Source: a virus
IMG/VR virus record: IMGVR_UViG_3300045988_042432
Strand: one strand, 5' to 3'
Length of the DNA: 64,000 nucleotides
Shown here: piece after piece, positions 1 through 64,000 of the stretch
How the letters are laid out: each line of letters opens with the position of its first letter
Position numbering within the stretch: position 1 is the stretch's first letter
Position numbers and translations under genes: made by a program
Notes under the pieces: generated by a model
Told to the model about the DNA's origin: nothing
Database searches by the model: none
The model's input: only the letters and a program-made list of their open reading frames with translations

Positions 1-184
1 CTAATGTATTATATAATTTAATAAAATCTTCTCCTTTATATTCACATACACATTCATTATCCTTATTAAAGATAGTAAGCATGTGCATATCCTTAGATTG
101 TCCATTGTCTACATAAGAATACATCCCGTGTACCAATACGTATTCGGGATGTTTCTCATTCCAGTTATTTACAAGTTCCTTCAT
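1..184 (-). CDS. hypothetical protein, 3'-partial (runs off window start)
   Basis: Own reading of the minus strand. ATG at 184-182 (MKELVNNWNEKHPEYVLVHGMYSYVDNG...) stays open to position 1. The start overlaps the 3' end of the upstream gene. Confidence 0.4.
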   Translation of the reverse strand, partial: MKELVNNWNEKHPEYVLVHGMYSYVDNGQSKDMHMLTIFNKDNECVCEYKGEDFIKLYNTL

Positions 185-395
185 CACTAAGTGTTATTCC
201 ATTACTAGCATAAGATATAAATGTACCTGTGTCATATGGTCTCCAGCCACTATTATCTCTACGTATAGTAGTTGTCTGTCCTACGTTAAATTGTGGAATC
301 TCTACTATGTTATCAAGAACTCTAAATAAGTCCTCTATTGATAAGTTTGGAAGTATCTGATGTAAATTCTCTAATGTCTTTCTAACGTCAATCAT
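165..395 (-). CDS. hypothetical protein
   Basis: Track ORF 165..425. The internal ATG at 395 overlaps the upstream stop (ATGATTGA), which fits translational coupling. Confidence 0.5.
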   Translation of the reverse strand: MIDVRKTLENLHQILPNLSIEDLFRVLDNIVEIPQFNVGQTTTIRRDNSGWRPYDTGTFISYASNGITLSDEGTCK

Positions 396-627
396 AATAG
401 TATATTTTAGCAAATTGTACATCACCTATACTAATATTAGGCAGTAGTACCTTGTGTAGTTCTGTAGATTCAAATGTATCTTTATATTCCCTAGGAACTA
501 ACAGAGTATCAACATGATGTCCTCTAGATATTCTAGCTAGATAGGAGATTTTACTGTCATCAAAGTCTGTAAGTTCCAACATAATGGCATTATGATGCCT
601 AGGACAATTTCCACTAAGTATTATCAT
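388..627 (-). CDS. hypothetical protein (79 aa)
   Basis: Track ORF that tiles with its neighbours. Confidence 0.5.
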   Translation of the reverse strand: MIILSGNCPRHHNAIMLELTDFDDSKISYLARISRGHHVDTLLVPREYKDTFESTELHKVLLPNISIGDVQFAKIYYYD

Positions 628-629
628 AA

Positions 630-788
630 TTACTTCTCCTGTAGTAAGATTCTCATCTCTTCCTTCCAGTTCTTATACCACTGTTCATTAATAAGGTCTT
701 CTGATTCAATTAATTCAATCAAATCCTTAGTGCCATTATGAATTTGGCTACATAAATACTGTGCTAATTGGTTCTTTAATTCATCCAT
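630..788 (-). CDS. small hypothetical protein (52 aa)
   Basis: Own translation: MDELKNQLAQYLCSQIHNGTKDLIELIESEDLINEQWYKNWKEEMRILLQEK*. It fills the gap between track ORFs and is below the track size cutoff. Confidence 0.4.
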   Translation of the reverse strand: MDELKNQLAQYLCSQIHNGTKDLIELIESEDLINEQWYKNWKEEMRILLQEK

Positions 789-793
789 AATTA

Positions 794-991
794 TTAGTCT
801 TTAGTTTTAACATAAAGTTGGCAATGGCAAGTCCCTTCTTCCATTTCCCTAAACTCTTTACACATACATACTGTATCTTCATCTCTTACTAAAGAGCATG
901 GACAATACTTCTTACCATACTTCTCTTTATTCCTTTTAAGTCCTGCTAGGACTGTTTCCTTTACTTCTTTATTATCAGTTACTTTAATCAT
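794..991 (-). CDS. small Cys-rich protein, ferredoxin-thioredoxin-reductase catalytic-subunit-like
   Basis: Track ORF of 65 aa. The CPC-x9-CMC-x10-CHC spacing resembles the CPC...CxC...CHC cluster motif of FTR catalytic subunits, from memory. Confidence 0.45.
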   Translation of the reverse strand: MIKVTDNKEVKETVLAGLKRNKEKYGKKYCPCSLVRDEDTVCMCKEFREMEEGTCHCQLYVKTKD

Positions 992-1635
992 TGCGCTGAC
1001 GCTGTATACAGTTCTATGTTTAGGTCTATTTCCCCACCAGTAAATCTAAATACTCTACCAGAATTATTCATTTTGACCCACCTTCCAGATGAAGGGAATG
1101 TTACTCCTTCTGCCCAATTCTCAGATTGAGAATCTACTGCTAATGTAATTTGAGACACTTGCCTAAGCATCACGTATCCCTCAAAACGTATCCAAACAGG
1201 TGTATTATATGGGTCTTGGTTAGAAGGTGCTAATTTCTCTAAGTAATATTTAAGAGGATTTGCTAAAGTCTTAGTGTACGTTCGTTCTCCTTGCTCTAAT
1301 CTTGGAGTAATTGCAAAGTACATAGTATTGTCAGAATACGTAAACGGCTCTCCATTCACTGAACTCTCATTAACAAATGAGAAACGTACTCTAAATTGCT
1401 GTATATTATTAATTGGCATATCCTGCCAACCATAATGAAGGATTACATTTGGAGCAGTTATAGCTGCCTCTATACCTTCTAACTCCACTAACTGATTATC
1501 AGTATAACTAAATCCACTTTTAATCTGACATCCTAATTCAAGTGCTCTAGCTTTAGTACAGCACTTATTATCAATTACCGAGAGAGTCCCCCCCCCCATA
1601 GTCTTAGCTTCTAATTCTGTTGCTATTTTACTCAT
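988..1635 (-). CDS. hypothetical protein (215 aa)
   Basis: Track ORF that contains the G9 tract encoding GGG (residues 14-16). Confidence 0.65.
   Translation of the reverse strand: MSKIATELEAKTMGGGTLSVIDNKCCTKARALELGCQIKSGFSYTDNQLVELEGIEAAITAPNVILHYGWQDMPINNIQQFRVRFSFVNESSVNGEPFTYSDNTMYFAITPRLEQGERTYTKTLANPLKYYLEKLAPSNQDPYNTPVWIRFEGYVMLRQVSQITLAVDSQSENWAEGVTFPSSGRWVKMNNSGRVFRFTGGEIDLNIELYTASAQ
1587..1595 (-). repeat. homopolymer, C9 on + strand (G9 in the coding strand)
   Basis: Read directly: gagagtCCCCCCCCCatag. It lies near the 5' end of CDS 988..1635. Confidence 0.9.
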
Positions 1636-1897
1636 GGTTCTTGTATCGTTCTGTAATATTAATTAAATCCTTGTTGTCATGCAGTAACTCTAAGAAAGCC
1701 TTGTCTACTGCTATATCAAATGCAGTATTAGTAATGATTGGTTCTTTATGCACTCTCTCAATCTCTTCTCTAATCATTTGTTCAGATAATTGAGTGTATA
1801 ATCGTCTGGTATAATCATTATACCAAGGCTCTTTAAATGTTACTATAATTTCTTCTCCTGTCATAAATATATTGTCTTTAGTAATCCAGGTAGGCAA
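1628..1897 (-). CDS. hypothetical protein
   Basis: Track ORF of 89 aa with a TTG start in the track. The first ATG is codon 12, so the start is uncertain. Confidence 0.45.
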   Translation of the reverse strand: MPTWITKDNIFMTGEEIIVTFKEPWYNDYTRRLYTQLSEQMIREEIERVHKEPIITNTAFDIAVDKAFLELLHDNKDLINITERYKNHE

Positions 1898-1967
1898 TAC
1901 TTCCAGCCTGGATATATGTATGCATTCCTATACAATGCTTCTTCTACTAATTCTACTTCTTGTGTTA

Positions 1968-2279
1968 TCATTGATTAGCCTTTGCTCTTGCTAAATAGTC
2001 TCTAGTTTGCCATCTGCCATCATATTCCATATCCCATGGAGCTACCTTATTTAGTATTTGTAGTAGCTCCTCACCACTTATAGAGTCTCTATGTTTGAGT
2101 GTATGAAGTATTTCATCCTTAAGGTTTCTAATATAGAAGTCTCTCATATGTATGTTAGCATATAATTCCTTTATATAATCCCTCATATACTCTGCTAATT
2201 CATAGTCATTAGTCTTTAATAATTCTAGAGCTCTCTGGTCTACATTATCATAATCACCTGGTATCTGTTCTAGTTTCAT
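1968..2279 (-). CDS. hypothetical protein (103 aa)
   Basis: Track ORF with a TGA stop followed by an in-frame TAA. Confidence 0.6.
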   Translation of the reverse strand: MKLEQIPGDYDNVDQRALELLKTNDYELAEYMRDYIKELYANIHMRDFYIRNLKDEILHTLKHRDSISGEELLQILNKVAPWDMEYDGRWQTRDYLARAKANQ

Positions 2280-2650
2280 TGAAGTTTCTCTAAGTTCTTT
2301 ACTATCGTGAATAGCTCATCTGGTTCGAATGATGTGATATCATTAATAACATCAACCATATACTCTTTAACTTCATCTAGAGTCATTATTTTAAATTCAT
2401 CCTTAGATAGACCTTTAGTTTTGATAAATTTACTAAATATGTCTATAATCTGGACTAAGTTGTGCTTATCTTGTAAATAGAACTCACCCTTCTCTGGATG
2501 AGATGCTAATTTAAATATATCTGCATTGTCTGTAATTACTTGTTCATATTCCTCATCACTAAGAAGATTCATTAACGCTACAGCTTTATCATATAGCAAT
2601 TTAACTTCCTTCTCTTCATACTGCTTATTAATTCTATCAATATGTCTCAT
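2276..2650 (-). CDS. hypothetical protein (124 aa)
   Basis: Track ORF with a 4-nt overlap with the downstream gene. Confidence 0.6.
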   Translation of the reverse strand: MRHIDRINKQYEEKEVKLLYDKAVALMNLLSDEEYEQVITDNADIFKLASHPEKGEFYLQDKHNLVQIIDIFSKFIKTKGLSKDEFKIMTLDEVKEYMVDVINDITSFEPDELFTIVKNLEKLQ

Positions 2651-2652
2651 TA

Positions 2653-2907
2653 TTAGCGAATGTTATTATAAATGCAAGATAGTTGCATTAAATATTCAAT
2701 ACCAGCTCCATTAGCTAGTCCGTCTTGCAATTTATTTAATAATTCTAATTTTACATCTGTTGTTTTATTGTCTAACTTCACCCAGTTAGTTGCCTTTGAT
2801 TCATTACATCCTAAATCAGTATTTACTGGACATTCTGACAAACTAGTCTTTAATATTTTTACTTCATCTACTTCTTTACTTGTTAAGTCTTTAACTTCTT
2901 TAGCCAT
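2653..2907 (-). CDS. hypothetical protein (84 aa), first gene of the minus-strand block
   Basis: Track ORF next to the divergent intergenic region. Confidence 0.6.
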   Translation of the reverse strand: MAKEVKDLTSKEVDEVKILKTSLSECPVNTDLGCNESKATNWVKLDNKTTDVKLELLNKLQDGLANGAGIEYLMQLSCIYNNIR

Positions 2908-3039
2908 TGGTATAAATTTTAGTTATTGTTAATAATTCTGATTTAAGTTCGCAAATATATTATTATTTAATTTGACAATACAAAATTAGTTATATATTTC
3001 AATATTACCAAATGGTAATATAATTATTAATATATATTA

Positions 3040-3053
3040 TATATTGCCAACTC
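3040..3053 (+). repeat. TATATTGCCAACTC 14-mer, copy 1
   Basis: Exact 14-mer. Together with downstream TAATAT it resembles TTGCCA-N16-TAATAT. Confidence 0.85.
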
Positions 3054-3054
3054 A

Positions 3055-3070
3055 AATTCACAGTTAATAT
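3055..3070 (+). repeat. AATTCACAGTTAATAT 16-mer, copy 1 (copy 2 at 15018-15033)
   Basis: Exact 16-nt match between the two loci, read directly. Confidence 0.85.
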
Positions 3071-3074
3071 TAAG

Positions 3075-3088
3075 TATATTGCCAACTC
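3075..3088 (+). repeat. TATATTGCCAACTC 14-mer, copy 2
   Basis: Exact 14-mer, followed by a GC-rich hairpin (GCCCCttcgGGGC). Confidence 0.85.
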
Positions 3089-3166
3089 GGAACTTCATGA
3101 CGTGCTGTGGCAATCTGCGCCCCTTCGGGGCTTGCTTGCAATTAGTAAGATGAATAGAAATTAATA

Positions 3167-3180
3167 TATATTGCCAACTC
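3167..3180 (+). repeat. TATATTGCCAACTC 14-mer, copy 3
   Basis: Exact 14-mer, followed by a hairpin (CCCACtcccggGGTGGG). Confidence 0.85.
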
Positions 3181-3238
3181 ACAAGTACGGGTGCTCAAAA
3201 TCACACCCCTCCCACTCCCGGGGTGGGTTGTCATATTA

Positions 3239-3252
3239 TATATTGCCAACTC
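3239..3252 (+). repeat. TATATTGCCAACTC 14-mer, copy 4
   Basis: Exact 14-mer. Confidence 0.85.
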
Positions 3253-3281
3253 GGATGCTGGGTGAATATTGCAAGATTTGT

Positions 3282-3295
3282 GTATATTGCGGATA
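3282..3295 (+). repeat. degenerate 14-mer copy (TATATTGCGGATAC)
   Basis: The first 8 nt are identical to the 14-mer. Confidence 0.5.
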
Positions 3296-3507
3296 CGACA
3301 GTCGTGTTACCCCTCACACCCCTCACCCATGTTTGGAGAAAATCAAAAGATTTATATCATTTGGTTTTGCTTTATAATATTCATTTTAAAATTATTAGCT
3401 TATGTACACTATTTTATCAAACGGTTTAGTTCGTGTCAATCTTACAGGTTGTTATATCACAATGTCAGAATATAAAGAACTAATTGCAAACGTATAAAAT
3501 TAAATCA

Positions 3508-3531
3508 AGAACGGGTAAATAAGCCCGTTCT
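3508..3531 (+). promoter_or_regulatory. 8-bp hairpin upstream of the first + strand gene
   Basis: AGAACGGG-taaataag-CCCGTTCT, 30 nt upstream of ATG 3561. Confidence 0.4.
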
Positions 3532-3560
3532 ATATTGTTTCACTAATAAATTATTAAACT

Positions 3561-4043
3561 ATGAATTTAGCAGAATTACAAGAAGTTAACAAGAAGTTAC
3601 CGAAAGCAAGCAAAAACGAAATTGCGGCAGCTTTAAACCGTTTGGGTGTGAATCCTGATTCTATCAAGGTAGGCGACAAATTGAAGTTTCCCGCTGAAAT
3701 TAACGAATTTAACGGAACAATCACAAAAGGAGTTGTGAACGGTAATACATTCTTTCAAGTTGCAGTAGAGGTTAACGGAACGGCAAGAAACGTGTCTATC
3801 AATTCTTTGTTCCGGTCTTTTAACGACCGTGAAAACAACAAGCGTATTACACCGGTTGACATTCTTCCAGAGGCGGACAAAGACAAATGTATTTTCAATA
3901 TGTTTGAAAATAAGACAATAGCGGAATGTCTTGCAGATTTACAAGGTACGGAAGTAACCGCAAAGGCGATAGAAACGTTTGAAAGCGTCGCAAGAGACGG
4001 CAACCAAATGAACGTAAATGTCATTGCATATTGCAAGGAATAA
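3561..4043 (+). CDS. hypothetical protein (160 aa)
   Basis: Track ORF that is visibly more GC-rich than its neighbours. Confidence 0.65.
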   Translation: MNLAELQEVNKKLPKASKNEIAAALNRLGVNPDSIKVGDKLKFPAEINEFNGTITKGVVNGNTFFQVAVEVNGTARNVSINSLFRSFNDRENNKRITPVDILPEADKDKCIFNMFENKTIAECLADLQGTEVTAKAIETFESVARDGNQMNVNVIAYCKE

Positions 4044-4060
4044 CAAAGTACTTCTTATTG

Positions 4061-4099
4061 AAAGGCACATTTAGAAAGTCTATTTGTGTCTTTCTTTTT
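4061..4099 (+). terminator. putative intrinsic terminator
   Basis: AAAGGCACA...TGTGTCTTT stem of about 9 bp followed by CTTTTT. Confidence 0.45.
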
Positions 4100-4150
4100 A
4101 TCATGCTTATTCAGATATATTTGTTAGTATGTAGTTAGCTGAATAGTGAA

Positions 4151-4348
4151 ATGAAAGCGAAGAAATCAAAATTAAGAACTGTATTTGGACGTAATCGGAA
4201 CGATGCAATTCATGCAAATAATGGTATAATGTATAAACTGACAAATCCTCTGTTTGAGGAAGCAGTAGGCTATTATTTGCTTGAACAAATCTCCACTTGG
4301 AGTGGGACGAGATATAAAGTACTAAAGTACGTAGTTCAGACCGTTTGA
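4151..4348 (+). CDS. hypothetical protein (65 aa)
   Basis: Track ORF. Confidence 0.45.
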   Translation: MKAKKSKLRTVFGRNRNDAIHANNGIMYKLTNPLFEEAVGYYLLEQISTWSGTRYKVLKYVVQTV

Positions 4349-4440
4349 ATGTGTAAAATGAATATTATTAAGAGTATGTAGGTCTGTGATAGATATGCAT
4401 ACTCACCTTTTGTTTGAGTTGACAATAATACTATATATTT

Positions 4441-4695
4441 ATGGACTACATCGAAGACGATTTCACAGATGCTCTAATTGATGCAATTTGTGAGAAATCA
4501 CCAAGCACTTGGTATACCTTAATAGGAGAGAACTTTGACCCAGACGAAGAGACAATAGTCAAGGAAGCTGACAATAAGAAGGACATTGAAGATGCATTTA
4601 ATGAAAGCAAAGACGACTTTGATTTATTATATGTAGTACTTAATGATGAATCTTATGCGGCATGTTCCAAAGGCTCTAAACTTATTTGGAAGTAA
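4441..4695 (+). CDS. acidic hypothetical protein (84 aa)
   Basis: Track ORF. Confidence 0.55.
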   Translation: MDYIEDDFTDALIDAICEKSPSTWYTLIGENFDPDEETIVKEADNKKDIEDAFNESKDDFDLLYVVLNDESYAACSKGSKLIWK

Positions 4696-4706
4696 ATAAC
4701 GATTAA

Positions 4707-4733
4707 AACCTCATGGTGTATAGGTTAACCATG
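4707..4733 (+). promoter_or_regulatory. start-codon leader motif, copy 1 (AACCT + hairpin with GTATAGGTTA loop)
   Basis: AACCT 4707-4711; stem CATGGT 4712-4717 / ACCATG 4728-4733. The loop AGGTT is complementary to the upstream AACCT. ATG 4731 lies in the 3' arm. Confidence 0.6.
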
Positions 4734-5030
4734 CGCACATTTATGGTATTCGAATACGTTCATTCAAGCGGAATTAAACTACGTCCAGCTAGACCTTTGA
4801 CTAACAGCATATTATACATTTACAATCCAATTGGCAACGAATGGATGCATTTGTGTAAAGAGGACATACATGGACATCTAGAGCTATTGACATGCTTTAG
4901 TAATGGTGCTACTATGTATCAAGTAATTGAAGGTCTTAAGAAGGTAGTAGAGTACTGGGGAGATGACTATCTCGTAGGTCGCAGAGACTTTTACAAAGAG
5001 ATTATAGACATCTATTCCTCACACCGATAA
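4731..5030 (+). CDS. hypothetical protein
   Basis: Track ORF 4713..5030. ATG 4731 is preferred by analogy with the other four motif-bearing genes; 4713 is the alternative. Confidence 0.55.
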   Translation: MRTFMVFEYVHSSGIKLRPARPLTNSILYIYNPIGNEWMHLCKEDIHGHLELLTCFSNGATMYQVIEGLKKVVEYWGDDYLVGRRDFYKEIIDIYSSHR

Positions 5031-5269
5031 CATCACAGGGTTTAGCTCTTCTAAGTAGTTGCAAATGCTTGGAATCCTTTACGTGCAAAATGGACATAAT
5101 GCATGTATTGCCCAAATTAAAACGTTCCTGTTTCACGCGTTAAAGCAGGAGTCCATTATGGTTGTTTTAATTACATTAATCTTTAAGTTTTAAACAGCGT
5201 CCTACATTGTTTGTGGGTTTTGGTATGGCTCCTCTGCCAAGTAATGCGTACAAAGAGCCACTAATCAAA

Positions 5270-5295
5270 AACCTCACACTGAATAGGTAAAGTGT
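5270..5295 (+). promoter_or_regulatory. start-codon leader motif, copy 2
   Basis: AACCT, then stem ACACT/AGTGT with loop GAATAGGTAA. ATG 5304 is 9 nt downstream. Confidence 0.6.
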
Positions 5296-5303
5296 ACATA
5301 GTT

Positions 5304-5591
5304 ATGAGTAAATACGATGATTATCACAGAGTTGACAATAGATATACCACAGCTATAGGAATGAGCGTGTGGAGATTCTTTAATATTGGCAAATATAAGA
5401 ATCAGAAAGTAAAAGACGTCTGTTACTCCAATCCATTCTATGTAGCATGGTGTCTGGAGAACTGGCAAGGATTCAGTCTTACTAGCTACGAACGTTCCAA
5501 TTACATGAAAGGATTAGAACGTCAGTTAGAGAAAGACCCTGAAGACCAAGAACTCATCTTAAAGGTGAGTAAATGTAAAACCATTGTATGA
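5304..5591 (+). CDS. hypothetical protein
   Basis: Track ORF 5292..5591 uses GTG. The first ATG is at 5304 (MSKYDDYHRV...). Confidence 0.55.
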   Translation: MSKYDDYHRVDNRYTTAIGMSVWRFFNIGKYKNQKVKDVCYSNPFYVAWCLENWQGFSLTSYERSNYMKGLERQLEKDPEDQELILKVSKCKTIV

Positions 5592-5890
5592 TTATTTTTA
5601 CAGAAATGATATAGTCATCCACCATAATGGGTACGCCCGGAGACTAATGCAGAGCATCTCTTATACCAAACAGTATCTTCCTTTAATACTGGAGAGATGT
5701 CTTATCGTGAGATAAGGCAAAGGAGTGTGGCACAGGAAGGTGGATTCCTTTACTTGTAATAATATTTTTGTTCGTTTTATTACAGCATATCCTCCCGTGA
5801 CGGGAGTGGCATCATGACTAAGCCTTTACGTGGCGATGCTATAAGTAAGTCAATAGACTGAAACTAATTAGTCATAATTAACCATTAAAG

Positions 5891-5915
5891 ACCTCACAAC
5901 GTATAGGTAAGTTGT
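5891..5915 (+). promoter_or_regulatory. start-codon leader motif, copy 3
   Basis: ACCT, then stem ACAAC/GTTGT with loop GTATAGGTAA. ATG 5924 follows. Confidence 0.6.
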
Positions 5916-5923
5916 AGTAAATC

Positions 5924-6214
5924 ATGAAACAGTATTTTTATTTAGTGACTAAATTAGTAAATGGAGAACTGACTCCACTTAGAATCTTTTTGCAATATAA
6001 GCTAGCCATTAGATTTGGAAGAAATTACGCAACTAAACACCCATATGCTTTAGTAGGTTTACACAAACAAGTAATATCTAACAGTGCAGACATTACTTGG
6101 ATATGTAATCTATATCCTTGGAATCAGGTAGAACCAGACATGATTGAAGCGGAAGAGGAGGTAATGCTTGATATCCTTGCTGATAACAACATGCTTATTG
6201 ACCGTAAATCTTGA
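5924..6214 (+). CDS. hypothetical protein (96 aa)
   Basis: Track ORF. Confidence 0.55.
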   Translation: MKQYFYLVTKLVNGELTPLRIFLQYKLAIRFGRNYATKHPYALVGLHKQVISNSADITWICNLYPWNQVEPDMIEAEEEVMLDILADNNMLIDRKS

Positions 6215-6244
6215 TTACATCATTAATAATTAACGTTTCACTAA

Positions 6245-6270
6245 AACCTTGCATTGTATAGGTAAAATGC
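6245..6270 (+). promoter_or_regulatory. start-codon leader motif, copy 4
   Basis: AACCT, then stem GCATT/AATGC with loop GTATAGGTAA. ATG 6271 abuts the 3' arm. Confidence 0.6.
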
Positions 6271-7098
6271 ATGAAGATTATGGAATTATCACTTGTTAAC
6301 AAACTGAAACAATTACCAATCGAACCGACTTACGTGGTTACAGAGAAGAATGCCGACATATTGAACGGCCTTCATCTTCTTGAGACAAACAGGGAAATTA
6401 AGTCTAACAAGGTAAACGACCTAGTTAAGGCTATTCAAGAAGGGCTCTTCATTCCTCCTATCATTGTGTCTGCTGGAACATTCACTGTCATCGAAGGTGC
6501 TCACAGAACATCTGCATATAGAGAATGCTTGCGCAGAGGTATTCCCTTTACTATGAAGTTGTACTTGGTAAAGGATGTTGAAGCAACCGAAACGTGTATG
6601 CTTATCAATAACACACAGAAGAGTTGGAAGGCAAATGACAGACTCATATCATATGTCAAGCAAAAGAAGAGCTCATACATAATACTGAAATCCTTCATGG
6701 AGAAGCATTCTAAGTATTTCATGAAAGGTACAATGTATAACGTGACGGCAGCTCTAGCACTTCTAAGTCCTCTATCTTCTAATAATGCTGAAGCTGCATT
6801 CAGAGACGGCACCTTGGTTATTACGGAAGAAATGGTGAAGAAAGCTATGCCTACGCTTAATCAACTGAAACTTATTGGCGAAATCCTTGGTGCTAGAAGA
6901 GGTACAGGAGAGGCTGACTTGTCTCCGTTTAGGAGATATAGAATCAAGGATTGGATACGAGCCAGAGATATTATGAATATTTCTGTAGACCAGTTCATGA
7001 ATCGGTTGAAGCGTAGAGTCGATTCCGGTAGGTGGGAAGAACCTTCAGAAAAGAATTGGTTCAATTCTTACATAGAAGTGGCATCGTTAAAACGCTAA
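6271..7098 (+). CDS. ParB-like nuclease domain protein
   Basis: Track ORF of 275 aa. PPIIVSAGTFTVIEGAHRTSAY resembles the ParB/Srx-fold (i-iDG-HR) motif. Confidence 0.5.
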   Translation: MKIMELSLVNKLKQLPIEPTYVVTEKNADILNGLHLLETNREIKSNKVNDLVKAIQEGLFIPPIIVSAGTFTVIEGAHRTSAYRECLRRGIPFTMKLYLVKDVEATETCMLINNTQKSWKANDRLISYVKQKKSSYIILKSFMEKHSKYFMKGTMYNVTAALALLSPLSSNNAEAAFRDGTLVITEEMVKKAMPTLNQLKLIGEILGARRGTGEADLSPFRRYRIKDWIRARDIMNISVDQFMNRLKRRVDSGRWEEPSEKNWFNSYIEVASLKR

Positions 7099-7124
7099 GG
7101 AGTATTACATTTCCATATTTTTAG

Positions 7125-7151
7125 AACCTGGCAGTGAGTAGGTTAACTGCC
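7125..7151 (+). promoter_or_regulatory. start-codon leader motif, copy 5
   Basis: AACCT, then stem GGCAGT/ACTGCC with loop GAGTAGGTTA. ATG 7161 follows. Confidence 0.6.
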
Positions 7152-7160
7152 AACTTATCT

Positions 7161-7673
7161 ATGACTAATGAATTAGCAGAGGAATACAGAGAGCTTAAAC
7201 GTAACTTAATACCCATATTGTTACAGACATGTGGTAAAGAGCGTTTATGTGATGCTGTAGACAAATGGTTATTAGTAAAATCCGGTATCAAAGTAATATC
7301 TAAATCATGGTATGAAGGTGGATTGCCTGGTAAAGAGTATGTGGTAATTAAGGATACTTCAGTACTTGCTAGCTATCCCTCTAAAGGTGCTAATTATGAA
7401 CATCGTCTTGCGAGGTATAGAGCCTACACTAAGGCATTTAACCATGTAAGAGAAGAAGGAATACCTTTGGCTCCTATACAGGTTGATAAATTTACCAAAG
7501 TACTTGTCAATGGAGTAACACTATGCCTTATCGGAACTTTTGAAGGTAAATCAGAGAATGACTTTATCAAAGAGATATCTGGTAAGGTTTACGTAAAGGC
7601 AGGTACTGATTCGGTAGATGTTATTAATCTACAAACTAGAAGAACTAAAAGATATAAAGTTCAGTACACATGA
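7161..7673 (+). CDS. hypothetical protein
   Basis: Track ORF 7134..7673 uses GTG. The first ATG is at 7161. Confidence 0.55.
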   Translation: MTNELAEEYRELKRNLIPILLQTCGKERLCDAVDKWLLVKSGIKVISKSWYEGGLPGKEYVVIKDTSVLASYPSKGANYEHRLARYRAYTKAFNHVREEGIPLAPIQVDKFTKVLVNGVTLCLIGTFEGKSENDFIKEISGKVYVKAGTDSVDVINLQTRRTKRYKVQYT

Positions 7674-8014
7674 AACTATACTTTAACTATACACAGAACT
7701 TCATCCTTGCAGATTGTGAGGGTGAGGTTATTGATATGAGAACTGGTCAGCCCTCTGATGCCAAACTACAATCTCGTCTTAATAGCTACAAAGATGAAAC
7801 TACATCTAAGTGGATTCCTATTAAGGACTTGGGAGATTTGTATGATATGTCAGATAGTGATGTGACAGTTTCTGGCAGCTTAATCACGATGTCCATTGAC
7901 GGACACAAGGTTACAGCTAGACATAAGGTGTCAGCAGGAGTTAATTATGTACAACTGACTGGACACTTCCCTCGCTACTTCTGGAAAGGATTTGCTAACT
8001 TATTAACTAAGTAA
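7670..8014 (+). CDS. hypothetical protein (114 aa)
   Basis: Track ORF with a 4-nt overlap with the upstream gene. Confidence 0.6.
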   Translation: MKLYFNYTQNFILADCEGEVIDMRTGQPSDAKLQSRLNSYKDETTSKWIPIKDLGDLYDMSDSDVTVSGSLITMSIDGHKVTARHKVSAGVNYVQLTGHFPRYFWKGFANLLTK

Positions 8015-8016
8015 CA

Positions 8017-8250
8017 ATGTTATCGCAGATACAATTTAGGAAACAGAGAATACCATGTACTCTCAATCATCAATCTGTTACTTCTCGTGAAGGTAAATTG
8101 CTTCTTGGGTTTGGAACTAACCAGCCCATGATGCAGCAAGCCGAAAGACAAATTGCTAAACATCAGGTTCCTTATGAGACATCTGATTTAAACGGCATGC
8201 TTTCAATCATTATCGATTATTCTATTATCAGCAGTGTAACAACAATCTAA
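8017..8250 (+). CDS. hypothetical protein (77 aa)
   Basis: Track ORF. Confidence 0.5.
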   Translation: MLSQIQFRKQRIPCTLNHQSVTSREGKLLLGFGTNQPMMQQAERQIAKHQVPYETSDLNGMLSIIIDYSIISSVTTI

Positions 8251-8260
8251 CCTTTAAACA

Positions 8261-8503
8261 ATGGATATAAAGAACAGCCCTATAGTTAAACATGCAATTA
8301 ACAATGACAAATCTCTTCTTCCCGGAATCATCGCTTACAGCTGCAAAGAAGCTATAGTAATCGCTAAGAGAGAATGCGGTGATTTTATAGACTTCGCCAA
8401 GGAGTGGATACAGTCCTCCAAACAGCTTTGCGAAGAAGAGAACATTCCATGGGAACAGATTAGGACAGCAACTGGAGATTCTATTGATAATTATATATCA
8501 TAA
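8261..8503 (+). CDS. hypothetical protein (80 aa)
   Basis: Track ORF. Confidence 0.55.
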   Translation: MDIKNSPIVKHAINNDKSLLPGIIAYSCKEAIVIAKRECGDFIDFAKEWIQSSKQLCEEENIPWEQIRTATGDSIDNYIS

Positions 8504-8521
8504 TCTCCTTTCCGTCTAAAA

Positions 8522-8595
8522 GAGAGTCTGATGAGTCGTTGAAAATTACGACGAAACTTCACTGTGATTTGGCACGTCACGGTGGAGTCACTCTT
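8522..8595 (+). ncRNA. hammerhead self-cleaving ribozyme (stem I open, type I topology)
   Basis: Stem I is GAGAGT 8522-8527 / ACTCTT 8590-8595. Core CTGATGA 8528-8534. Stem II GTCGT/ACGAC 8535-8552. GAAA 8553-8556. Stem III is 11 bp, 8557-8567/8577-8587. T 8588 pairs with A15.1 and C17 is 8589. Predicted cut is 8589^8590. Confidence 0.85.
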
Positions 8596-8612
8596 AACCA
8601 ATATTAGTAATT

Positions 8613-8774
8613 ATGAAACTCACTAAGAATAAGAAAGACAATATAATAATTAGTTCTGCCATTGGAGCATTAGTAATTATTAATATCATGTTGCCTACAG
8701 CTGGCGATTTTACATATGTAGCCGGAGCTATAGGTATTGTTGCGGCCATAGGAGTCTGGTTCTTACCAGACTAA
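8613..8774 (+). CDS. small membrane protein (53 aa)
   Basis: Own translation: MKLTKNKKDNIIISSAIGALVIINIMLPTAGDFTYVAGAIGIVAAIGVWFLPD*, with two hydrophobic segments. It starts 23 nt after the ribozyme cut site. Confidence 0.5.
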   Translation: MKLTKNKKDNIIISSAIGALVIINIMLPTAGDFTYVAGAIGIVAAIGVWFLPD

Positions 8775-8815
8775 TCAAATAATTAATAAATCAAACTCTT
8801 TAAATTTAGAAGGAA

Positions 8816-9439
8816 ATGAAGAAATTACAAGAACGCCTGAAAGCTGGTATTGATTTCAATCCAAAGAAAGACCCATGCTATGATTCTATCGTAGAAGAAG
8901 CTGAAACTATTCTTGGGCATGTGCTCGATGCCGCTGAAGGTAAAGAAGTTCCTTACAAGAACTTCACTGTTGGTGGCGGTTATGACGAAAGGAAAGACCG
9001 TGAAATCGTCATTGTTCGTGGTGACGGTGAAGACTTGCTCGTTATGGAAGTTAAAGACGAATCTATTCGTGTGCAACCTCATGAACGTCATGCTGTCACT
9101 CTGAATGAGGATGACGAAGCTTCTGCCCGTGAAATCTTTGACATTCTTATGAAAATGAGAGACCAAAGACAAGGCTCTACATTTAAAGTCGAAGAAGGCA
9201 AAAAAGCTTTGTTTGAGTTTCTGAAGGATATATCTAAGGCTATCGGTGCTGATGTTGAAGGTGTTGAAACGCCAGAAGAGCTATTAAAAGCTCTCAAGGC
9301 TAGAGAAGAAGGCAATGAAGGAGCCATAGAAGATTTGATGCGTGAACAACGCATTCATCTTACTATGCACATGCTTGACTGTTCCCGTGAGAAGGCAGAG
9401 AAGATTGTAAAGAACTTTGAAGAAGCTGTGAAGCGTTAA
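8816..9439 (+). CDS. acidic hypothetical protein (207 aa)
   Basis: Track ORF. Confidence 0.7.
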   Translation: MKKLQERLKAGIDFNPKKDPCYDSIVEEAETILGHVLDAAEGKEVPYKNFTVGGGYDERKDREIVIVRGDGEDLLVMEVKDESIRVQPHERHAVTLNEDDEASAREIFDILMKMRDQRQGSTFKVEEGKKALFEFLKDISKAIGADVEGVETPEELLKALKAREEGNEGAIEDLMREQRIHLTMHMLDCSREKAEKIVKNFEEAVKR

Positions 9440-9450
9440 TAATGCCAAGA

Positions 9451-9522
9451 GAGGATTAGTTTAATGGTAGAAGGCTAGTTGCGAACTGGCGGAGGGAGTT
9501 CGAATCTCCCATCCTCTCCCAA
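9451..9522 (+). tRNA. tRNA, apparent anticodon GCG (Arg), atypical
   Basis: Acceptor AGAGGAT/ATCCTCT. T arm GGGAG-TTCGAAT-CTCCC. Anticodon arm GCTAG-TTGCGAA-CTGGC. CCA is encoded. The D arm is weak and the variable region is 3 nt. Confidence 0.55.
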
Positions 9523-9552
9523 TCATTTTAAAGTTTTGTATAGTTTAGGCTT

Positions 9553-9587
9553 GCCCCAGTCATGTTGTGAAACACACTTGGGCTTTT
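9553..9587 (+). terminator. putative intrinsic terminator
   Basis: GCCCCAGT...ACTTGGGC stem (7 of 8 bp) followed by TTTT. Confidence 0.55.
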
Positions 9588-9600
9588 AATTAATAAGTGT

Positions 9601-9954
9601 ATGAATCAGAATGCAGTTAATTCTTTAAGGAATGCCAAGAGGCATATTCTTATTAGCGATGTTGATAAGTTCAATAGCCATTTATTGTATTACATATTAA
9701 ATGTTATATATGGAACACATGACCATATTAAATTAAATACGATACGTGAAAGACTTGAACGTGAGCTTAAATGGTCATTGGATGAGCATATTCCTGATAA
9801 GGATGTAATTAGAGAATGGCTTGACAATGATTACCCTCTTATATGCATAACAGAGTTATCGTTTGACAGTTGTATTAAACTTGCCAACGATTTCCCAGAT
9901 TATGAAATTGTAGTTTATAGTTGGATGAAACATGAAGGGAACTTACCATTTTAA
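9601..9954 (+). CDS. hypothetical protein (117 aa)
   Basis: Track ORF. Confidence 0.6.
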   Translation: MNQNAVNSLRNAKRHILISDVDKFNSHLLYYILNVIYGTHDHIKLNTIRERLERELKWSLDEHIPDKDVIREWLDNDYPLICITELSFDSCIKLANDFPDYEIVVYSWMKHEGNLPF

Positions 9955-10090
9955 ATGGAATAAAAATAACTCCTAGGCTATTAAGTCTGTAATGGGTACG
10001 CTACTCAATGTAGCACAGGAAGATACTGATAGCTTTTTTGTTCAGGTTTGAGAGACCTCCTGGCATGAGAGGATAATCATGCCGTTCTAT

Positions 10091-10609
10091 GGGCCTAGAT
10101 TTGGTTTTGACAGGCGATTACAAGTTAGTAAGACGTGTAGAGTTCGTACCAACTCTTTAATAATGATACAGCAATTTAAGTGGAAACACTGAAGTAAGAA
10201 TGGCAGCCTAAGCTGCTGGCTTATCTATTAATTTAGCTCTAAGTCGGGTTAATTGGAGAGACCTAGAAACAGAAGAGGTGTGGGAAGAAGCGTATAGAGC
10301 AGCCCACTTAACTTGAAAGCCAAAGGTTAGTAAAGCTGAAATCTCCACTACCTATCTATGGGTTACAAATAGAAACGTTCTCCAACGTAAATGGAGTGGT
10401 GGAGCGACCGTTCGGTCAAGCCCAGTTTGGTAGTTTGTGAACAACTAAGTCGTAGCCCTACGAGGGAGACGTAATTGGTGAATTAACACTCGGCTTCTTA
10501 GTAAAACTACCTACATGCTGAACTCAACAGCTGATGTAATAAAATAGAGACACACGTAATCTTATTAATGAGGGTTGTTTGGACGGCGGTTCGACTCCGC
10601 CTAGGTCCA
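10091..10609 (+). ncRNA. ssrA: tmRNA (transfer-messenger RNA)
   Basis: 5' end is GGGCCTAGATTTGGTTTTGACAGG. The 3' T arm is GGCGG-TTCGACT-CCGCC followed by TAGGTCC-A. Acceptor GGGCCTA/TAGGTCC has G3:U70. Tag ORF 10182-10210 is GGA AAC ACT GAA GTA AGA ATG GCA GCC TAA, giving GNTEVRMAA*. Confidence 0.8.
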
Positions 10610-10637
10610 CTATTATTAACGTTTAAATATCAATTTT

Positions 10638-10991
10638 ATGGGATTATTTATTATTGCAGTGATTGTTTTACTTATTTGTGTATGTCTTTCGCGAGTAGGG
10701 TCTAAAGACCTAAGAGAAGTTGCAGTGGCAGTTGAGATTGTATTCTCAATGGCAACAGTTGTGGCAGCGATTTCATTACCATTCGCTATTAAGGGAAATA
10801 CTCAAATTATTGGCAAGCATGCAGTGCTAAAAGAAACATTGGAGGCTACTGATAGGAAGAATTACTATCTTATATCTAGTGATGTTTTAGAGCTCAATTA
10901 TACTATTATGAATCATAGGAACTTTGTAGACAATTTCTGGATTGGGATATGGTATGATAAGGACGTAGCTAAATTGGAACTATTAAAATGA
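10638..10991 (+). CDS. membrane protein (117 aa)
   Basis: Track ORF with two N-terminal hydrophobic helices. Confidence 0.6.
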   Translation: MGLFIIAVIVLLICVCLSRVGSKDLREVAVAVEIVFSMATVVAAISLPFAIKGNTQIIGKHAVLKETLEATDRKNYYLISSDVLELNYTIMNHRNFVDNFWIGIWYDKDVAKLELLK

Positions 10992-11269
10992 AAGCAAGGT
11001 TATTAAAGAAACTTCGTAAGGAGTCAAAGAAGCTGAAATTAATAAGAGGTGAGGATTATCAATACATAGTTACTGATAGTCCTCATGACATATTAAGACC
11101 AAAGCTTGATACTTACTACAGTGGCACATACTACTGTGGTCAAGAATTATTATTTGACGAAGATGTAATTGCATGGTTACATCAATGCAGACGTAATTGG
11201 ATTCTGTCCGAGATTAAACGAATGCGTGTACATCTACGTAAATCTCGAATTAGAATATATAAAGAGTAA
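10988..11269 (+). CDS. basic hypothetical protein (93 aa)
   Basis: Track ORF with a 4-nt overlap. Confidence 0.6.
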   Translation: MKARLLKKLRKESKKLKLIRGEDYQYIVTDSPHDILRPKLDTYYSGTYYCGQELLFDEDVIAWLHQCRRNWILSEIKRMRVHLRKSRIRIYKE

Positions 11270-11295
11270 TTGTTTCACTAAAAGTTATTGAAATT

Positions 11296-11793
11296 ATGGG
11301 AAAGAGGTCAATATCCGACGATGACATCGTTCGGATTTTTAACACGGTAAAGGCAATGAATCCTGGGCCTTTTAAGATTACAGATGTAGTCAGGGATTTA
11401 AAGAAGAATGGCTTCCCAAGGCCAGAGAACTTCATGGCTGTTTTGCGTAAGCAGGGAGTGATTGAACCTGACGGTGCTATCTATACTAAAGGATTTATGT
11501 GGAAAGAACATGGCCCTTTGTATAAGACTAGAGTCATTGAATTGATAACTATCAGCAGGAAAGAAATGGCTAAGATACAGAGAGATGCATATGCTAAGAG
11601 AATGGCTATTAAAGCTGGCACTTACGTAGCACCTCCTAAACCTAAGCCACAAGCTGAAATGGAAGCTGTTACAGAAGCGGAAGAAGACAAACATCTGATT
11701 CCTATTACACAGGCTGAAATGGAAGCAATCAAATTCCTGAAATCGAGAGGTTATAGAATCACTAAATTAATAACAGTTGAACAGATAGTATGA
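11296..11793 (+). CDS. hypothetical protein (165 aa)
   Basis: Track ORF. Confidence 0.65.
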   Translation: MGKRSISDDDIVRIFNTVKAMNPGPFKITDVVRDLKKNGFPRPENFMAVLRKQGVIEPDGAIYTKGFMWKEHGPLYKTRVIELITISRKEMAKIQRDAYAKRMAIKAGTYVAPPKPKPQAEMEAVTEAEEDKHLIPITQAEMEAIKFLKSRGYRITKLITVEQIV

Positions 11794-12485
11794 AGTTTAC
11801 AGTACAAGGGAACACGCCATTCAGTGCACATATTTGCCAATATCTATATGATTTGGAAAGCAACTTTGCCAAGGAGAAATTATCATTGCCACTTAGTCAG
11901 ATTATAGCTCATATCTTATATGGGACTAAGAGAATCAGACTTGGTAATGAAGCTATTCCGTCCGAAGCAATCACTATTTTGGAAGAATGTATTGAAGCTA
12001 ATCAGCCAATACCAGTCAATTGTATCTTCGGCAGTTCTGAATCGGAGAAAGACTATGTTGATGTTGCTGAATTTCAATCTCTTCAAACGTTGAAGGATAT
12101 AAGCAGGAGAGTTGCTAAATTCTACTATCCAGGCTTGAACATAAGACTAGATGTAGTAGGCGATTCAAAATATGTTAGTAAGGTGATGAGACTGGCAACA
12201 GTCTTAGGTGGTTTTACCATAGGCACACACCAATCAGCTATTAATGTATCATTCGCTCACTACCGGCCAGCACACTATTATTATAAGTCTATTCCGTCTC
12301 GAAACATTCTACGAGGTGGATATGTTCCAGCTTGGGACGGTAGAGGTTATTTATACTTAGAATCCCCACATGATATTGTGAGTATGATAACTACAGCTGA
12401 CAATCCTGACATTCTTTCGACGACTGTGGTGTTAGAAGCAAACGAAGAGACGGTAGACCTTCGTGTGGACTATCTAATACCGTAA
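11790..12485 (+). CDS. hypothetical protein (231 aa)
   Basis: Track ORF with a 4-nt overlap. Confidence 0.7.
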   Translation: MKFTVQGNTPFSAHICQYLYDLESNFAKEKLSLPLSQIIAHILYGTKRIRLGNEAIPSEAITILEECIEANQPIPVNCIFGSSESEKDYVDVAEFQSLQTLKDISRRVAKFYYPGLNIRLDVVGDSKYVSKVMRLATVLGGFTIGTHQSAINVSFAHYRPAHYYYKSIPSRNILRGGYVPAWDGRGYLYLESPHDIVSMITTADNPDILSTTVVLEANEETVDLRVDYLIP

Positions 12486-12487
12486 AT

Positions 12488-12557
12488 CCACTATTGACGA
12501 ATAGTGGTAGCAAAACTTGGTCTGAAGAACCAGTAGACATATTCCGGAGTATGTCTA
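12488..12557 (+). ncRNA. candidate structured RNA: three adjacent hairpins including a tRNA-Phe-like anticodon arm
   Basis: First hairpin CCACTATT-gacg-AATAGTGG (12488-12507). Second TTGGT-CTGAAGA-ACCAG (12517-12533). Third TAGACATA-ttccggag-TATGTCTA (12534-12557). All lie in a 380-nt ORF-free gap. Confidence 0.3.
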
Positions 12558-12865
12558 TGACTTAAAGGCTATATCAAAGAGTTGAAACCTGTATCTATTC
12601 GAACAGTAGGAGTTCACCTGATTAAGCATCAGAAAACAGTAGTGCAAATCTACTATAGATATTGTGTAAGAGAGAATCTACACGGTCTGTATTATATAAT
12701 CAGCATGCAGATAGGTCACCAAGCAAACCTCTTTCCTGCCTGGTCAAGTGTGCATTACGGTCTGTAAGTGGCGAGCGGGTTAACGTATGTCCGATTGCCG
12801 TAATGCCGCTTGTTTATTGTTTAGAATAAAGAAAGACTCTCATAACAATAAATTTAAACAAAGAG

Positions 12866-14560
12866 ATGGAAATGAAAGGAGCACAAAGGCCAAGGAGGCC
12901 TTACCCTAATGCCGCACGTCAAAGGCGGGATGAGAATAAACCTAAGTTTGTGGATAATAATCAGTTATTCATAGACCAGTTTGTTAATCTTAAGAAATGT
13001 CTTCAGCCACGTACCTACGTGCAAGTGGCTAAAGATATGTATCCTTTATGGAAAGCTAATCCATTACTATGTACTAAGTTTACTGCATATACGAGAATGA
13101 TAACTCGTAAATGTAGAATAATTACCCCGGAAGGAGTTATACAACTTGATACACAGCAAGGAGAAGGTTTGAAGAATGAAGGTATAATGAGAATGTTGTG
13201 GTTGGCAATCTATCACAAACCCACATTCCATGCCAACATTGCTTATTTTGCAGCAGCTGGATGCTGGAAAGATTTCATTACTATGATGGCTTTAGATGTT
13301 CAACTCCATGGCTTTAAGCACAGATTGGATTGGGACTTCTTCAAGAAAGTCATATTCGCAGGTCTTGCCAACGGTCAGACATGTGATTTAGTAAAGAAGT
13401 ATCTTCCTCGTGTTCGTTCCAGTGTTGCATGTAAGACAGATGAGGCAAAAGCACGTAATACAGTAGCCAAATTCTTGGCGGAAGGCCTTTATGGTAAACC
13501 TAAGGATGAAGGAGACTATTCAACCTATCGTAAATATAGGAAGATGAAGAATAGCGGGAAAGCAGCCCAATGGCAGCAGTTAATCAGTCAAAAGAAATTC
13601 TTGGAAATCGATTTTGACACTGTTACTGGAAAGGCACTGGCACAGCTAGTAGGCTCTAAATTCCTCAAACATCAAGGTCTTAAAGAGAAGTATCAGAACT
13701 GGTTGAAGAACCGTAAGAAGCCCTCTAATAGCGGATTTCTACATACTCTGTTCAAACCATACGGATTGGATAAAATTGCCGAAGAGATTCCAGAATTTAT
13801 GGAAACTTCTATTAATGCAAGTTTCAATGTATTTGTTGATAATGCTAAACGCAATAGAGTAGCTCCGTTGTTGGTAGTAAGAGATATAAGTCATTCTGCT
13901 AATGGTGAGATAGAGAATAGCGAAACATCTGCTTACAGTTTGGGTAAAGTATATGCTTTATATCACTCTGAATTACTTCCTACAATATTCAAAAACTCCT
14001 ATGCCGTGTTAGAAGATAACATGGTTCTACATAAGTTCAAAGGTCAGAATGTCATTGAGAAATGGAAAGCTGACAAAGAAGAAGCATTATGCCAGAATCC
14101 TTCTATTATTAATATAGCAGAAATGCTGTGTAAAATGAAAGAAGATTATGGTGTGGATGAAGGAGAGTTCCCTAGAGGTTGTGTGGTAATTACTAACCAT
14201 ACATATTTTACCAAGTTGAACAACCAAGCATTCGTGGAATTTAAGCAAAGACTGCTTAAAGCAAATTTCAGTAAGGAATTTGTAAGAGCATTCAAAGTTA
14301 TCATTTGGAGAGTTCCTTTAGCATATAAGGGAAGACCTAATGTGGCTTTGGTTCCAGGAGTGTCAAATTGCTTCTTAGTAAATGGACTTAATAATTCAAC
14401 ATCCTCATTTATTACTGGAGAGAAGAGGTTCCAGGTGCCTAAAACCACTAGAGACATCTTTAAGCATGCTATGAATCAAGAGTTGCTTAATATGATGATT
14501 CTAGAGAAGGATGTTGTCAAGAAGAATGCAAGCGTGCAGAAGAAGCCTGTGAAGGTCTAA
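12866..14560 (+). CDS. TROVE/DUF2828-like protein with vWA-type MIDAS motif (Ro60-like architecture)
   Basis: Track ORF of 564 aa. AAAGCWKDFITMM resembles the GW-KDLL motif of TROVE/DUF2828 proteins, from memory. LLVVRDISHSANG is a DxSxS MIDAS-like motif. Confidence 0.4.
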   Translation: MEMKGAQRPRRPYPNAARQRRDENKPKFVDNNQLFIDQFVNLKKCLQPRTYVQVAKDMYPLWKANPLLCTKFTAYTRMITRKCRIITPEGVIQLDTQQGEGLKNEGIMRMLWLAIYHKPTFHANIAYFAAAGCWKDFITMMALDVQLHGFKHRLDWDFFKKVIFAGLANGQTCDLVKKYLPRVRSSVACKTDEAKARNTVAKFLAEGLYGKPKDEGDYSTYRKYRKMKNSGKAAQWQQLISQKKFLEIDFDTVTGKALAQLVGSKFLKHQGLKEKYQNWLKNRKKPSNSGFLHTLFKPYGLDKIAEEIPEFMETSINASFNVFVDNAKRNRVAPLLVVRDISHSANGEIENSETSAYSLGKVYALYHSELLPTIFKNSYAVLEDNMVLHKFKGQNVIEKWKADKEEALCQNPSIINIAEMLCKMKEDYGVDEGEFPRGCVVITNHTYFTKLNNQAFVEFKQRLLKANFSKEFVRAFKVIIWRVPLAYKGRPNVALVPGVSNCFLVNGLNNSTSSFITGEKRFQVPKTTRDIFKHAMNQELLNMMILEKDVVKKNASVQKKPVKV

Positions 14561-14723
14561 GTATTTCGCGCACCGTTTATTTAATAGTTGAATTAATGTT
14601 CTGATTGGATAGAAGATAGATTTCATTATGCATGGAGAAGAGCGCATATTTGGTATAGTAATCTTTGTGCATATCTAGTAACACTAGGTGGGAATTTATT
14701 GGATGATTCCATAGGGACTGGAT

Positions 14724-14797
14724 AGAGATATAGTTCAGTGGTAGAACAGCTAAAGTCAATCTTTAGAAGAACATCAGTTCGAATCTGGTTATCTCTA
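14724..14797 (+). tRNA. tRNA-like gene, apparent anticodon CAA in a short-variable-arm (class I) frame
   Basis: Acceptor AGAGATA/TATCTCT. D arm GTTC-AGTGGTA-GAAC. T arm ATCAG-TTCGAAT-CTGGT. Anticodon arm CTAAA-GTCAATC-TTTAG. There is an extra nt at position 26, T37, and G32:C38 can pair. Confidence 0.5.
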
Positions 14798-14899
14798 CAC
14801 CATTTTATTAATATGATTCTTTCAACATATGCAGTGTCATTTCTATCTCGACTCATAGTCATTATTACGAGTTAAAGTATCTGCAATTGTTGAATAACT

Positions 14900-14937
14900 A
14901 CTAAGCTCATCGGTTCGAGAGAATATGTGAGCTTAGT
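14900..14937 (+). promoter_or_regulatory. conserved-loop hairpin, copy 1 (loop ..GGTTCGAGAGAATA..)
   Basis: Stem ACTAAGCTCA/TGAGCTTAGT, followed by TTTAAT. Confidence 0.6.
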
Positions 14938-15017
14938 TTAATACCGAGCAAACTTCTATCGTATTTAATACATATTAACTTTTACATGTGGGGAAGATTC
15001 ATTACCTTTGCACTCAC

Positions 15018-15033
15018 AATTCACAGTTAATAT
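15018..15033 (+). repeat. AATTCACAGTTAATAT 16-mer, copy 2
   Basis: Exact match to 3055-3070. It is preceded by TTGCACTCAC, a diverged TTGCCAACTC, and lies 15 nt upstream of tRNA-Tyr. Confidence 0.85.
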
Positions 15034-15047
15034 GGATTGTGTGATTC

Positions 15048-15131
15048 GGGCACGTAACCGGTAATTGGTAGCCGCGTAGACTGTAAATCTACTCCTTAAT
15101 TGGACTGGAGGTTCGAGTCCTCCCGGGCCCA
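15048..15131 (+). tRNA. tRNA-Tyr(GTA), class II
   Basis: Anticodon arm GTAGA-CTGTAAA-TCTAC. Long variable arm. T arm GGAGG-TTCGAGT-CCTCC. Acceptor GGGCACG/CGGGCCC has one A:G mismatch. Confidence 0.85.
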
Positions 15132-15183
15132 CTCACACTGCGATAATTAAATACAATATCTGTTGAGGTCAAACTCGACAAAC

Positions 15184-15211
15184 CCTTCTATGGTTCGAGA
15201 GAATAGTAGAA
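15184..15211 (+). promoter_or_regulatory. conserved-loop hairpin, copy 2
   Basis: Stem CTTCTA/TAGAAG with loop TGGTTCGAGAGAATAG. It ends 6 nt before tRNA-Gly. Confidence 0.55.
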
Positions 15212-15217
15212 GTAAAC

Positions 15218-15289
15218 TGCGGGATTCGTATAATGGTTATTATAACAGCCTTCCAAGCTGAAGATGACAGTTCAATTCTGTTATCCCGC
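15218..15289 (+). tRNA. tRNA-Gly(TCC)
   Basis: Acceptor GCGGGAT/ATCCCGC. Anticodon loop CTTCCAA. T arm GACAG-TTCAATT-CTGTT. Confidence 0.8.
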
Positions 15290-15313
15290 TCATTATTAAT
15301 AATAGATGAGATT

Positions 15314-15571
15314 ATGAAAGAGACATCATTTAAGGCAGGTGTTATTGGTGGATTATGTGGAGTATTTACCTTCTTGGCATTATTTGCAACCACAAGTAAA
15401 GCATCAATTAATGAGTCTGCTGCTACTAATGGAGATTATAAAATCAACAGAGTGCAGTATGAATTTATTAACGAACTAACCATTTATAAGGTATCAGGTC
15501 CTGGTATTCCAGGTATTAAGTATGTGCTTAGAGATTCCGAGAAAGGTGGTTTATGTGTATTAAATCCATGA
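15314..15571 (+). CDS. small membrane protein
   Basis: Track ORF 15233..15571 begins inside tRNA-Gly. The internal ATG at 15314 (MKETSFKAGVIGGLCGVFTFLALF...) is the likely start. Confidence 0.5.
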   Translation: MKETSFKAGVIGGLCGVFTFLALFATTSKASINESAATNGDYKINRVQYEFINELTIYKVSGPGIPGIKYVLRDSEKGGLCVLNP

Positions 15572-15849
15572 GTGAACACTGTCTTATTAAGAAGAATACT
15601 CCAGAACTTCGTAAGAAACTAGAGGATGCTGGGTTAAGTGTGTGTATATGTACTACATTTGAGGATGCTGATTGGCTTAGTTGCTGGGGTTCTCATATGT
15701 CATATGATGTACATGGTGTGTATCCGGATGACGTGGACGATTTGTCTAAAGAAGCCTATCTGGAGATGTATCTCAAGGAAACGAATCCGATTATATGTGA
15801 ATCGGATGATGAGTTTATTAACATGTGTAAACAAATTAAAGGGAAATGA
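15553..15849 (+). CDS. hypothetical protein (98 aa)
   Basis: Track ORF. Confidence 0.55.
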   Translation: MCIKSMSEHCLIKKNTPELRKKLEDAGLSVCICTTFEDADWLSCWGSHMSYDVHGVYPDDVDDLSKEAYLEMYLKETNPIICESDDEFINMCKQIKGK

Positions 15850-15938
15850 TTATGCGGTAGATTACTTACAAGCCACCATAAGATAGTTGATTATTAATTA
15901 AGGCAATTTATTTATTAACTTATTAACAATTAACTATC

Positions 15939-16277
15939 ATGGCAACAATTAAACAATTTAAACAAGAAATCGCGAATTTAGTAAAAGCACAGAAAGCAGC
16001 TAAGAATATTAATGACTGCTCATCAGTTTATTACAACAGAGGAAGATTACATGCAATGTATGTAGCTTATTACATATTAAAGCATAAACTAATCGGAGAA
16101 GCTATGAATGAGTATCTAGCTAAAGTTATCAAAGAATGGAAATCACTTGAAACTCAAGGTTGGTGTGGTTATTCTAAGATGTATAGTGGAGAGAAGTATT
16201 TCCGAGAAAGAGTTGATTCACTGATTGATACATATTCTGATGAAGAGATTGTATGTGCTGATAGACCAGAAGCTTGA
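15939..16277 (+). CDS. hypothetical protein (112 aa)
   Basis: Track ORF. Confidence 0.6.
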   Translation: MATIKQFKQEIANLVKAQKAAKNINDCSSVYYNRGRLHAMYVAYYILKHKLIGEAMNEYLAKVIKEWKSLETQGWCGYSKMYSGEKYFRERVDSLIDTYSDEEIVCADRPEA

Positions 16278-16527
16278 TGCAGTTTATGGTTGTGTACAAG
16301 GAGGTCATGCAGTAGCACAGTGGTTATTAGAACATCCTAATCAAGAGTGGAATAATAGCTATTTAATCTACTTATATGCAGACTTAGACAAATGGAAAGT
16401 AAGATTAGACTTAGTAAATAAGGACTACTCTTCATTCTATGAACCAGACCTTGACAATCAATTAACAGCAATCGCATTACAAGATGACGGTCGCATGTTC
16501 AAGAAACTTAAATTAGTAAGAGAATGA
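16240..16527 (+). CDS. peptidyl-tRNA hydrolase PTH2-like protein
   Basis: Track ORF 16225..16527. YVLIDQKL..YGCVQGGHAVAQ and YEPDLDNQLTAIAL...KLKLV align by eye with PTH2 motifs (DL.MG.GK.AAQ..HA; DAG.T.....T.L.IGP; LKLY). Confidence 0.5.
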   Translation: MKRLYVLIDQKLDAVYGCVQGGHAVAQWLLEHPNQEWNNSYLIYLYADLDKWKVRLDLVNKDYSSFYEPDLDNQLTAIALQDDGRMFKKLKLVRE

Positions 16528-16829
16528 TATACAAACGAGATTATTATGTCAGTATAGGTGACGAACAGGTAATTATTACTAAGAACGCCATTATGCCATA
16601 TAATGTAATGGAGTCTAGAAACAAATACTTTTATAAAGTTGGAGATAAGGTTTTAACTCCGTTCGGAATACAAACTATTAAGGACATTATAAAGGATTAT
16701 AGTTCTCAACCAGGTCATGAATGGATTATCCTAGTAGAGGAGAATGGCAATCAGTATAAGCCGTGTGAGTTAATTGGCATAGTAGTCAAGGAACTTACAC
16801 TTGAACAGTGGAATCAAATTATCGAATAG
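16524..16829 (+). CDS. hypothetical protein (101 aa)
   Basis: Track ORF that ends in TAG. Confidence 0.6.
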   Translation: MIYKRDYYVSIGDEQVIITKNAIMPYNVMESRNKYFYKVGDKVLTPFGIQTIKDIIKDYSSQPGHEWIILVEENGNQYKPCELIGIVVKELTLEQWNQIIE

Positions 16830-16866
16830 TTGATGAGTTGTGGGTAATCTCGTAAAACCCTCATTC

Positions 16867-16938
16867 GCCCCATTACTTCAGTGGTAGAAGAGCAAATTCT
16901 AAACTTGTATGGCGTTGGTTCGAGTCCAACATGGGGCA
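16867..16938 (+). tRNA. amber suppressor tRNA, anticodon CTA
   Basis: 72-nt cloverleaf. Acceptor GCCCCAT/ATGGGGC. D arm CTTC-AGTGGTA-GAAG. Anticodon arm GCAAA-TTCTAAA-CTTGT with CTA at 16899-16901 and an A31:C39 mismatch. T arm GTTGG-TTCGAGT-CCAAC. Confidence 0.8.
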
Positions 16939-16940
16939 CT

Positions 16941-17019
16941 TGCGGAAGAATGAAACGGATATATAAATCATACTAGTCTCATAAGCTAGTTATATTGGGT
17001 TCGACTCCCATTTCCGCAA
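16941..17019 (+). tRNA. tRNA(CAT) with enlarged 14-nt D loop (Met or Ile2)
   Basis: Acceptor TGCGGAA/TTCCGCA. D arm ATGA-(14 nt)-TCAT. Anticodon arm CTAGT-CTCATAA-GCTAG. The T stem has 4 bp plus one mismatch. Confidence 0.6.
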
Positions 17020-17055
17020 CTACAGTCATTGTACATTTGCATTTTCAGAATGCTA

Positions 17056-17119
17056 AGAAGACAAACAGCAATTTCCTGTATGTTGGCATAAGTAAATGAA
17101 TCTATTGTCTTCTGATGAT
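17056..17119 (+). promoter_or_regulatory. tRNA-leader hairpin family, copy A
   Basis: AGAAGACAA-ACAGCAA...TTGTCTTCT, then GATGAT, then tRNA-Ile +1. Confidence 0.65.
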
Positions 17120-17192
17120 GGGTGTATAACTCAGGTGGTAGAGTAACACGCTGATAACGTGTAAGTCCTTGGTTCAAGTCCAAGTACACCCA
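17120..17192 (+). tRNA. tRNA-Ile(GAT)
   Basis: Acceptor GGGTGTA/TACACCC. Anticodon arm ACACG-CTGATAA-CGTGT. T arm CTTGG-TTCAAGT-CCAAG. Confidence 0.9.
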
Positions 17193-17222
17193 CAATACAA
17201 CAATTTTCAATAGCTTTGAATA

Positions 17223-17294
17223 AGAAGTCTTACGGCACGAAAGAAAGTGTTTCATATTTTATGATTTTAATTAAACTAAGAGACTTCTGTAGTC
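17223..17294 (+). promoter_or_regulatory. tRNA-leader hairpin family, copy F
   Basis: AGAAGTCTTA-CGGCAC...TAAGAGACTTCT, then GTAGTC, then tRNA-Pro +1. Confidence 0.6.
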
Positions 17295-17367
17295 CGGGAT
17301 GTAGTTCAGTAGATAGAATGCGTGGTTTGGGACCACGAGGTCGCTGGTTTGAATCCAGTCATCCCGA
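17295..17367 (+). tRNA. tRNA-Pro(TGG)
   Basis: Acceptor CGGGATG/CATCCCG. Anticodon arm CGTGG-TTTGGGA-CCACG. T arm GCTGG-TTTGAAT-CCAGT. Confidence 0.9.
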
Positions 17368-17421
17368 CCCCTGTAGCATCCAAGAGAGGATGCTGATAAT
17401 CCCATAATAATAAATGTGGAC

Positions 17422-17451
17422 AACTACTCCGTTCGTGAGAATAGAGTAGTT
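17422..17451 (+). promoter_or_regulatory. conserved-loop hairpin, copy 3
   Basis: Stem AACTACTC/GAGTAGTT with loop CGTTCGTGAGAATA, followed by TTTAAT. Confidence 0.6.
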
Positions 17452-17591
17452 TTAATAAGAACCATAATTAACACAATAATATATAGTTTCACTAAACAAT
17501 CATCAAATCAACTCAACAATCAACCCAACAACTTTTAATTTATGATTTGATTAACCTGTTTCATAGTTAAGCCCATAAGTCGTATTGATAT

Positions 17592-17663
17592 GTGGGCTTG
17601 CCCGAGAGGTTTAGGGGCTGGTCCGCAAAACCAGTTAGGACGGTTCGATTCCGTCAGCCCACT
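17592..17663 (+). tRNA. tRNA-Cys(GCA) with C33
   Basis: Acceptor GTGGGCT/AGCCCAC. Anticodon arm CTGGT-CCGCAAA-ACCAG, with C at the normally invariant U33. T arm GACGG-TTCGATT-CCGTC. Confidence 0.7.
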
Positions 17664-17682
17664 CTCGATTTAGTGAAACATA

Positions 17683-17746
17683 AGAAGGCGTACAGCACTA
17701 ATCATTGTACAGTTTACATGTTTTTGATAACGCGCCTTCTGTGGAT
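17683..17746 (+). promoter_or_regulatory. tRNA-leader hairpin family, copy C
   Basis: AGAAGGCG-TACAGCACTAA...CGCCTTCT, then GTGGAT, then tRNA-Lys +1. Confidence 0.65.
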
Positions 17747-17818
17747 GATTCCGGAGCATGTATGGATATGCTATAGACTTTTAATCTATAGAACAGGGTT
17801 CAAGTCCCTGCGGAATCA
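17747..17818 (+). tRNA. tRNA-Lys(TTT)
   Basis: Acceptor GATTCCG/CGGAATC. D arm GCAT/ATGC. Anticodon arm ATAGA-CTTTTAA-TCTAT. T arm CAGGG-TTCAAGT-CCCTG. Confidence 0.9.
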
Positions 17819-17859
17819 CATATGTACTAAGATTGTACATGATGTCAAAGAACGAGTTT

Positions 17860-17889
17860 AACCACTCAGTCTGTGAAGATAGAGTGGTT
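17860..17889 (+). promoter_or_regulatory. conserved-loop hairpin, copy 4 (diverged loop)
   Basis: Stem AACCACTC/GAGTGGTT with loop AGTCTGTGAAGATA, followed by TATTTA. Confidence 0.5.
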
Positions 17890-18106
17890 TATTTAGATTA
17901 CTTATTTATTGACTAAAACTGATGTATTATGAGACTATTTAAGTTAATTAAGAAAGCAGTTCGTTGGTATTTCAAAGTGTCAGCTGATAGCTACACGTGG
18001 TATCCAACAGGAGTAGTTCCTTACCATAGGGATTAACTCCGATGCAATCGGGATAGGTCAATTAAACATTATGGCGAGTTTATTAACAAGCGTTGACACC
18101 TTTTAA

Positions 18107-18138
18107 CTTGCGGTTTGACTTAATTCTTAGTATCTTTG
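18107..18138 (+). promoter_or_regulatory. putative Bacteroidetes-type promoter (-7 box TATCTTTG)
   Basis: TAtcTTTG at 18131-18138 matches TAnnTTTG. The -33 element is weak (CTTG, 20 nt upstream). ATG 18143 follows almost at once. Confidence 0.45.
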
Positions 18139-18142
18139 TTTT

Positions 18143-18499
18143 ATGGAAAGACAAAGAGAAATAAGAATATGTTCTAAACACGGAGAAACAGAGTTTGCTC
18201 TTGAGAAATCTGGACGCTGGCGTTGCCTAAAATGTCAAGTAGAAGCAACTCAAAAGAGACGTAACAAAGTTAAAGAGATGGCTGTAGAGTACAAAGGTGG
18301 TAAATGTTCTGTTTGTGGATATGACAGATGTGCGGATGCTTTAGAGTTTCATCATTTAGACCCTTCCAAAAAGGATTTTGGAATATCTTCTAAAGGATAT
18401 ACCAGGTCTTGGGATAAAGTAAAAGAGGAGCTTGATAAATGTATCTTGGTATGCTCTAACTGTCATAGAGAAATACATTCAGGACTTATAAAGACATAA
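18143..18499 (+). CDS. HNH homing-type endonuclease
   Basis: Track ORF of 118 aa with CSVCGY...EFHHLDP...LVCSNCHREIH (HNH with zinc-ribbon cysteines). Confidence 0.85.
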   Translation: MERQREIRICSKHGETEFALEKSGRWRCLKCQVEATQKRRNKVKEMAVEYKGGKCSVCGYDRCADALEFHHLDPSKKDFGISSKGYTRSWDKVKEELDKCILVCSNCHREIHSGLIKT

Positions 18500-18506
18500 A
18501 ATCAAT

Positions 18507-18593
18507 GTGCAGTTGGCCGAGTGGTCGAAGGCAATAGACTGTTAATCTATCGTGACGAAAGTCCCACCGCAAGTTCGAATCTTGCACTGCACG
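18507..18593 (+). tRNA. class II (Ser-like) tRNA with anticodon GTT
   Basis: Acceptor GTGCAGT/ACTGCAC with G73. Ser-type D arm (TGGCCGAGTGGTCGAAGGC). Anticodon arm ATAGA-CTGTTAA-TCTAT. 18-nt variable arm. T arm GCAAG-TTCGAAT-CTTGC. Confidence 0.7.
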
Positions 18594-18718
18594 CAAACAC
18601 ATTAGATTATTAACATTAAATTATAAGATTATGCATAGTTTTGGTGCTTACATTGTGGGAGCTATAGTGCTAGTAGTATTGTATTACATCTTTAAAGATT
18701 CCACAATCTAAAATTGAT

Positions 18719-18793
18719 GCGTCCTTAGCTCAATCGGTAGAGCCCCTGTCTCCAAAACTGGGTGTGTTGCATGTTCGAGTCGTGCAGGGCGTG
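18719..18793 (+). tRNA. tRNA-Trp(CCA)
   Basis: Acceptor GCGTCCT/AGGGCGT. Anticodon arm CCTGT-CTCCAAA-ACTGG with one U:U mismatch. 7-nt variable region. T arm GCATG-TTCGAGT-CGTGC. Confidence 0.65.
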
Positions 18794-18803
18794 CTTATTA
18801 ATT

Positions 18804-18889
18804 GGAAGTATGGCAGAGTTGGTCGATTGCACTGGTCTTGAAAACCAGAGGTCCTTCGGGGTCCGGGGGTTCGAATCCCTCTGCTTCCT
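18804..18889 (+). tRNA. tRNA-Ser(TGA), class II
   Basis: Acceptor GGAAGTA/TGCTTCC. Anticodon arm CTGGT-CTTGAAA-ACCAG. Long variable arm. T arm GGGGG-TTCGAAT-CCCTC. Confidence 0.85.
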
Positions 18890-18908
18890 CAACTAATTTG
18901 AATGTATT

Positions 18909-19232
18909 ATGAAGTTTAAAGTGAAATTAAGGAGAGTGTCTACGTTAAGTAGAAACCAAATTTGTAGAGTGTACGAATCTGGAATGCGAGTAATGGTGAA
19001 ACGTCCCACATTAGTTAGAGTCCTTCTTAAGGATTACAAAACTAAAGAAGATGTTAATGCTTTACTTGAGCAATTAAGCGAAGCAAGTAGAGCCGCTGAA
19101 CAGGATTTATATGCAGAGTACCCAAAGTTGCCCAGAAAGGCTAAGAAGGAACTCAAGAAGAGGCTGAATGCAGTTAATAATGCCTATTGTGTTGGTATTA
19201 CTTTATTGCTGGCTGAATCAGATGGCTTATAA
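18909..19232 (+). CDS. hypothetical protein (107 aa)
   Basis: Track ORF. Confidence 0.6.
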   Translation: MKFKVKLRRVSTLSRNQICRVYESGMRVMVKRPTLVRVLLKDYKTKEDVNALLEQLSEASRAAEQDLYAEYPKLPRKAKKELKKRLNAVNNAYCVGITLLLAESDGL

Positions 19233-19515
19233 ATTCATACCTACTCGATATGTAGACAATAACTCCAAGTTGTTGGCAAGAATTTACTTAAATAGGCAAA
19301 ATTCTCGCCGAGTGGTATTACGAGGATACTATGATTTTGATAAAGAGAAGTTTTACATTTCATCTATATCAAAGAAGGCTAATACAAGGTCTGTGATGAA
19401 GTTCTTACTAAAGACTATAGAATGTAGTAGATTTCATTGGGAGTATTCAGGGAACTATGATGATAAGCTCTATCAAGAGTGGTTAAAGGAACATGCAGTA
19501 TTTAATAGATTGTAA
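19222..19515 (+). CDS. hypothetical protein
   Basis: Track ORF 19168..19515. ATG 19222 (MAYKFIPTRY...) overlaps the upstream stop by 11 nt. Confidence 0.55.
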   Translation: MAYKFIPTRYVDNNSKLLARIYLNRQNSRRVVLRGYYDFDKEKFYISSISKKANTRSVMKFLLKTIECSRFHWEYSGNYDDKLYQEWLKEHAVFNRL

Positions 19516-19524
19516 AATTATCGT

Positions 19525-19716
19525 ATGAAAGGAATTAATTTAACAGGATTGGACATGAAGAAGTTTGTTGGAACTGGCTACAACCCGTCTCAAGACATTA
19601 TTAACACTAATGGTAGAGACGATGGAAGAACTAAGAACGGAGAAACTGAAGGATTCACTAATCCAAAGAAACAAAAGGTGGAGGAACCTAAAGAAAGACC
19701 AGAAGTATATTACTAG
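19525..19716 (+). CDS. hypothetical protein (63 aa), ends in TAG
   Basis: Track ORF that overlaps the +1-frame ORF 19565..19915. Confidence 0.4.
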   Translation: MKGINLTGLDMKKFVGTGYNPSQDIINTNGRDDGRTKNGETEGFTNPKKQKVEEPKERPEVYY

Positions 19717-19915
19717 GATTAAACTCCACGCTGCCTACTGGTATAATCCAGATAAAACGGCAAGAGGTAGACATTGGACAGAATTATATAATTCTAAATA
19801 TACGTTTGCCTATAAAACAACCAGTACTCCTTGTAGTTGTCCTATATGTAAAGGAGAACGCTATAATAGGAGACAGTTTAAGAAAGAGACAAGAGAATTA
19901 CTTAATCTAGAATAA
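19565..19915 (+). CDS. hypothetical protein with C-terminal CSCPICKG motif; start unclear
   Basis: Track ORF of 116 aa. Its 5' 150 nt overlap the previous ORF, and there is no ATG downstream of 19716. Confidence 0.4.
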   Translation: MLELATTRLKTLLTLMVETMEELRTEKLKDSLIQRNKRWRNLKKDQKYITRIKLHAAYWYNPDKTARGRHWTELYNSKYTFAYKTTSTPCSCPICKGERYNRRQFKKETRELLNLE

Positions 19916-19931
19916 CTGAATGGGTAATATA

Positions 19932-19985
19932 AGAAGGCATCAGCACTTTTACTGTGTCATGTAGTTCAATTTGCCTTCTGATGAT
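19932..19985 (+). promoter_or_regulatory. tRNA-leader hairpin family, copy B
   Basis: AGAAGGCA-TCAGCACTTT...TGCCTTCT, then GATGAT, then tRNA-Arg +1. Confidence 0.65.
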
Positions 19986-20058
<73 letters not shown>

Positions 20059-20073
20059 CTAATAGTGGTTAAC

Positions 20074-20376
20074 ATGATTGGGTTCATAGAGTATTTAATT
20101 AGTAAAGGGTATAAACCTTATCGCAAGGTAATGTCTAAGAAGGGTTCTACATATGTAGAGGATTCTAATATAGGATTTTATTCTTCTATGTCAGAGCATA
20201 TTGACCTTCGTCTTATTAAAGGTAAGAAGGAAGTAGTGTATGGATTACATGAGAGAGGACATTCTCCTACTCTTATATATCCTAGACCTAAATGGGTTAA
20301 ATCTGATGCAGATATGGATAGACTATTTCTGAATTATTCATTTGAAGAAATTGCTGAAATGATAGGTTTAAAATAG
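20074..20376 (+). CDS. hypothetical protein
   Basis: Track ORF 20065..20376 uses GTG. The first ATG is at 20074. It ends in TAG. Confidence 0.55.
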   Translation: MIGFIEYLISKGYKPYRKVMSKKGSTYVEDSNIGFYSSMSEHIDLRLIKGKKEVVYGLHERGHSPTLIYPRPKWVKSDADMDRLFLNYSFEEIAEMIGLK

Positions 20377-20563
20377 TGCACAATGAGGAGGGTATGCATG
20401 TAGAGTTCTATAACATGCTATGGGTTGGAGTCGGAGACTGACAAGAACAGTTGGGGCATGACTAAGTAATTGTGCATTTTATAGGTTATCAGACCGGTAG
20501 GTAACCTTCCGTAATCAGTCGGACGTTGGGAGCTGATAGCCCTACGATAGTGTGGCTAAATAT

Positions 20564-20636
20564 GGGCTGTGTAGTGTAAATGGCTAACACATCACTCTTG
20601 CACAGTGAAGTTGGAGTTCGAGTCTCACACGGTCCA
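20564..20636 (+). tRNA. tRNA-Ala(TGC)-like, weak T stem
   Basis: Acceptor GGGCTGT/ACGGTCC with G3:U70. Anticodon arm TCACT-CTTGCAC-AGTGA. The T arm TGGAG-TTCGAGT-CTCAC has only 3 good pairs. Confidence 0.6.
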
Positions 20637-20664
20637 CAGATTGTTGAACTTAAATTGAAAGGTA

Positions 20665-21243
20665 ATGAATCGAGAAGAATTAGAAGATTTGAAAATAACC
20701 AAGATTAGTGAAGAGGAATATGAACGCCTTAAAGATTCAGACGAAGGAGAAGCTATGGAAGTGTCAATTGACTCATTAAAAGCTGAACAAGAGAAGCTAA
20801 AAGAGTCAGCATCATTACTTGATGAAGCAAAGAAGGCATTTTCAGCTTATTGGTTCTTACTGTCCCTCTTTATAGGACAGAATCTATGTTTGGGTGTTGT
20901 ATTGTGTCAAATCTATTCAGCATGGTCTAAAGGAGAACCCCTCGGATTTATGGTACTATGTGCCATATCAATAATAGTGGCTGCTTCATATTCATGGAAT
21001 GCAATAAGACCATATCGAGAACGATATAAGAACTATAAACAAGTTCGCACTGCTTATAGTCGTCTGGTTGAAGCTAATAGAGCTGTGTTGGAATTACTGG
21101 AATATGTAGAATCTAAGCCCAAAGAAGAAAGAGCTGAAGAAGCCGAAGAGTTAGCAGAGCCAGTAGTTATGGCTGTAGCTGAACTATTCTTTGCTAGAAT
21201 GGCATATACTAGGGCACTAAAAGAAGGATTAGAGTTGCAATAA
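20665..21243 (+). CDS. membrane protein with acidic coiled termini (192 aa)
   Basis: Track ORF with central hydrophobic helices. Confidence 0.65.
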   Translation: MNREELEDLKITKISEEEYERLKDSDEGEAMEVSIDSLKAEQEKLKESASLLDEAKKAFSAYWFLLSLFIGQNLCLGVVLCQIYSAWSKGEPLGFMVLCAISIIVAASYSWNAIRPYRERYKNYKQVRTAYSRLVEANRAVLELLEYVESKPKEERAEEAEELAEPVVMAVAELFFARMAYTRALKEGLELQ

Positions 21244-21251
21244 CTCAATAT

Positions 21252-21325
21252 GGTGGCATTAGCTCAATTGGCAGAGCATTAGGTTGTGGTTCTAAGGGTT
21301 ACGAGTTCAAGTCTCGTATGTCACC
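21252..21325 (+). tRNA. tRNA-His(GTG) with encoded G-1
   Basis: G-1 at 21252 opposite C73. Acceptor GTGGCAT/ATGTCAC. Anticodon arm TTAGG-TTGTGGT-TCTAA. T arm ACGAG-TTCAAGT-CTCGT. Confidence 0.85.
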
Positions 21326-21624
21326 CAATTCTGCTGTTTAAGTATAAACGTATCATAAATCTTCCTGTTTGGTTTGACTTATTCAGCAGAGTTATATTTT
21401 ATCTTGAAACGGAATGCCGAGGATGTGGTTAGGTGAAAATCCTAAAGTGGAATGTAGGGTACGTTGCGTGACGAAGTAATGGGAGTAGGTGCGATGGCAG
21501 ATTAATTAATGTTGAGGCCTCGTTAATATATGTATAGCTGTACAGCACCGAAGGATTTAGACTGTCCAAAGCAACTGGCGTAATAAAGCATAAAATCCAG
21601 TGAAGACGTATGTGTAGGCAGTAT

Positions 21625-21696
21625 GGGGCGGTAGCTCAATGGTAGAGCGCAGGTCTGAAGAACCTGGCGTTGGGGGTTCGATTCCCTTCTGCCCCA
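21625..21696 (+). tRNA. tRNA-Phe(GAA)
   Basis: Acceptor GGGGCGG/CTGCCCC. Anticodon arm CAGGT-CTGAAGA-ACCTG. T arm GGGGG-TTCGATT-CCCTT. Confidence 0.9.
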
Positions 21697-21701
21697 CCTA
21701 T

Positions 21702-22172
21702 ATGGGAACTTTAATAAGTAAATTTAGTGATGAAGAGTTTAGTAATATAGTTAAGGAATCTGAAACAGTTTCCGAAATAGCTTCTAAGCTCGGCTATAAG
21801 TCAAAGGGAGGTGGAGTTACTAGACTGATTAAAGATAAGATAGAAGAGCTGGGTATAGACATATCTCATTTTAATAGATATGCTAAAAATCATTCGCCTG
21901 AAAGGTATAAGTCCTTAGAAGATATTCTAGTAGAAGATTCTACTTATACCAACAACACTTCTTTAAAGAAGAGGCTATTGGAATCTAATTTACTAGAATA
22001 TAAGTGTAGTATATGTGGTATTAATGAGTGGCAAGGAAAGCCGTTATCATTACAACTGGACCATATTAATGGGAATAACAAGGATAATAGAATAGAAAAT
22101 CTTAGATTGCTATGTCCTAATTGCCATTCCCAAACTGATACGTTTTCAGGTAAAAACGCATCACATTATTAA
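21702..22172 (+). CDS. HNH homing-type endonuclease
   Basis: Track ORF 21639..22172 begins inside tRNA-Phe. ATG 21702 is 5 nt after the tRNA. Motif: CSICG...LQLDHINGNNKDNRIENLRLLCPNCHSQT. It is a paralog of the 35306..35779 product. Confidence 0.85.
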   Translation: MGTLISKFSDEEFSNIVKESETVSEIASKLGYKSKGGGVTRLIKDKIEELGIDISHFNRYAKNHSPERYKSLEDILVEDSTYTNNTSLKKRLLESNLLEYKCSICGINEWQGKPLSLQLDHINGNNKDNRIENLRLLCPNCHSQTDTFSGKNASHY

Positions 22173-22183
22173 AATCCAGAGAT

Positions 22184-22208
22184 AATGGTTCGACTCCATT
22201 TCGCCCCA
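22184..22208 (+). pseudogene. orphan tRNA 3' fragment (T arm + acceptor 3' strand)
   Basis: AATGG-TTCGACT-CCATT-TCGCCCC-A lies right after the HNH stop. TCGCCCC could pair with the GGGGCGG 5' strand of tRNA-Phe, but no matching anticodon stem is present. Confidence 0.5.
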
Positions 22209-22237
22209 CTTTAATAGATTAAATAATTATTAGTAAG

Positions 22238-22759
22238 ATGGACAATAACTTGTATTATATCTTAGGAGGCATCGCCTATGGTATATTTATCCTACAATTC
22301 ATAATATCATGGGTTGCTGGGGAGTTCGATGTCGATGTAGACTTTGATGGTGATGCTGATTTTGATGTCAGTGATGTTGTATCCTTTAAAGGATTTATCC
22401 ATTTCTTCATGGGATTCGGAGGATGGACATCTATTAAGCAATTATTAGGTTATGAAGTAACCTGGATTGATTGGTTAATAGGATTCTTTATAGGTCTTGT
22501 GTTTGTATTTATGCTGTATCATTTATATAAGTTCTGTATGAAATTGCAGAACCTTCCTAAAGACGAACCGAAGACTAACTTAGTTGGCAGAACTGCTACT
22601 ATCTATGTACATTTAGGTGAAGGGCGCCATTTGGCATCCGTGAACATAAGTGGAGCATTGAGAGAAGTAGAAGTTGTATCTCTTAATAAGAAGATATATC
22701 CTGTCAATGAGCCAGTAACGATTCGTAAATACGAAGACAATAAATTATACATAGATTAA
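22238..22759 (+). CDS. NfeD-like membrane protein
   Basis: Track ORF of 173 aa. N-terminal TM helices plus a C-terminal beta-rich domain (GRTATIYVHLGEGRHLASVNISGALREVEVVSL...), directly upstream of the flotillin gene. Confidence 0.55.
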   Translation: MDNNLYYILGGIAYGIFILQFIISWVAGEFDVDVDFDGDADFDVSDVVSFKGFIHFFMGFGGWTSIKQLLGYEVTWIDWLIGFFIGLVFVFMLYHLYKFCMKLQNLPKDEPKTNLVGRTATIYVHLGEGRHLASVNISGALREVEVVSLNKKIYPVNEPVTIRKYEDNKLYID

Positions 22760-22772
22760 TACCAATTTCAAG

Positions 22773-24734
22773 ATGGAAATGACATCATTAATTATCGTTG
22801 GTGTAGTTGTACTAGTTGCAATCATCACTATCATTGGGATTCTATCCCGCTACCGTAAATGTAAATCTGACGAATTGTTGGTAGTTTATGGTAAAACAGG
22901 CTCTCACAAAGAGAAAGTTAGCGAACGCGACGCTAAAGGTAATCTGGTTGACAGAGAAGTTGAAATTAAAACTGCCAAAGTTTATCATGGTGGTGCAGCT
23001 TTTGTATGGCCGATTATACAGGGTTATGAAGTAATGTCAATGCAGCCGATTCAATTGAATCTTGTATTGAAGAATGCTTTGTCAGCTCAAAATATTCGTG
23101 TAACTATCCCTACCACTGTAACTGTTGCTATTAGCCAAGAACCGCTGATTATGCAGAATGCTGCTAATCGCTTACTAGGTGCTGATGATGACGTTAAAGA
23201 AAGTTTGATTTCAGATATTGTTTATGGTCAGATGAGGCTTGTTATTGCTTCGATGACTATTGAAGAGCTTAACTCTGACAGAGACAAGTTCCTAGCTCAA
23301 GCTAGAGACAATATCAATACAGAATTGAACAAACTTGGTCTTTATCTGATGAATATCAATATCAGTGACATTCAAGATGCTGCTCAATATATTGATAATC
23401 TTGGTAAGAAAGAAGAGACTAAAGCAAGAGCGCAATCACAAGCTGATATCGCAGAAGAAGAGAAGAAAGGAGCAATCCAGATAGCTCAAACTACGAGAGA
23501 GAAGGAGATTGCAATTGCAGCAGCTACTAAGGAGCAAGAAACTATAGTGGCTGAAACTAACAGGGAGAAAGAAGTTGCTATTGCTAAGACCACTAAAGAG
23601 AAAGAAACTCAATTGGCCGAGCAGCATAAGGAGCAGCAAATTGCTGTTGCAGAGCAAAGAAAGGAACGTGAAATTGGTGTGGCTACAGCCCAAACTGAAG
23701 AAGCATCCAAAGTTGCCGAGCAAGAAGCATTAAGAGCTGCTAAGATTGCAGAGCAGCAAGCTTATGCAACTGCTAAAGAAGCAGAATTTACTGCCAAAGC
23801 TGAAGCCGCTAAGGCAGAAGCAGAAGCAGAGAAGGAAGTTCGTATGGCAGTAGCAGCACAAAACCAAGAAGCTGAAACTGTTAAAGCACAACAGGAAAAG
23901 GAAGCTAAAACTGCACAGTATGAATCAGAAGCCCGTCAAAAGGCAGCTGAAGCAGAGAAAGCAGCAGGAGTAGCTGAACAGAAAGCTACTATTGAAGTTT
24001 CCAAAGCTAAGGGAGAAGCAGAGAAAGCTAAAGCTGAAGCAGAAAGAGTAGCTGGTACTTCTAAAGTTGAAGCTCAAATGGCAGTTGCTAAAACAGAGCA
24101 AGAACGTCAGGTGGAAGTTAACGAAGCTAAAGCTAAAGCTGAAGAAGCTAAGCTTAAAGCTGAAGTAATTATACCTGCCGAGAAAGCCAAAGAGAAAGCT
24201 AAAATTGAAGCAGAAGCTGTTAAGAGTGTAGCCATTCTTGAAGCAGAAGCGGAAGCAGCTAAAATCTTGAAAGCAGCAGAAGCTAAAGCAAATGCTACTA
24301 AGATGCAACTGGAAGCAGAAGCTGAAGGTACCAAGAAGAAACTTCTTGCTGAAGCTGAAGGTAAGAAAGCATCTTTAATGGCAGAAGCTGAACAGAAACA
24401 GGCAATGGAAATGGCTCCGGCTCTTGCAGTTGAACATATGATTAAATCAGGTATGCATCCTGAAGCAATCGTTCAATATGCAATGACCGACAGGTGGAAA
24501 GAAGTTGCTGAAGCCAACGCTAAGGTGTTTGAACATATCCAGCTTGGTAATGTTACTGTGTATGGTGATTCCAATACTGCTGGGCAGTTCATGGCTAATA
24601 TGGCTAAGAATCTTGCTCCTAGCTTGGAAATTGCTCGCAATTTGCCCATTGCAGATTCGCTTAAGCAAATAATCACTGGCAAGAAGCCGGAAGAATCACC
24701 AGCTAAAGGTGATGAATTTCCTCCTGTAAAGTAA
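22773..24734 (+). CDS. flotillin-like SPFH/band-7 protein
   Basis: Track ORF of 653 aa. N-terminal TM helix, an SPFH-like region (VWPIIQGYEVMSMQPIQLNL...MTIEELNSDRDKF...), then about 300 aa of A/E/K-rich coiled coil. Confidence 0.8.
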   Translation: MEMTSLIIVGVVVLVAIITIIGILSRYRKCKSDELLVVYGKTGSHKEKVSERDAKGNLVDREVEIKTAKVYHGGAAFVWPIIQGYEVMSMQPIQLNLVLKNALSAQNIRVTIPTTVTVAISQEPLIMQNAANRLLGADDDVKESLISDIVYGQMRLVIASMTIEELNSDRDKFLAQARDNINTELNKLGLYLMNINISDIQDAAQYIDNLGKKEETKARAQSQADIAEEEKKGAIQIAQTTREKEIAIAAATKEQETIVAETNREKEVAIAKTTKEKETQLAEQHKEQQIAVAEQRKEREIGVATAQTEEASKVAEQEALRAAKIAEQQAYATAKEAEFTAKAEAAKAEAEAEKEVRMAVAAQNQEAETVKAQQEKEAKTAQYESEARQKAAEAEKAAGVAEQKATIEVSKAKGEAEKAKAEAERVAGTSKVEAQMAVAKTEQERQVEVNEAKAKAEEAKLKAEVIIPAEKAKEKAKIEAEAVKSVAILEAEAEAAKILKAAEAKANATKMQLEAEAEGTKKKLLAEAEGKKASLMAEAEQKQAMEMAPALAVEHMIKSGMHPEAIVQYAMTDRWKEVAEANAKVFEHIQLGNVTVYGDSNTAGQFMANMAKNLAPSLEIARNLPIADSLKQIITGKKPEESPAKGDEFPPVK

Positions 24735-24755
24735 TCCTTTTACAGTGAATTTCTA

Positions 24756-24821
24756 AGAAGACTTACAGCACTAAGGTAATCATAAGCGATTGATATAGCA
24801 TAAATAAGTCTTCTGTGGATT
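24756..24821 (+). promoter_or_regulatory. tRNA-leader hairpin family, copy D
   Basis: AGAAGACTTA-CAGCACTAA...TAAGTCTTCT, then GTGGATT, then tRNA-Ser +1. Confidence 0.65.
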
Positions 24822-24909
24822 GGAGAGTTGGGTGAGTGGCTTAAACCAGTCCCCTGCTAAGGGACCGAACCTCAAAAGGGTTCCGCTGGTTCGAATCCAG
24901 CACTCTCCG
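24822..24909 (+). tRNA. tRNA-Ser(GCT), class II
   Basis: Acceptor GGAGAGT/ACTCTCC with G73. Anticodon arm GTCCC-CTGCTAA-GGGAC. Long variable arm. T arm GCTGG-TTCGAAT-CCAGC. Confidence 0.9.
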
Positions 24910-24961
24910 CGCTGGCTAATAAGAGTTTGCGAAAATCATTATTAACCTAATTATTAGAATT

Positions 24962-25249
24962 ATGGTGAAGGTATTAAATTCAAGAGAATTGAGGAGTATA
25001 GATTTAAAATCTATTCCTGATGCAGTTATCTTAGCTTTTAATACTTTAATAGTTAAGAACTGGAGTGGTAAAGCTTCTGAATTTAAGCAATCAGATGTAA
25101 TAGCCTATGTAGCATCTGAAGGTTTAACCGAAGAAGAGGTAATTAAGAACCATTGGTTAGATGTAGAACCTCTATATCGAGAGAATGGTTTTGATGTGAA
25201 GTATGTAAGATGTCCAGAAGGCAATAAGTTTGTATTCTGGAAAGCTTAA
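24962..25249 (+). CDS. hypothetical protein (95 aa)
   Basis: Track ORF. Confidence 0.6.
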   Translation: MVKVLNSRELRSIDLKSIPDAVILAFNTLIVKNWSGKASEFKQSDVIAYVASEGLTEEEVIKNHWLDVEPLYRENGFDVKYVRCPEGNKFVFWKA

Positions 25250-25257
25250 TAAGGTAT

Positions 25258-25330
25258 ACTGGATTCGACTAGTGGTTTAGGTCGACGCACTTTCGATGCG
25301 TAAACAGGGGTTCGAATCCCCTATCCAGTG
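25258..25330 (+). tRNA. tRNA-Glu(TTC)
   Basis: Acceptor ACTGGAT/ATCCAGT. Anticodon arm ACGCA-CTTTCGA-TGCGT. T arm AGGGG-TTCGAAT-CCCCT. Confidence 0.85.
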
Positions 25331-25359
25331 CATTAGTAATGAATTAATAATTACAGCTT

Positions 25360-26253
25360 ATGAAAGAATGTAACAAAGTATTCTTTGGCGAGAAGGGATT
25401 AACCCAAACTTCTGCCAATCACCTGGCTAATATAGCTAAGGAGACAGTGGAATCTAATAGACAAGCTTTAGATTCTGTAGGGTTTGTGAATGTCAATATT
25501 AGCTTGTTAAGTGGAGGTAACTCCAGGACTGTAAAGACAGGTAGAAATGAGGCATATCTTGATAATGTACCTACATTACTTCAAGAAGTTGCTAATATGA
25601 ATGCCTTCTGCGCATGGATTCGTGAAGCTATTAAGGCTAGAGAAGAAGAACTTGAAATTATTAACAGGTACACTTGGGATGTATATGCTACAGATGTAGC
25701 TGGATTCAAGTTGGACACCCCGATTAAGGGTCATATCCTTACCGAAGAGGAAGCAATTGCTTCATTGAGCATTGCAGAACGTATGGAATATTATAGACTA
25801 GAAGCAGAAGCATCTGCTATTGGTAAGTATATTCATCCAATGCGTCCGTTTGCAAACGCCCGTAGAGCTTTAATGGATGCCTATACTAATCCTACTAAGG
25901 TTGAAGGTTCTGGCACTGACACAATCGTGTACTCGTATGACCCGTCTGTTAGTAGTGATAAGGTAGAGAATACATTCTTTGCATTGCAGCAGAAACACAG
26001 AGACATATCAGCTAGACTTAATAAGATTAAGTTCAAAATTGATAAAATGGTAAAGGATTCTGAATATGAAGTCAATCAGGCTTATAAACAAGCTGTTGAT
26101 AGATTCAATTTGGATGCCAAAACCCTGTCTCAACAATGTGAAACTTGGAAAGTTGAAGAACGTAAGAAACTATTGGAACTTAAGATAGTAATTCCTAATG
26201 AGTTACAAGCAACTTATGAGTTACTAACTAAGATTTCCAATCCAGATAAATAG
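25360..26253 (+). CDS. hypothetical protein (297 aa)
   Basis: Track ORF that ends in TAG. Confidence 0.7.
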   Translation: MKECNKVFFGEKGLTQTSANHLANIAKETVESNRQALDSVGFVNVNISLLSGGNSRTVKTGRNEAYLDNVPTLLQEVANMNAFCAWIREAIKAREEELEIINRYTWDVYATDVAGFKLDTPIKGHILTEEEAIASLSIAERMEYYRLEAEASAIGKYIHPMRPFANARRALMDAYTNPTKVEGSGTDTIVYSYDPSVSSDKVENTFFALQQKHRDISARLNKIKFKIDKMVKDSEYEVNQAYKQAVDRFNLDAKTLSQQCETWKVEERKKLLELKIVIPNELQATYELLTKISNPDK

Positions 26254-26536
26254 GTGCTATAGTCTTGAATCTCATTGGATTCTAACATAGCTTTGCGTGA
26301 GTAGTATGAATTGCATCAAAGACTCTAGTCGATGCATTGTCGACAAATTAATCGTGTTCTGTATTCCATACAGGGACGATTTCCAGCATAATTAAGTATT
26401 ATTAATTCAAACCCTGTCAGTCTATTGCGAAGTTACAAAATTCCTTTGACTTTGCCCTAGATAGCAATAGGCTGGTCTTTGACTTTAATCTTAATTTTGT
26501 CATAGTTGCAATTAACTACTCACGACTATTTAACAC

Positions 26537-26609
26537 GCAGCTATCTACTAACTGGTTAGGTAATATGCCTCTCAAGCATAAAATACGGGTTCGAGTCCCG
26601 TTAGCTGTA
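26537..26609 (+). tRNA. tRNA-Glu(CTC)
   Basis: Acceptor GCAGCTA/TAGCTGT. Anticodon arm TATGC-CTCTCAA-GCATA. T arm ACGGG-TTCGAGT-CCCGT. Confidence 0.8.
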
Positions 26610-26724
26610 CCTCGTACATAATCCTTCCAATCAGGTAACTGGTTAGGCAATAATAATCATGTACACTCTAAGGCGACGTAAGGGATAGGAGCTTAGACGG
26701 TAGCTAGCGCTGTAGTACGCAATG

Positions 26725-26755
26725 GTGGGATAGAAACGGCTAGCACCCACTTTTT
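26725..26755 (+). terminator. terminator-like hairpin inside the tRNA-Glu/tRNA-Asp spacer
   Basis: GTGGG-(16 nt)-CCCAC followed by TTTTT (26751-26755). It would end a transcript of about 145 nt starting after tRNA-Glu. Confidence 0.4.
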
Positions 26756-26914
26756 ATGAATTGCCATGTCCCATTTGGCACATCTGAATAGTAATTGTGG
26801 GTTGGACACACGATTACAGTAAGAGAATAACTCAGCTAGCGGGAAGGGACAATATCTGAATAACTGATTGCCAGTCCAAGCATAGGTTTTGAGGGTAGGT
26901 TAAGCAAGCTTCAT

Positions 26915-26987
26915 GGTGCATTCGTTCAGTGATTAGGATGCCTCACTGTCTATGAGGAGACCACGGGTTTGAATCCCGTATGCACCG
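26915..26987 (+). tRNA. tRNA-Asp(GTC)
   Basis: Acceptor GGTGCAT/ATGCACC. Anticodon arm CCTCA-CTGTCTA-TGAGG. T arm ACGGG-TTTGAAT-CCCGT. Confidence 0.9.
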
Positions 26988-27004
26988 CTTTCTTTGATTT
27001 ACAA

Positions 27005-27045
27005 AGGAGATGTCAGCACACTTGGTAACATCGTCTCCTGTTTAT
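27005..27045 (+). promoter_or_regulatory. tRNA-leader hairpin family, copy E (short)
   Basis: AGGAGATG-TCAGCACAC...CATCGTCTCCT, then GTTTAT, then tRNA +1. Confidence 0.55.
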
Positions 27046-27128
27046 GCCGACTTCGCATAGTGGTTGATTGCACGTGACTTGTAATCACGAGAGGAAACTC
27101 CACGTCAGTTCGAATCTGACAGTCGGCT
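27046..27128 (+). tRNA. tRNA with anticodon TGT (Thr) and a 14-nt variable region
   Basis: Acceptor GCCGACT/AGTCGGC. Anticodon arm CGTGA-CTTGTAA-TCACG. Variable region AGAGGAAACTCCAC. T arm GTCAG-TTCGAAT-CTGAC. Confidence 0.65.
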
Positions 27129-27215
27129 CGATTGTAATCCTAGATGATTACAGTTAGATTATAAATTACCACACAGAGATGCTTATTGAATTTAACATGT
27201 TAAATGTAAGTGTAA

Positions 27216-27596
27216 ATGAGCAGTTTTAAAGAGAAATTAAGTAAGAGTGGACAAAGTGTACTTGATGCAAGAGCGCAGAATCTGTATGAATTGGCTAAAA
27301 TCGAGGAAGACAGATTTGTTCAGGATTGTAAGTTGAAAGTACTCCGCATTCAGGGAGAAATCAACAAACACAATGACCTGGCTGTTAAATCAAGAGACTC
27401 TTTGAATCCGGGAGAAGGACTGAATCCGGCTGAATGGGTAAGAACAAGACATGAATTGGCACGTAAACTGCGTGTTGCAAAGATTGAACTTGCTCTAGCT
27501 ATGCAAGTCGATGCAGAAGAATTTCCCGCTGATGCATCAGAATCCATTAATTTGGATGACGTGAAAGATGACGCTGCTGCAACTGTAAATGAATAA
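27216..27596 (+). CDS. hypothetical coiled-coil protein (126 aa)
   Basis: Track ORF. Confidence 0.65.
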   Translation: MSSFKEKLSKSGQSVLDARAQNLYELAKIEEDRFVQDCKLKVLRIQGEINKHNDLAVKSRDSLNPGEGLNPAEWVRTRHELARKLRVAKIELALAMQVDAEEFPADASESINLDDVKDDAAATVNE

Positions 27597-27599
27597 TTT

Positions 27600-28532
27600 A
27601 TGGGAGCAGGTAGTTATTCTAGAATTGCTTATGATGTAGAGGCCGGCAGTAGGGGTTTATATACCTCCACTAGGGATGAACTCTTTAAGAGCCATGCCAT
27701 TAATGCATGTAATACTGCTGCATCGCTTAACAACAATGTTAGGCAGTATAACACGCAGATAAGGCAAGAAATGGTTAACGTGGGTGTTCGTGAATCTCGT
27801 GATTCTAAAGAACATCCTTTCTCTACTCCGATAATCATTGCGCTAGACGTTACTGGTTCAATGATGGACACACCTTATGAAATGATTAGAGACCAATTCC
27901 CTAAGATTATGGACTCTCTCATTCAACTAGGTGTGCGTGACCCACAAATCATGTTTATGGCAGTTGGGGACCACGTTTATGACCGATATCCAATTCAAAT
28001 TGGTCAGTTTGAGTCTGATACAGCTAAAATCCTTGACACTTTACAGTCATTCGTGATTGAAGGTGGAGGAGGAGGTAATAGAGGTGAAAGCTATCTACTA
28101 TCTCACATCGTAGCGGGTTATCATACTGAAACTGATTCCTGGTTTGAAAGACACACTAAGGGATTCTTATTTACTATTGGAGATGAACCAAATCTCGATA
28201 AGGTAGAGGGATGTTACTTAGAACGTGTTCTAGGGTATCAAAAAGGTGCTAAAACCATTACTTGTCAAGAAGCTCTTGACAAAGCAAAGGAACAGTACCA
28301 TGTATTCCACATTCACATTACTAATGCCAGTCATGGCTCAAGGGTTGCTGAATCTTGGAAGACTTTACTTGGACAGAATGTATTGACATGTACATCTGGA
28401 GAAGTAGACAAGGTGATTGTCACCGCAATTAAAGAGAACTATGAGGAGCCTGTTGAAGGCTTAGCTCCTAGTGCTTCTGTTAGTCAGGAATGGCAAGATG
28501 TGCCGTCTGATAGTAATGACAAATTTTATTAA
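27600..28532 (+). CDS. von Willebrand factor A (vWA) domain protein
   Basis: Track ORF of 310 aa. PIIIALDVTGSMMDT is a DxSxS-type MIDAS motif. Confidence 0.6.
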   Translation: MGAGSYSRIAYDVEAGSRGLYTSTRDELFKSHAINACNTAASLNNNVRQYNTQIRQEMVNVGVRESRDSKEHPFSTPIIIALDVTGSMMDTPYEMIRDQFPKIMDSLIQLGVRDPQIMFMAVGDHVYDRYPIQIGQFESDTAKILDTLQSFVIEGGGGGNRGESYLLSHIVAGYHTETDSWFERHTKGFLFTIGDEPNLDKVEGCYLERVLGYQKGAKTITCQEALDKAKEQYHVFHIHITNASHGSRVAESWKTLLGQNVLTCTSGEVDKVIVTAIKENYEEPVEGLAPSASVSQEWQDVPSDSNDKFY

Positions 28533-28566
28533 ACTGAAATGATTAGTATTGTATTAGGAACAGTAC

Positions 28567-29316
28567 ATGGGTAAGAAATTGACCGAGGAGGAAGTAATAT
28601 CTAGGTTTAGAGATGTTCATGGAGACAAATACGACTATAGTAAAGTCGTCTATGTAGATATGAACTCTAAAGTAACCATTATATGTCCGGAGCATGGAGA
28701 GTTTGAACAAACTCCCGCCAAACATATTAATAGGAAGCATGGATGCCCTAAATGCAAGGGTACTAAACTAAGAAACCACTTCTCTTCTACTACCGAAGAA
28801 TTTGTAAGGAAGGCTGTTAGCAAACATGGCGACAGATATAACTACTCTAAAGTAGAGTATGTTAATTCTAGAACTAAGGTTTGTATCATGTGCAAAAAGC
28901 ACGGGGAATTTTACGTAACTCCAGATAACCATCTGAAAGGACGTGGATGTCCTAGATGCAAACAGTCTCGTGGAGAGAACATGATTGAAGCATGGTTACA
29001 ACGAAGTAATATTCGTTATGAACGACAATTCGTATTGATTAACCAGGAGATAGACAGGCCCTCACATAGATTAGTTATTGATTTCTTTGTAAAGCATAAA
29101 GGACGTCAGTATTTCATAGAGTACGATGGGGAACAGCACTTCAGCCCAACCTATAGATTCTATGATAGCATGGCTGATTTCCAAATGCAACAACACAGGG
29201 ACCAGCTACTTAATGATTTCTGTGATAGACATAAGGATGCAGTTACCTTGATAAGGGTGAATTGTAGACAATGTGAAGCAGAGATAACTCATACATTAAG
29301 TAGCACAATAGCATAA
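28567..29316 (+). CDS. putative free-standing endonuclease: duplicated Zn-ribbon module + PD-(D/E)XK (Vsr/DUF559-like) core
   Basis: Track ORF of 249 aa. It has two HGD(K/R)Y(D/N)YSKV.Y......CxxHGEF...P..H..G.GCPxC repeats and a C-terminal ...VIDFFV...FIEYDGEQHF. Confidence 0.5.
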   Translation: MGKKLTEEEVISRFRDVHGDKYDYSKVVYVDMNSKVTIICPEHGEFEQTPAKHINRKHGCPKCKGTKLRNHFSSTTEEFVRKAVSKHGDRYNYSKVEYVNSRTKVCIMCKKHGEFYVTPDNHLKGRGCPRCKQSRGENMIEAWLQRSNIRYERQFVLINQEIDRPSHRLVIDFFVKHKGRQYFIEYDGEQHFSPTYRFYDSMADFQMQQHRDQLLNDFCDRHKDAVTLIRVNCRQCEAEITHTLSSTIA

Positions 29317-29320
29317 TTTT

Positions 29321-30388
29321 ATGATAAATATAGTTTTAGGTAGTTTCTTCGGCGATTGCGGTAAGGGACAGACAGTTCACAACTTATGTAACAAGTACAT
29401 AGGTAAGCGAGAGTCTGTGTTAGTAGTCAGGTTTAGTGGTGGACATCAAGTAGGACATACTGTAAAGCATGGAGACATGATGCACACCTTTAGTAACTTT
29501 GGCAGCGGAACCTTACTTGGAGTGCCGACGTACTGGTCCGAATACTGTACTGTAGACCCAATTACCTCTATGTTGGAGGGTGCAGACTTAGCTAAAATGG
29601 GAGTTCATCCCATTGTTCAGTATCACCCTCACTGCCAAGTTGTAATTCCCTTCGATGTCTATTCCCAAGTTAATAACGAAGAGAACTTACGACATGGTAC
29701 TGTAGGTACAGGGTTTAAAGCTTGTTTGGACCGAGTTAAGGCAGGATACAGCTTAACAGTTGTAGATTGTATGAATCCTTACATACTGCGTGAGAAACTA
29801 AATGCCATAGTGGATAACTATTACAACATGTCTAGTAAATATCCTTCGATAGACCTAGACAACTGGTGTAGGTTAGCACATGCTTATTTCTTACATACAG
29901 GTACGGTTAATGAAGATTGCTTGTTGAATTATGATAACCTAGTGTTTGAAGGTTCACAGGGAATATTGCTTGACCAAAGATTCGGCATAATGCCTTATTG
30001 TACTCCGTCTAATACAACTTCACAAAACGCTTACGAGCTGTTGCGGAAAGCAGGTATACGTAAAGAAATCCAAACTTGTTATGTAACTCGTCCTTATATA
30101 ACAAGGCATGGTAACGGCCCGTTTCCTTCTGGAATGTCTGTTAGGGATGTCGATGACCCTAATAATAAGTTCAACGATTTCCAGAAGACGCTTAGGGCTA
30201 TTGATTTCGACAAAGACCTATTCGCACACAGTGTACGCATTAACCGTTCATTTAAGGTTCCTTATAGGAATGAACGAACGGAGAAATTGTACGTATCACA
30301 TTGGGATGAAGCATCTGACGCAGAGCGAGAAATGCTAGCAAATTTATGGATGTCGATACAGCCCATGATATTCGATAAGTTAGTTTAG
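29321..30388 (+). CDS. adenylosuccinate synthetase-like enzyme (short PurA/PurZ-family homolog)
   Basis: Track ORF of 355 aa. GDCGKGQ matches PurA [16 protein letters not shown] matches [34 protein letters not shown] matches [36 protein letters not shown] matches TRVGAGPFPT. The TTGRRRR motif is absent. Confidence 0.7.
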   Translation: [355 protein letters not shown]

Positions 30389-30407
30389 GAGTCTTCGGAC
30401 TCCTTTT
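30388..30407 (+). terminator. intrinsic terminator
   Basis: GGAGTC-ttcg-GACTCC followed by TTTT. Confidence 0.7.
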
Positions 30408-30409
30408 AC

Positions 30410-30481
30410 TGGGCTATGGTGTAGTGGTAGTCACACAAGGTTTTGGCTCTTGTAGCCCAGGTTCGAATCCTGGTAGCCCAA
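30410..30481 (+). tRNA. tRNA-Gln(TTG)
   Basis: Acceptor TGGGCTA/TAGCCCA (U1:A72). Anticodon arm CAAGG-TTTTGGC-TCTTG. T arm CCAGG-TTCGAAT-CCTGG. Confidence 0.85.
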
Positions 30482-30574
30482 CTACTAATTATTTCAGTTT
30501 AAAATAGAATTTATCATGAAGTCACTAACAACACTACTCTTTGAGAACTGTTAATTGTGAGCGGATATAAACAT

Positions 30575-30653
30575 TCAGGGACGTATCCCCTCTGCCTTAT
30601 ACGCTGTTGAAAGGGTAATTGGTCACATGTGGGTTCAATCCCCACCGTCCCTA
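30575..30653 (+). tRNA. tRNA-like element with perfect acceptor and T arm but no foldable D/anticodon core (possible pseudogene)
   Basis: Acceptor AGGGACG/CGTCCCT. T arm GTGGG-TTCAATC-CCCAC. I could not fold the 45-nt core into D and anticodon arms. Confidence 0.35.
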
Positions 30654-30674
30654 CACAGTTAATAGTTGAATCGA

Positions 30675-30938
30675 ATGAGTAAGGTAGTAGGTAGCATTGA
30701 CGGCTACGATGTCATTTATGTGGAAGGCAAGAATATGATATTCTGTAAGAATACTATATTACCCTTTCCACTCATTAAAAGAATTATCAGAGGAGGTTTG
30801 TGTAGGGAAACAATCGAAGAGAAGAACCTGACTATCACTCAAGACGGTTCTATTATTCAACTTGGTTGTTTAACTACAACAAGAGAGAATTGTGAGGCAA
30901 TCATTAAAGAAGTAAATAAGATTAATAAACCTAATTAA
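30675..30938 (+). CDS. hypothetical protein
   Basis: Track ORF 30666..30938 uses TTG. The first ATG is at 30675. Confidence 0.55.
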   Translation: MSKVVGSIDGYDVIYVEGKNMIFCKNTILPFPLIKRIIRGGLCRETIEEKNLTITQDGSIIQLGCLTTTRENCEAIIKEVNKINKPN

Positions 30939-30941
30939 GTA

Positions 30942-32399
30942 ATGGCAAAGAACATTATTCCGCAAGGAACTACAGCTGCTATTAAGCAGAGAGTTAACAA
31001 GTACGAGGAAACTCAGAAACAGAGAATGATTGAAGTGCTCCAAAGCAATGTGAAGTATGCTGATGCTCTGGGATTCATCGAAGGTGAAATCAAACAGTCC
31101 AAGAAAATGGCAAGTTTCAAATACTCGCTGCTTTGTTGGAAACCAGACGGTGTATATCAGTTGAACAGAGCAATCAATGAAATCTTCGGTTCTGCCGTTA
31201 GTAAGGAGGATAACAGTCCTTCTGGAAACAGCAACATTGATACCGTAGACGTTGTTCTGGCAGACGGTTCTCGTACCAAAGTTCCGTTTGGTAAAATTAG
31301 CCTTGAAGAATTGGGAGAAGATTCTGAAATCAACATCAACTATGACAATGACCGTCATTTGCTCCTTATTAAAGGACAATGCCAGTTCAAATACCAGTCA
31401 TTAATTGATGATATTGTTGACAGAACTAAAGAGCTATTGGCATCAGAATCTATCTACAAAAACCAGGCTTTGGAAATCAGTAATCTGTCTGAACCTACTA
31501 TCATGACACTTGCCGGCATTGAGAAACAATTCATGGTTCTTTCTAAGAAGACTGAATTTGAATTGCAACCGCTACGCTCAAGAATCTTGTATCCAGAGAA
31601 ATGTCTGGCTAAAGGTATTCCATTGAAGTATGGTTGTTTGCTGGAAGGTAAATATGGTACAGGTAAGACCTTGCTGGCATTTAAGCTGGCTAAAGATGCT
31701 GTAACAAACGGCTGGTCATTCGTGTATTTGAAGAATCCTTCTCTTCTTGCAGAAACTCTGCGCATGTGTAAAGTTGTTGACCGTTCGGGTCATGGTGTTG
31801 TTGTATTTGTTGAAGATATTGACCAAGTAACTAGAGGTAACAGAGATGCTGCTATGCAGGACATCCTGAATACTCTGGACGGTGGTGATACCAAAGACAT
31901 GAACGTAATCACCTTGTTCACTACTAATCACATTGAATTGATTGAACCTACCTTCTTAAGAGGTAAGAGAATCGGCTCTGTGATTACCATGGACTGTCTG
32001 GACGCTGAAACTGCGGAGAAATTCATCCGTTCTACCTTCACCGCTGAAGAAGGATATACAATCGACGATGATTTGAGTGAAGTATGTAACTACATTCAAG
32101 AAGCTGAAATTGCTCCGGCATTTATGGCTGAAATCGTTGAATCAACCAAATCCAAACTTATCTTTACAGAAGAAACCCATGTAACATCGTTCCATATCAA
32201 AGCTAGCGTTGAATCTTATCAACGTCAACTTGGACTTGCATCCAAGAAAGCTGTTGTGGAAACTCCGGCTGAAAGATTGGTAAATGCTCTCAAACTCGTT
32301 CTGGGTACAGAGAAGCTTGAAGCAATCACTCAGATGTGTGAGTATCAGTGGGAACTCGACCGTAAGGACTATTCTACGGAGAAGAAAGACAACAAATAA
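30942..32399 (+). CDS. AAA+ ATPase (classical AAA domain)
   Basis: Track ORF of 485 aa. Walker A is LEGKYGTGKTLLA. Walker B is VVVFVEDIDQ. LNTLDGG...ITLFTTNH...FLRGKRIG is the AAA second region of homology. Confidence 0.8.
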   Translation: MAKNIIPQGTTAAIKQRVNKYEETQKQRMIEVLQSNVKYADALGFIEGEIKQSKKMASFKYSLLCWKPDGVYQLNRAINEIFGSAVSKEDNSPSGNSNIDTVDVVLADGSRTKVPFGKISLEELGEDSEININYDNDRHLLLIKGQCQFKYQSLIDDIVDRTKELLASESIYKNQALEISNLSEPTIMTLAGIEKQFMVLSKKTEFELQPLRSRILYPEKCLAKGIPLKYGCLLEGKYGTGKTLLAFKLAKDAVTNGWSFVYLKNPSLLAETLRMCKVVDRSGHGVVVFVEDIDQVTRGNRDAAMQDILNTLDGGDTKDMNVITLFTTNHIELIEPTFLRGKRIGSVITMDCLDAETAEKFIRSTFTAEEGYTIDDDLSEVCNYIQEAEIAPAFMAEIVESTKSKLIFTEETHVTSFHIKASVESYQRQLGLASKKAVVETPAERLVNALKLVLGTEKLEAITQMCEYQWELDRKDYSTEKKDNK

Positions 32400-32404
32400 A
32401 CCTT

Positions 32405-32436
32405 GGAGGGCGAGAGCAATCTCGCTCTCCTTTTAT
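32405..32436 (+). terminator. intrinsic terminator
   Basis: GGAGGGCGAG-agcaat-CTCGCTCTCC followed by TTTTATT. Confidence 0.75.
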
Positions 32437-32446
32437 TAACAACTAA

Positions 32447-32665
32447 ATGAAACATTTATTGATATTCCTATTAGTCTTATTAATGTCTGCAACTAAGGTG
32501 GATAACACACCTAGAGACTTTCATGTAAGTATAGTAGGAGAAGAGAAAGTAGAACAATTTGAATCCAAATTCCCTCAAATAGTTAAGGACGAAGCCGTGT
32601 ATATTGCATATCTTCAGCGATACTATAGAGGACATGAAGATGAATTTATCAATTTGATGAAGTAA
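32447..32665 (+). CDS. secreted small protein (72 aa)
   Basis: Track ORF with an N-terminal signal-like MKHLLIFLLVLLMSA. Confidence 0.55.
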   Translation: MKHLLIFLLVLLMSATKVDNTPRDFHVSIVGEEKVEQFESKFPQIVKDEAVYIAYLQRYYRGHEDEFINLMK

Positions 32666-32669
32666 CAAT

Positions 32670-32751
32670 GGGGTAGTGGCGTAACGGTAGCCGCGTTGGT
32701 CTTAGGAACCAATGAGCTAAGCTCGTGTGAGTTCGAGTCTCACCTACCCTA
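32670..32751 (+). tRNA. tRNA-Leu(TAG), class II
   Basis: Acceptor GGGGTAG/CTACCCT. Anticodon arm TTGGT-CTTAGGA-ACCAA. Variable arm GAGC-taa-GCTC. T arm GTGAG-TTCGAGT-CTCAC. Confidence 0.9.
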
Positions 32752-32782
32752 CTAGATTATTAACTATTAAATGTATTTAATT

Positions 32783-32947
32783 ATGGTAGAAACTTTAAGT
32801 GAGCTGCTTGAAAATGCAGCTAACGTAGCAGAGGACAACGGTGGTAAGCTTTCAATAGCAAGCGCAGCAGTATTAATTGCTGAAGCTTACGAGTTAGGAA
32901 TGGATAAAGCAACTAAATTACTGACAGAGGATGCCAACAATTGTTGA
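32783..32947 (+). CDS. small hypothetical protein (54 aa)
   Basis: Own translation: MVETLSELLENAANVAEDNGGKLSIASAAVLIAEAYELGMDKATKLLTEDANNC*. Confidence 0.45.
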   Translation: MVETLSELLENAANVAEDNGGKLSIASAAVLIAEAYELGMDKATKLLTEDANNC

Positions 32948-32948
32948 T

Positions 32949-33389
32949 ATGAGACCGCCAACTAACACTTTCAGACATGCAACTTTGATAGTAATATGGC
33001 TGGTGGTGTGCTTAGTAGGACTAGGAGGATGTAAATCTAACTTAGTTAAAGAAACCTGTATTGACAAACCTGTGTGGACTACAGTAGTTGCTAAGGACTG
33101 TTATACAGAAACAATTAATCAGCAGACGCATACTGTATATGAGCTTACACTAATAGCCGACGGTAGGGACAATCAGTTCAAACTACGTGTAGACAAACCA
33201 ACCTATGATAGAGCTTTTATTAATAACAAGCCTAATAGGCTTAGCTTTAATCTTAATAGAAGTGATTATGGGACTGGTTGGGAGCCATTAATTGTTGCAT
33301 TGTATTTCCTTATGCTTGTTGGTGGGCTAGCATGTGTGATAATTGAAGGTATAAAATACATGATTGATATTAAAGAACATTTATCATAG
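32949..33389 (+). CDS. putative lipoprotein
   Basis: Track ORF 32931..33389. ATG 32949 follows the upstream stop. LVGLGGC is a lipobox-like motif, and there is a C-terminal TM helix. Confidence 0.5.
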   Translation: MRPPTNTFRHATLIVIWLVVCLVGLGGCKSNLVKETCIDKPVWTTVVAKDCYTETINQQTHTVYELTLIADGRDNQFKLRVDKPTYDRAFINNKPNRLSFNLNRSDYGTGWEPLIVALYFLMLVGGLACVIIEGIKYMIDIKEHLS

Positions 33390-33390
33390 T

Positions 33391-34215
33391 ATGGAGAAAT
33401 TGAGTGCAGATGCGTTACGTTTAGCCTTAGTAACAGCATCTATGGAGTACTATAAGAAGTACGTAGAAGGCAATCAAGACTTTGATAATTCCGAGCAAAT
33501 CAAAGAGGAGCTTGGTAAGTTAGAAGCAGCAGGTTTAGGTAGAACTAAGAATGCAGAAACTCTTAGGACTATTCTCGAGTCTAAGAAGTATAAGTCAGCT
33601 TTAGGTCCAGAGAAATTAGACCTGAAGAAGGTTAACGAAATAACATCCTGGATTAAAGAATCGTATCCTGATGCACTGGTTGTAACTTACGAGGATTTCT
33701 TTGCAATCCTGAAGAAGTACAATTTGTATTGTGGTCCAATATCGACCTTCAGCGGATTCATTCCAAATGAGAATGTGTCACAAATAGCAAAGGCTTCTAA
33801 CGCTTTGAACTCTTTAAATCTTAACTACGTCAGTTGGGTTGAAGCTGCGAGAATAGATTCAAGAATGTCTAAGGACATGACCAAACGGCTTGTTGAGTAT
33901 TTCTCTAGATTCCCATTTGTATTCAAAGGTATTGACCGTGGTTATCAGTACATGAGGTCTATAGGTGGAAGTTATAAGGAGGAAGATTACCTACATCTTG
34001 GCACCTCATATTTAGACCATAACACTTGGCTAATTGCAGCGCCTTATGATACTATGGAGAATAATATTCGCATAGAAATCTTCTCTAAAGCTGAAGAAGA
34101 CCGTAAAAGAAGGTTAGAAGACCCAATAGTATTTAGGGCTACCAAGATAGGTATTGTTATCGTGTCTATGTGGGGAGAAGAAGCATCAGACAGCATGTTC
34201 GATAAATACCGATAA
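33391..34215 (+). CDS. paralog family protein 1 (unknown function)
   Basis: Track ORF 33364..34215; ATG 33391. It shares blocks with the 39604 and 42487 products: AAGLGRTKNAETL; KKYNLYCGPISTFSGFIPNENV; DPIVFRATKIGIVIVSMWGEEASD. Confidence 0.65.
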   Translation: MEKLSADALRLALVTASMEYYKKYVEGNQDFDNSEQIKEELGKLEAAGLGRTKNAETLRTILESKKYKSALGPEKLDLKKVNEITSWIKESYPDALVVTYEDFFAILKKYNLYCGPISTFSGFIPNENVSQIAKASNALNSLNLNYVSWVEAARIDSRMSKDMTKRLVEYFSRFPFVFKGIDRGYQYMRSIGGSYKEEDYLHLGTSYLDHNTWLIAAPYDTMENNIRIEIFSKAEEDRKRRLEDPIVFRATKIGIVIVSMWGEEASDSMFDKYR

Positions 34216-34359
34216 ACATGTAATCCACCACTTAAATGTGAGCAGGTGTAGAAATGACTATAGGGCTATTTCAGTTTAGCAGACGTGCTATTCCATAGAT
34301 TAGCTGACGTCAATAATTGGTAAGGCAGCTCGCAGCCCTGCCAGGCGGATTATTCATAT

Positions 34360-34469
34360 ATAAGAACATAAGGAGACAAAGCCAGACTAGCCGGCAGTGA
34401 AGCAAACGGGAGGTATTAAGGTTGCATTGATGACAATGTAGACGCGATGAGCTTTATGTTCTTATTAAT
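34360..34469 (+). promoter_or_regulatory. large leader hairpin closing 4 nt upstream of tRNA-Met
   Basis: A 14-bp stem, 34360-34373 / 34452-34465 (ATAAGAACATAAGG / CTTTATGTTCTTAT), encloses 78 nt. Confidence 0.5.
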
Positions 34470-34543
34470 GGCGAGATAGCTCAACTGGTTAGAGCGTGCG
34501 ACTCATAATCGCAAGGTTGGTGGTTCAAGCCCACTTCTCGCCA
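34470..34543 (+). tRNA. tRNA-Met(CAT), elongator-type (G1:C72)
   Basis: Acceptor GGCGAGA/TCTCGCC. Anticodon arm TGCGA-CTCATAA-TCGCA. T arm GGTGG-TTCAAGC-CCACT. Confidence 0.9.
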
Positions 34544-34568
34544 CATTATTAATTAATACTTAAAGATT

Positions 34569-34964
34569 ATGTTTGTAAAATTTGTAAAAGATGATAAGGT
34601 AGTACAAGAGGTGTCAATCTCATCAGAAATGATTCCGTTTCCTACTGATACAGTAGTTCTAGAAGAAGGCAAATTTACTGTAGAGAGTAGAGAATATGAC
34701 ATTCTTGACGGAACTTGTACAGTTATTTTAGACCAACAAATTACTTGGACAGAGCATCCTCAAGAGTACAATAACGCAATGCTTGCTTATAAGAAGCGTT
34801 GGAATAACACAATTGATTTGTCATGTGAAGACTTCTTTAAGATGAAACAGTTTGTATCGACTGGTTCCAAACTGCAAGCAGTTAAGCATGTAAAAGAATC
34901 TGCTAAATGTGGTTTAAAAGAAGCTAAGGATTTTGTTGACACTTATTGCGATTACGTATTATGA
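34569..34964 (+). CDS. hypothetical protein (131 aa)
   Basis: Track ORF. Confidence 0.65.
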   Translation: MFVKFVKDDKVVQEVSISSEMIPFPTDTVVLEEGKFTVESREYDILDGTCTVILDQQITWTEHPQEYNNAMLAYKKRWNNTIDLSCEDFFKMKQFVSTGSKLQAVKHVKESAKCGLKEAKDFVDTYCDYVL

Positions 34965-35015
34965 GGTGGTTGTATCATATCCTAATTAATTGGATAGACT
35001 TAGTAAGAGATTGAT

Positions 35016-35192
35016 ATGGAAACAGCATTAATGATTACTGTAGTCATTGCATTTGTGGCTGCATTAATAGCTATGTTACTAACTATATGGGATTGTGACT
35101 TTAAATGGGTTAAGATATTCTTAAGTATAGCTGCTATAAGTACTATAGGAATGATAATTGTAGTTACAATCAAGGTCATGATGTCAGTATAA
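35016..35192 (+). CDS. small two-TM membrane protein (58 aa)
   Basis: Own translation: METALMITVVIAFVAALIAMLLTIWDCDFKWVKIFLSIAAISTIGMIIVVTIKVMMSV*. Confidence 0.5.
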   Translation: METALMITVVIAFVAALIAMLLTIWDCDFKWVKIFLSIAAISTIGMIIVVTIKVMMSV

Positions 35193-35198
35193 GGGTAT

Positions 35199-35231
35199 GG
35201 CTTGATGGCGAAATTGGTAGACGCCCCAGAT
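35199..35231 (+). pseudogene. 5' half of an interrupted class II tRNA-Leu
   Basis: GGCTTGA-TG-GCG-AAATTGGTAGA-CGC-C-CCAGA is a Leu-type acceptor, D arm and 5' anticodon-stem strand. The partner strands lie at 35887-35933. Confidence 0.6.
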
Positions 35232-35279
35232 GTTCACAAATTTTAACTTAACGAATTAGGTAGACTCAAAATTTAAGAT

Positions 35280-35287
35280 TATCTTTG
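35280..35287 (+). promoter_or_regulatory. -7 box TATCTTTG upstream of the HNH gene
   Basis: Matches TAnnTTTG. No clean -33 TTTG was seen. Confidence 0.35.
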
Positions 35288-35305
35288 TGTATTAAATATA
35301 CAAGG

Positions 35306-35779
35306 ATGAGTAAACGAAAATGGACAGACGACCAATTCATTGAAGCAGTTAAGTCTAGCTTCTCTTATGCAGAAGTAATGAAGAAGATTGGACTTAAACC
35401 TGCTGGCAGTAACTATGATACTGTTAAGAGGAAGATTTGTGAATTACGCTTAGATACATCACACATGACTGGTAAGGTTTGGAATCAAGGCGAAAGGTAC
35501 AGACCTATAAAAGAAGCTCGACCACTAGAAGAAATTTTAGTAGAGCATTCTTCATATGTTAGTACACATCATCTTAAAGAAAGACTTTTAAAGGAGGGTG
35601 TAAAAGAACACAGATGCGAGTGTTGCGGTAATGCAGAGTGGATGGGAGAACCTATTGCACTTGAATTACACCACGTAAATGGTGTTAAAGATGACCTTAG
35701 AATAGAAAACTTGCAAATTCTTTGTCCTAATTGTCACGCTTTTACAGATAATTATCGTGGTAGAAACATAAGCAAATAG
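35306..35779 (+). CDS. HNH homing-type endonuclease
   Basis: Track ORF 35285..35779; ATG 35306. Motif: CECCG...LELHHVNGVKDDLRIENLQILCPNCHAFT. It ends in TAG. Confidence 0.85.
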   Translation: MSKRKWTDDQFIEAVKSSFSYAEVMKKIGLKPAGSNYDTVKRKICELRLDTSHMTGKVWNQGERYRPIKEARPLEEILVEHSSYVSTHHLKERLLKEGVKEHRCECCGNAEWMGEPIALELHHVNGVKDDLRIENLQILCPNCHAFTDNYRGRNISK

Positions 35780-35786
35780 TAATGAT

Positions 35787-35871
35787 GGCGCAGTGTCGGA
35801 ACTGGTATACGAAACGCACTTAAAATGCGTTGCCCTTTATGGGATTGAGGGTTCGATTCCCTTCTGCGTCA
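35787..35871 (+). tRNA. tRNA-Leu(TAA), class II
   Basis: Acceptor GGCGCAG/CTGCGTC. Anticodon arm ACGCA-CTTAAAA-TGCGT. Long variable arm. T arm GAGGG-TTCGATT-CCCTT. Confidence 0.85.
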
Positions 35872-35880
35872 CAAATGTAT

Positions 35881-35933
35881 CTAAGCTCTGGTGTCCAGAA
35901 ATGGACGTGTGGGTTCGAATCCCACTCAAGCTA
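35881..35933 (+). pseudogene. 3' half of the interrupted class II tRNA-Leu
   Basis: CTAAGC-TCTGG (pairs with CCAGA at 35226-35230). Variable arm TGTCCAGAAATGGACGT. T arm GTGGG-TTCGAAT-CCCAC. Acceptor strand TCAAGCT-A pairs with GGCTTGA. Confidence 0.6.
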
Positions 35934-35958
35934 CTAATAATTAAAGGAAGGAGGATTT

Positions 35959-36135
35959 ATGAAAGAACTATTAGAACAGCTAAAAGAACAGTTTGCAGGA
36001 AATGAAATTATGACTGCTGTTACTGATACAGTGGAGAAAGCATATAATATTGGATATTCTGAAGGTTTTGCTGCTGGTGAAGAAGCAATGAAGAATCTAA
36101 TTGACAAGTTAACATCACCTACAATATCTAATTAA
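35959..36135 (+). CDS. small hypothetical protein (58 aa)
   Basis: Own translation: MKELLEQLKEQFAGNEIMTAVTDTVEKAYNIGYSEGFAAGEEAMKNLIDKLTSPTISN*. It is preceded by AAGGAAGGAGGA. Confidence 0.5.
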   Translation: MKELLEQLKEQFAGNEIMTAVTDTVEKAYNIGYSEGFAAGEEAMKNLIDKLTSPTISN

Positions 36136-36136
36136 T

Positions 36137-36628
36137 ATGACTATAGAAGAGTTCCTGCGCAAAATAGTTGAGATTGATTTAACTCAAGCTCAACACGTGT
36201 TCCATGATTGGGATGCTGCTCTGGAGAATTATGCTATTAGGTATAAGAAACACGGTTCACCCAATGTAGTTAGGTTATTAAAGATTGCTAACTCATTGGG
36301 TGAACTTGTTGATTTATATAGGGGAGTAGTGCTAAGAAGATATCCAATGACTATAGCTTCGTTGAATAGTAAAACTGTCAGATATAATGAGTTGATATCT
36401 TACTATAACTACAAGAATGGGCAAGAGTTAACCTTGTTTGAAAGGATAAGTAATGGCTCTACCATGGAAGAGAGATTAAACTTTGTATATTTAATGTCTA
36501 AAGCCGATGCATTACAAGGAGAGACTATTGACCGAAGGAAAATCCTTCAGAACCTCAGAGAAGGGAAACTCTATGACTCCTCTAATCAAATCTGGCCAAG
36601 AGCATGTCTTGAGTCCTATAAATCTTAG
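36137..36628 (+). CDS. hypothetical protein (163 aa)
   Basis: Track ORF that ends in TAG. Its 3' 120 nt overlap the next ORF. Confidence 0.6.
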   Translation: MTIEEFLRKIVEIDLTQAQHVFHDWDAALENYAIRYKKHGSPNVVRLLKIANSLGELVDLYRGVVLRRYPMTIASLNSKTVRYNELISYYNYKNGQELTLFERISNGSTMEERLNFVYLMSKADALQGETIDRRKILQNLREGKLYDSSNQIWPRACLESYKS

Positions 36629-36791
36629 CGATGTAGAGGTAGGTGATATAGTATTCTGCAAAGTTAAAGGTAGATACTATACTCACTTAGTCAAAGCTAA
36701 GGGAGACAGAGGAGTTCTTATAGGCAACAATCATGGTAAGATTAATGGGTGGACCAAATCCGTATTTGGTAAAGTAACTAAAATACTATAA
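36507..36791 (+). CDS. S24/LexA-like peptidase domain protein
   Basis: Track ORF of 94 aa. GNSMTPLIKSG...VEVGDIVFC...THLVKAKG resembles the G(D/N)SM...GD.V Ser/Lys peptidase fold. Confidence 0.4.
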   Translation: MHYKERLLTEGKSFRTSEKGNSMTPLIKSGQEHVLSPINLSDVEVGDIVFCKVKGRYYTHLVKAKGDRGVLIGNNHGKINGWTKSVFGKVTKIL

Positions 36792-36792
36792 C

Positions 36793-37986
36793 ATGAGTGA
36801 ACGAAGACTTAAACTTGGTCATAGGAAAGAGTATAAACGTAAAAGCAAGCATACTCGTAATCCAAGCTACTATCCTAGACACCTTACTAAAGTGACGCTA
36901 GCTGATTTTGATGCTGATTTCAATTTGAGAGTATCTAAAGAAGTGGCAGCGCAGAGAGGATATGGTAGAAAGGTATTAGACAAAAGTTGTCATATAGCTT
37001 GGGACCACGGTTATGGATACGTTAAAGAATCTAGGATTGTGAAATTCATAGCCAAGTATGTAGGTAAGCCTTATAAAGAGCTAGCCAAAGCCTGGAATGA
37101 GTGGATTAAGCCAATTAAGAATACTGACAAAACTAAATACCTAGACGACTACTTCACTGATTATAGGTGGAGACAGGCGTTCTTTAGAGTTGATGATAAT
37201 GGATTAGTACAATCTGTTGAGCAGACTCCTAGAGGTCGTCGATACAACATTAGTACTAAGCAATGGAAGGAGAACAGGAATCATGCTTTGCCCAAGTTTG
37301 GTAAGATTGCTAAACCTCATAAAGCAGCAGACTATTATGATTACTGTTATGGATTTGCCAATTCTAATCCTGACTCCAATGGAACAGACTCTGACTTTTA
37401 TAGACCGAGGTTGCTAGGTCATTATTGGTGTATGGTTAATGGTACTCCAGTTGAGTTGCCAGTATATCATGTGCGTGATGCTCGTGACTATATAAGGTGG
37501 TGGTTAGACGGCAAGCAAGGCAGACTTCCTGGGACTAGAGAAGTAGTTAAAGTCGATACGTACCAGCAACTCTTTAGACCTGGAACTCATGCTTATGAAC
37601 AAGCTGTTAAGTTTGATAACAACTGGGTTTATCTTCCGATTCCATGTAGCAAAGGAGGTTATATAGGTGAAACATCTAAGCATTTTATGCATTTAGAGAC
37701 GGAGCAGATTCCTAATCCTAGATATGCAGAAATTCAAAGTAGCTTAGATGCTCTTACTAAGAGTGTAGAAGATATAGAAGCAGGCATAACTGTTACATTT
37801 AGTGACGGAGTAACTCCTGTAACTATGGAGTATCTTACTAACGAAATTAACAATGCTCACTATCGTCTGTCTATAACATCTAGGTGTATAACAGTTAATC
37901 ACGGCTATGGGCAACTATATCCATTAGTAAAACGAATTGATTATGAAAGAACTATTCAAGAAATGACTAGAGAAACTAGCATGTAG
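36793..37986 (+). CDS. hypothetical protein (397 aa)
   Basis: Track ORF that ends in TAG. Confidence 0.7.
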   Translation: MSERRLKLGHRKEYKRKSKHTRNPSYYPRHLTKVTLADFDADFNLRVSKEVAAQRGYGRKVLDKSCHIAWDHGYGYVKESRIVKFIAKYVGKPYKELAKAWNEWIKPIKNTDKTKYLDDYFTDYRWRQAFFRVDDNGLVQSVEQTPRGRRYNISTKQWKENRNHALPKFGKIAKPHKAADYYDYCYGFANSNPDSNGTDSDFYRPRLLGHYWCMVNGTPVELPVYHVRDARDYIRWWLDGKQGRLPGTREVVKVDTYQQLFRPGTHAYEQAVKFDNNWVYLPIPCSKGGYIGETSKHFMHLETEQIPNPRYAEIQSSLDALTKSVEDIEAGITVTFSDGVTPVTMEYLTNEINNAHYRLSITSRCITVNHGYGQLYPLVKRIDYERTIQEMTRETSM

Positions 37987-38253
37987 GCATGAATGGACTA
38001 TAATAGCAAAAACTAGCTATACTGATTGTAACAGATACTTACTAGTATGTTCCAAGTGTGGTAAGCTTAAAAGGAAACGAGTATAGACCAGGCTGGAACC
38101 TGGGTTAAATAAAGTCCAGCGATGACAACTAAAGCAGAGTTGAGCGTATGTAATAAGACGTGCAGTTTAGCGCTGACTGTGGGGTGGTTGCAGAACACCT
38201 CTTTAGGAATGACTATTAGTGTTTGACTATTAGTATTCTAACCACTGCTCCAT

Positions 38254-38336
38254 GCGGTTGTAGTGTAAAGGAGGGCACATCACTAATTTTAGTATGCGCA
38301 CAAGTGATAGATTGGGTTCGATTCCCGACAGCCGCT
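38254..38336 (+). tRNA. tRNA-like gene with 18-nt anticodon loop (related to tRNA-Ala at 20564)
   Basis: Acceptor GCGGTTG/CAGCCGC. D region GTAGTGTAAAGG...CAC. Anticodon stem TCACT/AGTGA encloses AATTTTAGTATGCGCACA. T arm TTGGG-TTCGATT-CCCGA. Confidence 0.45.
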
Positions 38337-38368
38337 CACCCTGAACCCTGTAATTCTAATCCTATAAG

Positions 38369-38620
38369 ATGTTTGGAAAGAAACAATCAGCCGAACCGGC
38401 TAAAGTAACAAGTACCTCACTAGCCGAGGAATCAGCTAAGATTATTGATGTATTTGAGAAAGCTGTTACCAATCTTAAAGAGGTAGCATCTAGAGCTCAA
38501 GCAGAGAAAGAGGTTAGAGAACAAGAGATTATCGAATTACAAACTGAAGCTGCAAACCTTGAAGCAGTTTCTAACAAAGCAACAGCCATGGCCGAGAAGA
38601 TTGGTGGGTTGCTATCATAA
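38369..38620 (+). CDS. coiled-coil protein (83 aa)
   Basis: Track ORF. Confidence 0.6.
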   Translation: MFGKKQSAEPAKVTSTSLAEESAKIIDVFEKAVTNLKEVASRAQAEKEVREQEIIELQTEAANLEAVSNKATAMAEKIGGLLS

Positions 38621-38624
38621 CATT

Positions 38625-39089
38625 ATGGACAAAATCAGAGACGTATCAGAAATTGATTTCAAAGTGAAGGAAGTAATGAAAGCTAAATCTTTCAATGACT
38701 TCGTAAACGGAGATGTAGAGAAGGCTTTCTATTTGGGCTTCTTTAGAAATGAATTGCAACAACCTCTATCTGTTGCTATGCAAATTAGAGGTGATGAAGG
38801 CATAGCCTTAGTAAAGAGTTTTGACGAAGCGATGCAGAAGGCTAGACCTTATGTAGAAGAAATGTCTGCTATAGCTGATGATGCTATGGCTAAAGAGGAG
38901 TTCACAATGTTAGATGTAGTTAATGAAGTCTCTGACAAGGTTAACTACAAACAGGAGGAAGACAAATTCTATGTCATCTTTATCTTAGGTATGTGGGTTA
39001 AGCATCTTATTGATGAGGATGTCATATCCGAAACCGAAGAAGATGAGGATGATGAGGATTTTGTTGAGAATCCTAATGCCGACGCATAA
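38625..39089 (+). CDS. acidic hypothetical protein
   Basis: Track ORF 38559..39089. ATG 38625 follows the upstream stop. Confidence 0.6.
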   Translation: MDKIRDVSEIDFKVKEVMKAKSFNDFVNGDVEKAFYLGFFRNELQQPLSVAMQIRGDEGIALVKSFDEAMQKARPYVEEMSAIADDAMAKEEFTMLDVVNEVSDKVNYKQEEDKFYVIFILGMWVKHLIDEDVISETEEDEDDEDFVENPNADA

Positions 39090-39483
39090 GTACAGAATAT
39101 ACTGTGATGGTGCCTATTCTCCTGCGAGAAATCAAGGGGGAATAGGCTTTGTCATTTTAGAGGATGACAAGAAGATATTCCAATACAGTAAGATGTATAA
39201 GAACAGCACCAATCAGCGAATGGAGCAAATGGCTGTCATAGTTGCCCTGGAATCCATAAAGGAACCTTCTGAAATTACAATAGTAACAGATTCTATGTAT
39301 ATTGTAGGAACTCTTACTAAAGGGTGGAAGAGGAAAGCCAATACTGATTTGTGGGAACGTCTTGATAAGGCTGTGAACAGGCATAAAGTAGTGTCTGTTG
39401 AGTGGTGTAAAGGTCACGCAAGTGATGAACATAATAAGGAAGCCGACAAGCTTGCTTATAATGCTAGTAACGAAATAGGATAA
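39076..39483 (+). CDS. rnhA: ribonuclease HI
   Basis: Track ORF 39010..39483; ATG 39076. DEDD signature: IYCDGA, NQRMEQMAVI, IVTDSMY, KGHASDEHNKEADKLA. Confidence 0.85.
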   Translation: MPTHKYRIYCDGAYSPARNQGGIGFVILEDDKKIFQYSKMYKNSTNQRMEQMAVIVALESIKEPSEITIVTDSMYIVGTLTKGWKRKANTDLWERLDKAVNRHKVVSVEWCKGHASDEHNKEADKLAYNASNEIG

Positions 39484-39603
39484 ACCTATGAAATACAAGA
39501 AGAAAGTACAACGTCTTAAAGACCGACAGGCTTGGTGGGATAAGCAATCTGATTCATTTAAGAGAGCTACTACCAGACCAGGTTCAGTTAAACAAAAGTA
39601 ATT

Positions 39604-40470
39604 ATGAACAATTTTAGTCCTTCTACAGATACGTCTGTAGGCACAAAGAGATTCACAGCCCAAGAAGTGCAATTAGCTTATACTCTAATGGCTGTAGAGT
39701 ACATGAAGACTATTAAGGGTCTGAATCCGAATCATCAACTAGTTGATAAGGCTATCAAACTGAAAGCTTTAGGATTTACTAATTCTAAAGAAGTAGGTGA
39801 TGCTATCACTTCGGAAGAGGACCTTAAAGTCTTAAAATGTTATAGCTTTTTGCAAAGACATTTCCCTGGCTCATTGATACTTAAGGAGGAGGATTTCATT
39901 AATCTGAATGTTAAGTATGGATTAGTTGTTGGAAGACTATCAGCTTATAAAGGTTCTGTGCCTGACGAGAACATTGATGAAATCTCTAAGGTAATGGCCA
40001 CTGCTCAAGCACTTGAAGCAAATGAGTATGTTAACTATAGCGGAAACGGTTCACCTTTACGGTATGTTACTGGTATGCAAGTTGCTACTCACCCTATGCC
40101 TATTGATAGCATGTCCTATCCGGTTGGAAGGTACTTCATTAGGCAGGAACCTTCCCATATTGGACTTATGTATTTGAGTAGAAATAAGGCTAGAATGAAT
40201 GCATATCCATTCTTTCATATCCTTAATAAAGCCAAGGCACATGATGTGAACATTGCTGATTCAAAAGAATGTAGCAGTGCTGACTTATTCATTGCCGCTC
40301 CTATTGAAGAAATGAATGAAACGATGCAGTTTACAGTTCCGGAAAGGAAGATTATTCCTATCAATAATGACCCATTTGTGTTTCAAGTAACTCCAATAGG
40401 GGTAATGATTCACTCTAAATGGGGAGTAGAAGCCGAAGACAATATATTCGACAATATTAAACCTTTATAA
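39604..40470 (+). CDS. paralog family protein 2 (unknown function)
   Basis: Track ORF of 288 aa. Shared blocks: ALGFTNSKEVGDAI; VKYGLVVGRLSAYKGSVPDENI; DPFVFQVTPIGVMIHSKWGVEAED. Confidence 0.7.
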   Translation: MNNFSPSTDTSVGTKRFTAQEVQLAYTLMAVEYMKTIKGLNPNHQLVDKAIKLKALGFTNSKEVGDAITSEEDLKVLKCYSFLQRHFPGSLILKEEDFINLNVKYGLVVGRLSAYKGSVPDENIDEISKVMATAQALEANEYVNYSGNGSPLRYVTGMQVATHPMPIDSMSYPVGRYFIRQEPSHIGLMYLSRNKARMNAYPFFHILNKAKAHDVNIADSKECSSADLFIAAPIEEMNETMQFTVPERKIIPINNDPFVFQVTPIGVMIHSKWGVEAEDNIFDNIKPL

Positions 40471-40474
40471 GATT

Positions 40475-42487
40475 ATGGAATTTGTCAAGTTTAAAAGAGC
40501 AGTCCATGCGCAGTTTAATCAACTAGCTGCTGGTGCAGACATGCTCTTTCTGACTAATGTAGACAAGGACGCATTATGGGATTGTTACCTTAATTCCTTT
40601 CCGGAGGAAGAGAGACAGTCTCATAATTGCAACAATTGTAAACATTATATCAGACATTATGGTAGAGTTGTCGCCATTAAAGACAATAAAGTAGTAACCA
40701 TGTGGGAGAACCTACAGTTGGATGAACCTTATGCTACTGTAGCTAGAAATCTCGATGCATTAGTGAAATCAAAACCAGTTGTAGATGTTTTTATCACTCG
40801 TGATTATGAACTAGGAATTGATAGAAACAATGCCTATATTGACAGTTTGCAAGGTCCTAAAGTAATTACCTGGAATCATCTTTACTATCATATGCCAAAT
40901 CAATTGGTGTATACAGGAACTGAATCCGTATCTGCTGTAATGGGGACTTTACGCACAACTAAGGAAGTGTTCAAACGTGCACTGGAGGAATTAACTATCG
41001 ATTCTATAGAAACAGTTCTGGACTTAATAGGTCAGAATGCTTTATATAGAGGAGAACAGTTTAAAAATGACTTAAGTGTATTCCTGGGTCATAAAAGACA
41101 CTATGATTCATTACCTGATGAAGAGAAAGACAACTGGTGTTGGGCAAACTTCAATCGTGTAGGATGTGCACGCATTCGTAATACGGCAATTGGTACATTG
41201 TTGGTAAATATATCATCAGGACTTGAATTGGACGATTGTGTGACTGCATACGAACGTATCATGGCTCCAGAGAACTATCAAAGACCTAAGTCAATTGTTA
41301 CTAAAAGAATGATTGAGGAAGCACAGAAGAAAGTGCAGGAACTAGGTCTTATGGATTCTCTACCTCGTAGACATGCTGCCTTAGAGGATATAACAGTCAA
41401 CAATGTTATATTCGCTAACCGTGATGCCAAGAAGGTAATGGCCGGAAACATATTCGAGGAACTGGCCGCAGACACTAAAGTTAATCCTAAGAAGTTTGAC
41501 AAGTTAACTGAAATTAGCATTGATGATTTCATTGCTAATGTGGTACCCACTGCCACTAACATAGAAGTGTTAATGGAGAGTAGGCTGTCTAATAACTTAG
41601 TAACTCTTACAGCTCCTGTTAATAAGGATGCTAAGAATCTATTTAAATGGCCAAACAACTTTGCTTGGACATATAATGGAGGAGTAGCTGATTCTATTAA
41701 AGAGAAAGTAAGAGCTGCTGGTGGTCAGACTGAAGGCTTCTTAAGATGTTCATTAGCGTGGTCTAACTATGATGACTTGGATTTGCATGTCGTTGAACCT
41801 AATAATCTTGAAATTTATTACTCCAACAGAATCGGCAGAAGTGGTGGTAAGCTAGACGTGGATGAAAATGCCGGATATGGCAAAACTCGCAAACCCGTTG
41901 AGAACATTATATGGGTTAACGAACGCAAGATGCTTGAAGGTAAGTATGTTGTGTATGTTAATAACTTTCATTGTAGAGAATCTGTTGATACAGGATTTAC
42001 ATTGGAAATAGAACACAATGGAGAAGTCCGACAATTTGTCTATGACAAACCCGTTAAACATAAAGAGAATGTCATGGTTGCCGAGATTACTTACAGTAAA
42101 TCTAAAGGTATCCAAATAAGAGAGCTAATACCCAGTACTAGCCATTCGTCAGTAAGCCTATGGAATATTGATACTAACAAGTTCCATAAGGTGAACGTGA
42201 TGATGCTGTCCCCCAATTATTGGGATGAGCAGGGTATTGGCAATAAACATTACTTCTTTATGTTGGATGATTGCAAGAATCCGGAGCCTGTTCGTGGATT
42301 CTTTAACGAATATCTTAACAGTGAGCTAACTCCTCACCGTAAGGTATTTGAGGTTCTAGCTGATAAGATGAAGACTCCTTACCAAGAACATCAATTGAGT
42401 GGATTAGGGTTCTCATCTACTATGCGTAATTCCGTTATTGTTAAAGTGGACGGAACATTTAGTAGAACTTTAAAAGTCAATTTCTGA
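40475..42487 (+). CDS. large hypothetical protein (670 aa) with N-terminal CNNCKHY motif
   Basis: Track ORF. The C-terminal block LRCSLAWSNYDDLDLHVVEPNN..IYYSN....GGKLDVDENAG...ENIIW recalls a domain seen in vWA-associated proteins. The function is unknown. Confidence 0.7.
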   Translation: MEFVKFKRAVHAQFNQLAAGADMLFLTNVDKDALWDCYLNSFPEEERQSHNCNNCKHYIRHYGRVVAIKDNKVVTMWENLQLDEPYATVARNLDALVKSKPVVDVFITRDYELGIDRNNAYIDSLQGPKVITWNHLYYHMPNQLVYTGTESVSAVMGTLRTTKEVFKRALEELTIDSIETVLDLIGQNALYRGEQFKNDLSVFLGHKRHYDSLPDEEKDNWCWANFNRVGCARIRNTAIGTLLVNISSGLELDDCVTAYERIMAPENYQRPKSIVTKRMIEEAQKKVQELGLMDSLPRRHAALEDITVNNVIFANRDAKKVMAGNIFEELAADTKVNPKKFDKLTEISIDDFIANVVPTATNIEVLMESRLSNNLVTLTAPVNKDAKNLFKWPNNFAWTYNGGVADSIKEKVRAAGGQTEGFLRCSLAWSNYDDLDLHVVEPNNLEIYYSNRIGRSGGKLDVDENAGYGKTRKPVENIIWVNERKMLEGKYVVYVNNFHCRESVDTGFTLEIEHNGEVRQFVYDKPVKHKENVMVAEITYSKSKGIQIRELIPSTSHSSVSLWNIDTNKFHKVNVMMLSPNYWDEQGIGNKHYFFMLDDCKNPEPVRGFFNEYLNSELTPHRKVFEVLADKMKTPYQEHQLSGLGFSSTMRNSVIVKVDGTFSRTLKVNF

Positions 42488-43425
42488 TGTTTAGATTTCT
42501 AAAACGCAATGATTCTGAAGTTATAACTCCAGAAGTGGTTGACGTGCCGGTGACGACTATTCAGTCCAACATAGCTATGGCTCTTGCTTTATGTATGGAG
42601 GAATATCTACGTTCTGTTTCCAAGACATCAGTTGATATTCCTAATAGAGATACATTAGTAAGAGAATACAACACGTTGGTTGATGCTGGACTGGGCAGCT
42701 CAAAAAATGCTAGGTTATTGCAAGCTAAAATATCGGAATATAATCAGATAGCTCTGGATGCCATGCGCGCTAAGAACTTGTTTAGTTTCGTAAAGCGTGC
42801 AAGAGAGGTATTCGGAGAGAGTACTCTTCTAGTTGGTTCTAAACAATTTGATGATGTTTGTAAGAAGTATAAACTTGTCAAAGGTCTACTAAAACAGTAC
42901 ACTGGAGTGATTCCTGACCGTAATATTAGAGAAATCTTAGAAGTTAAGCGTAAACTTAATGGTGAAGGACCAATGTTCTCTGATTTAGGGTTGGAGTATG
43001 CTAATGGGGCGTATTATTATGTTACAGGTATTAACTACGGATACAGTGATAGTGAAACTATGTTGAACAATCTGAAGAAATACATAGAATCACACAATCA
43101 CATAGTTATTGGCCCTGATACAGAAGGCACACTCAGGCTGTCTAGTATAATTAACAAGAATCCCGGCCTTCCTGCTGATGTAAAGGCTTTTAGCTACCCT
43201 AACATAGTTTCCTTTGATGCTGTTAAGATAGGTAGAAATGAGCTATTTGTAGCTTGCCCTCCTAGTCAATTAAACAATCCAGAGGTTACAATCACTAAGA
43301 AGGCAGTAGACCCTATTGTGTACCAGCCTTGTGCTTATGGTATTCTCATTCACAGTATGTGGGGAGAAGAATCAGAGGACAAAGTGTTTGAAGAATATAA
43401 ACGTATTAACAATTTAATGCTATAA
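42487..43425 (+). CDS. paralog family protein 3 (unknown function)
   Basis: Track ORF of 312 aa. Shared blocks: DAGLGSSKNARLL; KKYKLVKGLLKQYTGVIPDRNI; DPIVYQPCAYGILIHSMWGEESED. Confidence 0.7.
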   Translation: MFRFLKRNDSEVITPEVVDVPVTTIQSNIAMALALCMEEYLRSVSKTSVDIPNRDTLVREYNTLVDAGLGSSKNARLLQAKISEYNQIALDAMRAKNLFSFVKRAREVFGESTLLVGSKQFDDVCKKYKLVKGLLKQYTGVIPDRNIREILEVKRKLNGEGPMFSDLGLEYANGAYYYVTGINYGYSDSETMLNNLKKYIESHNHIVIGPDTEGTLRLSSIINKNPGLPADVKAFSYPNIVSFDAVKIGRNELFVACPPSQLNNPEVTITKKAVDPIVYQPCAYGILIHSMWGEESEDKVFEEYKRINNLML

Positions 43426-43427
43426 TT

Positions 43428-43802
43428 ATGTTTGAGAAAGCATCTAGAATGAAATTGCGTTTTAACACGCAACGTGGAGTTCTTTCTGTTGAAGACTTGT
43501 GGGATTTACCCTTAATTCAACTTGACAATATTGCAATTGCTCTTAACAAGAAATTGCAAGAGTCTAAAACTGAAAGCTTCATCAAAACCCGGACTAAAGA
43601 CACTACCGAACTTGAACTGAAATTCAATATTGCAAAACACATTATTGATGTTAAGTTGCAAGAACAGGAAGACCGTCTACTTGAAAGTGAGAAGAAAGCT
43701 AAGCGTCAGAAGATTCTTGACCTTATGGCTAAGAAACAAGACGCAGAACTCGAAGGTAAGTCTCTGGAAGAATTGGCTAAAGAACTCGAAGCACTTAATT
43801 GA
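43428..43802 (+). CDS. coiled-coil protein (124 aa)
   Basis: Track ORF. Confidence 0.65.
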   Translation: MFEKASRMKLRFNTQRGVLSVEDLWDLPLIQLDNIAIALNKKLQESKTESFIKTRTKDTTELELKFNIAKHIIDVKLQEQEDRLLESEKKAKRQKILDLMAKKQDAELEGKSLEELAKELEALN

Positions 43803-44065
43803 TTATGGACTTTGAGAAAGAAATAAAGAAATGGCAGAAGGTGAACAGCTCTGAAACTAAAGCCCAGCTCTTTGAAGCAGTAGACTACATCTGCGCTGAT
43901 GAGCCTAATGGATTAGTAGGAGTGACTGGTTTGCTATTTGATGCCGATAAACTCAAGAGGAGTATCAATGCTGCGCTTTCCAGGAGAGCGGAAGCCAACG
44001 TGGTTACACGTAGATATGGTTTGCGTCAGCAGGTGCTATACTTGATGTACTATGGCGAAGAGTGA
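43799..44065 (+). CDS. hypothetical protein (88 aa)
   Basis: Track ORF with a 4-nt overlap. Confidence 0.6.
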   Translation: MIMDFEKEIKKWQKVNSSETKAQLFEAVDYICADEPNGLVGVTGLLFDADKLKRSINAALSRRAEANVVTRRYGLRQQVLYLMYYGEE

Positions 44066-44103
44066 CTATAAGTGCTCTTGCGCTGGAAGAGGCTAAACTT
44101 TAA

Positions 44104-44212
44104 AGGAAGCATGTAAGTAATACTGTGAGTTATGCTGACAGACCGTCCACGTGAAAAGCCCAGTACGTGATACTGGCAAGGGCGGCCGTTAAATCGGAAT
44201 TGCTTCCTGTAT
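44104..44212 (+). promoter_or_regulatory. large leader hairpin closing 4 nt upstream of tRNA-Arg
   Basis: AGGAAGCA 44104-44111 pairs with TGCTTCCT 44201-44208. Then GTAT, then tRNA +1. Confidence 0.5.
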
Positions 44213-44284
44213 GGTCCCATAGTTCAATGGATAGAACGCTGGTCTACGGAACCTGAAATGGCAGTTCGACTCTGCCTGGGACTA
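44213..44284 (+). tRNA. tRNA-Arg(ACG)
   Basis: Acceptor GGTCCCA/TGGGACT. Anticodon arm CTGGT-CTACGGA-ACCTG with one U:U mismatch. T arm GGCAG-TTCGACT-CTGCC. Confidence 0.8.
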
Positions 44285-44304
44285 CTAACTTAATAAGGAA
44301 AGAG

Positions 44305-44907
44305 ATGACTAACTTAGAAATTATTAAAAGATTAAAGACTGCTAAAGACTTGTACGATAAAGATACAAAGCCAGGTAGTGATAAGAATGGTGGTATGTGC
44401 CACTATATGAAGCAAGCATTCAACGGAGTGTTTAAAGAAGGGATACCTCCCTCTTATAACGAATTAGTAACCTTAATTCCGGAGTTCAATCCACAATTCC
44501 TGAATGGTAATGTCAAACAGGAAGAAGTGGCTAGACTTGTCTTCTGGTGGCCCGTGGATGAGAAGAAACACAGGCTTATAGCCTTCGACAAACTCATCCA
44601 TTGGTACACAGAAAGAATCAATAAGCACGCTATCTTACTAAAAGCTAAGAAACTGTTTGAAGACCATTCAGAATACTGGGGAATGTGTTTCTGCATTGAA
44701 CATGCTATGGCTGGCACAGAAAGAGGAATCAACATCTACGATGAACGTGATGTAGTTGCTATGTTTCCAGAGTTCAATAGAGAGTTCTTAGGTGCACCTA
44801 AAGACAGGTATGGTAAGGCATTTTGGTGGACTCCCGATGACGAGAAGGGTCACAATGCTAGGATTGAAGCATTTGATAAACTGATTAAGTATTACGAAGG
44901 AAGATGA
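44305..44907 (+). CDS. hypothetical protein with internal duplication (200 aa)
   Basis: Track ORF with two repeats, each ending FWWP.DEK.H...AFDKLI.(W/Y)Y. Confidence 0.65.
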   Translation: MTNLEIIKRLKTAKDLYDKDTKPGSDKNGGMCHYMKQAFNGVFKEGIPPSYNELVTLIPEFNPQFLNGNVKQEEVARLVFWWPVDEKKHRLIAFDKLIHWYTERINKHAILLKAKKLFEDHSEYWGMCFCIEHAMAGTERGINIYDERDVVAMFPEFNREFLGAPKDRYGKAFWWTPDDEKGHNARIEAFDKLIKYYEGR

Positions 44908-45269
44908 ACTGGATAAAAAGAATCATGAATAAGTTATTTATTGATAATGAGTCCTATAACATTGAAGAGGACAATATCACTATCTCACAAATCAAGCGTA
45001 AAATTTACGTAAATGGTAAATTAATATCTGAAACGAATAAGGATAGTGTACATATCAGTTTTACTGGTAATGTAAAAGAACTTAACTGCAACACATGTGA
45101 TATTGACGGAGACGCATTTACTGTACATGGTAATAGTGTTAAAGTTAAAGGCAATGTGGGAGGTTCTATAGAAGCTAACAGTATTGAGGTTGGTGGTAAT
45201 GTACAAGGAGACATCGATGCTAATTCTGTTAAAATAAAAGGCAGACATACTGGGAGTATTAACGTATAA
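44904..45269 (+). CDS. bactofilin-like beta-helix protein
   Basis: Track ORF of 121 aa. VHGNSVKVKGNVGGSIEANSIEVGGNVQGDIDANSVKIKGRHTGSI matches the bactofilin repeat pattern. Confidence 0.5.
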   Translation: MNWIKRIMNKLFIDNESYNIEEDNITISQIKRKIYVNGKLISETNKDSVHISFTGNVKELNCNTCDIDGDAFTVHGNSVKVKGNVGGSIEANSIEVGGNVQGDIDANSVKIKGRHTGSINV

Positions 45270-45277
45270 CGTAAAGG

Positions 45278-45351
45278 GGTCTAGTAGCTCAGTAGAATAG
45301 AGCGTCCCTCTCCTAAAGGGAAGGTCACGAGTTTGAATCTCGTCTGGACCA
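45278..45351 (+). tRNA. tRNA-Arg(CCT)
   Basis: Acceptor GGTCTAG/CTGGACC. Anticodon arm TCCCT-CTCCTAA-AGGGA. T arm ACGAG-TTTGAAT-CTCGT. Confidence 0.9.
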
Positions 45352-45371
45352 CAAACCAATTATTAGTTATT

Positions 45372-45695
45372 ATGAAGAATATCTTTAATTTTGGTAAATT
45401 GTTGGAAGGTGAATCTATGAATGCGGACGAGGCATATTCAGTTGCCACTTACAATGAAGTGGTGACACAAGAAACTCTAATTAAGAGGTTTCTAGATACT
45501 ACTGACCAACTTATTAAGGCTAAGAGCGAGAACAATTACTTTAGTCTTGTCATGGATTTGAATGATGATGTAGCTAAAGCCAAGGATGAAATCCTTAAAT
45601 ACTACGAAGATAAACGATTCTTCGTTAAGGTTATTGATAAAGAAGGATATCCTGGCTTAGTTGGAGAATATCTATTCATATCCTGGAAGAAGTGA
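45372..45695 (+). CDS. hypothetical protein
   Basis: Track ORF 45333..45695 begins inside the tRNA. ATG 45372 is the likely start. Confidence 0.6.
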   Translation: MKNIFNFGKLLEGESMNADEAYSVATYNEVVTQETLIKRFLDTTDQLIKAKSENNYFSLVMDLNDDVAKAKDEILKYYEDKRFFVKVIDKEGYPGLVGEYLFISWKK

Positions 45696-45860
45696 ATTTC
45701 TTTATTCTAACATAACCACAGGCATAATTGAGAGTGAAATGCCTGTTTAAGCAGTCCCCACTGCTGTAATGGTGATTTGATTACCATACATTATCTTAAG
45801 CCCTTGAGGGTTGGTGTGAATAGACTATTCACATGTTCTTAACATTAATTGTTAACAACA

Positions 45861-46217
45861 ATGACATTCGATGAACAAGACTCTCTTATAGAGTCATTGA
45901 ACGCGGCTTATGATAAAGCCGGAACTATTACAGATGAAGACATCAAAGAACTGTTTGCCAAGAAGAATGCAATCGCTGATGAAGACGAGCAAACTTCTTA
46001 TGAGTTCGATGAATTCTTTGCAGAAGTAGTAAGTAAATGGGCGCAAGACGGGCTGACTGATGAGAAAGCTCAATTACTGCTCAATCTTATTGATAGCGCT
46101 GACGGTAGTGTGGACGATTCTGAAGACGCAATGTTGGAAGAATTATCTATGGCTGAACTGACTGGCGTGGACATATCTGAAATATTAAAAGATAAGTTCC
46201 CAGACTACTTTGAATAG
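45861..46217 (+). CDS. very acidic hypothetical protein
   Basis: Track ORF 45849..46217 uses TTG. ATG 45861 is the likely start. Confidence 0.6.
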   Translation: MTFDEQDSLIESLNAAYDKAGTITDEDIKELFAKKNAIADEDEQTSYEFDEFFAEVVSKWAQDGLTDEKAQLLLNLIDSADGSVDDSEDAMLEELSMAELTGVDISEILKDKFPDYFE

Positions 46218-46274
46218 TTCTTATGTATGGTGATAGGTTATGGAATAGACATTCCAGCCAGAATATCACTAGGG

Positions 46275-46284
46275 GGGGGGGTGT
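46275..46284 (+). repeat. homopolymer G10 (intergenic)
   Basis: Read directly: cactaGGGGGGGGGGtgtagg. Confidence 0.9.
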
Positions 46285-46527
46285 AGGCTCTTCTTCGTTG
46301 CTTTTAGCAACACACCTAATGCCAGGCATTGGCATTATTGTTATCAGTTTATGGTAACGGACTTTAGGCTACGTTATATTTAATGTAGTGCTAATCGCGC
46401 AGAACGATATTCGTACTGCCGTTTAGGGTCAAATTCAGATTAGTTATTAGATTATTCTTTACTTCTAATGAGGTAAGGTCTACTCTAGTGATTGTCTGGG
46501 TTTGGCCCTTCTTTTTTAACTTTAGAT

Positions 46528-46797
46528 ATGCAGAGGTTTAAATATGAAGACAATGAATTACTACCCATTTTACAGGCAGGAGACCTTATCACTGTAAACG
46601 GTAGTCCGGTGGAAATCGTTGACAGTGGTTGCGCGTGCTTTGGCTGTTACTTTAAAGCCAGTGGCTGTACTATGGAGTGTAGATGTCCACTTGACGGAGA
46701 CTTGATATTTCGAAAGGTGGAAAAGAAGATTAAACAAGATGAGAGGGTTGAGCAAACTAAAAGCGTGGCTAAAGAGGAAGGGGTTTACTTCTACTAA
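46528..46797 (+). CDS. Cys-rich hypothetical protein
   Basis: Track ORF 46492..46797 uses TTG; ATG 46528. Contains CACFGCYFKASGCTMECRCP. Confidence 0.5.
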   Translation: MQRFKYEDNELLPILQAGDLITVNGSPVEIVDSGCACFGCYFKASGCTMECRCPLDGDLIFRKVEKKIKQDERVEQTKSVAKEEGVYFY

Positions 46798-47215
46798 TTA
46801 TAAGGGAGATTCGGAGTACTATACATTAAATGGATTCTCTGCTACTGTGAGATTAGCAGACCATGTAGGAAGAGAAGGAACTGAGACTGATAAATATATA
46901 AATATCATTCCAGACGGGGTTGATAGATATGTATTTATTTATGACAGAATATCTACTTCTATGAGTCATAAGGAACTTATTAAGGCACTAGATGCTTTAA
47001 TATATCTACATGGTAAGATTCCCAAGTATTTCGAGAACAGAGACCTTATTAAGAAGAGATATGAAGATGCTGTTTCCAGCGTCCAATCCCATTTAGCCAG
47101 AAGGACGGTAGACCAACGAGCAGTGTTGGTTAAGGGTGTTAGTACCTTAGAACCCGTCATACTCGAGTTGCAGAAACTATGTTGTCAATTTAGAGTAGAG
47201 AAAGAGAAATTGTGA
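46739..47215 (+). CDS. hypothetical protein (158 aa)
   Basis: Track ORF. Confidence 0.6.
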   Translation: MRGLSKLKAWLKRKGFTSTNYKGDSEYYTLNGFSATVRLADHVGREGTETDKYINIIPDGVDRYVFIYDRISTSMSHKELIKALDALIYLHGKIPKYFENRDLIKKRYEDAVSSVQSHLARRTVDQRAVLVKGVSTLEPVILELQKLCCQFRVEKEKL

Positions 47216-47424
47216 TTGTAATATTAATAGTGCTCGCACTGTATGGTGTGTCTTACTTACTAAACATTGTACTGAACTACATGCTTGCATACTACGACTT
47301 GGATGAAGAATACTTCTGGGAAGTCGTAGAGGAGGATGTAGGTTGGTGGATGACATGTCCAGTCATATCACCATTCTTATACTTATGGCTAATAGGTAAG
47401 GTATTAGAAGAACAATCAGATTAA
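47212..47424 (+). CDS. small membrane protein (70 aa)
   Basis: Track ORF with hydrophobic N-terminal and C-terminal segments. Confidence 0.55.
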   Translation: MIVILIVLALYGVSYLLNIVLNYMLAYYDLDEEYFWEVVEEDVGWWMTCPVISPFLYLWLIGKVLEEQSD

Positions 47425-47453
47425 ACTAATACTAACTTTACGGATAATCAAGT

Positions 47454-47726
47454 ATGATTATTGAAGAAGCTGACTTTAGAATGGAATCTGTAGGTGACAA
47501 TTTACACTTCTGGGACCTATCTGTACTAAAAACTATTAAATCCAAGGACGGAGAACGTCAGGAGTTTAAAGTAATTGGTTATGGACTTCCCATATCTGCA
47601 TGTCTTCAAAGAATAGCAGATTACAGAATAGAGTGTAAACACCCAGATGCCATGTCTCTGAAAGAATATATTCAAGATTACAAACAAGAAGTAACTAGAT
47701 TAGAAGAGTTAACTAAAGGAATTTAA
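47454..47726 (+). CDS. hypothetical protein (90 aa)
   Basis: Track ORF. Confidence 0.6.
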   Translation: MIIEEADFRMESVGDNLHFWDLSVLKTIKSKDGERQEFKVIGYGLPISACLQRIADYRIECKHPDAMSLKEYIQDYKQEVTRLEELTKGI

Positions 47727-47729
47727 GCT

Positions 47730-47906
47730 ATGGCTTCACGTAAGAAAGGTACGGCACCTCATAAGCCGAAGAAGGTGTATGAATCTGTTAAGTTAATGAA
47801 TTGTGCAAGGTGTGGTAGGGATACTACTCACACGCTGTTCGATTATGACAACAGGCTTTACAAATGTAATGTCTGTGGGACAGTTTATACTAAACGTGGT
47901 AAATAA
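47730..47906 (+). CDS. small zinc-ribbon protein (58 aa)
   Basis: Own translation: MASRKKGTAPHKPKKVYESVKLMNCARCGRDTTHTLFDYDNRLYKCNVCGTVYTKRGK*, a CxxC...CxxC pattern. Confidence 0.55.
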   Translation: MASRKKGTAPHKPKKVYESVKLMNCARCGRDTTHTLFDYDNRLYKCNVCGTVYTKRGK

Positions 47907-47936
47907 CTAATATTTAACTCATTAAACTTATCAGTA

Positions 47937-48395
47937 ATGAAGAAGGAAACTATCAAAGAGACTCCGGAAGAGAGATTCAAAAGACTAAGAATCAAGGATT
48001 TGACCGATGATGCTTTCATGGTGGCAGAACATTTAAGACAGCCATCTGTAACACCACGTGACCCAAGTGTGTGGAGTAAAACTCCTAAAGAACGTAAGTT
48101 GTGGAAACGTTATAGACGATTCCCTGCTCCGAGCTATCAATGGCCGGCTCCTGCTAAATCTATTCCTATTCCTGGAACTCTGGTCGTGTATGTAAAGGGT
48201 GGTAACTTTACTACTGGTAAAATGAATCCAAAGACCAACAAACCTATACCAAAGAACACATTTAGCCATAAATGTATTCAATCTGACATCCCTTTCTTAT
48301 TAAGTAAATATAAGACAGAGAAGTCCCAGGTTACTAAATATTCTTGGAATGGCAAAACCTACGCCCCCGACTGTCTACCATTCTGGGGACGTTAA
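47937..48395 (+). CDS. basic hypothetical protein (152 aa)
   Basis: Track ORF. Confidence 0.6.
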   Translation: MKKETIKETPEERFKRLRIKDLTDDAFMVAEHLRQPSVTPRDPSVWSKTPKERKLWKRYRRFPAPSYQWPAPAKSIPIPGTLVVYVKGGNFTTGKMNPKTNKPIPKNTFSHKCIQSDIPFLLSKYKTEKSQVTKYSWNGKTYAPDCLPFWGR

Positions 48396-48693
48396 ACTAA
48401 CAGCGTACCCTTCCTTTCTATATGAAGTACAACTGTACCTCATTAGGAAGGATAGGGTAGAATGTGTAGGTTCTAAGTTCTATACTACTGATAAGCCTAT
48501 TAAGGTAAGGGAATCGCAGTTTATTAAAGTCGACGATGAGATTACATGTGCTAAGTATATTACTTGGCTAGCAGCTCCCCTAGATTATTTAATGAACAAC
48601 AATTTTAAAGTGTTAGAACGTGAGAATGCTAGACAAAGACGGAAATCCAATACAGGAGAAGACAAGCGAAGGAGTTCAAACCGTAGGCGCTGA
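48349..48693 (+). CDS. hypothetical protein (114 aa)
   Basis: Track ORF with a 47-nt overlap with the upstream gene, so the start is uncertain. Confidence 0.5.
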   Translation: MAKPTPPTVYHSGDVKLTAYPSFLYEVQLYLIRKDRVECVGSKFYTTDKPIKVRESQFIKVDDEITCAKYITWLAAPLDYLMNNNFKVLERENARQRRKSNTGEDKRRSSNRRR

Positions 48694-48700
48694 ACCTACT

Positions 48701-49261
48701 ATGAAGTATACAGAGCAGGTGATTGATAAGTCTAGACGTGTTTGCCCACTATCAACTGTAATGGTTGAGATGTTGGTAAAACAGATGTCAGCCGAACTTG
48801 CCAACCATGCTCTGTATATGACCTTTGCCAATTACTTTGAAGTAGAGGGTTTGCCAAAGCTAGGTATTTACTGGAGAGGTCGTGCTAAAGAAGAATATTT
48901 GCATCATTCTTGGATATTTGAATATTTAACCACTAACGATGCTCTGTTCCAATATCCGCCTGTTCCAGCCATTAATGTTGAAATCACTGATAGAGTCATG
49001 CCCTTTGCTGCCACAGTAGATAGGGAGATTGAGACTACTCGTGGTATTAATAAGATTGTAGACCAAGCTCAAAAAGAGAGTGATTGGGCTACATTCCAAT
49101 GGTTGAATGGAGAGGATGAGGATGAAGGTATGTTAGTTAAAGAGCAAGTAGAAGAAGAATCTATTAGTCGTACTATTCTTGATATGGCTAAAGAACAGGC
49201 TACTTGGCTTCGTAAAGAGAATGCAATACTTGATTTCTATAATGGTCTAGGTCGCAAGTAA
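48701..49261 (+). CDS. ferritin-like superfamily protein
   Basis: Track ORF 48620..49261; ATG 48701. MSAELANHALYMTFANYFE...GRAKEEYLHHSWIFEYL resembles the ferritin/Dps helix A-B pattern. Confidence 0.45.
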   Translation: MKYTEQVIDKSRRVCPLSTVMVEMLVKQMSAELANHALYMTFANYFEVEGLPKLGIYWRGRAKEEYLHHSWIFEYLTTNDALFQYPPVPAINVEITDRVMPFAATVDREIETTRGINKIVDQAQKESDWATFQWLNGEDEDEGMLVKEQVEEESISRTILDMAKEQATWLRKENAILDFYNGLGRK

Positions 49262-49325
49262 TTGCCTATAATCAGATTAACTTATCTAGAGAGATTACAT
49301 TTAGAAACATTTAATCTACAAGTTT

Positions 49326-49853
49326 ATGAAAGAAAGAGTTGAGTATAGAGTTGACAGTTTTGTTGATTTTACTGGCATGGAACGTAAGTTCGTAATGGTT
49401 GCATTGTCACAAGAAGTATGTGCTGAAATTGACCCAGATACAGAGAACTGGGATGAAGATGCACTCTTAAGTGATAAATGTCTGTCTATTGGCGTATCTG
49501 TATGTCAACCAGAAGATGAGTTTGATGAGAATATGGGAGTTCAAATAGCTCTTGGTAAAGCTCGTAAACTACATAATCATGCTCTGTACAGTACTGACCC
49601 CGGATTGATTAACCGTGGTGTAGTTAATGCTCTTCTTGACCAGGAAGTAGCATTCTTCAAACAATGCCCTGGCAAGTATCTGAAAGGATATGATACAGCT
49701 AAGGCTATCTATGAAGAAGGACGTAAAATGGTTGAACTAGAAGCATCACTATCTGATGAAGAACGTACATGCTTGGATACCTTATTAACTTCTAAGAATG
49801 ATAGAGTGGATGTTATCTATGATATCTATAACTACTATCAGTCTCAGAAATGA
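49326..49853 (+). CDS. hypothetical protein (175 aa)
   Basis: Track ORF. Confidence 0.65.
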   Translation: MKERVEYRVDSFVDFTGMERKFVMVALSQEVCAEIDPDTENWDEDALLSDKCLSIGVSVCQPEDEFDENMGVQIALGKARKLHNHALYSTDPGLINRGVVNALLDQEVAFFKQCPGKYLKGYDTAKAIYEEGRKMVELEASLSDEERTCLDTLLTSKNDRVDVIYDIYNYYQSQK

Positions 49854-50167
49854 AATTTAAGGATGCTTTCGTTGGAGGTGTGATTGCTGCTGCTATATGC
49901 CTTGGTATAGCATGGGCTTGCAAGGATAGAAACACAGTAGTTATTCCTGACAACACTAAATATGAGCAAGCTATAGACTCGCTCAATAAGGAAGTAAGGA
50001 AGTTAGAAATTACTAACGACAGTCTAATTAGTGTCATTACCAATTCTAAAGGTAAGATAGACACTATTAATAATTGGTATGAAAAGGAGCTTATTGATAT
50101 TACTAATCAGTCTATTGCCGCTGATGCATCTTTCTTCGCAGAATATGTATCCCAAGCTGGTAGATGA
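49850..50167 (+). CDS. membrane-anchored coiled-coil protein (105 aa)
   Basis: Track ORF with N-terminal TM or signal segment FVGGVIAAAICLGIAWAC. Confidence 0.55.
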   Translation: MKFKDAFVGGVIAAAICLGIAWACKDRNTVVIPDNTKYEQAIDSLNKEVRKLEITNDSLISVITNSKGKIDTINNWYEKELIDITNQSIAADASFFAEYVSQAGR

Positions 50168-50492
50168 CTCTTTAGTTGTGATTACTCCACAGCAATTAAA
50201 GGCTAGTAACCTTATATTTCTGGAGCATAAGAAGCTTAAGCTAGAGAGGTTTGAACTCAATAAACAGCTTACATCTTATGAATTACTAACTGCTAACTAT
50301 GCTAAAACTGATAGTATAAGACTTCAACAACTAGCACGAGCAGAATTGCAAATGCAGATGTATGATGAAGCTATTAGTAAGCAACGGGAGCAGATAGCTA
50401 AGATGAACAAAAAGAACAAGAGATTAACTACATTGTCAATAGGAGGATTTGCTATCAGTGTAGGCTTATTATTAGCCTTACTGATTAAATAG
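50079..50492 (+). CDS. protein with N-terminal signal-like and C-terminal TM segments (137 aa)
   Basis: Track ORF. Its 5' 89 nt overlap the previous gene in another frame. Starts MKRSLLILLISLLPLM and ends ...LSIGGFAISVGLLLALLIK. Confidence 0.45.
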   Translation: MKRSLLILLISLLPLMHLSSQNMYPKLVDDSLVVITPQQLKASNLIFLEHKKLKLERFELNKQLTSYELLTANYAKTDSIRLQQLARAELQMQMYDEAISKQREQIAKMNKKNKRLTTLSIGGFAISVGLLLALLIK

Positions 50493-50521
50493 CAAATTCT
50501 TGGCAAACTACTATTCGGAAC

Positions 50522-50728
50522 ATGGCGAACAAACTATCTGACAGTTTTGATAAGGACAGAGATGGAGTAAAGTACAAATACCCCGAGAGAACTTGCAAAG
50601 ACTGTTCTAGATATCCCTGTTTCAGCGGTATTGAGCGCAGTGTTTGTGATTTCGCCAAGTATGGTTGTGTGCATTATAAAGACGGTGGGGTTAATAAACG
50701 ACAAAATGAGCTGGTGGGCTCGGAATGA
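50522..50728 (+). CDS. Cys-rich small protein (68 aa)
   Basis: Track ORF. Confidence 0.55.
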   Translation: MANKLSDSFDKDRDGVKYKYPERTCKDCSRYPCFSGIERSVCDFAKYGCVHYKDGGVNKRQNELVGSE

Positions 50729-51030
50729 TGATTCAATATACCATACGCGTTGAATTACTAGCTAGTAAGGAAGATGCTGGTGGTTATATAGTCTATGCAT
50801 TCAAAGATTTGTCAAACGGCACATATAAAATGTGTACCCGATGTCCTAACTGGGAAGGTCCATTCTTAAGAGTTGGTGACATCGGGTATTTGAAGTGTAA
50901 GGAAGTATATGCAGGGGAAGACACATGGTATAATCCCATCACTGACTCCTTTGAGAAGTATAAATATACCGATATATATTTCGAAGACTTTGTTTATGAG
51001 AAACCACCAGAAGGTGAGATTATACTGTAA
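50725..51030 (+). CDS. hypothetical protein (101 aa)
   Basis: Track ORF with a 4-nt overlap. Confidence 0.6.
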   Translation: MMIQYTIRVELLASKEDAGGYIVYAFKDLSNGTYKMCTRCPNWEGPFLRVGDIGYLKCKEVYAGEDTWYNPITDSFEKYKYTDIYFEDFVYEKPPEGEIIL

Positions 51031-51086
51031 AAGATTATCTAAATTAACGAGATTAGACCATTATCTAAAATTAATATGATATATCT

Positions 51087-51929
51087 ATGTTCAGAGAGAA
51101 ATTGGCATCAGCTATCGATAGAAAGAATAATGACATCAACTCTTTCATTTGGAAGGGTCGTAAGCAAGAAGTAAATGGAGCTTTAGTACAAGAGGAGAAA
51201 CGCTTGGTTGATTGTACTGAAGAAGAACTTCGTAATTTCTATGCACATTGTGATTCTATGCTCTATAATACTAACAAGGACTATCCTGGTCGTTATGTTC
51301 TATTGGACATTATTAAAGACCAGCGTCAGCGTTGTAACGCAGAATTGTTCTTGCGCTGGTTAGAACAGGAGCAGCATATGCCAAGGTTTAAGTTCCTAGA
51401 GGCGTTAGTCTCTTTCTTGGATATTAATAAGGACGGTATAGACCCGAAAGAGTATCCAATTGAAGGAACTATGTGCGGCTGTCCTAAAGAGTTTGGAGAC
51501 ATTCCAACAGAGACAGTACGCGAAGGTTGTTTGGACAGACTGGGAAAGTTCAACAAACAACACATTACTCTTACATTTATTCTCAAGCAAGGTCTATGGT
51601 TCACTGCTCAAGAGAGCAAGGACTTAGTGGAGAAAGACCCTAAGACAGGTCAGATAAGAGATAAGATTGAAGTGGCGAAGGAAAGACTAGGTCTGAAGCC
51701 CACAATGCCTCTTTATGTTACTCCTAAAGGACTTAGCTATTCACAGCTTCGTTCTATGGTTAATTTGAAGAGTAAGAAGTATACAGAACTAACTACTGAC
51801 CAATTAAAGGTTCTTAGAAATAGAATCTTGTATTCTTTGGAAGATGAAGTGAAGTTCCATATATCTCAGTGGGAAACTCGCAAGAACCAAATTAAATTAG
51901 TATGTGATGCTAAAGGCTATACTTTATAA
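51087..51929 (+). CDS. hypothetical protein (280 aa)
   Basis: Track ORF. Confidence 0.7.
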   Translation: MFREKLASAIDRKNNDINSFIWKGRKQEVNGALVQEEKRLVDCTEEELRNFYAHCDSMLYNTNKDYPGRYVLLDIIKDQRQRCNAELFLRWLEQEQHMPRFKFLEALVSFLDINKDGIDPKEYPIEGTMCGCPKEFGDIPTETVREGCLDRLGKFNKQHITLTFILKQGLWFTAQESKDLVEKDPKTGQIRDKIEVAKERLGLKPTMPLYVTPKGLSYSQLRSMVNLKSKKYTELTTDQLKVLRNRILYSLEDEVKFHISQWETRKNQIKLVCDAKGYTL

Positions 51930-52083
51930 TGTACTCTGGATGCTGACCACAGTTAATCCAGATTACTATGTAGTAGGTATAAGCTGCTTAACGTAACTTG
52001 TGAGAATTTACTAATATTAAATAACAGGGTTCAAGGTAATAGATTCAAAATGAGTTATTAATTAAGGGCTTAGCCTATAACAA

Positions 52084-53358
52084 GTGGCAGACTTATTCGG
52101 AAACGTAAGCAGAGATGAACGCCAAGCAATTGGTGTTCAACGTTGGGTAGATAATAAGTTGCGTGGTTCTTTAGTCTATTGTACCGGTTTCGGTAAGACT
52201 AGAACTGCCATTATGTGTATGAAAAGATTCTTGGCTAAGAATCCTGGTAGAAGAATTATAATAGTAGTACCTACTGATGCACTACAGAGACAATGGCTTA
52301 GTGATTTAACAGAGCAGCAAGTCCCAATGGTGTACGAGGTACTAATAATAAACTCTGTTGTGAAACATGAGTGGACATGTGATTTGCTAGTACTTGATGA
52401 ATGTCATAAATATGCTTCCGACTTGTTTGGAAAGGTATTTGAAGTAGTCAAGTATAAAATAATTCTAGGTTTAACTGCAACTATGGAACGACTAGACGGT
52501 AAGGATAGTTATATCAAGAAGTATTGTCCAGTAGTTGATAGAGTAGATGTTAGTGAAGCTACTGCTAGAGGCTGGCTATCTCCTTACAGAGAATACAAAG
52601 TCATGGTAGAAGTAGACAATCTAGACAAATACTATGAGTTAAATAGAGAGTTTTATGAGCATTTTGCTTTCTTCGGTCATGATTTTACACTTGCTATGGC
52701 TTGTGCTACTAAATGGCAGAAGAGAATTGAGCTAGCTAAAACTATGCTTCCCGACTTTGACAAGAAACCAGATGAATGGAAAGCTCTTAATAAGACCATT
52801 CTAATTCATGCTATGGGTTTCAATAGGACTTTACAGGCAAGGAAGAAGTTCATTTATGAACATCCTAAAAAGATAGAACTTACAAATATGATACTTGAGC
52901 ATAGGCAAGACAAGAAATGTATTACTTTTAGTAAGACAATCAAGATTGCCGAACAAATCAAGTATGGTAAGGTACTATCTAGTAAGGAAACTAAGAAGAA
53001 GGGAAGGATGACTTTAGAGGAGTTTAAATCAGCATCTGTGGGAGTACTTAATACTTCTAAGATGTTAGATGAAGGAGCTGACATACCAGGACTGTCAGTA
53101 GCCGTTATTCTTGGATATGATTCCAGTCCTACGTCTAAGACGCAGAGAATAGGTAGAGTTATTAGAAAGGCAGAGAATAAAGTAGCGGAAGTCTTTACTT
53201 TAGTAATCAAGGGAACTGTTGAAGAAGAATGGTTTCGCAAGAGTACTGGTAGTAAGGATTATATCACTATAGCCGATTCTGATTTATTAAATCTACTAGA
53301 AGGGCGAGAATTTACTCCTAAGAAGAACAAAGAAACTAAAATGATATTTAGGTTCTAA
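52084..53358 (+). CDS. superfamily 2 DEAD/DEAH-box helicase
   Basis: Track ORF of 424 aa with a GTG start. Motifs: I CTGFGKTRTA, II LVLDECHK, III LTATMER, VI QRIGRVIR. Confidence 0.8.
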   Translation: MADLFGNVSRDERQAIGVQRWVDNKLRGSLVYCTGFGKTRTAIMCMKRFLAKNPGRRIIIVVPTDALQRQWLSDLTEQQVPMVYEVLIINSVVKHEWTCDLLVLDECHKYASDLFGKVFEVVKYKIILGLTATMERLDGKDSYIKKYCPVVDRVDVSEATARGWLSPYREYKVMVEVDNLDKYYELNREFYEHFAFFGHDFTLAMACATKWQKRIELAKTMLPDFDKKPDEWKALNKTILIHAMGFNRTLQARKKFIYEHPKKIELTNMILEHRQDKKCITFSKTIKIAEQIKYGKVLSSKETKKKGRMTLEEFKSASVGVLNTSKMLDEGADIPGLSVAVILGYDSSPTSKTQRIGRVIRKAENKVAEVFTLVIKGTVEEEWFRKSTGSKDYITIADSDLLNLLEGREFTPKKNKETKMIFRF

Positions 53359-53558
53359 TGTTTAGAGTGTTATATTGCAACATAGGTGCTGAAGGGCAGC
53401 CTGATAGAACTTCAACAGTATCTACTGATGTTGATGCTGTTAAGCTATTAGAGCTGTTAGAGAAGCATTCAGAGCATCGTATTTGCATGATGTCTGTGCA
53501 TTTAGAGCGTAGCCCTCTAGATGTGCAAAGTCTTATTACGAGCCTGAAATTTAAGTAG
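53358..53558 (+). CDS. hypothetical protein (66 aa)
   Basis: Track ORF whose start overlaps the upstream stop (TAATG). Confidence 0.5.
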   Translation: MFRVLYCNIGAEGQPDRTSTVSTDVDAVKLLELLEKHSEHRICMMSVHLERSPLDVQSLITSLKFK

Positions 53559-53564
53559 ATTCGT

Positions 53565-53595
53565 TTTGAAATGTAACAAGATTATCGTATCTTTG
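53565..53595 (+). promoter_or_regulatory. Bacteroidetes-type promoter (TTTG-N19-TATCTTTG)
   Basis: -33 TTTG at 53565-53568, 19-nt spacer, -7 TAtcTTTG at 53588-53595, 24 nt upstream of ATG 53619. Confidence 0.6.
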
Positions 53596-53618
53596 TAATC
53601 CTTAACGGTCAAAATTAC

Positions 53619-53843
53619 ATGACAACTGAAAGATTGCTTGAACTTGTAATGCTTACTAACACGTTTGATAGTATCATTCATGCTAGTGGTGTCAACGAAA
53701 ACGGTGAAATTGAATTTGAAGGTGGAATCTATGACGTCAAGGCTATGGTAGCAAGGCAGACAGAACTCTTTAAAGAGTTTATAGCTCCTTACGAAGTAGC
53801 AGGCGAAGCTTATGTGATTGAGGACACTGAGAAATCAGAATAA
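53619..53843 (+). CDS. hypothetical protein (74 aa)
   Basis: Track ORF. Confidence 0.6.
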   Translation: MTTERLLELVMLTNTFDSIIHASGVNENGEIEFEGGIYDVKAMVARQTELFKEFIAPYEVAGEAYVIEDTEKSE

Positions 53844-53896
53844 CAAAGTATCACAGCTGATAGATTAGTAAGTTATTTACTTATTAATCAATACGC

Positions 53897-54520
53897 TTGG
53901 AGAAATTAAGTTTAACAATAGAGAATCAGTTGTTAATAATGGAGCAGTATAGGCTTACTGCTGAGGAGTTGTTAATGATTGAGTTGCTATTCTTGGCACA
54001 ACCAGAAGAGGGACATAAAGACTCCCTCATCCGATATCTGGGAATGCCAATAACTAAAACCCGCCTTAGAGACGTATTATTAAGTCTACAGGTGAAGGGA
54101 GTCATTACTAAGAAGTATAAAATTCCCGCAGAGGGTCAGACGTTTGACCCTGAATCTGTAATCTTTAATGAAAACTTCATTAAGAATTATAGAAAGTATT
54201 CCGGAGACCTGGGAGGAGAGTTCTGGGAAGCATACCCAGATATTGTCATTATTAATGGTAGGGAGTATAGTTTAAAGAACTGGTCTAAGAAGTTTAACAC
54301 TTTGGAAGATATGTTCTTTAGATATGGCAAGAATATAGGATGGAAACTTGAGAATCATAAAAGGGTGATAGAGTTAGTCAATTGGGCTAAACAGAACAAA
54401 TGTAATCTGATAAATGTCAACATTGCTGACTTTATAATGTCTAAGGCTTGGGAAGGCATCGAGAAGTTTAAAGATGGAACATATGAAGAATTAGTGTTTG
54501 ATACTATGACGGAACTATGA
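53897..54520 (+). CDS. hypothetical protein upstream of helicase (possible initiator or loader)
   Basis: Track ORF of 207 aa with a TTG start; alternative ATG at 53939. The function is guessed from position only. Confidence 0.55.
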   Translation: MEKLSLTIENQLLIMEQYRLTAEELLMIELLFLAQPEEGHKDSLIRYLGMPITKTRLRDVLLSLQVKGVITKKYKIPAEGQTFDPESVIFNENFIKNYRKYSGDLGGEFWEAYPDIVIINGREYSLKNWSKKFNTLEDMFFRYGKNIGWKLENHKRVIELVNWAKQNKCNLINVNIADFIMSKAWEGIEKFKDGTYEELVFDTMTEL

Positions 54521-55608
54521 CATATACTAGCAGACTAATCGAACTTATCAAAAGAGGCAGAGAAGGTGACAATCAAGGATTATCACTTGGAATGCCTAAG
54601 CTGGAGCATATAATTGACGGATTAACTCAAGAGACCTATTACCTGATTGCCGCAGGAACTGGTAACGGTAAGACTAGTTTCGTGCTTCACTCCTTTATAT
54701 ATAAGGCTCTACTGGACTCTGATTCTGATAAGGATGTTCAGTTTATTATATTCTCTTTGGAGATGAGTGCTGAGCAGTTACTTGCTAAATTGCTCTCTCT
54801 TCATATATATGAGACATATGGTAAACAAATATCTTTTAAAGAGTTATTGTCTAGAGGCAAGGACTCTATACTCTCTGATGAGGATTATGAGTTAGTACAG
54901 GAATGTATTCCATGGCTAGAATCTATAGAGGACAGACTAATAATACATGACGGCACTCTCAATTCAGAGAAGTATAAGTCTCTAATCATAGAGGATTTAA
55001 AGAAATTTGGAACCTTTGTTGATGAAGATACTTATGAACTTAATAATCCGAAACAAATTATCGCAGTAATTACTGACCACTTAGGCTTAGTGAGACCACA
55101 GTTGGGTCGTAGCAAGAAAGAGGAGATTGATACCATATCGGCATATGGTGTCTCATTTAGAAATAAATGTAAGATATCTCCAATCAATATTATGCAGTTC
55201 AATAGAAATGCTAATAATGCAGAACGACTAAAACAAGGCTTGCAAGAACCTGATTTGTCAGATTTAAAAGAGAGTGGTTCTCCGAGTGAGGATGCCAATG
55301 TAGTATTGGTATTATTTAATCCATTTAGAAGCAAATTGTCTACATATAGAGGATATTGCATTAAAGAGCTAAAGGATGGTTTCAGGTCATTATTGGTTCT
55401 TAAGAATAGATTTGGTGCGTCTGACGTAGCCATTGGTGTAGGATTTTATGGTAGGTGTGGTATCTTTAAAGAGCTTCCGTCTGCGTCTGAAATCAATGAT
55501 TATGACAAGTATAAGAATCCAGATTGGACTATTATTGATTTCCCAGACAGGGAAGTCGAGATAGAACGAACTAAGAAAGATGATTTACGCGTAACCATAA
55601 CATTATGA
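54517..55608 (+). CDS. DnaB-family replicative helicase (RecA-like C-terminal domain)
   Basis: Track ORF of 363 aa. Walker A is AAGTGNGKTSFVL. Walker B region is AVITDHLGLV. MQFNRN matches the SQLNR-like motif. DLKESGSPSEDANVVLVLF matches DLRESGSIEQDAD. Confidence 0.8.
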   Translation: MTYTSRLIELIKRGREGDNQGLSLGMPKLEHIIDGLTQETYYLIAAGTGNGKTSFVLHSFIYKALLDSDSDKDVQFIIFSLEMSAEQLLAKLLSLHIYETYGKQISFKELLSRGKDSILSDEDYELVQECIPWLESIEDRLIIHDGTLNSEKYKSLIIEDLKKFGTFVDEDTYELNNPKQIIAVITDHLGLVRPQLGRSKKEEIDTISAYGVSFRNKCKISPINIMQFNRNANNAERLKQGLQEPDLSDLKESGSPSEDANVVLVLFNPFRSKLSTYRGYCIKELKDGFRSLLVLKNRFGASDVAIGVGFYGRCGIFKELPSASEINDYDKYKNPDWTIIDFPDREVEIERTKKDDLRVTITL

Positions 55609-55612
55609 TTTA

Positions 55613-56305
55613 ATGAGCCAAATTATAGGACTTGGAGGATTTTCGGGAAGTGGTAAGTCTAGTTCCCTACAGTATTTAAACCCAAAGGAGACATTTATCA
55701 TTAGCTGTACTCCTAAACAATTATCAATTCCAGGATTTAGGAAGAATTACAAGAAACTAACTCAGGACAAAGACAAGAACTATGTTGGAAATTGGTATTT
55801 CAGTAATGAATTTGCCAAAGTGATGAACATCATGAACGTAGTTAATGTTAAAATGCCGGAGATTAAGGTCTTAGTAATTGATGATAGTAATTATCTTCTT
55901 TCACAAGAGGTGATGTCTAGAAGTGCAGAGAAAGGATATGACAAGCATATTGACTTTGCAAAGCACTATTATGATTTAATAATGAAAGCTATGACTCTTA
56001 GAGAGGATTTAATTGTAGTGTTCATATCTCATATTGTAAATGACGGTAACGACTATGACCCTAAATATAAGTTATTTACTACTGGAAAGATGTTGGATAG
56101 GTCTGTTAATATAGATGGACTGTTTAATTATTTGCTGTATGCAGAGAAGATTGTAAATGATGAAGAGGTTGACTATAAATTCAGAACAAGGTCACTTGGT
56201 CCAGATACTTGTAGAAGTACCGCAGGATGTTTCCCTGATTTATATGTTGAACCTAATATGAAGATGGTGATTGACACAATCAATAAATTTGAATACGGAG
56301 AATGA
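55613..56305 (+). CDS. P-loop ATPase (RecA-like/Sak4-like AAA family)
   Basis: Track ORF of 230 aa. Walker A is GGFSGSGKSSS. Walker B is VLVIDDSNY. Confidence 0.55.
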   Translation: MSQIIGLGGFSGSGKSSSLQYLNPKETFIISCTPKQLSIPGFRKNYKKLTQDKDKNYVGNWYFSNEFAKVMNIMNVVNVKMPEIKVLVIDDSNYLLSQEVMSRSAEKGYDKHIDFAKHYYDLIMKAMTLREDLIVVFISHIVNDGNDYDPKYKLFTTGKMLDRSVNIDGLFNYLLYAEKIVNDEEVDYKFRTRSLGPDTCRSTAGCFPDLYVEPNMKMVIDTINKFEYGE

Positions 56306-56862
56306 TAGTTAAAATGCTGTTAACTTTGGACTTTGACCCAGCTACTGGAGAGTATAAATCTCTAAAGCAGGAAATTGTCAAAGAAGAAGTAAAGACTAGA
56401 ACAGTCAAGGAAGAGGTTCCAGAGACATCTGAACCGCAAGTTACCCTAGACCCTAACAAGTACATACTTAATAAAGCAGCTGCCCAATTAATGGGAGTTG
56501 CTTGGGAAGATAGACTTAGTATTAAATATCAGAAAATTGACGGAATCACTTTCCCCGTTATAGGAACTGATGAAGCCTTTGGAACCAAAGGTGGAAACAA
56601 ACTTACTAAGAGTCTGTCTGTCAGCTGTAGAGGTAAAGCTAATGACATGCTACGTCAGTATGGAGATACATTTACAGTAACTACGATGAAAGGTCAAGAC
56701 GACCTCTTCGTATTAGTTGGTAATGCTGAAAGGCCGGAAGAGCCTGAAGTAGATAACATAGAGGTATTAGAAGATGAAAGCGACAACATTGATTTGCCGT
56801 TAGACACAGAGATTGGAGATGAGTCAGCTAAAGAGATTGACCCATTAACTTTTGAACTTTAA
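56302..56862 (+). CDS. hypothetical protein with acidic C-terminus (186 aa)
   Basis: Track ORF. Confidence 0.65.
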   Translation: MIVKMLLTLDFDPATGEYKSLKQEIVKEEVKTRTVKEEVPETSEPQVTLDPNKYILNKAAAQLMGVAWEDRLSIKYQKIDGITFPVIGTDEAFGTKGGNKLTKSLSVSCRGKANDMLRQYGDTFTVTTMKGQDDLFVLVGNAERPEEPEVDNIEVLEDESDNIDLPLDTEIGDESAKEIDPLTFEL

Positions 56863-56874
56863 TACTTATAAACT

Positions 56875-57558
56875 ATGTCAATGAATTTCAACTTAACAAA
56901 CACGAACGGTACATCATCTATTAAACCAAGACTGAAACCATGGGAAATCCACGATGTTATCTTCAAGGGAATAACATTCAATGAGTTTAAGGGTAAGAAA
57001 GACCCTGACGCAGTGTACAAAACCATGAGAATTTCATTCGAGAATGAGAATGGTGTTTATGAAGAAACAGTATTCTGTCCTAAAGAGGGAGATGATGTAA
57101 GACAAGTAAGCTCTAACAATGGAGTTGAACGTGAAAGTCCGTCCAACTTTGAGAAGTTTAAATTTATGTTAGCTCATATTGGAGAACAACTTGCTCCTAA
57201 GAAATATGAAGCATTTAAAACTAAAACTTTTGCCCTTCCGGAAGAGTTTGAGAAATTGGTAAAGACATTTGCCGACATCACTAAGGATGCAGTTAATAAG
57301 CATACTAATCTGAAGCTGATTGCTAATAAGAAAGGCGAACCTTGTCTGCCTTATTTCGTCAATATCAGTAAAGCAGGTGATGCATATATCTCTAACAACT
57401 GGTTAGGAGACAAAGTATTCTTCTCTGACTATGAAATCAGTCAGATGAATAAACAGAAGAGTAACGGCCCTACTGATATGCCTGGTACAAGTTCTGACGA
57501 TTTTGCAGCATCTAATGATGCAGCCACAGATAACGCAGACCTTGACTTTGAAGTGTAA
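56875..57558 (+). CDS. possible single-stranded DNA-binding protein
   Basis: Track ORF of 227 aa. It lies in the replication module and has an acidic C-terminal tail ending DNADLDFEV, like SSB or gp2.5 tails. Weak evidence. Confidence 0.35.
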   Translation: MSMNFNLTNTNGTSSIKPRLKPWEIHDVIFKGITFNEFKGKKDPDAVYKTMRISFENENGVYEETVFCPKEGDDVRQVSSNNGVERESPSNFEKFKFMLAHIGEQLAPKKYEAFKTKTFALPEEFEKLVKTFADITKDAVNKHTNLKLIANKKGEPCLPYFVNISKAGDAYISNNWLGDKVFFSDYEISQMNKQKSNGPTDMPGTSSDDFAASNDAATDNADLDFEV

Positions 57559-57605
57559 TAATTAATTAGTAAATTTGAGGTTCAAACATTAAACATTGAA
57601 ATAAT

Positions 57606-58610
57606 ATGGTATTGGAATATGAACCTAAAATTACTAAGAAGTATTTACTTGAAAGGCAGACTCAGGAAACTTATCTTGAGTACTATCTAGGAATCCCAGT
57701 TAAGAAAGGGTTGTTTAAATCTCCGTTGAGAAATGATAATTCTCCTACGTGTTCCTTTTATAGGAATGCGTCTGGAGACATCATATTCAATGACTTCAGC
57801 GGACAGTTCTATGGTAATTTCATTAGTGTGGTTATGTATAAGTATAGTTGTACTTATTATAAGGCATTGCAAATAATTGCTAACGACTTTGGCTATATAA
57901 CTCATAAAACGTTACCTAAGAACAATAAGCCTGTAGTCGCAAGTAAGTCTGAATTTAAGGACGATGGACCTGCGATTATAAGAGCTGATGTACAAGAGTT
58001 CACTGAATCTGAACTACAGTGGTGGGCACAATATGGCATTACTAAGGAGATTCTGAAGAGATTCAGAGTCTATTCTTGCAAGGCTGTCTATTTAAATGGC
58101 AGTTATTATGCCACTACTGGTCCACAGAATCCCATGTTTGGCTATTATCGTGGTAAGAACGATAAAGGGGTTGAGTTATGGAGAATCTACTTTCCATTTA
58201 GAGAAAGAGGAACTACACGGTTTCTATCTAACTGGAAGTCTATCATGTTACAGGGAGCACATCAGCTTCCGGCAGAAGGCGATTTGTTAGTAGTTACTAA
58301 GAGTATGAAAGACGTTATGTGTCTATATTCTTTAGGAATTACTGCAATAGCTCCTAATTCAGAGAATTTATTCTTAACTGAATCTCAATTCGAGAAGTTG
58401 AGTAAAAGATTTAAGAAGATAGTTGTATTCTATGATAACGACTTGCCTGGCATTCATAACATGAACCAGATAAGAAAGAAGTTTAACATAGACTGCATCT
58501 TCATTCCTAGGTCTTATGGAGCTAAAGATATATCTGACTTTCATGCTAAATATGGTAGAGAGAAGACACTTAATTTAATTGAAAGGGCATGGAGAACACT
58601 GAAGAAGTAA
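57606..58610 (+). CDS. DnaG-like primase (Toprim domain)
   Basis: Track ORF of 334 aa. SPLRNDNSPTCSFY resembles the DnaG zinc-region CPFH.EKTPSF. VVFYDNDLPG is a Toprim DxD. Confidence 0.55.
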   Translation: MVLEYEPKITKKYLLERQTQETYLEYYLGIPVKKGLFKSPLRNDNSPTCSFYRNASGDIIFNDFSGQFYGNFISVVMYKYSCTYYKALQIIANDFGYITHKTLPKNNKPVVASKSEFKDDGPAIIRADVQEFTESELQWWAQYGITKEILKRFRVYSCKAVYLNGSYYATTGPQNPMFGYYRGKNDKGVELWRIYFPFRERGTTRFLSNWKSIMLQGAHQLPAEGDLLVVTKSMKDVMCLYSLGITAIAPNSENLFLTESQFEKLSKRFKKIVVFYDNDLPGIHNMNQIRKKFNIDCIFIPRSYGAKDISDFHAKYGREKTLNLIERAWRTLKK

Positions 58611-58984
58611 AACCGAAGAAGAAACGTAACGGTGCATATGCTAAACGTAAAGGTAATAATTATGAACTTAAGATTATTAAGGAATTGATAGGACTTGGTT
58701 ATAAAGGCCTAAAGTCATCTCGTAGTGAGTCCAAGAATCTGGACGATGCTAAAATTGACATAGCTGAAACCGAGGACAAATTGCCATGTTACGTACAATG
58801 TAAATGTACTAAGAACACACCGTCTATTGCTGAAATTATCAAAACATGTGGTCGTAAAGATAGACCCTTAGTAATAATCTGGAACAAGCAGATTGACAAG
58901 GGAGTAAACATGGGCTCTGACGGAGAATACGTTATGATGAGTAAAGATTTCTTTTATGAACTTATTAAGAAGGCTACGGAGTAA
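58589..58984 (+). CDS. possible PD-(D/E)XK nuclease / resolvase-like protein
   Basis: Track ORF of 131 aa. The pattern NNYE...LDDAKIDI...YVQCK fits E...D...(E/Q)xK. Weak evidence. Confidence 0.35.
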   Translation: MENTEEVKPKKKRNGAYAKRKGNNYELKIIKELIGLGYKGLKSSRSESKNLDDAKIDIAETEDKLPCYVQCKCTKNTPSIAEIIKTCGRKDRPLVIIWNKQIDKGVNMGSDGEYVMMSKDFFYELIKKATE

Positions 58985-59095
58985 TCTGTGGCTTTCTTTG
59001 TTTAGTAATGCTTGATTAGAATATCCTATGGCAAATTTGATATATTCACATCTTGACTTACTAAATCTTGAATCATTTAATTATTATATCTGCTG

Positions 59096-59317
59096 ATGAA
59101 CACTTATATTCTGCCTTGTTATAGTCTGGACGACGGTGATTTATGGCTAGAGAAGGTAAGAGCTAGAAGCTTTACAGAAGCTGAGGATAAGTTTATTGAC
59201 TTATTCATTACAGATTATGACATAGACCCTCCAGGTGATTATGATGAACTGGCAGGTACTATGGCTAAAGACAAAGAGATAATTATTGGTGACATATACG
59301 ATATAGAAGAGTTCTAG
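59096..59317 (+). CDS. acidic hypothetical protein (73 aa)
   Basis: Track ORF. Confidence 0.55.
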   Translation: MNTYILPCYSLDDGDLWLEKVRARSFTEAEDKFIDLFITDYDIDPPGDYDELAGTMAKDKEIIIGDIYDIEEF

Positions 59318-59336
59318 TCGTACAAGATGACAATGA

Positions 59337-59840
59337 ATGTTTAGAATAGGTTTAGATATTGACGATTGTCTAGCTGACTTTTGGGGTGCTTACTGTGAGT
59401 ACTTCGATACAGCTAGTAATCCACGTATGCTTGAAGATAGCATGATTACTAGGAATGTACAACGTATTCTTAGTAAGGACAGAGACTTCTGGTTAAATCT
59501 CAAAGTAGTTAACAGACCTGATTTTGTTCCGGAATTATATTGCACTAAACGTGTAAACAATAAAACTTGGACTAAAGAATGGCTAAGACGAAATGGATTC
59601 CCAGATAGACCAGTCTATCAAATGTATTACCAACACGGTAATAAGGCTGATATGATTAAAGGTAAAGTGGATGTCTTTATTGACGATTCTTTAAGTAACG
59701 TACTAAAATGTCAACGTTCTGGACTGCCTGCATTATTAATGCATACAGAAAGGACTATTGACTTTCCTATGTTTAAAGTATTCTCCTTATGTAAAGATGA
59801 GATTATAGATGCTTATCAATTCATGAGGAGTTATGCTTAA
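59337..59840 (+). CDS. HAD-superfamily 5'(3')-deoxyribonucleotidase-like protein
   Basis: Track ORF of 167 aa. The N-terminal IGLDIDDCLADF is a DxDx(T/V/L) motif, and there is a late VFIDDS. Confidence 0.5.
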   Translation: MFRIGLDIDDCLADFWGAYCEYFDTASNPRMLEDSMITRNVQRILSKDRDFWLNLKVVNRPDFVPELYCTKRVNNKTWTKEWLRRNGFPDRPVYQMYYQHGNKADMIKGKVDVFIDDSLSNVLKCQRSGLPALLMHTERTIDFPMFKVFSLCKDEIIDAYQFMRSYA

Positions 59841-60870
59841 AGACATTAAAATTACACCACTAATTGAAACTATCAAGTTCCTTGAGATAAGTGATGAGGA
59901 GTATTTCAGTGAAGCTTATTCTGATTACATTAGTAATTCTAGATTGAAGCTTATAAACCCAGAACAAGGAGGTAGCCCAGAAGCTTATTTAGCAGGACTG
60001 GGTGCTGATGGAAGATACTCCGATTCGCTGTACTTTGGTTCGGCAGTACATGAACTAGTACTGCAACCAGAGTCTTTTATTCTTGTAGAGTCTGTAGATA
60101 GACCAACAGCTAAAGCCGGATTCATGGCTGATGAGCTGTATCCTTTATTTATAGCTAATGGTGTTGTTACTAAGGATGAGATAGTAGTAGCGTCTGACAA
60201 GATTAGCTATTATAAAGGTAAAATGGATGAAGACAAAATGGATGCTCTGCGCATAAAATGCGAGAACTATTATGCTCAACGCACAGCTTATGAGTGGGGC
60301 AGCAAATATGTTGCAGATAAGGTTCCAATTTATCTTGATGCTAAATCTAGAGACAAACTACGAGAATGTATTGTATCAGTTGAATGTAATCCACAAATAC
60401 AATCCTTATTGAATCCAGACTATTTATTAGAGAAGCCAATCTCCAAGAATGAGTCTGTACTATTAATAGATGTGCTTGTTGAGCATAATGGTCTTAGTAA
60501 GGTTCTCAAACTAAAAGCTAAGTTGGATAATTTTACATACAGTCCAGAGTCGAATGAATTAGTTCTCAATGACTTGAAGACTAGTGGACATTATCTCACT
60601 AAGTTTCATGAGAGCTTTGATAAGTATCACTATGCTAGGCAAATGGCTATGTATATGTGGATGCTGAAATTGTACATAGAGAATGAATATAAGGCAAAGC
60701 CCACACTTAAGGCTAATATGTTAGTGGTATCAACAGTTCCGGATTTTAGGTCTGGAGTGTTTCCTGTTAATAATGGTCATATGTTGTCGGGTTTTACTGA
60801 ATTTACTACATTGTTGAGGCGTGTAGCATATTACGAGCTTTATGGATACGATGCTGATGGAATACTATGA
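59833..60870 (+). CDS. RecB-family PD-(D/E)XK nuclease (recombination exonuclease-like)
   Basis: Track ORF of 345 aa. AKLDNF...LVLNDLKTSGH is D...(D/E)xK. ARQMAMY is the QxxxY motif typical of RecB-like nucleases. Confidence 0.55.
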   Translation: MLKDIKITPLIETIKFLEISDEEYFSEAYSDYISNSRLKLINPEQGGSPEAYLAGLGADGRYSDSLYFGSAVHELVLQPESFILVESVDRPTAKAGFMADELYPLFIANGVVTKDEIVVASDKISYYKGKMDEDKMDALRIKCENYYAQRTAYEWGSKYVADKVPIYLDAKSRDKLRECIVSVECNPQIQSLLNPDYLLEKPISKNESVLLIDVLVEHNGLSKVLKLKAKLDNFTYSPESNELVLNDLKTSGHYLTKFHESFDKYHYARQMAMYMWMLKLYIENEYKAKPTLKANMLVVSTVPDFRSGVFPVNNGHMLSGFTEFTTLLRRVAYYELYGYDADGIL

Positions 60871-61234
60871 GCCTACTATGAATGATTTGAAGGAATATTA
60901 CAAGCAGTACTTCAGTTTAGGATGTCTGGCCTGTGATATAGGAACTAAGTTTGCTTTAATATCACTAATATGCTTTCTTACTAAGCAAGCTAGGAACAAA
61001 ACTCCTAACGCAACTACTTGGCAAGTAATCCAGAAGATTAGACAGGGCAAAGAAAGTCATAATTCGGAGGGTCTTCTTAAAGGTCTCGCAGTTATATGTG
61101 ATGATTTTATGAGAAACACTACCGAGTTCTTGACATTTGATTTAAAATCGGCTAAAGATATGGTTGCTAAGATTAATGAAATTCTTGATAAAGAGCTTCC
61201 TTGGGAACCTACTACGCCAGAAACGCCATTTTAA
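60842..61234 (+). CDS. hypothetical protein (130 aa)
   Basis: Track ORF with a 29-nt overlap. Alternative ATGs lie at 60851, 60857 and 60878. Confidence 0.55.
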   Translation: MDTMLMEYYEPTMNDLKEYYKQYFSLGCLACDIGTKFALISLICFLTKQARNKTPNATTWQVIQKIRQGKESHNSEGLLKGLAVICDDFMRNTTEFLTFDLKSAKDMVAKINEILDKELPWEPTTPETPF

Positions 61235-61236
61235 TT

Positions 61237-61458
61237 ATGGTACATGACAGATATTTGAATAACATGGCTATAATTCATAGTTTGGAAGTATTAGCCAGGA
61301 AACATCCCGATATGCGTTTCCACCAGCTGTTATGGGCAGCAGGATTAATAGAAAAACGCTCTGACAAAATCGTGGACAAGTTCTACGAGGAAAGTCGAGA
61401 CACATGGGAGCAAATGACTAAAAATGAATTTTGCTTTCCGCCAAACGATAATAGTTAA
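61237..61458 (+). CDS. hypothetical protein
   Basis: Track ORF 61201..61458 uses TTG. ATG 61237 follows the upstream stop. Confidence 0.55.
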   Translation: MVHDRYLNNMAIIHSLEVLARKHPDMRFHQLLWAAGLIEKRSDKIVDKFYEESRDTWEQMTKNEFCFPPNDNS

Positions 61459-61491
61459 ATCTTATTAACTCACTAATTGTTGGCAATTTAC

Positions 61492-61522
61492 TTGTGTAGT
61501 TACAAGAAATGTAGTATCTTTG
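61492..61522 (+). promoter_or_regulatory. putative Bacteroidetes-type promoter P1 (TTGT-N19-TATCTTTG)
   Basis: -7 TAtcTTTG at 61515-61522. The -33 is imperfect. It is followed by the small hairpin CTCTC-gaag-GAGAG. Confidence 0.4.
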
Positions 61523-61590
61523 TAACGCTTTCCTCTCGAAGGAGAGTCAGATTAATAGAATTAAATTTAGATTATTTTGCATTAGAACTG

Positions 61591-61622
61591 TTTGGTAGTT
61601 TACTATTAAAGCAGTACCTTTG
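61591..61622 (+). promoter_or_regulatory. Bacteroidetes-type promoter P2 (TTTG-N20-TACCTTTG)
   Basis: -33 TTTG at 61591-61594, 20-nt spacer, -7 TAccTTTG at 61615-61622. Confidence 0.6.
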
Positions 61623-61656
61623 TAATACAATAACAAAGAGATATGACAATGAACTA

Positions 61657-62214
61657 ATGTTTAAATTCCAATTAATTATGACAAACCAAGTAAATTTTAA
61701 GAACGTAGAAGTAAAAGGTTATACTAAACAAGAAGCAATCGCACAAGCACCTTTCCAAGTAATTCGTGATGCAACTCAGGCATGGAAGACAGCTGGTAAA
61801 CCTATTTCAGAGAAAGCTTTGAAGGAATTTGAAGCAGAGTATCTGGCTAAGCATACTAAGTTTGCTGCTGGCATCGGATGTTCTATCACATTTGAAGCAG
61901 GTTCTGCTGATACTCGTGAACGTCCTTATACTATGCGTGACATCAAGAACGAGAAAGGTAAACGTAAATACAAAACTGGCTATCAGGGAATCAATCCTGC
62001 AACTGGTGAAGTATTGTTCTTGAACTTTGAAACTAAAACTAAAGCCAAAGAAATCGCTAAGGAACTTTACACTAAGAAAGGTTATACTGGCGATATCTAT
62101 TGCAAGTACATCAAGGCTGTAGTTGAAGGCGAAGACGGTGCTTTTGAAGTAAAACACACTCCGTCAAAATCAGCTAAGATGGGTACATATATTTGCTTTG
62201 GGGTCGAGGGCTAA
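61657..62214 (+). CDS. hypothetical protein, probably highly expressed (own promoter and strong terminator)
   Basis: Track ORF 61477..62214 spans both promoters. ATG 61657 or 61678 (MTNQVNFKNVEVKGY...) lies downstream of P2. Confidence 0.6.
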   Translation: MFKFQLIMTNQVNFKNVEVKGYTKQEAIAQAPFQVIRDATQAWKTAGKPISEKALKEFEAEYLAKHTKFAAGIGCSITFEAGSADTRERPYTMRDIKNEKGKRKYKTGYQGINPATGEVLFLNFETKTKAKEIAKELYTKKGYTGDIYCKYIKAVVEGEDGAFEVKHTPSKSAKMGTYICFGVEG

Positions 62215-62240
62215 GCCAACTTCTACTGACCTTAAATATC

Positions 62241-62285
62241 AAAGGGATTATCTTATGTGAATAAGGTAGTCCCTTTTCTTTTTAT
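62241..62285 (+). terminator. intrinsic terminator
   Basis: A 14-bp stem (AAGGGATTATCTTA / TAAGGTAGTCCCTT) with loop TGTGAA, followed by TTCTTTTTATT. Confidence 0.75.
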
Positions 62286-62356
62286 TCAGATGTGCATAAC
62301 TAAAAGAGATTAGATTTTATATAAGCGCCGAAAGGTTATCTAATTTTAACTCAGAA

Positions 62357-63931
62357 ATGAGAGAAACAACAATTATCAAGCTAATCAATCACTTACAAGA
62401 AGTTTTAAAACAGAACATTAGTTTAAATGCATATGCAGAACAAGTAGGTCTTCCACAGAATTACTTCTGGGTAAAGAAACAGGTAGTAAACAAAGATATA
62501 GCTGATGGCAGTATCGACAAGGAATCCTACGACATAATAATGAGTCTGTATGACAAGGTTAGCAAGAGAGGTATTATACGTCGTTCTAAATTGGAAGAAG
62601 TGACATCTTCTGAAGAGGAGGAAACTAGTACTGGCAAGATTACATTGGTCAGAAATGATGAAGGTAAGATTGTTAAGTATCAATTCACTATTCCGCTAAG
62701 AGACAAAGCACCATTTACTGGCAGTCTTACTAGGGATGAAATGAATATGATTCATAGACTTTACTCTTATTATGGTTCATCCATAACACAAAGAGAAGTA
62801 AGTCGTAGCTTCCCTGAATATTCTCTAGAGGAGTTTAAGAAGATTCTCAAAGTCTTCAATATTACTAAAGCCGCAGCACCATTTGCTCCTCATGTTATTG
62901 AGGAGAATACTATTGACGAGCTTAAAGATATGCAACTAAGGGAGAAGGAGAATGACTTCCTAAGGGGCATAGAAGCAGAACGCATCAAGAATAACGAGCG
63001 ACTACTTAAGAAGTATGCCATGGAGAATGCCGAACTGAAAGCTAAAATAGCTGACGGCAAAGCTCTTATAGAAGGGCTAGACTTCAATAATCTGTATGAC
63101 TGGGGACGTATGCCGACAATTTCTAACGGCAAAGACCTAATCATATGGTTGTCTGATATTCATACTGGAGCCACAGTGTCTCCTCTATCTATTTATCAGA
63201 ATCCTTATAACGAAGAAGAAATGAAGAAGAGATTTGACATGATTATAAAGAGAGTATATACTGAAGCTTATTACATTGGTGGTGGGTTTGAGAATATAGT
63301 TATCTGCAATCTTGGAGATTCTCTTGACGGATATAATGGACAAACTACAAGAGGTGGTCATGAACTGGCTCAAAACATGAGCAATAAGGAGCAATTGCAA
63401 ACTTATATTAAGTTAATGACTAGCTTTGTTAAATCTCTGATAGAGAATGTAAAGCATACCAATATGTATTATTATTGTGTTGGCGAGTCTAATCATGATG
63501 GTGATTTTGGTTATGCTGCTAACTTGGCATTAGCTGCTGTATTAGAACAGTTTGATGTTAAATGTCAAGTATTTGACAAGTTCATAGGAGAGTTTACTCT
63601 TAATGAAACTACCTATGTAATGTGTCATGGTAAAGATAATAAAGACATGTTCAAGAATCTACCATTAACTCTTGACGTGAAGACAGAGAATTTCATCAAT
63701 GAATATTTGGACAATAAGGGCATCACTGGTAATGTAGTCTTTGTAAAAGGAGATTTACATCAGTCAGCCACTACTTATGGTAGAAGATTTACCTATAAGT
63801 CAGTTGGTTCATTATTTGGAAGTTCCGAATGGATTCACAAGAATTTTGGAAATACATGTTGGAGCTGTGACTATTCTATTGTCGACGAAGCTGGTAATAG
63901 ATTAGATGGATTAATCACAGCTAAGTCCTAA
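62357..63931 (+). CDS. calcineurin-like metallophosphoesterase with long N-terminal extension (Mre11/SbcD-like?)
   Basis: Track ORF of 524 aa. Motifs: WLSDIHTG (DxH), NLGDSLDG (GDxxD), GESNHDG (GNH[DE]), MCHGKD, KGDLHQ. Confidence 0.6.
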   Translation: MRETTIIKLINHLQEVLKQNISLNAYAEQVGLPQNYFWVKKQVVNKDIADGSIDKESYDIIMSLYDKVSKRGIIRRSKLEEVTSSEEEETSTGKITLVRNDEGKIVKYQFTIPLRDKAPFTGSLTRDEMNMIHRLYSYYGSSITQREVSRSFPEYSLEEFKKILKVFNITKAAAPFAPHVIEENTIDELKDMQLREKENDFLRGIEAERIKNNERLLKKYAMENAELKAKIADGKALIEGLDFNNLYDWGRMPTISNGKDLIIWLSDIHTGATVSPLSIYQNPYNEEEMKKRFDMIIKRVYTEAYYIGGGFENIVICNLGDSLDGYNGQTTRGGHELAQNMSNKEQLQTYIKLMTSFVKSLIENVKHTNMYYYCVGESNHDGDFGYAANLALAAVLEQFDVKCQVFDKFIGEFTLNETTYVMCHGKDNKDMFKNLPLTLDVKTENFINEYLDNKGITGNVVFVKGDLHQSATTYGRRFTYKSVGSLFGSSEWIHKNFGNTCWSCDYSIVDEAGNRLDGLITAKS

Positions 63932-63962
63932 GTTAGAAATTCTATAATTCCATACAAATAGT

Positions 63963-63993
63963 TTTGATTCGTCCATATTGTTTAGTAACTTTG
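63963..63993 (+). promoter_or_regulatory. Bacteroidetes-type promoter (TTTG-N19-TAACTTTG) at the window end
   Basis: -33 TTTG at 63963-63966, 19-nt spacer, -7 TAacTTTG at 63986-63993. Confidence 0.55.
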
Positions 63994-64000
63994 TCAAAAA

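What the first reader, a model, noticed from the sequence alone, without database searches (positions are those of the whole stretch)
4707..7151. Conserved pseudoknot-like leader overlapping the start codons of five consecutive early genes
The copies are at 4707-4733, 5270-5295, 5891-5915, 6245-6270 and 7125-7151. Each has AACCT (GACCT in the third copy), a 5-6-bp stem whose sequence differs and covaries between copies (CATGGT/ACCATG, ACACT/AGTGT, ACAAC/GTTGT, GCATT/AATGC, GGCAGT/ACTGCC), and a 10-nt loop G(T/A)(A/G)TAGGT(A/T)A. The loop AGGT(T) is complementary to the upstream (A)ACCT, giving an a-b-a'-b' (H-type pseudoknot) arrangement. The ATG lies 0-9 nt after, or inside, the 3' arm. This is the layout of a translational operator or enhancer and points to a dedicated regulator of this gene set. 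Bacteroidetes largely lack Shine-Dalgarno initiation, so a structured initiation signal would be notable.
Basis: seen in the sequence. Interest (0 to 1): 0.7.

Follow-up and report, generated by a model that had tools for sequence, protein, structure and literature searches.

The report
Conserved leader hairpin of Bacteroidota phages
A small RNA hairpin with an invariant loop sits 8-10 bases ahead of the start codons of five neighbouring phage genes. The same element is widespread in phages and prophages of Bacteroidota, whose ribosomes ignore the usual ribosome-binding site, so it is probably an undescribed signal controlling the start of translation.

Summary
Exactly five copies of (T)AAAACCT / 5-6-bp stem / G(T/A)(A/G)TAGGT(A/T)A loop / stem' lie on the + strand at 4705-7163. 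A covariance model scores them 40.7-47.5 bits, and the next-best hit in the 64 kb scores 12 bits. Using in-frame downstream ATGs, the stem-to-ATG spacing is a constant 8-9 nt.

The element is not specific to this phage. More than 160 distinct copies occur in viral contigs, and 42 of 48 hairpin-bearing genomic loci are Bacteroidota. Stems covary freely, including at orthologous sites. G.U mismatches outnumber A.C by 23 to 3, so the sense strand folds. ACCU and the loop AGG never vary.

Eleven copies have a complete Bacteroidota promoter about 35 nt upstream, so the motif is transcribed into the leader and is not itself a promoter. It also travels with its gene at the edges of swapped gene cassettes.

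Best reading: a cis-acting leader RNA governing translation initiation, read by a very conserved partner. The pseudoknot and a dedicated phage regulator are unproven. No Rfam family or paper matches.

The parts
4705..4745 (+). Copy 1: AAAACCT 4705-4711; 5' arm CATGGT 4712-4717; loop GTATAGGTTA 4718-4727; 3' arm ACCATG 4728-4733; 9-nt spacer; ATG 4743 (ORF to 5030)
   Evidence: Sequence. Model hit at 47.5 bits. The identical unit with the same downstream gene occurs in L080, L127 and L169. Loop variant GTACAGGTTA occurs in L083/L205 and arm variant GCCATG (G.U) in L218.
5268..5306 (+). Copy 2: AAAACCT 5268-5274; C 5275; 5' arm ACACT 5276-5280; loop GAATAGGTAA 5281-5290; 3' arm AGTGT 5291-5295; 8-nt spacer; ATG 5304 (ORF to 5591, with an ExoX-like C-terminal domain)
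   Evidence: Model hit at 45.4 bits. Orthologous copies occur in 13 loci.
5887..5926 (+). Copy 3: AAAGACCT 5887-5894; C 5895; 5' arm ACAAC 5896-5900; loop GTATAGGTAA 5901-5910; 3' arm GTTGT 5911-5915; 8-nt spacer; ATG 5924 (ORF to 6214)
   Evidence: Model hit at 41.7 bits. This cassette (about 5872-6228) is absent from L080, L024 and L083 and present in L180. Its junctions lie about 20 nt upstream of ACCT.
6243..6282 (+). Copy 4: AAAACCT 6243-6249; 5' arm TGCATT 6250-6255; loop GTATAGGTAA 6256-6265; 3' arm AATGCA 6266-6271; 8-nt spacer; probable ATG 6280 (alternative in-frame ATG at 6271); ParB-like ORF to 7098
   Evidence: Model hit at 47.5 bits. The orthologous position in L080, L024, L083 and L062 has the same 5' flank GTTTCACTAAAACCT but a wholly different stem, GTGAGT/ACTCAT (with a G.U pair), and a diverged gene.
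7122..7163 (+). Copy 5: TAGAACCT 7122-7129; 5' arm GGCAGT 7130-7135; loop GAGTAGGTTA 7136-7145; 3' arm ACTGCC 7146-7151; 9-nt spacer; ATG 7161 (ORF to 7673)
   Evidence: Model hit at 40.7 bits. This is the most widely conserved copy, with the same hairpin in more than 20 loci. Homology with relatives resumes at 7097, about 27 nt upstream of ACCT.

Best explanation
The motif is a cis-acting RNA element in the leader or intercistronic spacer of individual cistrons. On the mRNA it forms a 5-6-bp hairpin whose stem only has to pair. The 9-10-nt loop (GUAUAGGUA(A)) and the 5' single-stranded AAAACCU are read sequence-specifically.

The base of the hairpin sits 8-10 nt upstream of the AUG. That is where mRNA leaves the 30S exit channel onto the platform, and it covers positions -12/-13, which Bacteroidia ribosomes normally read as unstructured adenines. 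The element therefore most likely sets the efficiency of translation initiation for each gene that carries it. It could act as a specialised initiation signal for SD-blind ribosomes, or as an operator for an RNA-binding factor.

The absolute invariance of ACCU and AGG across phages and prophages of several Bacteroidota classes suggests a very conserved reader. That would be the host translation apparatus or a conserved host or mobile-element protein, not a regulator private to this phage.

The element travels with its gene, so it also marks the 5' edge of exchangeable gene cassettes.

Shown: the RNA-strand hairpin, the invariant bases, the fixed spacing to AUG, the location inside transcripts, and the cassette edges.
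For: 1. Structure. The five core pairs are at least 97% paired in 93 distinct sequences, with 4-6 pair types each. The covariation score is 0.42 against 0.13 in shuffles (0 of 500 reach it), and slid controls pair in 13-37% of cells against 87% (seed alignment).

2. Orthologous compensation. In front of the same gene, stems change GCACT/AGTGC to ACACT/AGTGT to ACAAT/ATTGT. The G.U intermediate GCAAT/ATTGT is seen in L179 in front of the same downstream sequence.

3. Sense-strand folding. In an unbiased test, hairpins with 4 of 5 Watson-Crick pairs have 23 G.T/T.G mismatches against 3 A.C/C.A. In alignment A3 there are 20 G.U pairs against 4 other non-standard pairs.

4. Link to start codons. 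An ORF-opening ATG lies 18-23 nt after TAGGT in 54 of 82 hairpin copies, against 10 of 111 stemless pattern matches. The mode is 8 nt after the stem.

5. It is inside transcripts, not a promoter.
- Eleven of 166 distinct copies have TAnnTTTG upstream, nine of them at -33 to -42 from ACCT, and most have the full TTTG-N19-20-TAnnTTTG.
- Two of these have a divergent neighbour only 50-52 nt away.
- Within L060 and L349, sibling copies occur with and without their own promoter.
- Nothing is conserved upstream of -5.
- In 70 of 129 copies the upstream ORF ends within 40 nt of ACCT.

6. Invariant bases. All 19 copies found only by the model, and so not pre-selected by any search pattern, keep ACCU and AGG while other loop positions drift.

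7. Host context. Only 9 of 80 window genes have an SD-like motif. Bacteroidia ribosomes are SD-blind and use adenines at -3, -6, -12 and -13 plus low secondary structure (PMC7797042; PMC13000457). Motif-bearing initiation regions break these rules.

8. RNA-level processing occurs in the same operon. The hammerhead at 8502-8594 is conserved in relatives with compensatory changes.
Against: - There is no direct evidence for an effect on translation. No transcript ends, ribosome data or reader are available here.
- The hairpins are weak (median -5.0 kcal/mol) and individually not more stable than shuffled sequence.
- A hairpin covering -12/-13 would by the known rules be inhibitory, so 'enhancer' is not the default expectation.
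- The motif was not seen in front of recognisable core host genes. That is odd for a signal read by the host ribosome alone.
- A minority of copies have longer spacers, 13 to about 34 nt.
- No S21 or RegA homologue was found in the window.
- Most copies were collected with patterns that required ACCT and the loop, so the breadth of variation is under-sampled.
Confidence: 0.5

Rival explanations
1. RNA processing or stability element. The hairpin with its conserved loop and 5' ACCU is the recognition site of an endoribonuclease or a protective RNA-binding protein. Cutting polycistronic early mRNA there gives each cistron a defined short leader, or a 5'/3' hairpin that sets its half-life.
For: This shares all the RNA-level evidence: sense-strand G.U pairs, covariation, and location in leaders and between cistrons. 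A conserved hammerhead ribozyme 23 nt upstream of the ATG at 8613 shows that cistron-by-cistron RNA processing is used in this same operon. The analogy is the RNase III sites between T7 early genes (own knowledge).
Against: A pure processing or stability role does not by itself need an 8-10-nt spacing to the AUG. No nuclease candidate was identified. Stems of 5-6 bp are too short for RNase III. Copies about 22 nt from a primary 5' end would gain little from being cut.
Confidence: 0.2
2. One reading: an H-type pseudoknot (ACCU paired with the loop AGGU) that is the operator of a dedicated phage-encoded translational regulator of this early gene set.
For: The ACCU/AGGU complementarity is present in every copy. 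The layout of a hairpin plus conserved single-stranded bases next to the AUG resembles known phage operators. A 3-bp CCU:AGG helix with 2-3-nt crossing loops is sterically conceivable (inference).
Against: There is no covariation in the a-a' helix, because both sides are invariant even where the stem drifts freely. That argues for direct sequence read-out and not mere pairing. Three AGGC variants keep ACCU unchanged. The fifth pair, A-U, exists in only 22 of 90 copies. L3 is only 1-2 nt and L1 only 0-1 nt. The U of ACCU is in an extended stem in 18 of 93 copies, and the duplex is worth only -3.7 to -4.6 kcal/mol. The motif serves many unrelated genes in many phages and prophages, with no shared neighbouring protein family. 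No RegA-like gene is present in the window.
Confidence: 0.12
3. DNA-level expression signal. The motif is itself a compact promoter, either an N4-like hairpin promoter for a phage RNA polymerase or a PeSL-like composite of promoter and stem-loop, and transcripts start just upstream of the ATG.
For: The motif has a fixed distance to the ATG and one copy per gene. Many copies lie in spacers too short for a separate promoter. The loop TATAGG resembles the TATA|G initiation region of phage promoters (own knowledge). Some records annotate homologues of the 670-aa ORF 40475-42487 as an RNA polymerase. PeSLs combine promoter, stem-loop and start codon (PMC2839356).
Against: G.T pairs are on the sense strand, not the template strand. 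AT-rich 5-bp stems with 10-nt loops (-2.2 to -6.2 kcal/mol as DNA) are poor candidates for extrusion from duplex DNA. No -35-like or other box is conserved upstream. Eleven copies sit about 20-30 nt downstream of the inferred start of a complete host-type promoter, and siblings in the same locus lack one. The 670-aa ORF has no Pfam or PDB support as a polymerase.
Confidence: 0.07
4. Recombination site. The primary role is to mediate exchange of gene cassettes, like integron attC sites or PeSL-mediated shuffling, and expression effects are secondary.
For: Homology between the window and L080/L024 breaks near copy 3 and resumes just before copy 5. One cassette (5872-6228) is present or absent, and another (the ParB-like gene) is replaced. 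Junctions lie about 20-30 nt upstream of ACCT, with short repeats (ATAATTAAC) at them. A hairpin with variable stem sequence recalls attC.
Against: The orientation and the 8-10-nt spacing to the ATG are conserved. The conserved bases are in the loop and 5' flank, not in the stem as in attC. The junctions are upstream of the motif, not inside it. The shared sequence is too short and split for efficient homologous recombination. No integrase was noted next to the motif copies.
Confidence: 0.06
5. Transcription antitermination signal of the lambda nut type: a conserved linear box plus a hairpin with a conserved loop, acting on RNA polymerase.
For: The architecture of a linear conserved box (AAAACCU) plus a hairpin with variable stem and conserved loop is like boxA-boxB (own knowledge). 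It is on the RNA strand and lies in leaders.
Against: There is one copy per cistron, each at a fixed 8-10 nt from the AUG. That is not expected for nut or put sites, which occur once or twice per operon. No terminators are evident after the copies.
Confidence: 0.04

Closest known systems
PeSL (promoter-early stem-loop) cassettes of T4-type phages (PMC2839356, PMC4122927)
   Same: A short conserved regulatory unit repeated in front of consecutive small, mostly unknown early genes. It contains a stem-loop with G.T pairs, ends at the start codon, and marks the points where gene cassettes are inserted, deleted or swapped between close relatives.
   Different: PeSLs are defined by a strong sigma-70-type promoter plus a GC-rich terminator hairpin and an SD. 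Here no promoter box is part of the unit, and the hairpin is weak and AT-rich. The conserved sequence is the loop and a 5' ACCU. There is no SD, and the hairpin lies downstream of the transcription start where a promoter is present.
Phage translational operators (MS2/PP7 coat protein-replicase hairpins; T4 gp43 operator; T4 RegA sites; T4 gene 32 pseudoknot)
   Same: An RNA hairpin next to the initiation region whose stem sequence is free and whose loop and flanking bases are read specifically. In T4 RegA, several genes are controlled through similar sites.
   Different: No cognate binding protein was found. The AUG is outside the hairpin. The element is shared by many different phages and prophages across a phylum, whereas known operators are specific to one phage lineage.
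Structured mRNAs that dock on the 30S platform (E. coli rpsO pseudoknot; own knowledge) and the SD-ASD helix of F. johnsoniae rpsU (PMC13000457)
   Same: A helix placed about 8-14 nt upstream of the AUG, where the SD-ASD helix would lie on the platform.
   Different: Those are single-gene autoregulatory sites of ribosomal protein genes. Here the helix is intramolecular, carries a conserved loop, and serves mobile-element genes.
Lambda-type nut sites (boxA + boxB)
   Same: A conserved linear box followed by a hairpin with variable stem and conserved loop, functional as RNA.
   Different: Nut sites are not positioned relative to start codons and are not repeated in front of every gene.
N4 virion RNA polymerase hairpin promoters
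   Same: Covarying short stems with conserved neighbouring bases, upstream of a few early genes.
   Different: N4 hairpins are on the template strand with 3-nt loops. Here folding is on the sense strand, loops are 9-10 nt, and host-type promoters lie upstream of some copies.

Membership tests
H-type RNA pseudoknot | Second helix (ACCU with loop AGGU) supported by covariation or other evidence of pairing | tested here: inconclusive
   Three pairs never vary. A7-U28 holds in 90 of 91 copies. The fifth pair is formed in only 22 of 90. AGGC variants are not compensated.
H-type RNA pseudoknot | First helix (the hairpin stem) real | tested here: met
   Five core pairs are at least 97% paired with 4-6 pair types each. 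0 of 500 shuffles reach the covariation score.
H-type RNA pseudoknot | Connecting loops long enough to cross the grooves | tested here: inconclusive
   L1 is 0-1 nt and L3 is 1-2 nt (2-3 nt if only CCU:AGG pairs). In 18 of 93 copies the U of ACCU is in an extended stem. No 3D modelling was possible.
PeSL cassettes of T4-type phages | Consensus host-type promoter inside the unit | tested here: not met
   No information content upstream of -5. A host-type promoter is present upstream of only 11 of 166 copies.
PeSL cassettes of T4-type phages | Stable stem-loop acting as terminator | tested here: not met
   Median -5.0 kcal/mol, AT-rich 5-6-bp stems, 9-10-nt loop, no U-tract.
PeSL cassettes of T4-type phages | Lies at boundaries of exchanged ORFan cassettes | tested here: met
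   Homology breaks and resumes next to copies 3, 4 and 5.
N4-type hairpin promoter | Hairpin formed by the template strand, with a 3-nt loop | tested here: not met
   G.T against A.C is 23 to 3 on the sense strand. Loops are 9-10 nt.
N4-type hairpin promoter | Giant virion RNA polymerase encoded by the phage | not tested
   The largest ORF in the 64-kb window is 670 aa. The rest of the genome is not available.
Shine-Dalgarno ribosome-binding site | SD-like sequence 5-10 nt upstream of the AUG, readable by the host anti-SD | tested here: not met
   AGGU lies 15-17 nt upstream, inside the loop. Only 9 of 80 window genes have an SD-like 4-mer. Bacteroidia ribosomes are SD-blind (PMC7797042).
Phage translational operator (MS2/PP7/T4 type) | Hairpin with free stem and specific loop at the initiation region | tested here: met
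Phage translational operator (MS2/PP7/T4 type) | Cognate RNA-binding repressor encoded by the same genome | not testable with these tools
   No RegA or S21 homologue by tblastn. No protein family is shared by more than 20 of 118 loci. Binding cannot be tested.
Any Rfam 15 family | Match to a curated covariance model | tested here: not met
   No hit on any copy even at E up to 10.
Integron attC site | Conserved core sites within the stem, variable loop, folding of one DNA strand, integrase nearby | tested here: not met
   Here the loop and 5' flank are conserved and the stem is free. No integrase was noted among the neighbouring proteins that were scanned.

The most novel reading that the evidence does not exclude
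The hairpin is a ribosome-recruiting initiation signal evolved by Bacteroidota phages and mobile elements for ribosomes that cannot use Shine-Dalgarno pairing. In this reading an intramolecular helix docks on the 30S platform where the SD-ASD helix would sit. The invariant loop and ACCU contact rRNA or platform proteins (bS1, bS21, bS18, bS6). This would give incoming foreign genes privileged or switchable translation.
Probability: 0.2. Interest if true: 0.9.

Novelty: new variant of a known kind. Interest (0 to 1): 0.66.

Why it matters
[quoted passage not shown] How their phages and mobile elements secure translation of incoming genes is largely unknown.

A compact, easily recognised leader element is shared by phages and prophages from Bacteroidia to Flavobacteriia, Cytophagia and Chitinophagia. 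It is placed at a fixed distance from the start codon and has seven invariant bases. That makes the question directly testable with reporters, toeprinting and cryo-EM in Bacteroides or Flavobacterium.

It also gives three practical things:
- a marker for phage and mobile-element genes in metagenomes;
- a candidate expression part for Bacteroides engineering;
- a second example, after the PeSLs of T4-type phages, of a regulatory unit that delimits exchangeable gene cassettes.

Tried and rejected
1. Chance or low-complexity repeat. Rejected by the model scan and by the bimodal stem-length distribution of pattern matches.

2. Known RNA family. Rfam 15 shows nothing at E up to 10. Literal searches for the loop sequence in the paper library found only primers.

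3. Thermodynamic support. Single-copy folding is not significant as RNA or DNA, so it was dropped as evidence.

4. MAFFT alignment of all copies. It puts the 3' arm out of register between 9-nt and 10-nt loops. It was replaced by a fixed-geometry seed and Infernal realignment.

5. Promoter boxes. No conserved upstream element, and no general enrichment of TAnnTTTG.

6. Coupling to upstream termination. Stop codons are scattered from -80 to -4 with no fixed register.

7. Shared neighbouring protein as a candidate reader. None was found. I first read this as 'unrelated phage groups' and withdrew that reading, because 99 of 118 loci are chain-linked by shared proteins.

8. Phage S21, RegA or IF3-like genes in the window. 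None found.

9. The 670-aa ORF as an RNA polymerase. No Pfam or PDB support.

10. SD reading of AGGU. Rejected on position and host biology.

11. Resemblances of the motif to 16S rRNA segments and to T7/T3 promoters, recalled from memory. Not pursued, because there are too many degrees of freedom and no rRNA sequence was at hand.

12. The metagenome scan, structure prediction and large protein searches were not used, because none would discriminate between the remaining hypotheses.


Full report
**1. The observation**

Reading 4400-7500 shows the five copies as described. Each has (T)AAAACCT (GACCT in copy 3), 0-1 nt, a 5-6-bp stem of different sequence, a 10-nt loop G(T/A)(A/G)TAGGT(A/T)A, and the complementary arm.

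A loose pattern finds the five copies and only two unrelated minus-strand matches in 64 kb. A covariance model built from related copies and run without filters over both strands scores the five at 40.7-47.5 bits. Nothing else scores above 12.1 bits.

ORF listing and the sequence show that each copy precedes one of five consecutive + strand ORFs. If the in-frame ATGs at 4743, 5304, 5924, 6280 and 7161 are taken, the distance from the 3' arm is 9, 8, 8, 8 and 9 nt.

**2. Genome context**

- The window is part of a large phage with 28 tRNA genes, including a CTA-anticodon suppressor.
- Leftward genes occupy 1-2900 and rightward genes run from 3561.
- Replication genes and a PurZ-like enzyme are present.
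- Only 9 of 80 genes have an SD-like 4-mer at -16 to -6.
- The Bacteroidota promoter consensus TTTG-N17-23-TAnnTTTG occurs 8 times against 2.7 expected. Two of these drive the leftward genes from 2952-3012.
- The five downstream proteins are small unknowns, apart from one ExoX-like C-terminal domain and one ParB-like protein.

**3. The motif is a large family**

Of 371 pattern matches, stem lengths are bimodal: 174 have 0-3 pairs and 197 have at least 4. About 80 distinct hairpins result.

The model finds 166 copies in 100 loci, giving 93 distinct rows among the 150 aligned.

- The five core pairs are at least 97% paired, with 4-6 pair types each.
- The covariation score is 0.42 against 0.13 in shuffles (0 of 500 reach it).
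- Slid controls pair in 13-37% of cells against 87%.
- Orthologous copies in front of the same gene differ by compensatory changes. A G.U intermediate, GCAAT/ATTGT in L179, is seen in front of the same downstream sequence.
- The window's copy 4 and its orthologues have entirely different stems behind an identical 5' flank.

**4. Which strand folds**

I chose the loop register by Watson-Crick pairs only. Hairpins with 4 of 5 such pairs then have 23 G.T/T.G mismatches against 3 A.C/C.A. Alignment A3 has 20 G.U pairs against 4 other non-standard pairs. The sense strand is therefore the folded one. This fits RNA and excludes an N4-type template-strand hairpin.

As DNA the stems are worth only -2.2 to -6.2 kcal/mol with 10-nt loops, so they are poor candidates for extrusion from duplex DNA.

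**5. Link to start codons**

An ATG opening at least 40 codons lies 18-23 nt after the T of TAGGT in 54 of 82 hairpin copies, but in only 10 of 111 stemless pattern matches. The few exceptions are a longer spacer in one mobile element shared by three Flavobacteriales genomes, or chance matches.

**6. Not a promoter, but part of the transcript**

- Nothing is conserved upstream of about -5 from ACCT.
- TAnnTTTG is not generally enriched upstream.
- In 70 of 129 copies the upstream ORF ends within 40 nt of ACCT. Stop codons fall in no fixed register and upstream ORFs almost never run into the motif.
- Eleven of 166 distinct copies have a -7 box upstream, nine of them starting 33-42 nt upstream of ACCT. 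Most have the full TTTG-N19-20-TAnnTTTG.
- Two of these have a divergent neighbour only 50-52 nt away.
- With transcription starting a few nt after the -7 box (own knowledge of Bacteroides promoters), the motif begins about 20-30 nt into the mRNA.
- In L060 and L349, sibling copies occur both with such a promoter and directly after an upstream ORF without one.

The element is therefore a per-cistron RNA signal that is used in primary leaders and between cistrons. The five window copies are of the second kind.

**7. Invariant bases and the pseudoknot**

ACCU and the loop AGG are invariant in all 93 rows. This includes 19 rows that no search pattern had pre-selected, where other loop positions vary. 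Because both sides are frozen there is no covariation for the proposed ACCU:AGGU helix.

Several points weigh against it:
- Three AGGC variants are uncompensated.
- The fifth pair, A-U, is formed in only 22 of 90 copies.
- The crossing loops would be 0-1 and 1-2 nt.
- The U of ACCU is in an extended stem in 18 of 93 copies.
- The duplex is worth -3.7 to -4.6 kcal/mol.

A three-pair CCU:AGG contact cannot be excluded. But the contrast between a freely drifting stem and frozen ACCU/AGG argues that these bases are read directly by a partner.

**8. Host range and cargo**

A scan of one genome per prokaryotic species gave 86 stretches. Of the 48 loci with the hairpin whose titles are shown, 42 are Bacteroidota. 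They include Bacteroidales, Flavobacteriales, Cytophagales, Chitinophagales, Sphingobacteriales and Marinilabiliales. The stemless hits are scattered over other phyla, as expected for chance.

Downstream genes include ParB/KorB, DUF932, a PDDEXK-like DUF3799, NADAR and several PHROG families of unknown function. This is prophage or mobile-element cargo.

No protein family occurs in more than 20 of 118 motif loci, although 99 loci are chain-linked by mosaic sharing. The window encodes no S21 or RegA homologue.

**9. Cassette edges**

Compared with L080 and L024, homology runs up to about 20 nt before copy 3 and resumes about 27 nt before copy 5.
- The window carries an extra cassette (about 5872-6228: motif copy 3 plus a 96-aa gene).
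- It also carries a replaced ParB-like cassette.
- Short repeats (ATAATTAAC) lie at the junctions.

So the motif travels with its downstream gene. This parallels the PeSL units of T4-type phages, but without their defining promoter and terminator.

**10. Interpretation**

Bacteroidia ribosomes are SD-blind and use adenines at -3, -6, -12 and -13 plus low secondary structure (PMC7797042; PMC13000457). In motif-bearing genes, -12/-13 lie in the 3' arm of the hairpin. The hairpin base is where the mRNA leaves the exit channel onto the platform.

The best-supported reading is a cis-acting leader RNA that controls translation initiation and is read by a very conserved partner (confidence about 0.5). 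Whether it enhances or represses is open.

Rival readings:
- a processing or stability site (0.2), made plausible by the conserved hammerhead in the same operon;
- a promoter (0.07);
- a recombination site (0.06);
- a nut-like antiterminator (0.04).

**11. Novelty**

No Rfam family matches and no paper in the library matches. This is a new family of a known general kind, a leader hairpin or operator. It is unusual for its phylum-wide spread in mobile elements, its seven invariant bases and its fixed position in an SD-less translation system.

Noticed in passing
window 8502-8594 (+): A well-formed hammerhead ribozyme. The core is CUGAUGAG (8528-8535) ... CGAAAC ... GUC|A, with the cleavage site at 8589/8590, 23 nt upstream of the ATG at 8613. 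The minimum-energy fold reproduces the three stems (-27.4 kcal/mol, z -2.2). Rfam scores (21-24 bits) are below the gathering thresholds, but the element is conserved in 19 related loci. Stems II and III show compensatory changes in L062, L198 and L170.
   Followed up: yes
window 5592-5890 (+): The 300-nt non-coding gap before copy 3 is conserved in about 20 related loci, more widely than the flanking genes. It holds two almost invariant blocks (about 5631-5742 and 5795-5875) with covarying stems (alignment A4). These are candidate structured non-coding RNAs with no Rfam match.
   Followed up: partly
window 5031-5270 (+): The 240-nt non-coding gap before copy 2 is also conserved (84-99% identity) in 18 loci, including the otherwise divergent L062. 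Its function is unknown and it was not analysed for structure.
   Followed up: partly
window 3040-3252 (+): Four exact direct repeats of TATATTGCCAACTC start at 3040, 3075, 3167 and 3239, with a degenerate fifth near 3284. Several are followed by GC-rich hairpins (for example 3118-3132). They lie in the divergent control region between leftward and rightward genes, and the same array is found in relatives (3-4 copies in L080, L083, L218, L262, L267 and L275). This is possibly an array of early promoters or small RNAs.
   Followed up: partly
window 3530-3546, 6228-6244, 11265-11281: A shared (TA..T)GTTTCACTAA sequence lies just upstream of the ATGs at 3561 and 11296 and directly abuts motif copy 4. 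It could be a promoter-like or leader element. The 9-mer alone is not enriched over chance in the window.
   Followed up: partly
window 29321-30388 (+): A PurZ-like adenylosuccinate synthetase homologue (PHROG 1211, Pfam Adenylsucc_synt). It hints that this phage may replace adenine by 2-aminoadenine in its DNA.
   Followed up: no
window 9450-45352, e.g. 16867-16939: There are 28 tRNA genes, including a suppressor tRNA with anticodon CTA that reads TAG. This suggests TAG is recoded in part of the genome.
   Followed up: no
window 40475-42487 (+): A 670-aa protein is about 47% identical to a conserved protein of Ackermannviridae and Bacillus Tsarbomba-like phages (PHROG 1735, unknown function). 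Some records annotate it as a DNA-directed RNA polymerase, but it has no Pfam or PDB sequence match.
   Followed up: partly
window 2952-3012 (-): Two tandem perfect Bacteroidota-type promoters (TTTG-N-TAnnTTTG) face the leftward gene block.
   Followed up: no
L060 (327-kb viral contig), L349 and L299: In these loci, repeated units of a full host promoter, about 25 nt, the motif, about 10 nt and the ATG precede several small genes, with nearly identical promoter and leader sequence. This is a closer analogue of the T4-type PeSL cassettes than the window itself.
   Followed up: partly

Follow-up and report, generated by a model that had tools for sequence, protein, structure and literature searches.

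A probable type I hammerhead ribozyme between two cistrons of an uncultured gut phage and the phage and prophage subclass to which it belongs

Positions 8522–8595 on the + strand of a 64,000-nucleotide stretch of viral DNA (IMG/VR record IMGVR_UViG_3300045988_042432, hereafter the window) very probably encode a genuine, presumably tertiary-stabilised type I hammerhead ribozyme, which belongs to a subclass widespread in gut phages and prophages and is predicted to cut a polycistronic RNA. The assignment is based on the motif itself, its statistical significance, its membership of a family, the covariation within that family, and a conserved placement between cistrons. The element is real but ordinary; phage hammerheads cutting polycistronic RNAs were described in 2011. 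What is gained is one well-supported hammerhead in an uncultured gut phage and, of more practical consequence, the recognition of a blind spot: no Rfam hammerhead model, at its threshold, detects a subclass that is widespread among phages and prophages of the gut, and this subclass is present yet unannotated in GenBank phage genomes.

Anatomy of the element and chance expectation

Direct reading of the 74 bases reveals a complete type I hammerhead with every element in order (Table 1). The conserved core C3-U4-G5-A6-N7-G8-A9 is found at 8528–8534 and G12-A13-A14 (GAA) at 8553–8555, while A8556 and U8588 form the 15.1:16.1 pair and are followed by C8589 at position 17 (H17, not G). A hammerhead is expected to be free of mispairs next to the core at 10.1-11.1, 1.1-2.1 and 15.1-16.1 (PMC3088659), and the corresponding pairs G8535:C8552, A8590:U8527 and A8556:U8588 are all intact. 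Reading and minimum-energy folding together assign 6, 5 and 11–13 bp to helices I, II and III around the core. The minimum-energy fold of 8518–8599 is exactly the three-way junction (−27.4 kcal/mol, z = −3.0), none of 200 shuffles folded as well, and the junction persists in the minimum-energy fold of a 261-nt context. The element coordinates of the original prediction thus proved correct to the base. The positions of its predicted cut (8589^8590, 23 nt 5′ of an ATG and 86 nt 3′ of the preceding stop) were confirmed as well, and its central claim, a complete type I hammerhead cutting at this bond between two cistrons, is supported by anatomy, chance statistics, a covarying family and the family model.

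Table 1 Features of the hammerhead, its flanking genes and the tRNA leader hairpins in the window
Feature	Position	Strand	Remarks
Complete element	8522–8595	+	GAGAGU-CUGAUGA-GUCGU-UGAAAAUU-ACGAC-GAAA-CUUCACUGUGA(U)-UUGGCAC-(G)UCACGGUGGAG-UC-ACUCUU
5′ flank CUAAAA	8516–8521	+	Aligned by the family model to its 'uauuAA'
AA directly 5′ of stem I	8520–8521	+	Family-conserved dinucleotide
Stem I, 5′ strand GAGAGU	8522–8527	+	Pairs with 8590–8595; 6 bp, outermost pair G.U
Catalytic core CUGAUGA (C3-U4-G5-A6-U7-G8-A9)	8528–8534	+	Direct reading; invariant in 15/15 close relatives
Stem II GUCGU/ACGAC	8535–8539 with 8548–8552	+	5 bp, G10.1:C11.1; reading and fold
Loop II UGAAAAUU (U-GNRA-AUU)	8540–8547	+	8 nt; caps stem II
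GAAA (G12-A13-A14-A15.1)	8553–8556	+	Reading and fold; A8556 (15.1) pairs with U8588 (16.1)
Stem III	8557–8567 with 8577–8587	+	11 bp, plus inner U8568.G8576
Loop III UUGGCAC	8569–8575	+	Closes the stem III hairpin 8557–8587
U16.1 and C17	8588–8589	+	GUC triplet; predicted scissile bond 8589^8590
Stem I, 3′ strand ACUCUU	8590–8595	+	Would become the 5′-OH end of the downstream product
Upstream 80-aa ORF	8261–8503	+	Stop ends 18 nt before stem I; open in 15 relatives; no PHROG match
Downstream 53-aa hydrophobic ORF	8613–8774	+	ATG 23 nt after the cut; no PHROG match
tRNA leader hairpins	17053–17119, 19929–19985, 17220–17294, 17680–17746, 24753–24821
Weaker tRNA leader hairpins	27003–27045, 44172–44212		Before Thr and Arg-ACG

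The chance expectation for such a site was estimated with a type I descriptor (core CNGANGA; minimum lengths of 4, 3 and 3 bp for stems I, II and III, respectively; GAAA required after stem II, and U plus a non-G after stem III). With both strands of the window scanned, 8522–8595 is the sole match. Three hundred dinucleotide-preserving shuffles of the window yielded 0.073 descriptor matches per window overall and 0.013 when the canonical core was combined with relaxed stems; no match in these shuffles was as strong as the observed site. A topology-free scan of the window for the core, a stem II hairpin and GAAA returned no other canonical candidate. The heptamer CTGATGA occurs at 16 sites on the + strand, most of the others being located within ORFs, where they encode Asp-Glu (...GAU GAR...), and two in tRNA leaders, and none of these other sites carries stem II followed by GAAA.

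Sequence variation was followed in 15 close relatives, i.e. IMG/VR contigs of 67–162 kb found with a downstream 207-aa protein (91–100% identity). All 15 keep the hammerhead. Among them, the 43 positions that make up the core, stems I and II and loop II are invariant, a result that is only weakly significant because these contigs differ little from one another in this region (0.03–0.15 variable columns per site). Stem III and loop III form the only variable part, with changes at 5 of 31 positions. Two of these preserve pairing, G8581A (U.G to U-A) and A8586G (U-A to U.G), whereas G8564A, carried by 8 of 16 sequences, introduces an A.C mismatch into stem III; the remaining two are loop or apical changes. 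The mismatch at 8564 is probably tolerated, as 8 bp separate it from the core and the helix is 12 bp long. The window's own lineage contributes only two pair-preserving changes and one mismatch. A blastn search with 7000–10700 against GenBank phages matched the tmRNA region alone and provided no annotated relative.

Build and covariation of the subclass and its Rfam scores

A broader family was retrieved from IMG/VR with the pattern CTGATGAG-NNNN-TGAAAATT-NNNN-CGAAAC, which fixes the core and loop II, leaves stem II free and places no constraint on stems I and III. This module of core and loop II is present in at least 119 viral stretches, among which 99 distinct sequences with full flanks were used for family statistics. 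In every one of the 99 pattern matches, the four stem II positions left unspecified form pairs, in seven versions (GUCUU/AAGAC, GUCGC/GCGAC, GUCGU/ACGAC, GUAUC/GAUAC, GUAGC/GCUAC, GUCUC/GAGAC and GUUUU/AAGAC). A type I architecture could be parsed in 84 of the 99 sequences, compared to 0.4 of 99 after shuffling of the 110 nt downstream; the other 15 mostly represent the module in a type III arrangement or carry a single mismatch or bulge. The type I members share a stem I of 5–6 bp and, in 73 of 84, the cleavage triplet GUC. Directly 5′ of stem I, an A is found at −1 in 82 and at −2 in 81 of the 84, where the window has AAAA. The stem III hairpin is 31 nt long in the window compared to a family median of approximately 14 nt.

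Covariation was evaluated on a plain MAFFT alignment of 75 members from which the close relatives of the window were left out (alignment A1). Here, 96.7% of the cells are paired, in contrast to 28–45% when the 3′ partners are slid by 1–3 columns, and 313 cells are changed on both sides, in contrast to 76 ± 9 in shuffles. Compensatory changes are found in 12 of 16 pairs, and in stem I each of the six pairs covaries. Covariation across the family is strong for all three stems. A covariance model built from this alignment (R1) and run over the whole window with filters off matched 8516–8599 to model positions 1–69 with 61.5 bits (E 1e-16), a score that is partly circular because the pattern used to collect the members was taken from the core and loop II of the window element itself; its independent part comprises stems I and III, the AA flank and an A-rich 3′ flank. 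The next best match in the window reached 12.5 bits. It should be noted that the U-GNRA-AUU subclass is defined here, by model R1, and could already lie within the alignments of PMC3088659.

The identity of loop II was examined further with a loop-free pattern, CTGATGAGTCTT-N3-14-AAGACGAAAC. The loop variants recovered are UGAAAAUU, UGAGAAUU, UGCAAAUU, UGGGAAUU or UGGAAAUU, i.e. an inner tetranucleotide GAAA, GAGA, GCAA, GGGA or GGAA within U...AUU, which corresponds to a GNRA-type cap. By analogy to natural hammerheads, loop II is most simply explained as the stem II half of a tertiary contact between stems I and II, and the AA flank 5′ of stem I is a candidate for its partner. Watson–Crick pairing of the flank with the loop (AA:UU) is not supported: loop variants ending in GU, GC or CU keep the AA, and no covariation of the loop II UU with the AA flank was observed among the loop variants. 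The sTRSV hammerhead is a type III ribozyme from a circular satellite RNA, and RiboJ is an engineered, synthetic insulator in which a hammerhead in the 5′ leader standardises the mRNA 5′ end. The element in the window resembles the sTRSV type in its GNRA-like stem II loop, which is presumed to dock on stem I; it differs from both in that stem I is open and flanked by mRNA.

The same module was found in 68 stretches of species-representative bacterial genomes, mostly metagenome-assembled genomes (MAGs) of gut Clostridia, Lachnospiraceae and Oscillospiraceae, with a few Bacteroidales among them. These bacterial occurrences presumably represent prophages. In GenBank, the module is present in the crAss-like phages cr53_1, cr131_1 and cr272_1, with no annotation under the match, and a literature search for the loop II sequence revealed nothing relevant. 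Other self-cleaving or RAGATH RNAs are found in the company of the element, namely RAGATH-34 in the window and RAGATH RNAs, hatchet and twister in the loci of its relatives, and the neighbourhood in the window is typical of such ribozymes. A separate accumulation was observed in another gut phage (IMGVR_UViG_3300045988_026766), where three hatchet ribozymes and RAGATH-6, -7, -9 and -14 occur in a 10-kb stretch (approximately 1600–9100) together with a permuted tmRNA and a type III hammerhead that carries the U-GNRA-AUU stem II module.

The Rfam models respond poorly. A search of the window returned no hammerhead family at gathering score (RF00163, RF00008, RF02276, RF03152). When only 8480–8640 (161 nt) was searched, RAGATH-1-hammerhead (RF03152) scored 23.8 bits (cut-off 56.3, E 0.035) in a full-length alignment of correct architecture, and Hammerhead_3 (RF00008) scored 21.3 bits (cut-off 48.5) in an alignment that covers the core, stem II and GAAA. 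Both matches are significant only at this small search size, and neither appeared in a whole-window search at E ≤ 1. The original prediction had proposed a covariance-model search of 8480–8640 as a check and had counted the absence of a significant hit as one half of what would speak against it. That half is formally what was found, in so far as no match reached the gathering score. Twelve other phage loci with obvious hammerheads of the same subclass gave no Rfam hammerhead match either, albeit Rfam does detect hatchet, twister-P5 and several RAGATH RNAs in these loci. Because these 12 fail likewise, a sub-threshold score is not diagnostic, and the Rfam result is a limitation of the models for this subclass rather than evidence against the site. 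The closest model, RF03152, shares with the element type I topology, a closed stem III and a GUC site, as well as a 5-bp stem I with a conserved UAAAA-like flank 5′ of the stem. It differs in that its stem II is minimal, with a single annotated pair, and in carrying an additional hairpin on the 5′ side; stem II of the window element comprises 5 bp and closes a loop of 8 nt. The core consensus is common also to RF00163, RF00008 and RF02276 (hammerhead types I, III and II), whose thresholds the element does not reach.

The low Rfam scores and the A.C mismatch in stem III of many relatives could be read as signs of a chance match, or of a decayed relic in which the motif has been kept and cleavage lost. 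We consider this highly improbable, given that all core positions and the three core-adjacent pairs are intact, that the core and stems I and II are unchanged in every relative, that about 0.01 or fewer such sites are expected by chance per window, and that the family model recognises the element with the E-value given above.

Gene context and predicted consequences of cleavage

The window covers the part of a large phage that is rich in tRNAs and concerned with replication, with approximately 27 tRNAs, a tmRNA, RAGATH-34 and genes for a DnaB-like helicase, a primase and an exonuclease. A conserved 670-aa protein shares about 47–50% identity with proteins from large myoviruses of Bacillus, Salmonella and Serratia. 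The ribozyme is located in a same-strand block of small ORFs, 3′ of a ParB-like gene and 5′ of tRNA, tmRNA and replication genes. The ORFs around it are all on the + strand and tightly packed, with gaps of no more than 41 nt from 7134 onward and a single exception, an intergenic gap of 109 nt, which is explained by the ribozyme that fills it. Searches of the flanking ORFs against PHROGs and Pfam assigned no function except for the ParB-like protein (6271–7098). A terminator scan found no consensus terminator between the flanking genes, and sigma-70 promoter-like matches were fewer than in shuffles; the scan is uninformative.

Two parts of the original prediction concern these genes. The description of the region as an early operon is unsupported: the same-strand block is evident, but timing is not readable from sequence. 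The assignment of the downstream 53-aa ORF to a membrane protein is plausible, albeit without a database match, as the ORF contains two hydrophobic segments and is open in all 15 relatives. Its variable codons among the relatives comprise five with synonymous changes only and four with amino-acid changes. No clear Shine-Dalgarno sequence precedes it.

Placement is conserved across the family. The predicted cut is usually found 20–45 nt 5′ of the next ATG, a range that includes the 23 nt of the window, and a Shine-Dalgarno-like sequence precedes the next ORF in 52 of 79 members. The proteins encoded downstream vary widely; most are small, and most show no relationship to one another. Known prophage hammerheads likewise flank single genes of varying identity (Perreault et al. 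2011, PMC3088659); some of them were shown to cleave polycistronic constructs of about 2 kb in vitro and also to cleave in E. coli (PMC3088659). It was proposed that hammerheads divide long phage transcripts into mRNAs of gene length (PMC3088659; review PMC6765202), and bacterial hammerheads near phage-like genes were found to cleave in vivo by cyPhyRNA-seq (PMC8782182). Compared to the type I and III phage and prophage hammerheads of PMC3088659, the element in the window has the same core and likewise sits between cistrons, beside small phage genes whose identity varies; a role in cutting long transcripts, as proposed for those hammerheads, would be common to both. Differences exist in number and in the phage: the window carries a single ribozyme, where the published cases are pairs or triplets flanking a gene, and it belongs to an uncultured gut phage with approximately 27 tRNAs and a tmRNA, unlike the published examples.

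In analogy to the proposal for prophage hammerheads, the element most likely cuts a polycistronic phage transcript co-transcriptionally. Cleavage in vivo, co-transcription with the neighbouring genes and an effect on expression are what we infer from the sequence; cleavage of the nascent RNA at 8589^8590 is expected because the placement matches the pattern in PMC3088659 and bacterial hammerheads do cleave in vivo. The element would be transcribed within a + strand polycistronic RNA and fold as soon as 8595 leaves the polymerase, whereupon the 2′-OH of C8589 would attack its own phosphate. The RNA of the 80-aa gene would be left ending in a compact ribozyme, including the long stem III, with a 2′,3′-cyclic phosphate. 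The RNA for the 53-aa ORF and later genes would start at A8590 with a 5′-OH and an AU-rich leader of 23 nt devoid of a Shine-Dalgarno sequence. The short, 6-bp stem I could melt after cleavage and free this leader. As a likely consequence, the stability and translation of the neighbouring cistrons would be uncoupled.

The direction of the effect may be different, however. An active hammerhead could serve to form and protect the 3′ end of the upstream RNA, or to down-regulate the downstream genes, instead of providing a productive 5′-OH mRNA; we regard this as possible, if unlikely. The upstream 3′ end should block 3′ exonucleases owing to its very stable fold (12–13-bp stem III) and the cyclic phosphate, and such roles would be consistent with the unusual length of the stem III hairpin, with the lack of a terminator-like site between the genes and of a Shine-Dalgarno sequence before the downstream ORF, and with the literature, which leaves the direction of effect open (PMC6765202). 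The downstream RNA would lose its 5′ triphosphate upon cleavage. Still, the fairly fixed distance to the start codons and the frequency of Shine-Dalgarno-like sequences in the family suggest that the downstream leader matters, and protection upstream and a leader role downstream are not mutually exclusive. Either of the two, a protected upstream 3′ end or a freed and differently stable downstream 5′ end, may be the selected effect.

A further feature of the family may bear on regulation. The stop codon of the upstream gene (UAA) abuts stem I in approximately 30 of 75 members, so that a terminating ribosome would cover stem I and the core. Together with the striking conservation of loop II, this raises the idea that folding is gated, either by ribosomes terminating upstream or by a factor that binds the U-GNRA-AUU loop and the AA flank, and that the element acts as a switch rather than a constitutive cutter. 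This is improbable for the element in the window, where the upstream stop is located 18 nt before stem I, and equally so for the subclass as a whole as a translation-coupled or factor-gated ribozyme switch. A GNRA-type loop II with an A-rich flank is most simply a tertiary contact between stems I and II as in natural hammerheads (PMC3088659), and no covariation between the loop UU and the AA flank was seen. We know of no ligand or protein for either loop II or the AA flank. If the switch were real, it would allow gut phages to set the timing or the dose of the small accessory genes downstream.

Further RNA features of the window

Several additional RNA features were identified in the window. 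RAGATH-34 was found at 12488–12595 as a strong match (120.9 bits, cut-off 60.7), 270 nt 5′ of a 564-aa ORF (12866–14560). This ORF had no Pfam match and its only annotation is PHROG 850, 'RNA-binding protein'; RAGATH-34 and the ORF may form an RNA–protein pair. The tmRNA (10091–10612, 85.8 bits) contains long insertions and spans 522 nt compared to 374 positions in the model.

In the tRNA region, a tRNA with the anticodon CUA (amber suppressor; 'Pyl' in ARAGORN) is located at 16867–16939, and its presence suggests that TAG may be decoded as a sense codon in some genes of this phage lineage. It is directly followed by a weak tRNA-like match at 16955–17018 (22.7 bits, sub-threshold) with a clear T-arm. 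The tRNA-Arg reported by ARAGORN on the − strand (24849–24925) overlaps the + strand tRNA-Ser (24822–24910) and is probably a mirror artefact.

Two of the CUGAUGA heptamers in the window precede tRNA-Ile and tRNA-Arg. They were considered as tRNA-embedded hammerheads and rejected, as GAAA is lacking and the stems do not match; the heptamers occur there because they are part of a separate motif, a conserved hairpin leader, which is not itself a hammerhead. The leader ends 5–7 nt before several tRNAs (Ile, Arg-UCU, Pro, Lys and Ser-GCU; Table 1) and follows the form UAAGAAG-N-C ... (A)CAGCAC ... G-N-CUUCUG, with a closing stem of 8–10 bp that covaries at the N positions. No Rfam family matched the hairpin. 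A loose pattern had three matches in the window where 0.04 were expected, and a stricter pattern was found in 44 IMG/VR stretches from several phage lineages. In 9 of 10 distinct leader sequences a tRNA is located 5–7 nt downstream, and the hairpin may represent an element for pre-tRNA processing or recognition.

Follow-up and report, generated by a model that had tools for sequence, protein, structure and literature searches.

A complete one-piece tmRNA gene with an enlarged, modular pseudoknot domain in a family of large human-gut phages

The window analyzed here, a 64,000-nt stretch of viral DNA (IMG/VR record IMGVR_UViG_3300045988_042432), carries on its + strand, at 10091-10609, a complete one-piece tmRNA gene, identified by a match far beyond chance. 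Its structure is that of a tmRNA, it is conserved with compensatory changes across a phage family, and its extra length lies in the pseudoknot domain. Judged from its sequence and conservation, it is very likely a functional one-piece tmRNA (ssrA) of a large tailed human-gut phage, most likely one that infects Bacteroidota. Bacteria rescue stalled ribosomes chiefly through tmRNA, an RNA that, to our knowledge, only a few phage groups encode themselves.

Gene identity and detection

The Rfam tmRNA model RF00023, searched with Infernal, matches 10091-10612 of the window at 85.8 bits (gathering score 47, E = 7.2e-32), and the alignment spans model positions 1-374 of 374. The first-pass annotation had proposed a phage-encoded tmRNA with a divergent tag and an unusual length; this match, the phage context and the covariation described below all uphold that reading. 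When the sequence was reread, the 5' end (GGGCCUAGAUUUGGUUUUGACAGG, beginning at 10091), the T arm, the acceptor strand, the G3:U70 pair and the tag frame were each found where they had been placed. The score is lower than those of bacterial tmRNAs (122-160 bits) because the middle domain aligns poorly. A permuted, two-piece tmRNA was rejected: its model (RF04321) gave sub-threshold partial matches alone (23 and 12.5 bits, where the gathering score is 47), and the gene order here is that of a standard one-piece tmRNA. The gene and its parts are as follows:

10061-10084 (+): 5' leader hairpin (GGCAUGAG / loop AGGAUAAU / CUCAUGCC-type), ending 6 nt before the mature 5' end
10091-10609 (+): tmRNA gene, mature 5' end to discriminator A, from the full-length RF00023 match and homologues
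10091-10097 (+): acceptor stem, 5' strand GGGCCUA, pairing with 10602-10608; G10093:U10606 is G3:U70
10111-10138 (+): P2 helix, 5' strand (P2a 10111-10116, P2b 10125-10132, P2c 10133-10138)
10139-10169 (+): PK1, with P3 AGAGUU 10139-10144/AACUCU 10151-10156 and P4 GUA 10146-10148/UAC 10167-10169
10182-10211 (+): tag reading frame GGA AAC ACU GAA GUA AGA AUG GCA GCC UAA, encoding (A)GNTEVRMAA
10202-10217 (+): helix 5, GGCAGC, loop CUAA with the stop codon, GCUGCU; 100% paired
10218-10245 (+): variable hairpin right after helix 5 (GGCUUA...UAAGUC); outer stem 88% paired
10246-10551 (+): expanded pseudoknot domain, the PK2-PK4 equivalent
10552-10581 (+): P2 helix, 3' strand, pairing with 10111-10138
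10585-10601 (+): T arm, GGCGG, loop UUCGACU, CCGCC; stem 100% paired
10602-10609 (+): acceptor stem, 3' strand UAGGUCC (10602-10608) and discriminator A10609

The tRNA-like domain is of the alanine type. All 58 family copies compared have G3:U70, and the discriminator A is likewise invariant, while the other acceptor pairs covary: three of the seven pairs show compensatory changes across the phage family, with variants such as GGGCCUA/UAGGUCC, GGGCUUG/CAAGUCC and GGGCCAU/AUGGUCC. The T stem (10585-10589/10597-10601) has compensatory changes in four of its five pairs in the 58-copy alignment. The gene measures 519 nt up to A10609, and CCA is unencoded, since CUA follows the discriminator and just its C matches.

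The 5' leader hairpin is probably part of the tmRNA gene unit. Hairpins of one shape but three different stem sequences occur upstream of the gene in various family members. A sigma-70-like promoter match (10048-10077, 10 of 12 positions) overlaps the window's leader hairpin; promoter-like sites near the gene are no commoner than in shuffled sequence. In some relatives, a tRNA gene starts within 7 nt 3' of the tmRNA gene, an arrangement that fits shared processing.

ARAGORN, which the first-pass annotation had named beside Infernal as a test of the gene, called no tmRNA in the 64-kb window when run in tmRNA mode. Taken literally, this outcome would speak against a tmRNA; the controls, however, place the blame on the tool, which called a tmRNA at 3 of 88 phage family loci versus 101 of 120 Bacteroidota control loci. 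The three family loci that it did call were the shortest copies (515 nt), with the tag misplaced in all of them. We rejected a length limit as the sole cause, because ARAGORN stayed silent on versions of the gene shortened by in-silico deletions of 4-68 nt (down to 451 nt). The miss reflects how the program's heuristics fail on this phage family as a whole and does not count against the gene.

Phage family and genomic context

Homologues were sought in IMG/VR by exact-word scans with four conserved stretches, followed by nhmmer. They are present on more than 100 gut viral contigs, and nhmmer confirmed a homologue at all 88 loci from the first scans and at 14 further loci from a later one. At least 71 homologues are distinct and full length (507-601 nt), and their contigs are mostly 93-192 kb, many of them about 175-192 kb. 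Among GenBank phages, relatives were found only in two unannotated human-faecal fragments, MT837398 and MT836666 (71% and 82% identity); cultured phages in GenBank yielded no relative of the phage tmRNA.

The window represents about a third of a roughly 185-kb phage genome and resembles the part of a large tailed phage genome that carries the early and replication genes. Its genes include DnaB-type and other helicases, exonucleases, RNase H, HNH endonucleases and a PurZ-like adenylosuccinate synthetase, and one open reading frame (ORF) carries an L7/L12 C-terminal domain. A 670-aa protein of the window is shared with large myoviruses, e.g., Bacillus phage TsarBomba and Vi1-like phages; an affiliation with crAss-like phages is not supported, as this marker protein matches the large myoviruses. 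ARAGORN predicted 28 tRNAs in the window, of which 27 were kept; the discounted call lies on the minus strand, overlaps a tRNA-Ser and has no Rfam match. The suppressor tRNA that had been reported from the same island is indeed there: a tRNA with anticodon CUA lies at 16867-16939, 6 kb downstream of the tmRNA gene in the same tRNA-rich region.

The ORFs next to the tmRNA gene have no Pfam match and offer no candidate phage partner protein. As for smpB, none of the 76 + strand ORFs in the window has an SmpB domain by Pfam, and tblastn with an E. coli SmpB query (run with no positive control) gave no hit either in the window or in the sequence flanking the family loci. A Shine-Dalgarno motif precedes 5 of the 76 window ORFs, compared with 8.8 +/- 2.8 at random positions, so there is no enrichment. 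Weak Shine-Dalgarno use is a known translation-initiation habit of Bacteroidota, and the absence of enrichment fits a host from this group. On such sequence features, Bacteroidota are the most likely hosts of the phage.

RNA structure and the site of the extra length

To assess covariation, we aligned 58 distinct copies and scored a 116-pair model derived from the window copy, with pseudoknots explicit and P1 left out. P1 was assessed on a separate local alignment because the MAFFT alignment misplaces the first acceptor-stem bases by 2 nt. Standard pairs occupy 86.9% of cells, compared with 37-45% when the 3' partners are slid by 1-3 columns. Pairs changed on both sides number 46 (slid controls, 8-19), and covariation reaches a score of 0.230 (slid controls, 0.05-0.07). 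The minimum-free-energy fold recovers P1, P2, P3, helix 5 and the T arm (z = -2.0). A pseudoknot scaffold can be modelled between 10211 and 10580 with covariation support, as the first-pass annotation had anticipated.

P2 is paired in 97-100% of cells, with changes on both sides in four pairs of P2a, six of P2b and one of P2c. PK1 is the weakest part of the structural model. Its P3 (6 bp) is invariant across the family, and its P4, of 3 bp only, shows a compensatory change (GUA/UAC versus GCA/UGC) in 28 copies; the remaining 30 of the 58 copies have a shorter PK1 variant in which P4 is not evident. Helix 5 (10202-10207/10212-10217) contains one compensatory pair, C-G to U-A. The hairpin that follows it (10218-10245) has two compensatory pairs in its outer stem, and its interior differs in both length and sequence. 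Within the expanded pseudoknot domain, the model contains these elements:

10246-10250/10260-10264 (+): hairpin, its loop (10255-10259) pairing with 10342-10346
10280-10307 (+): hairpin
10318-10328 (+): small hairpin, three pairs with compensatory changes
10347-10350/10397-10400 (+): helix enclosing hairpin 10355-10373 and a compact H-type pseudoknot
10376-10379/10384-10387 with 10380-10383/10393-10396 (+): the compact H-type pseudoknot, two and one compensatory pairs, respectively
10406-10417 (+): hairpin, two compensatory pairs
10429-10436/10504-10511 (+): long helix, one compensatory pair
10513-10537 (+): hairpin, two compensatory pairs

The pairing of loop 10255-10259 with 10342-10346 has four pairs changed on both sides; compared by eye, this loop-to-downstream pairing is GGAGA/UCUCC in the window and GGAAGG/CCUUCC in one relative. 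The helix 10347-10350/10397-10400, the hairpin 10355-10373 and the pairing of its loop with 10419-10423 are only 39-57% paired family-wide and are specific to the subfamily of the window copy. The pairing of AGUU (10424-10427) with AACU (10521-10524) is invariant, so covariation neither backs nor contradicts it. In this model, covariation backs two or more of the pseudoknotted pairings that lie downstream of helix 5 and before the P2 3' strand, in a domain that is the putative counterpart, not necessarily one to one, of the canonical PK2, PK3 and PK4. By eye, the partners of a ...GUGGUG strand are placed differently in the modules of other copies.

The first-pass annotation had put the element at about 519 nt and longer than bacterial tmRNAs, and this holds: the window copy is 519 nt, about 120 nt longer than the roughly 395 nt of Bacteroidota, whose Rfam-found tmRNAs measure 368-401 nt. 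To locate the excess, we split the RNAs at three landmarks (resume codon, stop codon and P2 3' strand) and compared the lengths of the parts:

Seven Bacteroidota tmRNAs: 5' part 95-97 nt, tag frame 30 nt, middle 209-214 nt, 3' part 59 nt
Window copy: 5' part 91 nt, tag frame 30 nt, middle 340 nt (10212-10551), 3' part 58 nt
Phage family, 58 copies: middle 324-419 nt, 3' part 59-61 nt (slightly different boundary)

The pseudoknot domain, which runs from the stop codon to the P2 3' strand, accounts for all of the excess (110-205 nt) and in the family reaches 1.5 to 2 times its usual size. The alignments show at least four separate sites at which alternative hairpin modules are present, absent or exchanged. 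For example, one relative (L004) is the same as the window copy but for a 31-nt insertion after 10423, which folds as a 12-bp hairpin; the same module is found in 8 of the 58 copies, in different subfamilies. Thus, the extra length consists of hairpin modules, polymorphic by insertion and deletion, across the PK2-PK4 domain.

The first-pass annotation had proposed a check for an intron or an extra pseudoknot in the added length, and neither was borne out. Group I introns do occur in some tmRNA genes, and a group I intron or an inserted selfish element, with a mature RNA of normal size, might seem consistent both with 519 nt against about 395 nt in Bacteroidota and with a single 31-nt module that comes and goes between otherwise identical copies. 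However, a permissive Rfam search of 9900-10800 returned no intron family or other inserted RNA at E <= 10, the excess is made of short hairpins at four or more sites and not of a single block, and several of the extra helices covary as structural RNA does. We therefore regard an inserted element as very improbable.

For comparison with bacterial ssrA, we scanned bacterial genomes for the back-translated tag GE[TNK]NYALAA followed by a stop. The scan gave at least 120 matches, almost all in Bacteroidota, and ARAGORN reads GENNYALAA or GETNYALAA at such loci, in agreement with the tag GE(T/N)NYALAA given for Bacteroides in the first-pass annotation. Bacteroidota ssrA (e.g., of Bacteroides sp. 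GD17 and Segatella copri) resembles the window copy in the near-equal sizes of the 5', tag and 3' modules, in a GGN (Gly) resume codon that many phage copies also have, in the D-loop analogue UGGnUUUGACAG and in leaving CCA unencoded. The acceptor stem of Bacteroides sp. GD17, GGGCUUG...CAGGUCCA (C4:G69), resembles the phage GGGC...GUCCA stem, and the stems of certain family members come near it. By eye, the Bacteroidota and phage RNAs seem to have in common a compact pseudoknot enclosed by a helix that ends in ...GUGGUG. They differ in the middle domain (209-214 nt in the bacteria; 340 nt in the window, within a family range of 324-419 nt), in the stop codon, which sits inside the helix 5 loop of the phage RNA, and in the tag ending, RMAA in the phage versus YALAA in the bacteria.

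Searched against 120 Bacteroidota tmRNA loci, a profile of the phage family gives only weak matches, confined to some 35 nt of the 3' end. We rejected a recent capture from the host on these grounds; the confined similarity indicates that the gene is old in the phage lineage. It is scarcely credible that the gene is a non-functional remnant (a chance pickup of host ssrA, an attachment-site fragment or a decaying pseudogene): ssrA is an integration target of many elements and integrating phages can carry 3' ssrA fragments, but this gene is full length, its likeness to bacterial loci is weak and short as just described, and at least 71 diverged copies have been kept with compensatory changes.

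Tag peptide and proposed function

The Rfam alignment puts the consensus resume codon GCA on GGA at 10182, and the frame that begins there is open in all 71 copies, with 9-11 codons. The family tags are GNTEVRMAA (window), GNTTYRMAA, AEIDYNRMAA, AERSD[YV]RMAA, AERSEYRMAA, ATYSEVRMAA, AEIAPVRMAA, GETEGYLRMAA, GETEGFRMAA, A[TN]TSVRMAA, GNTVYRMVA, GNTEVKMAA and GNTRVKMAA. The earlier observation that the tag ends in -MAA and departs from the usual -LAA therefore extends from GNTEVRMAA to the family, every copy of which ends in (R/K)M(A/V)A, while the N-terminal part and the length vary freely. Relative to the host-type YALAA, the phage ending has Arg for Ala and Met for Leu. The stop codon is UAA or UGA, never UAG. 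Because the ending is fixed, the N-terminal part is free and the last Ala is encoded by three synonymous codons (GCC, GCU or GCG) across the family, the (R/K)M(A/V)A ending fits selection on the peptide. The RNA may also constrain it, such that conservation of ...AGAAUGGCAGCC partly reflects helix 5 instead of the peptide, since GGCAGC forms the 5' side of helix 5, in which the compensated change turns a tag Ala into Val in two copies.

By analogy with trans-translation in bacteria, we can propose how the RNA is expressed, charged, partnered with SmpB and used for tagging, and how the phage would benefit. RNase P would cut the 5' end of the transcript, and the 3' end would be trimmed and CCA added, an addition proposed because only ...UCCA-C is encoded. 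Host alanyl-tRNA synthetase would then load alanine via G3:U70. The charged tmRNA would enter ribosomes that have stalled on mRNAs broken or lacking a stop codon; its SmpB partner would most likely come from the host, given that no smpB is found in the window (about a third of the genome). Translation would resume at GGA (10182), add (A)GNTEVRMAA and terminate at UAA (10209-10211), freeing the ribosome and marking the nascent protein for C-terminal proteolysis. For the phage, the benefit may be that ribosomes are kept available during host mRNA destruction and takeover of translation, with the tmRNA acting beside the 27 phage tRNAs and the L7/L12-like protein.

A role tied to stop-codon reassignment, in which the amber suppressor causes TAG read-through or stalling and the tmRNA clears the affected ribosomes, appears unlikely to us. 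The CUA-anticodon tRNA in the same tRNA-rich region and the absence of UAG as the stop of any family tag would suit such a role, as would the finding that, in recoded E. coli, tmRNA works on ribosomes that meet an unassigned UAG codon (PMC6207430). However, the standard code gives dense coding in the 64-kb window, where 10 of 72 long frames end in TAG. Allowing TAG read-through in the window (the late genes lie outside it) merges no major ORFs, and no in-frame recoding is seen, which leaves a code-switching link without support there. Moreover, non-recoding phages, among them mycobacteriophages and phage G, carry tmRNAs too (PMC4131195).

We consider it highly unlikely that the RNA is instead a tmRNA-shaped competitor or re-router, which would titrate host SmpB or swap the YALAA degron for a differently handled RMAA, perhaps read by a phage factor for which the expanded pseudoknot domain is the platform. 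Several features could be read in this way: (R/K)M(A/V)A is invariant and departs from the ALAA of Bacteroidota in two residues, the fourth and third from the C-terminus, the middle domain exceeds bacterial size by 110-205 nt and contains strongly conserved blocks, and the window has no smpB. Yet all copies keep the messenger part, with its resume context, open frame and helix 5, which argues against a pure decoy, as a decoy would not need them. In addition, -MAA is chemically close to -LAA, -AMAA endings are found in some bacterial tmRNAs, and the neighbouring ORFs provide no candidate partner. A molecule of mycobacteriophage DS6A that has the tRNA-like domain only may titrate SmpB (PMC4131195). 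Like the product of the window gene, it is an RNA that is encoded by a phage, derives from tmRNA and has a tRNA-like domain of the alanine type (PMC4131195); it retains little beyond that domain, whereas the window gene also has P2, PK1, helix 5, the tag frame and a large pseudoknot domain.

The favored reading remains a functional, one-piece phage tmRNA, for which there are precedents. Phage tmRNAs are established in the Bxz1 group of mycobacteriophages and in Bacillus phage G (PMC4131195), and huge phages carry tmRNAs found with ARAGORN (Al-Shayeb et al. 2020; PMC7162821). As in the present case, these are complete ssrA genes in large, tRNA-rich, lytic-type genomes and are presumed to support translation (PMC4131195, PMC7162821). 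Because such genes are already known, the element is less novel than the first-pass annotation implied. The known phage tmRNAs were found by ARAGORN or tmRNA-website tools, whereas the present family is essentially invisible to ARAGORN, belongs to gut phages (contigs mostly 93-192 kb) with a likely Bacteroidota host, and has a strongly expanded, modular pseudoknot domain. Some huge phages also carry smpB; none was found in the present window. The searchable literature, which is incomplete, yielded no account of this gut-phage family or of tmRNAs this large. The gene itself is secure, and it is unusual in its expanded modular pseudoknot domain, in a fixed tag ending unlike that of the host, in how large its family is and in escaping detection by ARAGORN.

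ARAGORN is the finder used in most phage annotation pipelines, e.g., via Pharokka, and since it misses this family, surveys probably undercount phage tmRNAs. The homologues define an extensive family (71 or more sequence variants on more than 100 gut viral contigs) and provide a natural test of how far a tmRNA pseudoknot domain can grow. The ...RMAA ending could serve as a concrete peptide marker of phage-driven trans-translation in gut metaproteomes. A bolder possibility, which we hold to be distinctly unlikely, is that this whole clade of abundant gut phages has re-engineered trans-translation, with the conserved extra RNA domains recruiting a factor of phage or host and the invariant RMAA redirecting proteins, maybe coupled to the suppressor tRNA. 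If so, RMAA-tagged host and phage proteins would meet a fate other than that of YALAA-tagged ones, such as protease escape or preferential delivery, and the phage would have taken over protein quality control, beyond simple ribosome recycling.

The leader hairpin and the tRNA neighbors of the tmRNA

A short hairpin precedes the tmRNA in the window and in related IMG/VR loci:
window 10061-10084, + strand: leader hairpin, stem of ~8 bp and loop of ~8 nt
L053:198-244, L001:6362-6408, and L009:1668-1712(-): leader hairpins of relatives

The 3' end of the hairpin lies 4-7 nt ahead of the tmRNA 5' end, and the loop often reads GAGNAUAA. Among members of the tmRNA family, the stem is found with three unrelated sequences, which shows that the shape of the hairpin is conserved while its sequence is not. 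In the window, the hairpin overlaps a sigma-70-like promoter match (TTGAGA-18-GATAAT, 10048-10077). Possible roles for the hairpin are as a signal for processing or for transcription.

On the 3' side, a tRNA gene begins 7 nt past the tmRNA discriminator in two relatives (L072 and L078). This places the tmRNA within a tRNA array at these loci, where the two are probably co-transcribed.

Other RNA and protein genes of the window

The window encodes further RNAs and proteins:
12488-12595, + strand: RAGATH-34 RNA, full-length match
16867-16939, + strand: amber suppressor-type tRNA, anticodon CUA
24822-24910, + strand: predicted tRNA Ser-GCU (ARAGORN)
24849-24925, - strand: predicted tRNA Arg-UCG (ARAGORN), overlapping the Ser-GCU call on the opposite strand
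29321-30388, + strand: adenylosuccinate synthetase-like ORF
34569-34961, + strand: ORF of 131 aa containing the C-terminal domain of ribosomal protein L7/L12

The RAGATH-34 match is very strong (120.9 bits vs a gathering score of 60.7). About 270 nt downstream begins a 564-aa ORF (12866-14560) that has no Pfam match and is annotated solely through PHROG 850, "RNA-binding protein." The synthetase-like ORF matches Pfam Adenylsucc_synt (5e-33) and PHROG 1211 (E = 6e-45), labeled in the library as "2-aminooxy adenylosuccinate synthetase," which we take to be the PurZ-type adenylosuccinate synthetase family. The phage DNA may carry 2-aminoadenine in place of adenine (a Z-genome).

The L7/L12-domain ORF (Pfam E = 1.9e-05; weak tblastn match at 34863-34943) is a further translation-related gene alongside the tRNAs and tmRNA. 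The overlapping Ser-GCU and Arg-UCG calls (24822-24925) are both absent from the matches of the Rfam tRNA model at the gathering score, and either or both may therefore be spurious.

Regarding the suppressor-type tRNA, there is no sign of in-frame TAG use among all ORFs of the 64-kb window: TAG ends 10 of 72 long frames, and reading through TAG across the window merged zero large ORFs. Any recoding would have to be confined to (late) genes outside the window. Shine-Dalgarno enrichment is absent upstream of the 76 + strand ORFs in the window (5/76 vs 8.8 +/- 2.8 at random positions), and these upstream regions are A/T-rich; together, this fits a Bacteroidota host.

A 31-nt hairpin module within the tmRNA

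The tmRNA of one relative (L004:4938-5487) differs from that of the window solely by a 31-nt module, AGGTTTGGAAGCGTCAGCTTCTGAACCTTTA, located after window position 10423. The module folds as a 12-bp hairpin and is flanked by GGTTTGG/AGTTTGG repeats. It was seen in 8 of the 58 tmRNA copies, spread over different subfamilies, and one copy, examined by eye, has it twice. The tmRNA family looks mosaic, with lineages exchanging modules.
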